6,476 bases of DNA from a virus (Duplodnaviria > Heunggongvirae > Uroviricota > Caudoviricetes), in IMG/VR virus record IMGVR_UViG_2663763280_000003, positions 1 to 6,476 of that record. One strand, given 5' to 3'. Positions within the stretch are counted from its first letter, which is position 1. Every line of letters starts with the position of its first letter. The notes below the pieces were generated by a model. The model did no database searches and was not told the origin of the DNA. It was given only the letters and a program-made list of their open reading frames with translations. A program made the position numbers and the translations under genes. This document shows, piece after piece, positions 1 to 6,476 of the stretch.

Positions 1-138
1 CATTACGGTATTCCGGCCACGCTGCGGGGCATGGTGAACAACGACTTGAAGGCCACGGCTGACGCCGTGTTGTCCCTGGTGAAAGACGGCGCAACTGATG
101 GTGTTCAGATCGACCCGACGCTGTTTTCATCATCTTGA
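1..138 (+). CDS. 3' end of an ORF entering from upstream of the window (about 45 codons, ...DPTLFSSS*); product unknown
   Basis: Frame 1 is open from the window edge to TGA at 136-138; co-directional with the downstream prophage genes. No recognisable motif. Confidence 0.3.
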
Positions 139-182
139 TGAGATGATGCCTGTTATTTATACCCCAACCGTCGGCGCAGCCT

Positions 183-425
183 GTGAGCGTTTTTCTGAGA
201 TCTACCGCCGTTCACGCGGCGTGTTTATCTCTTACCAGAACCGGCACAATACAAGTTAACCGCTGGTTCAAAGATCACTACGGAGTGCCCGTCAGAGTCA
301 TTCGTTGGGAGCCGGAAACACAACGAGTTATCTACCTCCGCGAAGGCTATGAGCATGAGTGCTTCAGCCCGCTCGAACAGTTTCGTCGTAAATTCAGGGA
401 AATAGAGGTCGGTCATGAGCACTAA
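183..425 (+). CDS. hypothetical small protein (80 codons, GTG start, no in-frame ATG)
   Basis: ORF from the six-frame track. Its TAA stop (423-425) overlaps the ATG (415) of the downstream replication gene, a typical phage operon arrangement. No clear Shine-Dalgarno upstream of the GTG; a competing antisense ORF exists at 225-422. Confidence 0.35.
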
Positions 426-1356
426 ATTAACCGGCTATGTATGGGATGGTTGCGCTGCATCAGGCATGAAATTATCCAGCGTGGCAATTATGGCCCGCCT
501 GGCTGATTTCAGTAATGACGAAGGTGTGTGCTGGCCATCAATTGAAACTATTGCCCGTCAGATTGGCGCGGGGATGAGTACCGTCAGGACGGCTATCGCA
601 CGGCTGGAAGCAGAAGGCTGGTTAACGCGTAAGGCGCGTCGCCAGGGTAACCGCAATGCGTCGAATGTTTATCAGCTTAACGTTGCGAAGCTTCAGGCAG
701 CGGCATTTTCTCAACTGCCAGATTCTGACCCGTCAAAATCTGACGCATCAAAATCTGACCCGTCAAAATTTGATGCGTCGAAATCTGGCAAAAAAGCGGG
801 TTTTCACCCGTCAGAATCTGGCGGGGATCCGTCAGTAAAATCAAAACATGATCCGTCAGATAAAAAACCTTCTCGTCCGGACGCTTCGCAACCGGACACG
901 CAGACGGATGAACAGGATTTTTTAACTCGCCATCCTGATGCGGTTGTATTCAGCCCTAAAAAGCGCCAGTGGGGAACGCAGGATGATTTGACCTGCGCAC
1001 AGTGGCTCTGGAAAAAAATCATCGCCCTGTACGAGCAAGCCGCCGAATGTGACGGCGAGGTGGTTCGTCCCAAAGAACCGAACTGGACAGCCTGGGCAAA
1101 CGAAATTCGCCTGATGTGTGTGCAGGATGGTCGTACTCACAAACAAATCTGCGAGATGTACAGCCGCGTCAGCCGCGATCCGTTCTGGTGCCGTAACGTG
1201 CTCAGCCCGTCGAAGTTGCGGGAAAAATGGGATGAGCTTTCCCTGCGCTTATCACCGTCCGTCAGCACGTACACCGAAAAACGCGAAGACCCGTACTTCA
1301 AATCCAGTTACGACAACGTGGACTACAGCCAGATCCCGGCAGGATTCAGGGGGTGA
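415..1356 (+). CDS. phage replication initiation protein: N-terminal helix-turn-helix DNA-binding domain, repetitive SDPSK linker, DnaT-like C-terminal domain
   Basis: 313-aa ORF with GAGG Shine-Dalgarno before the ATG. The N-terminal segment (…IETIARQIGAGMSTVRTAIARLEAEGWL…) is HTH-like. The C-terminus …YSQIPAGFRG closely resembles the C-terminus of E. coli primosomal protein DnaT (…SQIPPGFRG), recalled from memory. The central linker is encoded by tandem 15-bp repeats. Confidence 0.85.
   Translation: MSTKLTGYVWDGCAASGMKLSSVAIMARLADFSNDEGVCWPSIETIARQIGAGMSTVRTAIARLEAEGWLTRKARRQGNRNASNVYQLNVAKLQAAAFSQLPDSDPSKSDASKSDPSKFDASKSGKKAGFHPSESGGDPSVKSKHDPSDKKPSRPDASQPDTQTDEQDFLTRHPDAVVFSPKKRQWGTQDDLTCAQWLWKKIIALYEQAAECDGEVVRPKEPNWTAWANEIRLMCVQDGRTHKQICEMYSRVSRDPFWCRNVLSPSKLREKWDELSLRLSPSVSTYTEKREDPYFKSSYDNVDYSQIPAGFRG
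724..869. repeat. iteron-like array inside the replication gene (candidate phage origin): four tandem 15-bp units plus three dispersed CCGTCAG core copies, followed by an A-rich tract
   Basis: Tandem units tctgacccgtcaaaa (724-738), tctgacgcatcaaaa (739-753), tctgacccgtcaaaa (754-768), tttgatgcgtcgaaa (769-783). Further core copies ccgtcagaatctg (808-820), ccgtcagtaaaatc (829-842) and ccgtcagataaaaaacc (853-869). Analogous to lambda ori lying within gene O. Confidence 0.55.
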
Positions 1357-1358
1357 TC

Positions 1359-1655
1359 ATGAGTCTTTTGAATGAAGTTCAGAAATTCATTGAAGCCCAT
1401 CCGGGATGTACTTCCGGAGACATTGCGGATGCTTTTGCAGGTTACTCACGGCAGCGCGTTCTGCAGTCAGCAAGCAAGTTACGTCAGAGTGGGCGTGTGG
1501 CTCACCGTTGTGAAGGAGATACACGCAGACATTTCCCGCGCCTGACTGAGAGAGCGCAGGAACCGGAACCACAACCAGTTCGAGAAACCAGACCTGTGCG
1601 CAATTTCTATGTCGGCACTAACGATCCACGGGTGATTTTGTGCCTGACCCGCTAG
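1359..1655 (+). CDS. hypothetical small phage protein, possibly a winged-helix DNA-binding protein
   Basis: ATG at 1359 preceded by a GGGGG Shine-Dalgarno-like run (1349-1353); an alternative GTG at 1353 overlaps the upstream TGA (1354-1356). Ends at TAG 1653-1655. The N-terminal segment (…CTSGDIADAFAGYSRQRVLQSASKLRQSGRV…) is HTH-like. Confidence 0.55.
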   Translation: MSLLNEVQKFIEAHPGCTSGDIADAFAGYSRQRVLQSASKLRQSGRVAHRCEGDTRRHFPRLTERAQEPEPQPVRETRPVRNFYVGTNDPRVILCLTR

Positions 1656-1706
1656 GCTGAAGAACTGGAGTCCAGGGGCTTATACCGTCGTGCTGCAACC
1701 GTGTGG

Positions 1707-1847
1707 ATGGCGGTATTCCGTGAAAGCCACTCCCAGCCAGAACGAAACAATTTTCTGGCGCGTCGTGAGCAGTGCTTACAGAAAAGCAGCAAGCGCGCTG
1801 CATCGGGTGAAGAGTGGTATCTGTCAGGGAATTACGTGGGGGCTTAA
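1707..1847 (+). CDS. possible small ORF (46 codons from ATG 1707), or the downstream part of the preceding gene interrupted by an in-frame TAG
   Basis: The frame stays open from directly after TAG 1653-1655 through to TAA 1845-1847, which overlaps the Dam ATG (1847) as TAATG. No obvious Shine-Dalgarno before ATG 1707. Too short to be listed in the ORF track. Confidence 0.25.
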   Translation: MAVFRESHSQPERNNFLARREQCLQKSSKRAASGEEWYLSGNYVGA

Positions 1848-2500
1848 TGAGTAATAAATATTGTCAGGCACTGGTGGAACTGCGGAACAAACCAGCCCAT
1901 GAACTGAAGGAAGTGGGCGATCAGTGGCGCACGCCGGACAACATTTTCTGGGGAATTAACACCCTGTTTGGCCCGTTTGTTCTGGATCTGTTCACTGACG
2001 GTGATAACGCCAAATGTGCCGCGTATTACACGGCGGAAGACAACGCGCTGGCGCATGACTGGTCAGAACGCCTTGCGGAGCTTAAAGGTGCTGCCTTTGG
2101 TAATCCCCCATACAGCCGCGCCAGTCAGCATGAGGGGCAATACATCACCGGCATGCGTTACATCATGAAACATGCCAGTGCCATGCGTGATAAAGGCGGG
2201 CGCTATGTTTTCCTGATCAAAGCTGCCACCAGTGAAGTGTGGTGGCCGGAAGATGCGGACCATATTGCTTTTATTCGCGGGCGTATTGGTTTTGAACTGC
2301 CTGCCTGGTTTATCCCGAAGGACGAGAAGCAGGTGCCGACAGGTGCTTTCTTCGCTGGTGCTATTGCTGTTTTCGACAAGACCTGGAAGGGACCGGCAAT
2401 CAGCTACATCGGGCGCGATGAACTTGAGGCATGTGGTGAGGCGTTTCTGGTGCAGGTTCGCCAGCAGGCGGAAAAACTGGTCAGGGAGATGGCGGCATGA
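1847..2500 (+). CDS. phage-type DNA N6-adenine methyltransferase (Dam family), orphan
   Basis: NPPY catalytic motif in …AAFGNPPYSRA…; the N-terminal …WRTPDNIF… is typical of phage Dam methylases. ATG 1847 is preceded by a GGGGG run; an upstream in-frame GTG at 1814 is an alternative start. No restriction endonuclease gene nearby. Confidence 0.85.
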   Translation: MSNKYCQALVELRNKPAHELKEVGDQWRTPDNIFWGINTLFGPFVLDLFTDGDNAKCAAYYTAEDNALAHDWSERLAELKGAAFGNPPYSRASQHEGQYITGMRYIMKHASAMRDKGGRYVFLIKAATSEVWWPEDADHIAFIRGRIGFELPAWFIPKDEKQVPTGAFFAGAIAVFDKTWKGPAISYIGRDELEACGEAFLVQVRQQAEKLVREMAA

Positions 2501-2823
2501 CGACGTTAACTCAATGCCAGCAGCAGGTGCTGGATATGCTGATTTCTTACCAGCAAGAACGTGGCTTCCCGCCAACTAATCAGGAGGTGGCAACCATGCT
2601 GGGATACCGTTCAGTGAATGCAGCGGTAGAGCATCTTCGCGCACTGGAGAAAAAAGGCGTCATCACGATAAAGCGTGGCGTGGCCCGGGGGATAACGCTT
2701 CATACCGCGGTGAAGGACGACGACAGCGAGGCGGTCGGGATTATCCGCGCACTGCTTGCCGGTGAGGAAAACGGCAGGCTGCGTGCAGCCCACTGGTTAC
2801 ATGAGAGGGGGCTGAAAGTATGA
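2497..2823 (+). CDS. LexA N-terminal DNA-binding-domain-like protein (108 aa) lacking the S24 peptidase domain
   Basis: MTTLTQCQQQVLDMLISYQQERGFPPTNQEVATMLGYRSVNAAVEHLRALEKKGVITIKRGVARGITL aligns residue-by-residue with E. coli LexA 1-70 (MKALTARQQEVFDLI…[36 protein letters not shown]…SRGIRL), recalled from memory. The start ATGA overlaps the Dam stop and the stop overlaps the rusA ATG. Confidence 0.75.
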   Translation: MTTLTQCQQQVLDMLISYQQERGFPPTNQEVATMLGYRSVNAAVEHLRALEKKGVITIKRGVARGITLHTAVKDDDSEAVGIIRALLAGEENGRLRAAHWLHERGLKV

Positions 2824-3209
2824 AGCTGATCCTGCCGTTTCCCCCCAGCGTGAACACGTACTGGCGACACCCCAACAAAGGGGCTTTTGCAGGTAAGAGC
2901 CTGATAAGCGCGGCGGGGCGTAAATTCCAGGGCGCGGCGTGTGCCGCCATCATTGAGCAGTTACGCCGTCTGCCGAAACCAACGTCGGCACCAGCTTCAG
3001 TGGAGATCGTGTTGTTTCCTCCGGATAACCGGATCCGCGATCTGGACAACTATAACAAGGCGCTGTTTGACGCCCTGACCCACGCGGGTGTGTGGGAAGA
3101 CGACAGTCAGGTGAAAAGAATGCTGGTGGAGTGGGGACCGGTTATCCCGGAAGGGAAGGTCGAGATCACTATCAGTAAGTACGAGAAACCGGCGGGTGCA
3201 GCCGCCTGA
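2820..3209 (+). CDS. rusA: RusA-family Holliday junction resolvase (crossover junction endodeoxyribonuclease)
   Basis: LPFPPSVNTYWRH and DLDNYNKALFDALTHAGVWEDDSQV correspond to the RusA motifs LPWPPSNNRYYRH and [31 protein letters not shown] Shine-Dalgarno upstream; 129 aa. Confidence 0.9.
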   Translation: MKLILPFPPSVNTYWRHPNKGAFAGKSLISAAGRKFQGAACAAIIEQLRRLPKPTSAPASVEIVLFPPDNRIRDLDNYNKALFDALTHAGVWEDDSQVKRMLVEWGPVIPEGKVEITISKYEKPAGAAA

Positions 3210-3228
3210 TTAAGAGGAGAAACGAAGT

Positions 3229-4026
3229 ATGAATAATCTGATGGTCATTGATGGTATTGAAGTTCGTCGTGATGCTTATGGTCGTTACAGCCTGAACGAT
3301 CTGCACAGGGCTGCCGGTTCTCTGGATAAGCATAAGCCTGCATTCTGGCTCCGCAATGAGCAAACTGAACGTTTAATAAGCGAGTTGCAGATTTGCAACT
3401 CGGTCAATATAGAGCCAGTTAACGTTATTCGTGGCGGAAATAACCAGGGGACGTATGTCTGCAAAGAACTGGTGTATGCCTATGCAATGTGGATCAGCCC
3501 GTCATTCCATCTGAAGGTGATCCGTACTTTCGACATGGTAACCAGCGCACCTGAAAAATTATCCGGACAGGCTGCTGACAAGATGCAGGCTGGCGTGATT
3601 CTGCTGGACTTTATGCGCCGGGAGTTAAATCTGTCTAACTTTTCAGTGCTTGGAGCCTGTCAGAAACTTCAGGAGGCTGTTGGCTTACCGAATCTGGCAC
3701 CGCGCTATGCCATTGATGCTCCTGCTGACGCGCCTGATGGCTCAAGCCGCCCCACGCTGTCACTGAGTGCATTGCTGAAGCAGTATGGTATCCGCCTGAC
3801 AGCTAATCAGGCATATCACCAGATGGTGAAGCTGGGGATCGTCGAGCAGCGCGAACGATACAGCCGTACCGCGATTAACAACATCAAAAAATTCTGGTCG
3901 CTGACGGCGAAAGGCTGCATGTTCGGCAAGAACATTACCAGTCCTGCAAATCCGCGCGAGACGCAGCCGCATTTCTTCGAATCCCGATTCCCTGAGCTGT
4001 TAAAGCTGCTCGATACCGTTCATTGA
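3229..4026 (+). CDS. KilA-N domain protein (phage antirepressor-like; C-terminal half uncharacterised)
   Basis: Strong Shine-Dalgarno (AAGAGGAGA) before the ATG. The N-terminal ~110 aa (…YSLNDLHRAAG…PAFWLRNEQTERLISEL…GTYVCKELVYAYAMWISPSFHLKVIRTFD) matches the KilA-N/APSES-type fold pattern. Confidence 0.8.
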   Translation: MNNLMVIDGIEVRRDAYGRYSLNDLHRAAGSLDKHKPAFWLRNEQTERLISELQICNSVNIEPVNVIRGGNNQGTYVCKELVYAYAMWISPSFHLKVIRTFDMVTSAPEKLSGQAADKMQAGVILLDFMRRELNLSNFSVLGACQKLQEAVGLPNLAPRYAIDAPADAPDGSSRPTLSLSALLKQYGIRLTANQAYHQMVKLGIVEQRERYSRTAINNIKKFWSLTAKGCMFGKNITSPANPRETQPHFFESRFPELLKLLDTVH

Positions 4027-4027
4027 G

Positions 4028-4285
4028 GTGACCGTGAGAGCACTACTGACCCCTGAAATTGCCCCGCGTATGGGGATCGTATTGTTCAGACCAGGTTCAG
4101 AGCTGATGCCCCTGTTTATGCAGGGGCGTGTACTGCTGGAGCCTGAGCCGGAACGTTATTCATCTTTCGCCAGTGGTGCCGTTCCCGCGGCATCACAACC
4201 GCTGGCGGATGATCCTGCTGTTCGGGCCGTGTTCCGCAATGAGGCAGTGATCCGTCGTGCTGGTGGCGTGGAATGTCTTGAAAGC
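4028..4285 (+). CDS. hypothetical protein, 5' portion only; reading frame runs into the N-containing breakpoint
   Basis: GTG starts at 4028/4034 immediately after the KilA-N stop, after a GAGGTGA motif. The frame is open to the N run; no recognisable motif. Confidence 0.35.
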
Positions 4286-4295
4286 NNNNTACGNN
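4286..4295. other. ambiguous bases (nnnntacgnn) coinciding with a sequence breakpoint
   Basis: N characters are directly visible. Sequence to the left is the phage ORF; sequence to the right is the gltX 5' end on the opposite strand. Confidence 0.9.
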
Positions 4296-4353
4296 CGCCG
4301 CCAACGTGCAGATAGCCTGTTGGGCTTGGCGCGAAGCGAGTTTTGATTTTCAT
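4286..4353 (-). pseudogene. gltX: 5' fragment of glutamyl-tRNA synthetase gene (first ~20 codons only; truncated at the breakpoint)
   Basis: The minus strand from the ATG (complement of 4351-4353) encodes MKIKTRFAPSPTGYLHVGG, the GltX N-terminus including the class I HIGH-type motif region. Translation beyond the Ns no longer resembles GltX. Confidence 0.8.
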
Positions 4354-4566
4354 GAAATGGCCTTACGTTTAGAAAGATGCCGACAACCGGCAAATCCTGG
4401 AAAAATTGAGTGGGCGATATTCTATCACTCCCGCCTGATTCCTCAATGTAGTTCGGGTTTCTACCTTACGCATTATTGTTTTCGTTGACAAATTGCGCAA
4501 CACGGTCTGTTTTGCGATCATCTTGCTTAAATTTACGACGAACGAACAATTTCTTTAGAAAATGCG

Positions 4567-4594
4567 TTGACTCATTTTGAACTCTCCCTATAAT
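4567..4594 (+). promoter_or_regulatory. sigma70 promoter of the tRNA operon (-35 TTGACT 4567-4572, 16-bp spacer, -10 TATAAT 4589-4594), with an AT-rich upstream region
   Basis: Near-consensus hexamers about 18 bp upstream of the first tRNA. The AT-rich upstream tract (4500-4565) is typical of stable-RNA promoter UP/Fis regions. Confidence 0.6.
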
Positions 4595-4611
4595 GCGACT
4601 CCACACAGCGG

Positions 4612-4687
4612 GGGTGATTAGCTCAGCTGGGAGAGCACCTCCCTTACAAGGAGGGGGTCGGCGGTTCGATCCCGTCATCACCCACCA
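4612..4687 (+). tRNA. valU: tRNA-Val (anticodon UAC)
   Basis: 76-nt sequence GGGTGATTAGCTCAGCTGGGAGAGCACCTCCCTTACAAGGAGGGGGTCGGCGGTTCGATCCCGTCATCACCCACCA with cloverleaf, TAC anticodon in the CTTACAA loop and encoded CCA. Confidence 0.95.
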
Positions 4688-4731
4688 ACTACTTTATGTA
4701 GTCTCCGCCGTGTAGCAAGAAATTGAGAAGT

Positions 4732-4807
4732 GGGTGATTAGCTCAGCTGGGAGAGCACCTCCCTTACAAGGAGGGGGTCGGCGGTTCGATCCCGTCATCA
4801 CCCACCA
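4732..4807 (+). tRNA. valX: tRNA-Val (anticodon UAC), second identical copy
   Basis: Identical 76-nt sequence to 4612-4687. Confidence 0.95.
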
Positions 4808-4853
4808 CTTTCTCGCCAGCTAAATTTCTTGTAAAAATGTGAAGTACCGAAGT

Positions 4854-4929
4854 GGGTGATTAGCTCAGCTGGGAGAGCACCTCCCTTACAAGGAGGGGGT
4901 CGGCGGTTCGATCCCGTCATCACCCACCA
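4854..4929 (+). tRNA. valY: tRNA-Val (anticodon UAC), third identical copy
   Basis: Identical 76-nt sequence to 4612-4687. Confidence 0.95.
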
Positions 4930-4933
4930 CTTC

Positions 4934-5009
4934 GGGTCGTTAGCTCAGTTGGTAGAGCAGTTGACTTTTAATCAATTGGTCGCAGGTTCGAATCCTGCAC
5001 GACCCACCA
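4934..5009 (+). tRNA. lysV: tRNA-Lys (anticodon UUU)
   Basis: GGGTCGTTAGCTCAGTTGGTAGAGCAGTTGACTTTTAATCAATTGGTCGCAGGTTCGAATCCTGCACGACCCACCA; anticodon loop CTTTTAA, encoded CCA; lies 4 nt after the third tRNA-Val. Confidence 0.95.
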
Positions 5010-5013
5010 ATGT

Positions 5014-5041
5014 AAAAAAGCGCCCTAAAGGCGCTTTTTTG
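5014..5041 (+). terminator. rho-independent terminator of the tRNA operon
   Basis: AAAAAAGCGCC-CTAAA-GGCGCTTTTTTG: GC stem, 5-nt loop, T-run. Confidence 0.8.
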
Positions 5042-5147
5042 CTATCTGCGATACTCAAAGATTCGAAGCTGCCGCAGGTTCGAGTTGAGCGCAGCGAAAC
5101 AACGGAGCCGCTCGCGGCGACGGCCCGAAGGGCGAGCGAAGCGAGTC

Positions 5148-5208
5148 ATCCTGCACGACCCACCAATGTAAAAAAGCGCCCTAAAGGCGCTTTTTTGCTA
5201 TCTGCGAT
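5148..5208. repeat. 61-bp direct repeat of 4992-5052 (tRNA-Lys 3' end plus terminator); second copy of a partial tRNA-Lys whose T-arm is interrupted by ~64 bp
   Basis: atcctgcacgacccaccaatgtaaaaaagcgccctaaaggcgcttttttgctatctgcgat occurs at both positions. Upstream of the second copy, cgcaggttcga (5073-5083) resembles the tRNA-Lys T-arm, followed by a GC-rich insert. Confidence 0.8.
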
Positions 5209-5314
5209 TTGCGAAATTGCCTGATGCGCTTCACTTAGCAGACGACTATTTCCGGCAATTCCTGTCTCCTCACCTACTGTGTCAATGCAGCCAACAGCTT
5301 AACCATCGCGGGCG

Positions 5315-5630
5315 TCACCTGCTGTGTTTCCAGTAGCGCCACTGCCAGCGGCCCGCGTCAGGGAGAAAATCATTCGCCAGCCCATCCATATGCAGCACGA
5401 AATCGCCCAGTTCATTTTCATGCGCCTGCAAAATGGCCTGCAAACGTCCGTCAACACCACGTTGGGTGACTTTTACACCCGCTAAAGGCCAGCGGATTTC
5501 ATCGATGTCCAGCGAATCGATGACTCTTCCCTTTGAACGAAGTAACGCGCCTGGCTCAAAGGTCAGCGTTGGGTCAGACAGACTTCCACTTAGCTGCGCA
5601 GGAACGACGAACGCAAACTGAATGGTCATT
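5315..5630 (-). CDS. unidentified coding fragment (about 105 codons, no recognisable N-terminus); possibly the 3' part of the convergent neighbour gene
   Basis: Long open frame on the minus strand. In E. coli K-12 the gene after lysV is xapR on the opposite strand, but I cannot confirm identity from sequence. A different minus frame ends …QQVTPAMVKLLAALTQ* at 5274, hinting at a frameshift or another junction. Confidence 0.3.
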
Positions 5631-5682
5631 ACGCCGTTTATTACGTGCTGTCGATGGAGAAGGGCACCAAGTGTTGGGTAAC

Positions 5683-5884
5683 GGTTCGCGTCCCGATGCC
5701 GTTGCTGCAACACAGCAGGGCGTTTTTAGTTTCCTCACCAAGCCTGTCGACAAAGACGCGCTATATCAGGCAATTGACGATGCGCTGGAGCAATCCGCGC
5801 CAGCCACCGATGAACGCTGGCGCGAGGCAATTGTCACCCGCAGCCCGCTGATGCTGCGTTTGCTGGAACAGGCGCGGCTGGTGC
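5683..5884 (+). pseudogene. glrR: internal fragment of the sigma54-dependent response regulator GlrR (YfhA/QseF)
   Basis: Encodes …PDAVAATQQGVFSFLTKPVDKDALYQAIDDALEQSAPATDERWREAIVTRSPLMLRLLEQARLV, matching the GlrR receiver/linker region as I recall it. Identity is lost abruptly at ~5884. Confidence 0.7.
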
Positions 5885-6064
5885 TTCCGCCAGGTCGATA
5901 CCGGTGTAATGACCATAACCGAATTTACCCATCCATTCGGAGAGGCGATCGATCCCCATATCGTAGGCCACCTGATAGAAGAAGGTATCCGCAGATTCTT
6001 CCAGCGATCTTGTGACATTCAGACGCCCGTGGCCCCATTTTTTCCAGTCACGATAACGTTTTTC
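5885..6064 (-). pseudogene. mrdA: internal fragment of penicillin-binding protein 2 (MrdA)
   Basis: The minus strand encodes …[60 protein letters not shown], matching PBP2. Abuts the glrR fragment on one side and the gad fragment on the other. Confidence 0.7.
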
Positions 6065-6065
6065 C

Positions 6066-6224
6066 AAAGTACAGAACGCCTCTTACCAGGTTGCCGCTTA
6101 TCTGGCGGATGAAATCGCCAAACTGGGGCCGTATGAGTTCATCTGTACGGGTCGCCCGGACGAAGGCATCCCGGCGGTTTGCTTCAAACTGAAAGATGGT
6201 GAAGATCCGGGATACACCCTGTAC
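6066..6224 (+). pseudogene. gadB: internal fragment of glutamate decarboxylase (gadA/gadB; the paralogues are indistinguishable here)
   Basis: Encodes [53 protein letters not shown], matching the Gad C-terminal region. Identity is lost at 6225. Confidence 0.7.
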
Positions 6225-6226
6225 TT

Positions 6227-6367
6227 GTTTATGACATGCCTGGCACGACGCGTGACAGTATCTACATTCCAATGGAACGCGATGGACGTGAGTATGTGCT
6301 CATTGATACCGCTGGCGTACGTAAACGCGGCAAAATCACCGATGCTGTAGAGAAATTCTCCGTAATC
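6227..6367 (+). pseudogene. der: internal fragment of the GTPase Der (EngA)
   Basis: Encodes [47 protein letters not shown], matching a Der GTPase domain. It is in a different frame from the preceding gad fragment. Confidence 0.7.
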
Positions 6368-6376
6368 AGGTGAATA

Positions 6377-6388
6377 GATCGGAAGAGA
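6377..6388 (+). other. AGATCGGAAGAG, identical to the first 12 nt of Illumina TruSeq adapters, at a fragment junction
   Basis: Exact 12-mer lying between the der and envZ fragments. Only 12 nt match, so a chance occurrence cannot be excluded, but the context supports read-derived chimerism. Confidence 0.35.
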
Positions 6389-6389
6389 A

Positions 6390-6476
6390 AGTTCATTTGC
6401 CCGTACGTTATTGCTCATCGTCACCTTGCTGTTCTCCAGCCTGGTGACAACTTATCTGGTGGTGCTGAACTTCGCG
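6390..6476 (+). pseudogene. envZ: 5'-proximal fragment of the osmosensor histidine kinase EnvZ (N-terminal transmembrane segment)
   Basis: Encodes SSFARTLLLIVTLLFSSLVTTYLVVLNFA, matching the EnvZ N-terminus (…SFARTLLLIVTLLFASLVTTYLVVLNFA…). No start codon or promoter context is present. Confidence 0.7.

Follow-up and report, generated by a model that had tools for sequence, protein, structure and literature searches.

A probable lambdoid prophage replication origin in the translated linker of its own initiator gene

Short tandem repeats inside a protein-coding gene may be kept for the peptide that they encode or for the DNA itself. The window analysed here, a stretch of 6,476 nucleotides from a tailed-phage (Caudoviricetes) record, raises this question within a gene for a replication initiator, and with it a second: if the DNA is what matters, what reads it, and to what end? 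Our answer is that positions 717 to 873 are probably the replication origin of a lambdoid prophage, lying in the flexible linker that its own initiator gene encodes. The arrangement is most likely that of lambda with a different, uncharacterised binding-site sequence. In the searchable literature on this iteron sequence, on the SfII/SfIV/SfV origins and on yfdO/CPS-53 replication, we found no description of the origin and no binding or activity data.

The gene and its principal domains are as follows.

415 to 1356, plus strand: replication initiator gene, lambda-O-like, 313 aa, of an SfII/SfIV/CPS-53-type lambdoid prophage (open reading frame list and PHROG match)
415 to 708, plus strand: N-terminal winged-helix/HTH domain, presumed to bind the iterons (Pfam HTH_36)
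952 to 1245, plus strand: C-terminal domain homologous to the lambda O C-terminal domain (BLASTP)

Both the identity of the gene and its genomic context fit an initiator. The product matches PHROG 391 ('replication initiation O-like') over aa 1-313 with an E value of 4.9e-135, and the DNA of the ORF is 98-99.8% identical to annotated replication protein O genes of phages SfII, SfIV, Kati and vB_EcoM-689R6. In relatives, cro and a ymfL/cII-like gene precede rep within a lambdoid early operon; in E. coli FDAARGOS_1284 the genes run LexA-family repressor (minus strand), Cro, YmfL, DUF4222, rep, PerC, Dam, LexA-like, RusA, KilA-N, DUF968 and Q.

The two ends of the protein have different affiliations. 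Residues 70-277 align with lambda O 78-270 (31% identity, E 3e-26; BLASTP), the similarity peaking over aa 184-277; the C-terminal domain of lambda O binds P. The N-terminal domain matches HTH_36 at aa 23-70 (nt 481-624, E 4.3e-11), with weaker Pfam matches to GntR, MarR, DnaD_N and RP-C; the Pfam scan gave no match to Phage_rep_O, and BLASTP no significant similarity of this domain to lambda O. A sequence search of solved structures with the initiator returned only marginal MarR/PaaX winged-helix matches (E ~0.04), and an NCBIfam search nothing useful for the window's initiator protein. By the Pfam and BLASTP results the specificity module lies outside the lambda O N-domain family, though the origin would work like lambda ori. 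More than 80 prophages share the N-terminal domain at 58-100% identity, and the repeat array always comes next.

The preliminary description of this DNA had placed tandem 15-bp units, CCGTCAG copies and an A-rich tract inside the ORF at 415-1356, and its coordinates hold for all of them. The tandem-repeat search that it proposed (Tandem Repeats Finder) returned a 15-bp period of 4.3 copies at 724-787 (consensus TCTGACCCGTCAAAA, score 86); a 30-bp reading of the same array scored 100. Its extent for the whole feature, 724-869, describes something real but falls slightly short of the span that we arrive at, about 717-873. A repeat search gave six in-register copies from 704 to 826. The hexamer CCGTCA occurs at 730, 760, 808, 829 and 853, followed by G at 808, 829 and 853; the window as a whole holds 17 copies against 3.4 expected, a number reached by 0 of 200 shuffles. 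Over the repeats the ORF translates as ...DSDPSKSDASKSDPSKFDASKSGKKAGFHPSESGGDPSVKSKHDPSDKK....

The core of the repeat is an 11-bp dyad, TCARAATCTGA, with six copies at 718-821 and none elsewhere in the 6.5-kb window. The unit that looks functional measures 11-12 bp: a quasi-palindrome, TCARAATCTGA(C), after which come 3 bp of free spacer. When a weight matrix derived from homologues was run over the 6476-bp window, every match fell within 717-852, and sites 0-3 and 5 scored on the opposite strand as well. The sites, to which we assign no strand, are listed here.

718 to 728, unstranded: site 0, CCAGATTCTGA, a weakened copy (weight-matrix score 12.5)
733 to 788, unstranded: sites 1-4 (Tandem Repeats Finder and weight matrix)
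733, unstranded: start of site 1, TCAAAATCTGA (weight-matrix score 22.0)
748, unstranded: start of site 2, TCAAAATCTGA (weight-matrix score 22.0)
763, unstranded: start of site 3, TCAAAATTTGA (weight-matrix score 16.9)
778, unstranded: start of site 4, TCGAAATCTGG (weight-matrix score 13.3)
811 to 821, unstranded: site 5, TCAGAATCTGG, a near-perfect 11-bp palindrome 33 bp after site 4 (weight-matrix score 17.2)

Sites 1-4 are spaced 15 bp start to start, with a free spacer after each, and the same spacing accounts for 262 of about 350 neighbouring-site intervals in the homologues. Site 5 is contained in a block, TTTTSACCCGYCAGAATCTGG, that is almost invariant in 73 homologues. A TGAC-NN-GTCA palindrome was considered as the site and dropped, as its G ahead of TCA is part of the free spacer codon and occurs in only about half of the units. 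At site 0, position 718 is C here and T in most close relatives, which thus carry TCAGATTCTGA; this is the sole rep-gene difference from FDAARGOS_1284, and it changes the QLSDSD of most near-identical prophages to QLPDSD. This copy of the prophage may be decaying: site 0 is mutated, and a neighbouring yfdN-like gene has a nonsense codon.

Beyond the 15-bp array the DNA changes character, as a second class of repeats and a tract of low duplex stability follow.

801 to 862, unstranded: nucleotide-invariant block, TTTTCACCCGTCAGAATCTGG-C-GGGGATCCGTCAGTAAAATCAAAACATGATCCGTCAGATA (alignment of 73 loci)
826 to 838, unstranded: second-class repeat B1, GATCCGTCAGTAA, with a Dam site (GATC at 826; repeat family D3)
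850 to 862, unstranded: second-class repeat B2, GATCCGTCAGATA, 24 bp after B1, with a Dam site (GATC at 850; repeat search and alignment)
834 to 873, unstranded: A/T-rich low-stability tract, A-rich on the top strand, candidate DNA-unwinding element (nearest-neighbour dG)

In 60 of 73 loci the B1/B2 block contains two GATC sites. Within B1, all of 69 loci have the GAT codon and 67 of 69 have CCG, and in a Pectobacterium relative (L082) the 24-bp unit has been amplified to at least three copies. The segment 834-873, which includes the A-rich run ATAAAAAA at 860-867, is the least stable 40-mer of the rep ORF (nearest-neighbour dG -47.0 kcal/mol, 70% A+T). This value lies about 3 sd above the mean for 40-mers in the prophage part of the window (-57.1 kcal/mol, sd 3.3), and the segment ranks third least stable in that 4-kb part, the two weaker ones lying at gene starts. 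As a positive control, the same method placed the least stable 40-mer of lambda gene O directly after iteron 4; the lambda tract is the stronger of the two (78% A+T and dG -43.0, against 70% and -47.0 here).

One account of such repeats is that slippage has produced a low-complexity protein linker whose DNA has no function of its own, and the peptide, Ser/Asp/Pro/Lys-rich and of variable length, does resemble disordered linkers. We compared 76 non-identical rep genes from many Enterobacterales genera. Codon use was tabulated for the 216 in-frame S[DE]xS[KE] units of these 76 loci against the rest of the same genes. The first Ser codon is TCT in 84% of units (8% elsewhere), the second, at position 4, TCA in 85% (14%), Lys is AAA in 99.5% (61%) and Asp is GAC in 83% (48%), while the middle codon is free; these unit counts overstate the independent observations, because the homologues are phylogenetically related and slippage can homogenise the units within a locus. 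Position-specific synonymous codons that are fixed across genera are not what a protein linker alone would need. The downstream block gives the same result: third-codon positions in 801-862 carry a mean of 1.65 bits, far more than the 0.64 of the neighbouring structured N-terminal domain in the same 69 genes (Mann-Whitney p = 6.7e-6), the latter figure being taken from amino-acid-conserved codons, where third positions are almost saturated. The GGN codon at 820-822 inside the block varies freely, and therefore time has sufficed for unconstrained positions to diverge.

The converse pattern, amino acids changing over a constant nucleotide core, also argues against a linker with inert DNA. Residues shift among homologues (K/E, D/E/G, S/F/P) under an unchanged nucleotide core; in a Tatumella relative the peptide has become SEPQG/PKSGL/SESEG/LKTGP, yet the 15-bp phasing and a YCRRAnnCTSR core are kept. 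In phiP27 a second copy of TTTTGACCCTTCAGAATCTGG lies in reading frame 2, where this same DNA block encodes VLTLQNLD rather than FDPSDSG. Across the 76 loci, the weight matrix matches 360 times in the 70 kb of rep genes and 5 times in the 179 kb beyond them. The nucleotides of the repeats are thus conserved more tightly than the peptide, which shows purifying selection beyond coding needs. The preliminary description had set amino-acid-only conservation against its own reading; in codons, third positions and the phiP27 frame, the 76 genes show the opposite. We consider a functionless-DNA linker highly improbable. Because the repeats must be translated, the linker is a low-complexity Ser/Asp/Pro/Lys sequence whose residues follow from the DNA sites, rather than the sites from the residues.

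Selection on nucleotides could also come from an overlapping gene or from a hairpin in mRNA or single-stranded DNA. Alternative-frame ORFs do exist (656-838 on the plus strand and 677-844 on the minus strand), and the strand folds far better than its shuffles (-31.7 kcal/mol, z = -6.1). Whether the +1 ORF has its start codon turns on a synonymous choice between AAT and AAC, and about half of the homologues lack it. In most loci every alternative frame is interrupted by stops, and the freely varying middle codon of the unit would change whatever peptide overlapped it; overlapping genes were rejected on the unconserved start codon and the stops. The hairpin potential is given automatically by tandem palindromic sites. 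The units are conserved in sequence and show no covariation, and in the predicted fold the long hairpin covers 716-790, a region with no Rfam match, whereas the most invariant block, 826-862, forms only two short stems. Rfam found four tRNAs and RtT in the whole window and nothing in 700-900. To this pair of explanations we give almost no weight. No promoter-like sites were found in 251-1900, and a minus-strand hairpin resembling a terminator, at 797-810, was set aside as not conserved in homologues.

If the DNA is read as DNA, the pattern of inheritance bears on the reader. Homologues have 3-10 sites, with a mode of 6. The preliminary description had suggested comparing repeat copy number among homologous rep genes, and the number proves variable among near-identical prophages: those with 100% identical N-terminal domains have from 3 to 6 sites, always in 15-bp steps. 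This parallels the four iterons of lambda and the six of Stx phages (PMC7466680). The N-terminal domain and the repeats are exchanged as one unit, which is found fused to four or more kinds of C-terminal domain (lambda-O-type, TIGR02220/DnaD-like, phiP27-type and L082-type), these classes being motif-based, as single-linkage BLAST clustering had merged nearly everything. Comparison with one phage places a boundary of such an exchange in the gene itself.

860 to 869, unstranded: mosaic junction (comparison with phage mEp460_4F5)

From about position 866 to the stop codon of rep, the DNA of mEp460_4F5 is about 97% identical to ours. Its gene, like this one, has repeats in the middle, but the N-terminal domain is a different one and the repeats are its own: a 23-bp class (CATCGGGTCAAAATG...) and, after it, three of 12 bp. 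Domain and repeats both differ, and therefore both were swapped together.

These exchanges also bear on the idea that the conserved DNA is read by another protein (DnaA, IHF, Fis, SeqA at GATC, or a PerC-family or LexA-like regulator) or has a recombination or packaging role. The segment 826-862 is indeed unlike the 15-bp sites and has two conserved GATC, and at least 35 of the 76 loci have a Dam-type methylase gene whose start lies less than 500 nt downstream of rep. On the other side, there is no DnaA box with one mismatch or fewer in 250-1500, the array goes with the initiator's N-terminal domain, whereas relatives vary in the genes downstream, and mEp460_4F5 has replaced domain and repeats together. 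A reader other than the initiator is, in our estimation, quite improbable.

Granting that the initiator binds the sites, they might be mainly regulatory, acting in autorepression, as a transcription roadblock within the early operon, in titration or handcuffing, or to keep out related phages, with unwinding and the start of replication elsewhere. Nucleotide constraint and co-inheritance with the N-terminal domain show a cis-acting site array only, not a replication start, and the A/T-rich tract is modest. Cloned lambda ori fragments are known to interfere with the growth of phage (PMC3349717, PMC4488673). We nevertheless regard a mainly regulatory array as unlikely: in all of the lambdoid cases that have been characterised, an in-gene O/18 array is the origin, the gene's least stable segment follows directly after the array as it does in lambda, and the window's 4-kb prophage segment has no other cluster of sites. 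Regulation and origin function are, besides, not mutually exclusive. The proposal in the preliminary description of lambda-like iterons with an A/T-rich tract inside the initiator gene is supported, by the conservation of the repeats as DNA, the PHROG 391 match, the homology to lambda O, the place in the operon and the position of the repeats.

A replication origin at 717-873 would be expected to operate as follows. The N-terminal winged-helix domain, probably as a dimer, would bind the dyad 11-bp sites TCARAATCTGA, six of them in all: five spaced at 15 bp and a sixth 33 bp beyond. The resulting nucleoprotein array would destabilise the adjoining conserved, A-rich and GATC-containing segment 826-873, and the duplex would open there, by analogy with lambda. 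The lambda-O-like C-terminal domain would then bring in the host DnaB helicase. No helicase-loader gene that could serve this last step follows the initiator: next to rep there is no P-like, DnaC-like or P22 gene 12-like loader or helicase gene, but a PerC-family regulator and then Dam. Directly after rep, phiNP and LLS have a methylase where PerC stands here; phiP27, with another C-terminal domain, does have a DnaC-like loader.

The end of the protein offers one lead on how the helicase might be recruited.

1327 to 1353, plus strand: C-terminal tail SQIPAGFRG (match to the end of DnaT)

Eight of these nine residues are identical to the last nine of E. coli DnaT (SQIPPGFRG), and a tail of the form [IVLA]P-x(1-3)-GF[RN] ends 47 of 76 homologues, with any type of C-terminal domain. 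Literature searches on the function of the DnaT C-terminal tail came back empty. Judged from its sequence, the tail may be a portable peptide that docks onto a partner of DnaT, either PriB or the DnaB-DnaC complex. The GATC-bearing 24-bp repeats in the melting region, together with the nearby Dam-type methylase, could couple opening to methylation, as opening is coupled to methylation state at oriC and P1 oriR. Joined together, these suggestions amount to a tentative and rather doubtful proposal that this family of origins may fire without a phage helicase loader, through mimicry of the host restart primosome and gating by adenine methylation. Unless the DnaT-like tail or the GATC repeats prove functional, the locus adds no concept beyond the lambda paradigm.

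What the analysis does provide is a sequence-level definition of the origin (consensus, spacing, block and melting tract) for a widespread group of Enterobacterales prophages, which includes the Shigella serotype-converting SfII and SfIV and the E. coli CPS-53-type elements. It can be used for origin annotation in these prophages and in designing ori-titration or ori-cloning experiments. The locus is also a clean example of a cis-acting DNA element dictating the sequence of a protein linker, and the Ser/Asp/Pro/Lys linker should not be taken as a protein motif.

Among known systems the nearest is lambda, whose ori lies in gene O and consists of four 18-19-bp iterons and an AT-rich tract, assembled into the O-some. 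Both origins are mid-gene, between a DNA-binding N-terminal domain and the C-terminal domain, in the same relative place (repeat codons 101-150 of 313 here and 117-145 of 299 in lambda). Both have dyad-symmetric repeats with the least stable A-rich segment immediately downstream, homologous C-terminal domains (31%, E 3e-26) and a gene position after cro and cII. The differences lie in the recognition parts: the lambda site, ATCCCTCAAAACGAGGGA, is unrelated to TCARAATCTGA, lambda sites are about 20-24 bp apart whereas the 11-12-bp sites here are packed at 15 bp, and the lambda N-terminal domain belongs to another family than the HTH_36 domain found here. A spacing of 15 bp is not a whole number of helical turns, as that of lambda is (about two), and therefore O-some-like wrapping is not assured. 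Unlike lambda, this prophage has a second, invariant class of GATC-bearing 24-bp repeats and no P gene after the initiator. The Stx phages 933W and P27 carry a six-iteron variant of the lambda-type ori, and there, as in lambda and here, a change in iteron copy number lengthens the protein (PMC7466680).

Lambda, P22 and L each have distinct iterons within their O/18 genes, gene 18 of P22 with four ~20-bp repeats and that of L with six imprecise 11-bp repeats, TGTCCAACGGA; the origin of phage L was itself inferred from sequence alone (PMC8022706). The locus described here shares with P22 and L a distantly related lambdoid initiator with short repeats of its own in the coding region. It differs from them in repeat sequence and N-terminal domain, and in P22 and L a DnaB-type helicase gene of their own (gene 12), absent here, adjoins the initiator gene.

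Plasmid iteron origins (pPS10, F, R6K, P1 oriR and pSC101) combine a winged-helix Rep with tandem direct repeats and an adjoining A/T-rich unwinding element. Their iterons, of 17-22 bp, do not lie in the rep gene and usually have DnaA boxes nearby, and at P1 oriR, as at oriC, GATC sites lie in or beside the unwinding region. The sites here differ in being 11-12 bp long, translated, inside the ORF and without a DnaA box of one mismatch or fewer. What the two kinds of origin share is a winged-helix initiator, tandem repeats, an A/T-rich tract and GATC sites.

The preliminary description of this DNA had placed short repeats inside a replication initiator gene, and that observation is confirmed as written. 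The ORF at 415-1356 (+ strand) is real and codes for 313 aa. Tandem Repeats Finder recovered the four tandem 15-bp units as 4.3 copies at 724-787 (consensus TCTGACCCGTCAAAA) and scored a period-30 reading of the same array higher still. In a repeat search of the window, the 15-bp register reached from 704 to 826 and the array was also self-complementary. CCGTCA is overrepresented, with 17 copies in the window (3.4 expected); five lie at 730-858, and the final three of these are the further CCGTCAG copies that had been noted. Read in frame, the array encodes SDPSK SDASK SDPSK FDASK, the repetitive SDPSK/SDASK linker already described.

A weight matrix derived from homologous genes defined the repeat unit as 12 conserved bases (TCA-A/G-AATCTGA-C) followed by three almost free bases. 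Its 11-bp core is a quasi-palindrome (TCAGAATCTGA being a perfect palindrome), so the opposite strand also scores for most sites. Across the whole 6476-bp window, matches were confined to 717-852.

Sites found by weight-matrix scan
718: site 0 (718-728)
733, 748, 763 and 778: sites 1-4 (within 733-788)
811: site 5 (811-821)
841: a weak site

Among 76 homologous loci, 360 strong matches fell within rep genes (70 kb) and only 5 outside them (179 kb), with 15 bp as the dominant site-to-site spacing. The rep gene differs from that of a close E. coli relative at a single base, a C at 718 where the relative and most near-identical prophages have T; the C weakens site 0 (CCAGATTCTGA versus TCAGATTCTGA) and changes Ser to Pro.

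To compare conservation of the repeats at the DNA and peptide levels, we drew on phage homologues, on 80 prophage loci at species level taken from genome contigs, and on 80 near-identical contigs from viruses. Units picked by amino-acid pattern alone (216 units, 76 non-identical loci) used near-uniform codons: the first Ser was TCT in 84%, versus 8% of Ser elsewhere in these genes, the second Ser was TCA in 85% (versus 14%), Lys was AAA in 99.5% (versus 61%) and Asp was GAC in 83% (versus 48%). The middle codon was free. A near-invariant block at 801-862, TTTTSACCCGYCAGAATCTGG-n-GGGGATCCGTCAGTAAaTTCAA-n5-GATCCAtCAG, is shared from Escherichia to Providencia, Proteus, Rahnella, Yersinia and Pantoea. 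Third positions of its amino-acid-conserved codons carry 1.65 bits, versus 0.64 bits in the N-terminal domain of the same 69 genes (p = 6.7e-6), where third positions are near saturation. With synonymous codons near-fixed and block third positions this constrained, the amino-acid-only conservation that the preliminary description had raised as the contrary case was not found. Within the block one GGN codon is free to vary, evidence against the block having been swept recently.

Individual relatives separate DNA from peptide further. Phage phiP27 (1915-1975) carries the conserved block TTTGACCCTTCAGAWTCTGG twice, the second copy in reading frame 2, where it encodes VLTLQNLD and not FDPSDSG; there the spacer before GATCC is 5 nt versus the usual 4 nt, and this compensating one-base difference in length restores the frame. 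More distant relatives have a wholly altered peptide with the 15-bp phasing and core pattern kept. One of them is Tatumella saanichensis (1830-2090; SEPQG/PKSGL/SESEG/LKTGP), in which the array has grown to more than four copies of a 60-bp super-unit with four 15-bp sub-sites each, giving about 17 phased sites. Repeat copy number across homologous prophage rep genes, a comparison proposed earlier, ranges from 3 to 6 tandem units among prophages with identical N-terminal domains. Codon bias, the invariant block, its third positions, the other-frame copy, peptide drift and copy-number variation together show that selection acts to maintain the repeat DNA sequence, not the peptide. A linker kept for its protein alone is contradicted by the fixed synonymous codons, the block third positions and the phiP27 copy. 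The constraint is unlikely to come from an overlapping gene or from selection for a hairpin: alternative reading frames are not conserved, and the strong single-strand fold (z = -6.1) that might favor a hairpin arises automatically from tandem palindromes.

The DNA of the ORF is 98-99.8% identical to genes of Shigella phages SfII and SfIV and several E. coli phages, annotated as replication protein O or primosomal protein, and the full-length product matches PHROG 391 ('replication initiation O-like') at E 5e-135. Its N-terminal domain is an HTH_36 winged helix in which a domain search did not find the lambda Phage_rep_O domain; its C-terminal domain shares 31% identity with that of lambda O (E 3e-26). 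Among homologues, the N-terminal domain and repeats occur joined to four or more kinds of C-terminal domain that are unrelated to one another: lambda-O-type (14 loci, the window among them), TIGR02220/DnaD-like (most loci), the phiP27 type and that of a Pectobacterium relative (L082). Conversely, mEp460_4F5 is ~97% identical to the window from ~866 through the stop codon and has another N-terminal domain with its own 23-bp repeats upstream, the junction lying directly 3' of the repeats and A-rich run. Recognition of the repeats by the N-terminal domain would predict such a joint swap. What the data show directly is the sites, the constraint on them and their association with this domain. Since the array moves together with the N-terminal domain and the genes downstream vary among relatives, some other protein is unlikely to be what recognises the repeat DNA.

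The gene order around rep is that of a lambdoid early operon, running in one E. coli genome through repressor, cro, ymfL (cII-like), DUF4222, rep, PerC-family yfdN and Dam methylase, and on to LexA-like, RusA, KilA-N, DUF968 and Q. Nowhere in this early region did we find a P-like (lambda P) or DnaC-like helicase-loader gene. The initiator's final nine residues, SQIPAGFRG (1327-1353), agree at 8 of 9 positions with those that end E. coli DnaT (SQIPPGFRG), and 47 of 76 homologous initiators finish in a tail with the pattern [IVLA]P-x(1-3)-GF[RN], with both lambda-O-like and DnaD-like C-terminal domains. This tail may be a portable motif through which the host primosome or helicase is recruited; a literature search on it came up empty. 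The yfdN-like gene after the initiator (1353-1850) has a nonsense codon at 1653-1655 (TAG; CAG in E. coli FDAARGOS_1284), shortening the protein from 164 to 100 aa.

Other features of the window
1814-2500: Dam gene
4612-5165: three tandem tRNA-Val(TAC) and one tRNA-Lys(TTT), then an RtT element

The window is mosaic, built from E. coli segments that are not adjacent to each other and with Ns at one of the junctions, and at most 62% of it is found in one place in any E. coli genome. Positions 1-250, which we take from the translation of an ORF at 98-259 to resemble a malic-enzyme gene, join abruptly at 251 to a prophage (251-4285) present in many E. coli chromosomes; at its other end, Ns at 4286-4295 separate the prophage from a stretch (4296-6476) that holds a tRNA-cluster region of the chromosome and then more unrelated gene fragments. 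The tRNA cluster and RtT element account for a 122-bp tandem repeat that Tandem Repeats Finder detected.

The A-rich tract said to follow the repeats is borne out at 834-873, which is A-rich on the top strand (70% A+T) and has the lowest stability of any 40-mer in the ORF (dG -47.0 versus a mean of -57.1, sd 3.3), ranking third in the prophage part after two gene-start regions. A second class of repeat overlaps this candidate melting tract: its two copies, GATCCGTCAGTAA and GATCCGTCAGATA, are spaced 24 bp apart and contain one GATC each (826-829 and 850-853), near-invariant in homologues. Two GATC are present in the block in 60 of 73 homologues, and the 24-bp unit is amplified in the Pectobacterium relative. 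In at least 35 of the 76 loci, a lower bound given how little downstream sequence was covered, a gene for a Dam-type methyltransferase begins no more than 500 nt past the end of rep, and methylation is possibly linked to origin firing.

The array and A-rich segment most likely constitute a lambda-type origin. Initiator dimers would occupy the 11-bp dyad sites, the occupied array would destabilise the adjoining conserved A-rich segment, and the C-terminal domain would recruit the host helicase. A spacing of 15 bp does not fit a whole number of turns of the helix, so the array may be arranged differently from lambda's O-some. We give little credence to a purely regulatory array, and a regulatory role would be compatible with origin function.

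Iterons with an AT-rich tract within O/18 genes are established origins in lambda, Stx phages, P22 and L, with distinct repeats already known for each specificity type (PMC8022706, PMC7466680); our literature search for this 11-bp site family found no description. The lambda-like layout proposed in the preliminary description agrees with our comparison: lambda's iterons occupy the portion of gene O equivalent to that of this array in rep, and by the same calculation gene O's least stable 40-mer lies directly after iteron 4 (dG -43.0, 78% A+T). Just past that AT-rich tract, lambda O (660-700) contains GTCAGAGAATTCTGGCGAATCC, which resembles GTCAGAATCTGGCGGGGATCC at window 808-831; the likeness may be coincidental or may be left over from a common ancestry of the linker and origin region. 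As analysed here, the candidate origin would work like lambda ori, and its initiator shares the C-terminal domain of lambda O, whereas its specificity module lies outside the lambda O N-domain family.

Follow-up and report, generated by a model that had tools for sequence, protein, structure and literature searches.

A stand-alone LexA-type DNA-binding protein in the early operon of lambdoid Escherichia coli prophages as a candidate phage-owned LexA surrogate

A truncated LexA homolog encoded by a phage is known from GIL01, a tectivirus of Bacillus thuringiensis, whose protein gp6, though lacking a C-terminal domain, binds a palindromic site at nanomolar concentrations and activates the late promoter P3 from a palindrome of its own, GaCACAnnTGTGaC, which is not a LexA box (Fornelos et al., NAR 2018, PMC6182141). 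In the host, the free N-terminal domain of LexA still binds DNA and has to be degraded by ClpXP for full SOS induction (PMC11442139), so that one would expect a stable version of LexA's DNA-binding domain (DBD) to act at SOS boxes. The Gifsy phages carry an operon composed of a LexA box, dinI and the antirepressor gene gfoA or gftA, which was described without mention of a LexA-like gene (Lemire et al., PLoS Genet 2011, PMC3121763), and the Shiga toxin (Stx) phage PA8 encodes an MT-A70 methylase together with a winged helix-turn-helix (wHTH) subunit, PNB-2, which retargets the methylase to 16S rRNA (Gong et al., NAR 2023, PMC10810198).

The window, by which we mean the whole stretch of 6,476 nucleotides that was analyzed, is lambda-like E. 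coli prophage DNA of an ordinary kind that has been annotated before. Positions 251-4285 come from the early-right (nin-type) operon of a lambdoid E. coli prophage resembling SfV, SfII and e14, with the gene order O-like replication gene, PerC/yfdN, Dam, LexA-like, RusA, KilA-N and DUF968 (followed by Q), all on the same strand and with stop and start codons that overlap or abut throughout:

415..1356, plus strand: lambda O-like replication initiator (HTH_36; PHROG 391, E 5e-135; PF13730)
724-787: ori-type iterons inside the O-like gene (tandem 15-nt repeat, 4.3 copies)
1359..1847, plus strand: PerC-family gene (PHROG 23071 and 1324; yfdN, 164 aa, in the annotation of the related locus L001)
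1847..2500, plus strand: orphan phage N6-adenine DNA methyltransferase of the HP1/T1 Dam family, 217 aa (PF05869; TIGR01712)
2497..2823, plus strand: stand-alone LexA-DBD protein, 108 aa (PF01726; PHROG 362; RefSeq 'LexA family transcriptional regulator')
2820..3209, plus strand: RusA Holliday-junction resolvase, 129 aa (PF05866)
3229..4026, plus strand: KilA-N domain protein, antirepressor-like, the next operon gene after RusA (PF04383, E 2e-26; PHROG 129)
4028..4285, plus strand: 5' part of a DUF968/HNH gene (PHROG 96 and 11007)

The replication initiator gene is the first complete gene of this colinear prophage block. In the window, yfdN is broken by an in-frame TAG (1653-1655), where CAG stands in 73 of 75 related loci, and the DUF968/HNH gene is truncated by Ns and a chimeric join, with colinearity stopping at 4285. 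In intact phages the latter gene precedes antiterminator Q, the full gene being followed by Q in L001 and SfII. Inverted repeats of the phage block were also considered as candidate operators and yielded nothing convincing except the ori iterons. A plus-strand terminator was not found in the phage block; since the genes moreover share one strand and have overlapping or abutting codons, Dam, the LexA-like protein and RusA are made together with their neighbors once the phage repressor is lifted.

As an earlier note on this DNA had correctly read from the sequence, the three central genes are joined by ATGA overlaps, in which the Dam stop TGA shares bases with the ATG of the LexA-like gene (2497-2500) and the stop of the latter with the ATG of RusA (2820-2823). 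A third similar junction, TAATG at 1845-1849, overlaps the PerC/yfdN stop with the Dam start, and the four-base overlaps are the normal packing of this operon and not peculiar to these three genes. Purine-rich, Shine-Dalgarno-like runs precede the starts of Dam (GGGGG, 1837-1841), the LexA-like gene (GGGAGA, 2483-2488) and RusA (AGGGGG, around 2805-2810). The Dam/LexA-like overlap GCATGACG recurs in 67 of 70 Dam-bearing loci and the LexA-like/RusA joint GTATGA in 83 of 84 loci, and the gene boundaries in the RefSeq annotation are identical. With conserved stop/start overlaps and Shine-Dalgarno sequences inside the upstream genes, translational coupling is predicted. A dedicated promoter inside the three-gene cassette did not emerge above chance level.

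Profile searches bore out all three gene assignments of the note. The methyltransferase scores far above the cut-offs of both PF05869 (E 1e-45, 156 bits versus 28.1) and TIGR01712 (255.6 bits versus 97.05) and carries an NPPY motif (GNPPYS); from the HP1, T1 and VT2 members of the Dam family we presume GATC specificity. Domain and PHROG profile searches found no restriction enzyme gene in the phage block. In SfV, the annotators marked a putative dam promoter within orf40. RusA matches PF05866 (E 9e-15, 55.8 bits versus a cut-off of 22.8) and aligns to E. coli RusA 1q8r with E 4e-18, its RDLDN and EDD corresponding to RRDLDN and LDD, so that the acidic catalytic residues, D70, D72 and D91 in the E. 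coli enzyme, are conserved. RusA works alone as a homodimer. Both Dam and RusA are optional functions of the nin region. The one interesting gene is the middle one, which encodes an uncharacterized LexA-DBD-only protein.

The 108-aa protein matches LexA_DNA_bind (PF01726) over the full profile (residues 1-65 on positions 1-65 of 65, E 2.5e-19). The protein stops at residue 108, and the profile search gave no match to Peptidase_S24 (PF00717) in it, nor in any close homolog among the 120 matches listed of 169. The architecture proposed in the note, a LexA DNA-binding domain without S24 peptidase, is therefore confirmed, and since the protease domain is absent, RecA-stimulated self-cleavage cannot inactivate the protein. 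The end-to-end match is to PHROG 362 (residues 1-108 on positions 1-106 of 106, E 1.7e-58), to which the LexA-like protein of a Klebsiella lineage also belongs (E 1.6e-41). Judged by the NCBIfam LexA model TIGR00498, which it matches with 69.8 bits and thus below the cut-off of 110.95, the protein is not a LexA. A simple truncation of full-length LexA or CI can be ruled out: no S24-bearing homolog stands among the 120 matches listed of 169, members of PHROG 362 keep to 104-118 aa, relatives at 36-50% identity have the same length and the same tail, and pN/pS across 50 distinct close alleles is 0.049, with pN well below pS in the tail region as well (comparison with locus L005). The small LexA-like protein represents a real family under strong purifying selection. 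A literature search found no functional study of this family, and database records carry predicted names only ('unknown', 'LexA DNA binding domain protein', 'transcriptional repressor').

An AlphaFold2 (AF2) model of the protein (pLDDT 81, with a pTM of only 0.55) predicts a wHTH followed by a hairpin:

2497..2700, plus strand: winged helix-turn-helix, residues 1-68 (alignment to E. coli LexA)
2716..2805, plus strand: helical hairpin at the C terminus, with helices at residues 74-87 and 91-103 (by DSSP from the AF2 model)

The top Foldseek matches of the model are E. coli LexA-DNA complexes, the best being 3jso, on which it superposes with an rmsd of 1.1 A over 68 residues at 50% identity; the comparison with the LexA DBD that the note had suggested thus supports the predicted fold. 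The protein is 50% identical to residues 1-69 of E. coli LexA, and the alignment places its recognition helix at SVNAAVEHLRAL. LexA contacts DNA through five residues, S39, N41, A42, E44 and E45 (PMC3091678), four of which (S39, N41, A42 and E45) are kept in the 108-aa protein, as is H46 of the recognition helix, while E44 is replaced by V. Glu44 is kept nowhere in the family, the position being occupied by V, T, F, A, L, Y or Q, and in the Klebsiella and L093 lineages, which have a box directly upstream, Glu44 and Glu45 are both lost, so that the specificity may not be the one for the canonical box. The hairpin is specific to the family and without counterpart in LexA structures, as judged from structure and PDB alignments, and its hydrophobic pattern is conserved in relatives at 36-50% identity. 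We infer from the model that it is a candidate dimerization element.

The earlier note had reported no canonical SOS box in the window, and pattern and position weight matrix (PWM) scans agree: no CTGT-N8-ACAG site occurs, the only two one-mismatch sites are at chance level and the best PWM score is 8.6. Related loci present a different picture. At a threshold of at least 20 bits we counted 49 near-consensus SOS boxes in 44 of 80 loci with the LexA-like gene, with about 0.2 expected from shuffles, and 3 boxes in 3 of 80 control loci (lambda-NinB-type, without the LexA-like gene); the PWM was made from a set of SOS operator sequences, and its hits are plain TACTGT-N8-ACAGTA consensus sites. Two of the sites are:

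SOS box inside the SfII-type cI gene: TACTGTTTTTATATACAGTA
SOS box covering the start of the methylase gene that follows Q (methylase box): TACTGTAAAAATAAACAGTG

Where methylase-box loci offer at least 6 kb of upstream sequence, the LexA-like gene lies upstream in 24 of 28. In Klebsiella prophages it is the third gene of a box-dinI-orf75-LexA-like operon (73 of 80 loci), and in L093 a consensus box stands ahead of orf75-LexA-like-RusA. The enrichment is confounded by lineage, since a few module types supply most of the boxes, and host LexA alone explains their existence.

Our best reading, which we put forward tentatively, is that the 108-aa protein is a phage-owned, RecA-insensitive surrogate of LexA. 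The hairpin would stand in for the LexA C-terminal domain as dimerization element, and the dimer would bind LexA-type operators, that is, SOS boxes or close variants. Produced from the early phage operon at a time when host LexA is already cleaved, the surrogate would bring LexA-controlled phage genes, and possibly host SOS genes, back under control, acting at each site by repression or activation. Candidate phage targets are the SfII-type cI box, the box at the start of the post-Q methylase and the box preceding dinI in Klebsiella prophages. The fold, the retention of four of five contact residues, selection, the boxes in cis and the gp6 precedent together make this conceivable, without raising it above an even chance. 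The idea of a non-inducible LexA mimic, voiced in the note, is plausible and is indirectly supported by the boxes that related phages carry in cis.

The strongest competitor, though itself unlikely, is a dedicated phage regulator after the manner of gp6, which would recognize a palindrome of its own instead of the SOS box and activate or repress a single phage promoter, for instance a delayed-early or late one. GIL01 gp6, the only characterized phage protein of the LexA-DBD-only type, acts in this way at P3; the systematic change at position 44, joined in some lineages by the loss of position 45, fits such a regulator, as does the identity of 42-66% in the LexA-like protein where RusA retains 69-91%, a faster evolution that is typical of regulators changing specificity. 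Against it, the window protein keeps four of the five LexA contacts and half of the residues of the LexA DBD, no conserved non-SOS palindrome stood out among the inverted repeats examined in the phage block, and the co-occurrence with canonical boxes would have to be coincidental.

Other alternatives tie the protein to its neighbors and can be weighed by the distribution of the genes. There is nothing unusual about the three-gene cassette: it has matches of 97-98.5% identity in 2673 of 5426 complete E. coli genomes, in 1661 of which the match covers at least 80% of its length, and it is found, with annotations much like the calls of the note, in SfV (orf41-43), SfII, SfIV, mEp460, cdtI and Stx2a/2c phages. 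Within the E. coli lineage RusA invariably comes after the LexA-like gene, and in this part the linkage proposed in the note stands. Dam is an optional cassette, missing from 14 of 84 related loci, where PerC joins the LexA-like gene directly, and the Klebsiella lineage has the LexA-like gene without Dam and without RusA. Conversely, control nin regions of lambda type that lack the LexA-like gene contain Dam in 58 and RusA in 41 of 80 cases. In other words, the presence of one of the three genes does not guarantee that of the other two, their linkage is only partly conserved, and to speak of obligate co-expression overstates the case. A dedicated regulator of a Dam-RusA module, likewise suggested beforehand, is also unlikely because the LexA-like gene has no separate promoter and is also kept where Dam or RusA is missing.

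These data bear on the proposal that the protein is not a transcription factor and is instead a partner of the recombination and nuclease functions encoded downstream (RusA, DUF968/HNH), which it would target to DNA or modulate. Its stop overlaps the RusA start in 84 of 84 close loci, in 6 of 8 divergent contexts RusA is the next gene or nearly the next, and every main lineage with sufficient sequence has DUF968-Q downstream, L096 excepted. However, at least 73 Klebsiella loci have the LexA-like gene without RusA, the control regions show RusA to be common without the LexA-like gene, the RusA homodimer suffices by itself, and the differing divergence of the two proteins points to recombination between their genes; we consider this partnership improbable. 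Still less credit can be given to the idea that the protein is a subunit which gives the upstream methylase its specificity or regulates it, in parallel with PNB-2. Dam does lie directly upstream in the window, the slot is filled in divergent phages by three methylase families (Dam, C5 and C5+D12), and a phage methylase with a wHTH partner is on record (PMC10810198), but an upstream methylase is lacking in 14 of 84 close loci, in the L089-91 lineage and in the Klebsiella lineage, most control loci have a Dam homolog without the LexA-like gene, and the precedent concerns an unrelated enzyme family (DPPW MT-A70) whose partner lies upstream.

The note had further recognized a remnant of the LexA cleavage site in LLAGEE, which resembles VAAGEP of LexA and contains Ala88-Gly89. 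This interpretation finds no support: in the AF2 model the segment forms the end of a predicted helix plus the next turn, the Ala-Gly pair is missing from most relatives at 36-50% identity, and the Pfam and PDB alignments to LexA end at residues 65-76, the NCBIfam model alone aligning through residue 91. We reject the remnant as a functional feature; it may be a historical vestige of the cleavage site. That the protein might serve as a decoy of the SOS machinery, its Ala88-Gly89 being a trans-cleavable substrate or competitor for the LexA, UmuD or CI proteases once these are activated, or be a functionless decaying lexA fragment, is the least probable reading of all, as the resemblance to VAAGEP and the extended NCBIfam alignment are set against a predicted helical segment, a glycine that most relatives lack and a score under the LexA cut-off, and as decay is excluded by strong purifying selection and the family-wide conserved tail.

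As a sequence feature the cassette is of little import, since published phage genomes have contained it from SfV onward and thousands of E. coli genomes have it annotated. Roughly every second complete E. coli genome has the LexA-like gene itself, with Stx2a/2c-converting phages among its carriers. Should its product bind SOS operators, it would amount to a widespread modulator, encoded by phages, of both the SOS response and prophage induction, with bearing on Shiga-toxin release, antibiotic-triggered induction and prophage cross-talk. It is a more speculative extension, and one we rate as doubtful, that PHROG 362 as a whole consists of RecA-proof surrogates that re-occupy SOS operators after the destruction of host LexA and so let prophages pulse LexA-controlled phage genes or turn them off. 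Were this true, the lambdoid prophages found in E. coli, Shigella and Klebsiella would gain their own control of such genes, the candidates being cI, the late-region methylase and the dinI-antirepressor operon, and the family might also weaken the SOS response of the host and make co-resident prophages less prone to induction.

Among known systems, the cassettes of the SfV type (PHROG 362; RefSeq WP_000210188) show no difference of substance from the window: SfV orf41(dam)-orf42-orf43(rusA) and its equivalents in SfII, SfIV, mEp460, cdtI and the Stx2a/2c phages agree with it in gene content (94-99% protein identity), gene order and overlaps. The likeness to PA8 is an analogy only, in that a phage methylase is co-transcribed with a small winged-helix protein; as a description of the window cassette the rRNA methylase system (PMC10810198) was rejected, since its enzyme is a DPPW MT-A70 methylase instead of an NPPY PF05869 protein and its partner lies upstream and in another part of the genome. 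The Gifsy arrangement is approached by the Klebsiella prophages, in which the PHROG 362 gene follows a consensus LexA box, a dinI homolog and a 75-aa gene at the same early-right position, whereas the window is arranged otherwise; orf75 (PHROG 1813) is likened to the Gifsy antirepressors by position. With host LexA (E. coli; TIGR00498; 1lea, 1jhh, 3jso) the 108-aa protein shares the DNA-binding fold and a near-identical recognition helix, but it lacks the S24 domain, Ser119/Lys156, a conserved cleavage site and the C-terminal dimer interface, and Glu44 is replaced. Its closest characterized relative, by virtue of the shared Pfam domain, is GIL01 gp6. Like gp6, it is a phage-encoded LexA DBD without protease domain (PMC6182141). 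gp6 differs in being a wHTH only, without the helical-hairpin tail, and in belonging to a tectivirus of a Gram-positive host. Both are products of early genes with approximately 44-50% identity to the DBD of the respective host LexA, and GIL01 likewise carries host-LexA operators.

The window is a chimeric assembly. Colinearity with a real genome is confined to positions 251-4285, a prophage stretch present in many E. coli chromosomes (98.3% identity); positions 1-250 and 4286-6476 are unlinked E. coli chromosomal fragments, every matching genome hits the window in 12-24 separate places, and runs of N stand at 4286-4294. The Illumina adapter core AGATCGGAAGAG, with 0 occurrences expected by chance, is embedded at 6376-6387, which confirms the right end as an assembly or read artefact. 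From reading the translations, we take the flank piece near 4300-4353 (minus strand) to be the putative 5' end of gltX, and the other pieces to comprise a valU-type tRNA cluster, a putative response-regulator gene, mrdA, gadA/B and der. The flank at 4612-5009 and about 4984-5210 encodes three copies of tRNA-Val(UAC) and one of tRNA-Lys(UUU); the 3' end and terminator hairpin of the tRNA-Lys gene recur ~165 nt downstream. All genes of the prophage block lie on the plus strand:

415-1356, plus strand, O-like replication initiator
1359-1847, plus strand, PerC/yfdN
1847-2500, plus strand, Dam methylase
2497-2823, plus strand, LexA-like protein
2820-3209, plus strand, RusA
3229-4026, plus strand, KilA-N
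4028-4285, plus strand, 5' part of the DUF968/HNH gene

Intact relatives (the E. coli APEC O2-211 prophage and Shigella phage SfII) show the order cI, cro, cII-like, O-like, PerC, Dam, LexA-like, RusA, KilA-N, DUF968, Q, lysis, and the block is the equivalent of the nin region within this early-right operon. The earlier note had read Dam, the LexA-like gene and RusA as a translationally coupled cassette (1847-3209) with obligate co-expression. The ATGA stop/start overlaps at 2497-2500 and 2820-2823 are indeed present in the sequence, PerC is likewise joined to Dam by a TAATG overlap (1845-1849), and tight overlaps of this kind pack the whole operon, so the three genes do not stand out by them. 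A search for plus-strand terminators in the block found none, and a consensus promoter scan returned promoter-like sites there at chance level only. With high confidence, the three genes belong as ordinary members to an early-right operon of lambdoid type, transcribed together and probably coupled in translation. The phage SfV record (L299 29523-29549) marks a putative -35/-10 dam promoter within orf40, its PerC-family gene; in the consensus promoter scan the corresponding region of the window was not flagged. In the window copy, PerC/yfdN is split into parts of 98 and 64 aa by an in-frame amber codon (TAG, 1653-1655), which uncouples Dam from upstream translation; the position reads CAG in 73 of 75 related loci, and the TAG is shared with one IMG/VR contig (L009) that is 100% identical over the region. 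Within the O-like gene, the 15-nt unit TCTGACCCGTCAAAA is repeated in tandem four and a third times (724-787); the array encodes the DPSKSDASKS repeats of the protein and looks like origin iterons, comparable to those of lambda O.

The domain assignments proposed for Dam, the LexA DNA-binding domain (DBD) and RusA are borne out by Pfam and NCBIfam, and RusA can be aligned to E. coli RusA (1q8r) with its acidic catalytic residues in place. Neither database detects an S24 peptidase domain in the 108-aa LexA-like protein, and the statement that it cannot autocleave is therefore correct. It matches PHROG 362, a family of 106 positions, end to end, and among 1.84 billion representatives a profile search retrieved further members of 104-118 aa with the tail covered. 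The AF2 model (pLDDT 81) consists of a winged helix-turn-helix (1-68), a low-confidence linker (69-75) and helices at 74-87 and 91-103. Foldseek aligns it with E. coli LexA-DNA complexes at an rmsd of 1.1 A and 50% identity, and profile matches to LexA chains in the PDB end at residues 70-76. The supposed remnant of the LexA cleavage site lacks support: LLAGEE lies at a helix end in the AF2 model, its Gly is not conserved in the family, and only the NCBIfam LexA model, scoring below its own cut-off, aligns as far as this motif. A truncated copy is ruled out by the full-length family, by the absence of S24 among the 120 close matches listed of 169, and by purifying constraint, with a pN/pS of 0.049 among 50 distinct close alleles and constraint on both halves of the protein in the comparison with a Citrobacter copy of 66% identity. 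Predicted viral structures include many stand-alone LexA-DBD proteins of 65-150 aa. Several top-scoring database proteins (P0126, P0128, P0129, P0135-P0137, P0139, P0140) have two matched stretches, that is, two tandem LexA DBDs, and may be single-chain 'dimers'.

A weight matrix for LexA boxes, derived from E. coli operators, was run over loci with and without the LexA-like gene, counting sites of at least 20 bits; the matches are plain TACTGT-N8-ACAGTA sites. The 80 loci with a LexA-like gene (756 kb) contain 49 boxes, where shuffles predict ~0.2, with a box in 44 of the 80, compared with 3 boxes in 3 of 80 lambda-NinB-type control loci (727 kb) and no box at this threshold in phage lambda. 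The boxes recur at a few places, in the SfII-type cI gene and at the methylase gene after Q, both described below. In a prophage lineage of Klebsiella pneumoniae (L092 513-1518; L218-L297), 73 of 80 loci carry the order consensus box, dinI, orf75 (PHROG 1813), LexA-like (PHROG 362), orf67, DUF968, Q; L093 has a consensus box ahead of orf75-LexA-like-RusA. A near-consensus box, TACTGTAAAAATAAACAGTG, covers the first codons (MKNTVKINSV) of an N6_N4 DNA methyltransferase gene of the SfV orf48 type located between Q and the lysis genes (L016 8908-8927; L299, SfV, 34170-34189; L093 6739-6758), apparently placing a second phage methylase under LexA control; the LexA-like gene is present in 24 of the 28 methylase-box loci with enough upstream sequence. 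A perfect consensus box, TACTGTTTTTATATACAGTA, lies inside the SfII-type cI coding sequence (L097, SfII, 29167-29186) in linker codons (..SNTVYKNSN..), recurs in L002, L003, L005, L016, L022 and others and is kept in a Citrobacter allele; candidate roles are a roadblock, a promoter of internal or antisense type, and a promoter driving expression of a C-terminal fragment. The association of boxes with the LexA-like gene is a correlation confounded by lineage, and the existence of the boxes is explained by host LexA alone; across several independent module settings they nevertheless link the family with circuits built on LexA operators.

We tentatively favour the LexA-like protein as a RecA-insensitive LexA surrogate, whose helical hairpin would mediate dimerisation and whose dimer would bind LexA-type operators during lytic development, as a repressor or an activator. 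Among the LexA DNA-contact residues Ser39, Asn41, Ala42, Glu44 and Glu45 (PMC3091678), all are kept in the window protein except Glu44, which is replaced by Val. Against the surrogate role stand the loss of Glu44 in every family member, and of Glu45 as well in the Klebsiella and L093 lineages, together with the absence of an SOS box anywhere in the window, where pattern search and weight-matrix scan agree with the earlier inspection by eye. Possible, if somewhat less likely, is a regulator with its own operator, like phage GIL01 gp6.

Gene linkage bears on the remaining readings and is conserved only in part. At every one of the 84 related loci the stop codon of the LexA-like gene and the start codon of RusA overlap; Dam is variable, lying upstream in 67-70 of the 84, and RusA is not universal. 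In 14 loci TAATGA joins PerC straight to the LexA-like start, which makes Dam a precise optional cassette. Its limits are overlapping stop/start motifs, TAATGA without Dam and TAATGAGT...GCATGACG with it (L016, L036, L079 and others, about 4998-5003, compared with window 1845-2500); other phages carry C5 or C5+D12 methylases or a 392-aa Dam fusion in the same slot. Of the 80 control nin regions, 58 include a Dam homologue and 41 a RusA gene, with a LexA-like gene in 0, and the obligate three-gene cassette is thus contradicted. Relatives at 36-50% identity show five contexts: PerC-Dam-LexA-like-[moron]-RusA-DUF968-Q, O-like-LexA-like-RusA-Rha/ANT-DUF968-Q, C5 methylase-orf75-LexA-like-RusA-DUF968-Q, C5+D12 methylase-LexA-like-RusA-KilA-N and dinI-orf75-LexA-like-orf67-DUF968-Q. 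The stable neighbour is RusA in the E. coli lineage and, more generally, the downstream DUF968-Q pair; in divergent relatives RusA is 69-91% identical versus 42-66% for the LexA-like protein, indicating that the two genes recombined apart, and a partner of RusA or DUF968 is improbable. The upstream slot is often taken by a methylase of some family, and a role as methylase subunit is more improbable still. A decoy or decaying fragment is the least credible reading.

The cassette (1363 bp) has matches of 95-99% identity in 2673 of 5426 complete E. coli genomes, over at least 80% of its length in 1661, as well as in 51 phage records including SfII, mEp460, 1720a-02 and Stx2a and Stx2c phages; protein-level searches add SfV (orf42, flanked by dam and the rusA-like orf43), cdtI phage, SfIV and mEp390. 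Existing annotations read 'phage N-6-adenine-methyltransferase', 'LexA family transcriptional regulator / LexA DNA binding domain protein' and 'RusA family endodeoxyribonuclease'. Though genuine, the finding is an ordinary sequence feature that annotators already name; what retains interest is a very widespread, uncharacterised LexA-DBD-only family and its SOS-box association, the latter open to direct test.

In the literature searched we found no functional study of the PHROG 362-type family. Of the characterised proteins, GIL01 gp6 comes closest: this phage protein consists of a LexA DBD only, shares 44% identity with the LexA DBD of its host, binds a palindrome of its own and switches on the late promoter P3, itself repressed by host LexA plus gp7 (PMC6182141). 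The free LexA N-terminal domain released by self-cleavage retains DNA binding, 10-1000-fold weaker, and full SOS induction requires its removal by ClpXP (PMC11442139); activity at operators would thus be expected of a stable form that dimerises. An rRNA methylase with a winged-helix partner in Stx phages (PMC10810198) belongs to another enzyme family than the window Dam and offers an analogy only. The Klebsiella box-dinI-orf75-LexA-like operon matches in layout the dinI-antirepressor operon that LexA controls in Gifsy phages (PMC3121763).

Follow-up and report, generated by a model that had tools for sequence, protein, structure and literature searches.

Composition of the window

The window, by which we mean the whole stretch of 6,476 nucleotides analysed here, was compared by local blastn with fetched loci of E. 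coli K-12 MG1655, one F-type plasmid and natural prophage loci. It tiles without remainder into assigned pieces. Those that begin to the left of position 5331 are given below; nucleotide positions (nt) are those within the gene named.

1–129, plus strand: internal fragment of trbC (F plasmid), approximately nt 340–468 of 639; 99.2% identical to trbC of plasmid pEC21Z014-112K
130–250, plus strand: internal fragment of maeA, nt 282–402 of 1698; 100% identical to K-12
251–4285, plus strand: lambdoid (SfII-like) prophage block, 4,035 bp; 99.975% identical to four natural prophage loci (L013, L014, L016 and L017)
4286–4295, no strand assigned: chimeric join, written NNNNTACGNN, defined by base-level comparison with both parent sequences
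4290–5330, plus strand: native chromosomal block comprising the gltX–valU intergenic region, valU–valX–valY (three tRNA-Val genes), lysV (tRNA-Lys), an intergenic region and the 3′ end of xapR; 99.2% identical to K-12, ungapped

The prophage block contains genes for an O-like replication protein, PerC/yfdN, Dam, a LexA-like protein, RusA and a KilA-N protein, together with the start of a DUF968 gene. In all collections searched (E. coli genomes, phages and plasmids) the prophage match stopped at precisely 251 and 4285, and the natural neighbour of the block is proA, not valU. A C-to-T change at position 1653 is the sole difference between the block and the four natural prophages. It converts a glutamine codon (CAG) to a TAG stop in a PerC/yfdN-family gene at 1353–1847, which is thereby split into open reading frames at 1353–1655 and 1690–1854; the change may be a genuine nonsense mutation or an error in the reads. 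Within the gene for a 313-amino acid helix–turn–helix replication protein, labelled 'replication protein O' in related phages, there is a 15/30-bp tandem repeat, TCTGACCCGTCAAAA, present in 4.3 copies at 724–787. This repeat may resemble the iterons of a λ-type origin, which is embedded in the O gene.

Four tRNA genes were detected in the chromosomal block with ARAGORN, and the 3′ end of xapR occupies 5274–5330 on the minus strand. A 61-bp direct repeat, consisting of the lysV 3′ end plus a terminator hairpin, is found at 4992–5052 and 5148–5208. This repeat is native, because the same duplication lies downstream of lysV in K-12 MG1655. The valU–valX–valY–lysV operon and the early region of an SfII-like lambdoid prophage are thus the genuine content of the window, and both are ordinary.

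The left end of the window (1–250) is a mosaic like that at the right end described below: the trbC piece abuts the maeA piece, and the prophage block follows from position 251. The maeA piece shares a 1-bp overlap with its neighbour at both of its junctions. The joins between trbC, maeA and the prophage were found in no complete E. coli genome searched.

Gene fragments at the right end

To the right of xapR the window consists of the following pieces, across three of which runs a long open reading frame that ends in a fourth.

5331–5602, minus strand: internal fragment of ydbH, 272 bp, nt 1042–1313 of 2640, frame −2; 100% identical in many genomes, at one place in each
5603–5692, plus strand: internal fragment of hycE, 90 bp, nt 187–276 of 1710, frame +2; 100% identical in many genomes, 95.6% to K-12
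5693–5883, plus strand: internal fragment of glrR, 191 bp, nt 269–459 of 1335, frame +1; 100% identical, at one place per genome
5884–6065, minus strand: internal fragment of mrdA, 182 bp, nt 1089–1270 of 1902, frame −2; 100% identical allele in complete genomes
6066–6224, plus strand: internal fragment of gadA or gadB, 159 bp, nt 1021–1179 of 1401, frame +3; 100% identical to both K-12 copies
6225–6368, plus strand: internal fragment of der, 144 bp, nt 686–829 of 1473, frame +2; 100% identical allele, 97.2% to K-12
6369–6388, no strand assigned: non-genomic linker, 20 nt, GGTGAAT + AGATCGGAAGAG + A; different from the continuations of both der and envZ
6376–6387, plus strand: Illumina universal adapter 12-mer AGATCGGAAGAG in read-through orientation; 1 match against 0.01 expected
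6389–6476, plus strand: fragment of envZ, 88 bp, nt 27–114 of 1353, frame +3, cut by the window end; 97.7% identical to K-12
5533–6015, plus strand: spurious open reading frame of 160 amino acids across three junctions; only the middle part is real GlrR coding sequence

An initial annotation, made from the sequence alone, had described 5225–6476 as a mosaic of read-length fragments from five housekeeping genes, namely glrR, mrdA, gadA/B, der and envZ, in the orientations given above. All five fragments are present, with 97–100% identity to K-12 and E-values of 1e-37 to 1e-97, and at the nucleotide level each segment is assigned to the gene named, the K-12 loci being separate and far apart. The breakpoints proposed at 5884, 6065, 6225 and 6368–6390 are exact at the level of single bases. 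As described, the named pieces abut without intergenic DNA, in frames +1, −2, +3, +2 and +3 and in mixed orientations, and gene coordinates place the start and the stop of each gene outside its piece. The description has to be amended in several respects. The mosaic begins at 5331, 5225–5330 being the colinear native tRNA locus running into the 3′ end of xapR; two further pieces, ydbH at 5331–5602 and hycE at 5603–5692, had been missed; and the length of about 90–200 bp given for the pieces fits most of them but not the ydbH piece, at 272 bp.

The seven pieces spread over 5331–6476 are 95.6–100% identical to K-12 by local blastn, and neighbouring pieces map to non-adjacent K-12 loci. Taking the tRNA block first and then the pieces in order, their positions on the K-12 map are 2.52, 1.44, 2.85, 2.69, 0.67, 3.67 (or 1.57), 2.64 and 3.53 Mb, in agreement with the earlier statement that the five named genes are widely separated. 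The alternative position for the fifth piece arises from the two gad paralogues, which are indistinguishable over 6066–6224. Divergence from K-12 across the pieces ranges from 0 to 4.4% (gadA being 100% identical), so that the source must be a wild E. coli strain other than K-12, or two or more strains.

For each of the six pieces tested (ydbH, hycE, glrR, mrdA, gadA/B and der), complete genomes contain a 100% identical allele, located at one ordinary locus. Such exact matches to living alleles rule out an origin as decayed pseudogene remnants. mrdA and der are essential single-copy genes. In nearly all complete genomes each of their pieces matches one normal locus only, and there is therefore no hint of spare natural copies from which they might have come.

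The open reading frame at 5533–6015 begins in ydbH, read antisense, crosses hycE out of frame and glrR in frame, and ends in mrdA, again antisense. When it was searched against 5.8 billion proteins, homologues were found only for the GlrR-derived 43–48% of its length, and no match covered more than 48%. It had been regarded as an artefact spanning a junction; an artefact it is, with homologues for the GlrR part only, but three junctions are spanned rather than one. The region 5331–6476 is without function, and open reading frames across it are spurious.

The prophage–tRNA join

The join between the two large blocks was compared base by base with both parent sequences. The natural continuations at 4286–4295 are TGGTTACTTC for the prophage and GCAGTACGCG for the region upstream of valU in K-12. 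In the window the join reads NNNNTACGNN, with Ns where the prophage and valU-upstream sequences disagree and TAC where both agree. Position 4293 is an exception: here the parents differ, and the window has G, as in the valU sequence. The whole of 4286–4295 resembles the consensus that would be called if ten bases had wrongly been taken to overlap. As the prophage naturally adjoins proA and is not found near valU, the prophage–tRNA linkage in the window is false, and it should not be taken for an integration site.

An adapter remnant at the der/envZ join

The gap between der and envZ had been placed correctly at 6368–6390. What occupies it, at 6369–6388, turned out to be a non-genomic linker of 20 nt containing an Illumina adapter 12-mer. 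These are the sole unassigned nucleotides, and the 12-mer lying within them, AGATCGGAAGAG, ends 89 nt before the right end of the window. The chance of this 12-mer falling within the linker is about 1e-6, and no other adapter family screened matches there. A synthetic adapter is located exactly at one of the mosaic junctions. The same 12 bases have been published as a universal marker of adapter contamination in microbial genome databases; forward copies of the marker cluster near contig 3′ ends, and trimming is applied when the marker lies at most 300 nt from the end (PMC11536531).

The bases GGTGAAT (6369–6375), between the end of der and the adapter, differ from the sequence of either neighbour and might derive from an in-line tag or from a small part of some further fragment. 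A screen for Nextera, small-RNA, Ion, 454, SMRTbell, ONT, MGI and SOLiD adapters yielded just two short matches, a 10-mer and an 11-mer, at 5098 and 5534. Both are within genuine E. coli sequence and were taken as chance.

Overlaps and motifs at the junctions

Overlaps between adjoining pieces were counted at the eight scorable junctions, the count being corrected for two K-12 SNPs near junctions by use of the 100% identical alleles. The overlaps were 1, 1, 1, 0, 2, 0, 2 and 0 bp, with a mean of 0.875 bp. When blunt joins were simulated between randomly chosen E. coli positions, the mean was 0.68 bp, and the observed value does not differ from this (P = 0.31). Microhomology above chance was not seen at the breakpoints, within the limited power of eight junctions, and with overlaps of 0–2 bp no shared repeat of about k bases was found there. 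At the base level no duplication was seen at the mosaic junctions.

These values bear on two other ways in which the pieces might have been brought together. One is repeat-induced misassembly, in which a repeat of k bases or more, common to two loci, lets the assembler cross from one to the other. Misjoins at repeats are generally held to be the commonest assembly error, and the tRNA block is itself repetitive. The 0–2 bp shared at the eight scorable junctions are, however, what chance provides for blunt joins; no junction falls within the tRNA repeats, and the pieces joined come from unique genes, present once and at a single place in each genome. We therefore regard misassembly at repeats as extremely unlikely.

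The other is template switching during PCR or multiple-displacement amplification, followed by assembly of the resulting chimeras. Such chimeras are known to join distant loci and can reach high copy number, and they resemble the window in setting distant segments side by side, some of them inverted. Template switching normally leaves microhomology, whereas the overlaps here are no longer than chance, although with eight junctions this is a weak test. Seven successive switches within 1.2 kb would be extraordinary, far more than the joins seen in chimeras of that kind, and neither the truncated adapter stub nor the join with the N-consensus would be accounted for. An origin by template switching is thus very unlikely.

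Two further candidates were discarded. Inspection of the fragment ends by eye revealed no restriction site or common motif, which gives no support to a Hi-C or 3C-type origin. Length-sorted concatenation of separate contigs was also dropped: the short pieces alone are without order (shuffle, P = 0.24), and the apparent descending order of lengths arises only from the two long blocks in the middle.

Search for the joins in reference collections

To place the arrangement among natural sequences, the region 5225–6476 was compared with 5,426 complete E. coli genomes. Not one of them (0/5,426) has two of the pieces in one place. The median genome matches the region in 8 separate places, and the best single place in any of the genomes covers 22% of it, which is the ydbH piece alone. 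The piece-to-piece joins are likewise absent from 50,697 phage records and 72,556 plasmid records; when the whole window was searched against phages and plasmids, the prophage block was the only match. An exact 32-nt pattern over the xapR/ydbH junction gave 0 matches in viral_contigs, genome_contigs and metagenome_contigs, and an exact look-up of two chimeric open reading frames returned no record.

A rearrangement in vivo would require that gene fragments were captured downstream of lysV/xapR, either by a mobile element or when a break was repaired with filler DNA. Against this stand the absence of the joins from all of the genome, phage and plasmid records above and the exact identity of the tested fragments to alleles in complete genomes. 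No transposase, integrase, att or attC site, inverted repeat or target-site duplication was found in 5331–6476, and mobile-element machinery is excluded because the pieces tile this region and leave no room for it, the only unassigned bases being those of the 20-nt linker. One join, moreover, contains a synthetic adapter and another contains Ns, and both ends of the contig show the same mosaic pattern. We consider it exceedingly improbable that the arrangement arose in the cell. Hardly any more credence can be given to a variant in which the chain is real, formed from filler DNA during end-joining repair in vivo, and only the last, adapter-bearing join is artefactual.

Origin of the mosaic

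The region 5331–6476 is almost certainly a technical artefact rather than genomic structure, and 1–250 and 4286–4295 are of the same kind. This agrees with the initial annotation, which had preferred a technical chimera to a biological rearrangement, and it is borne out by the joins, found in 0/5,426 genomes, by the adapter at the der/envZ junction and by the Ns at 4286–4295.

A designed origin was also considered, in which a deliberate synthetic construct, such as a multi-target control concatemer, has been correctly assembled. The blunt, spacer-free joins are as one would expect of a designed concatemer. The orientations and frames are random, however, and the lengths irregular (88–272 bp); the genes represented are not known to form a marker set of the MLST type. 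An adapter stub and Ns would be foreign to any design, and the chain continues from the prophage and tRNA blocks, at whose other end stands a similar short chain. There is next to no likelihood that the region is a construct of this type.

As a technical artefact, the window is made up as follows. A false join unites two genuine E. coli blocks, the 4-kb prophage segment and the 1-kb valU–lysV–xapR segment, and at both outer ends pieces of unrelated E. coli genes, of read length (88–272 bp), have been added bluntly in chains. One piece has kept the first 12 adapter bases at its 3′ end, as happens when an insert is shorter than the read. The chains might have come about in software, if the steps of contig extension, merging or consensus calling linked reads or tiny contigs that do not truly overlap. 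Alternatively, they might have come about in the tube, if short inserts with adapter stubs were ligated bluntly into concatemers that were later assembled. We lean somewhat towards joining in software or at the level of reads, because the adapter breaks off at just the point at which a read would end, and because an N-consensus is present at another join. The concatenation of short reads put forward in the initial annotation is accordingly the most likely form of the artefact, though not a proven one. Standard de Bruijn assemblers do not usually produce a chain of at least seven blunt joins, and the exact process that generated it is therefore a guess.

The significance of the mosaic is limited to data hygiene. 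Before annotation, the left ~250 bp and the right ~1,150 bp need to be trimmed, and the contig trimmed or split at 4286–4295. If it is left untrimmed, spurious open reading frames such as 5533–6015, false gene fragments and a false linkage between prophage and tRNA genes enter the databases. Strings suitable for screening contig ends for the adapter are AGATCGGAAGAG and CTCTTCCGATCT.

Comparison with known artefacts

Chimeras produced by blunt ligation during library preparation are generally described as sharing several properties with the window: joins free of homology, unrelated loci, either orientation, and pieces of the size of short inserts. They usually unite two fragments per read. The chain of at least seven in the window, together with the N-consensus join and the 12-nt adapter, fits joining at the level of reads or in software better than ligation in the library.

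The nearest documented likeness is to the contamination of public assemblies by Illumina adapters (Moeller lab, BMC Genomics 2024, PMC11536531). The same forward 12-mer is found close to the 3′ end in those contigs and in the window, and in both the sequence around the marker is unreliable. In the published contigs the adapter usually runs on into more adapter-specific sequence, after which the contig stops. In the window, by contrast, it is cut after 12 nt and is followed by an unrelated envZ fragment, and six further false joins, free of adapter, lie upstream of it. Chimeric contig ends contaminated with adapter are a familiar technical error, of which the window is an unusually long example, with nine false joins in 6.5 kb.
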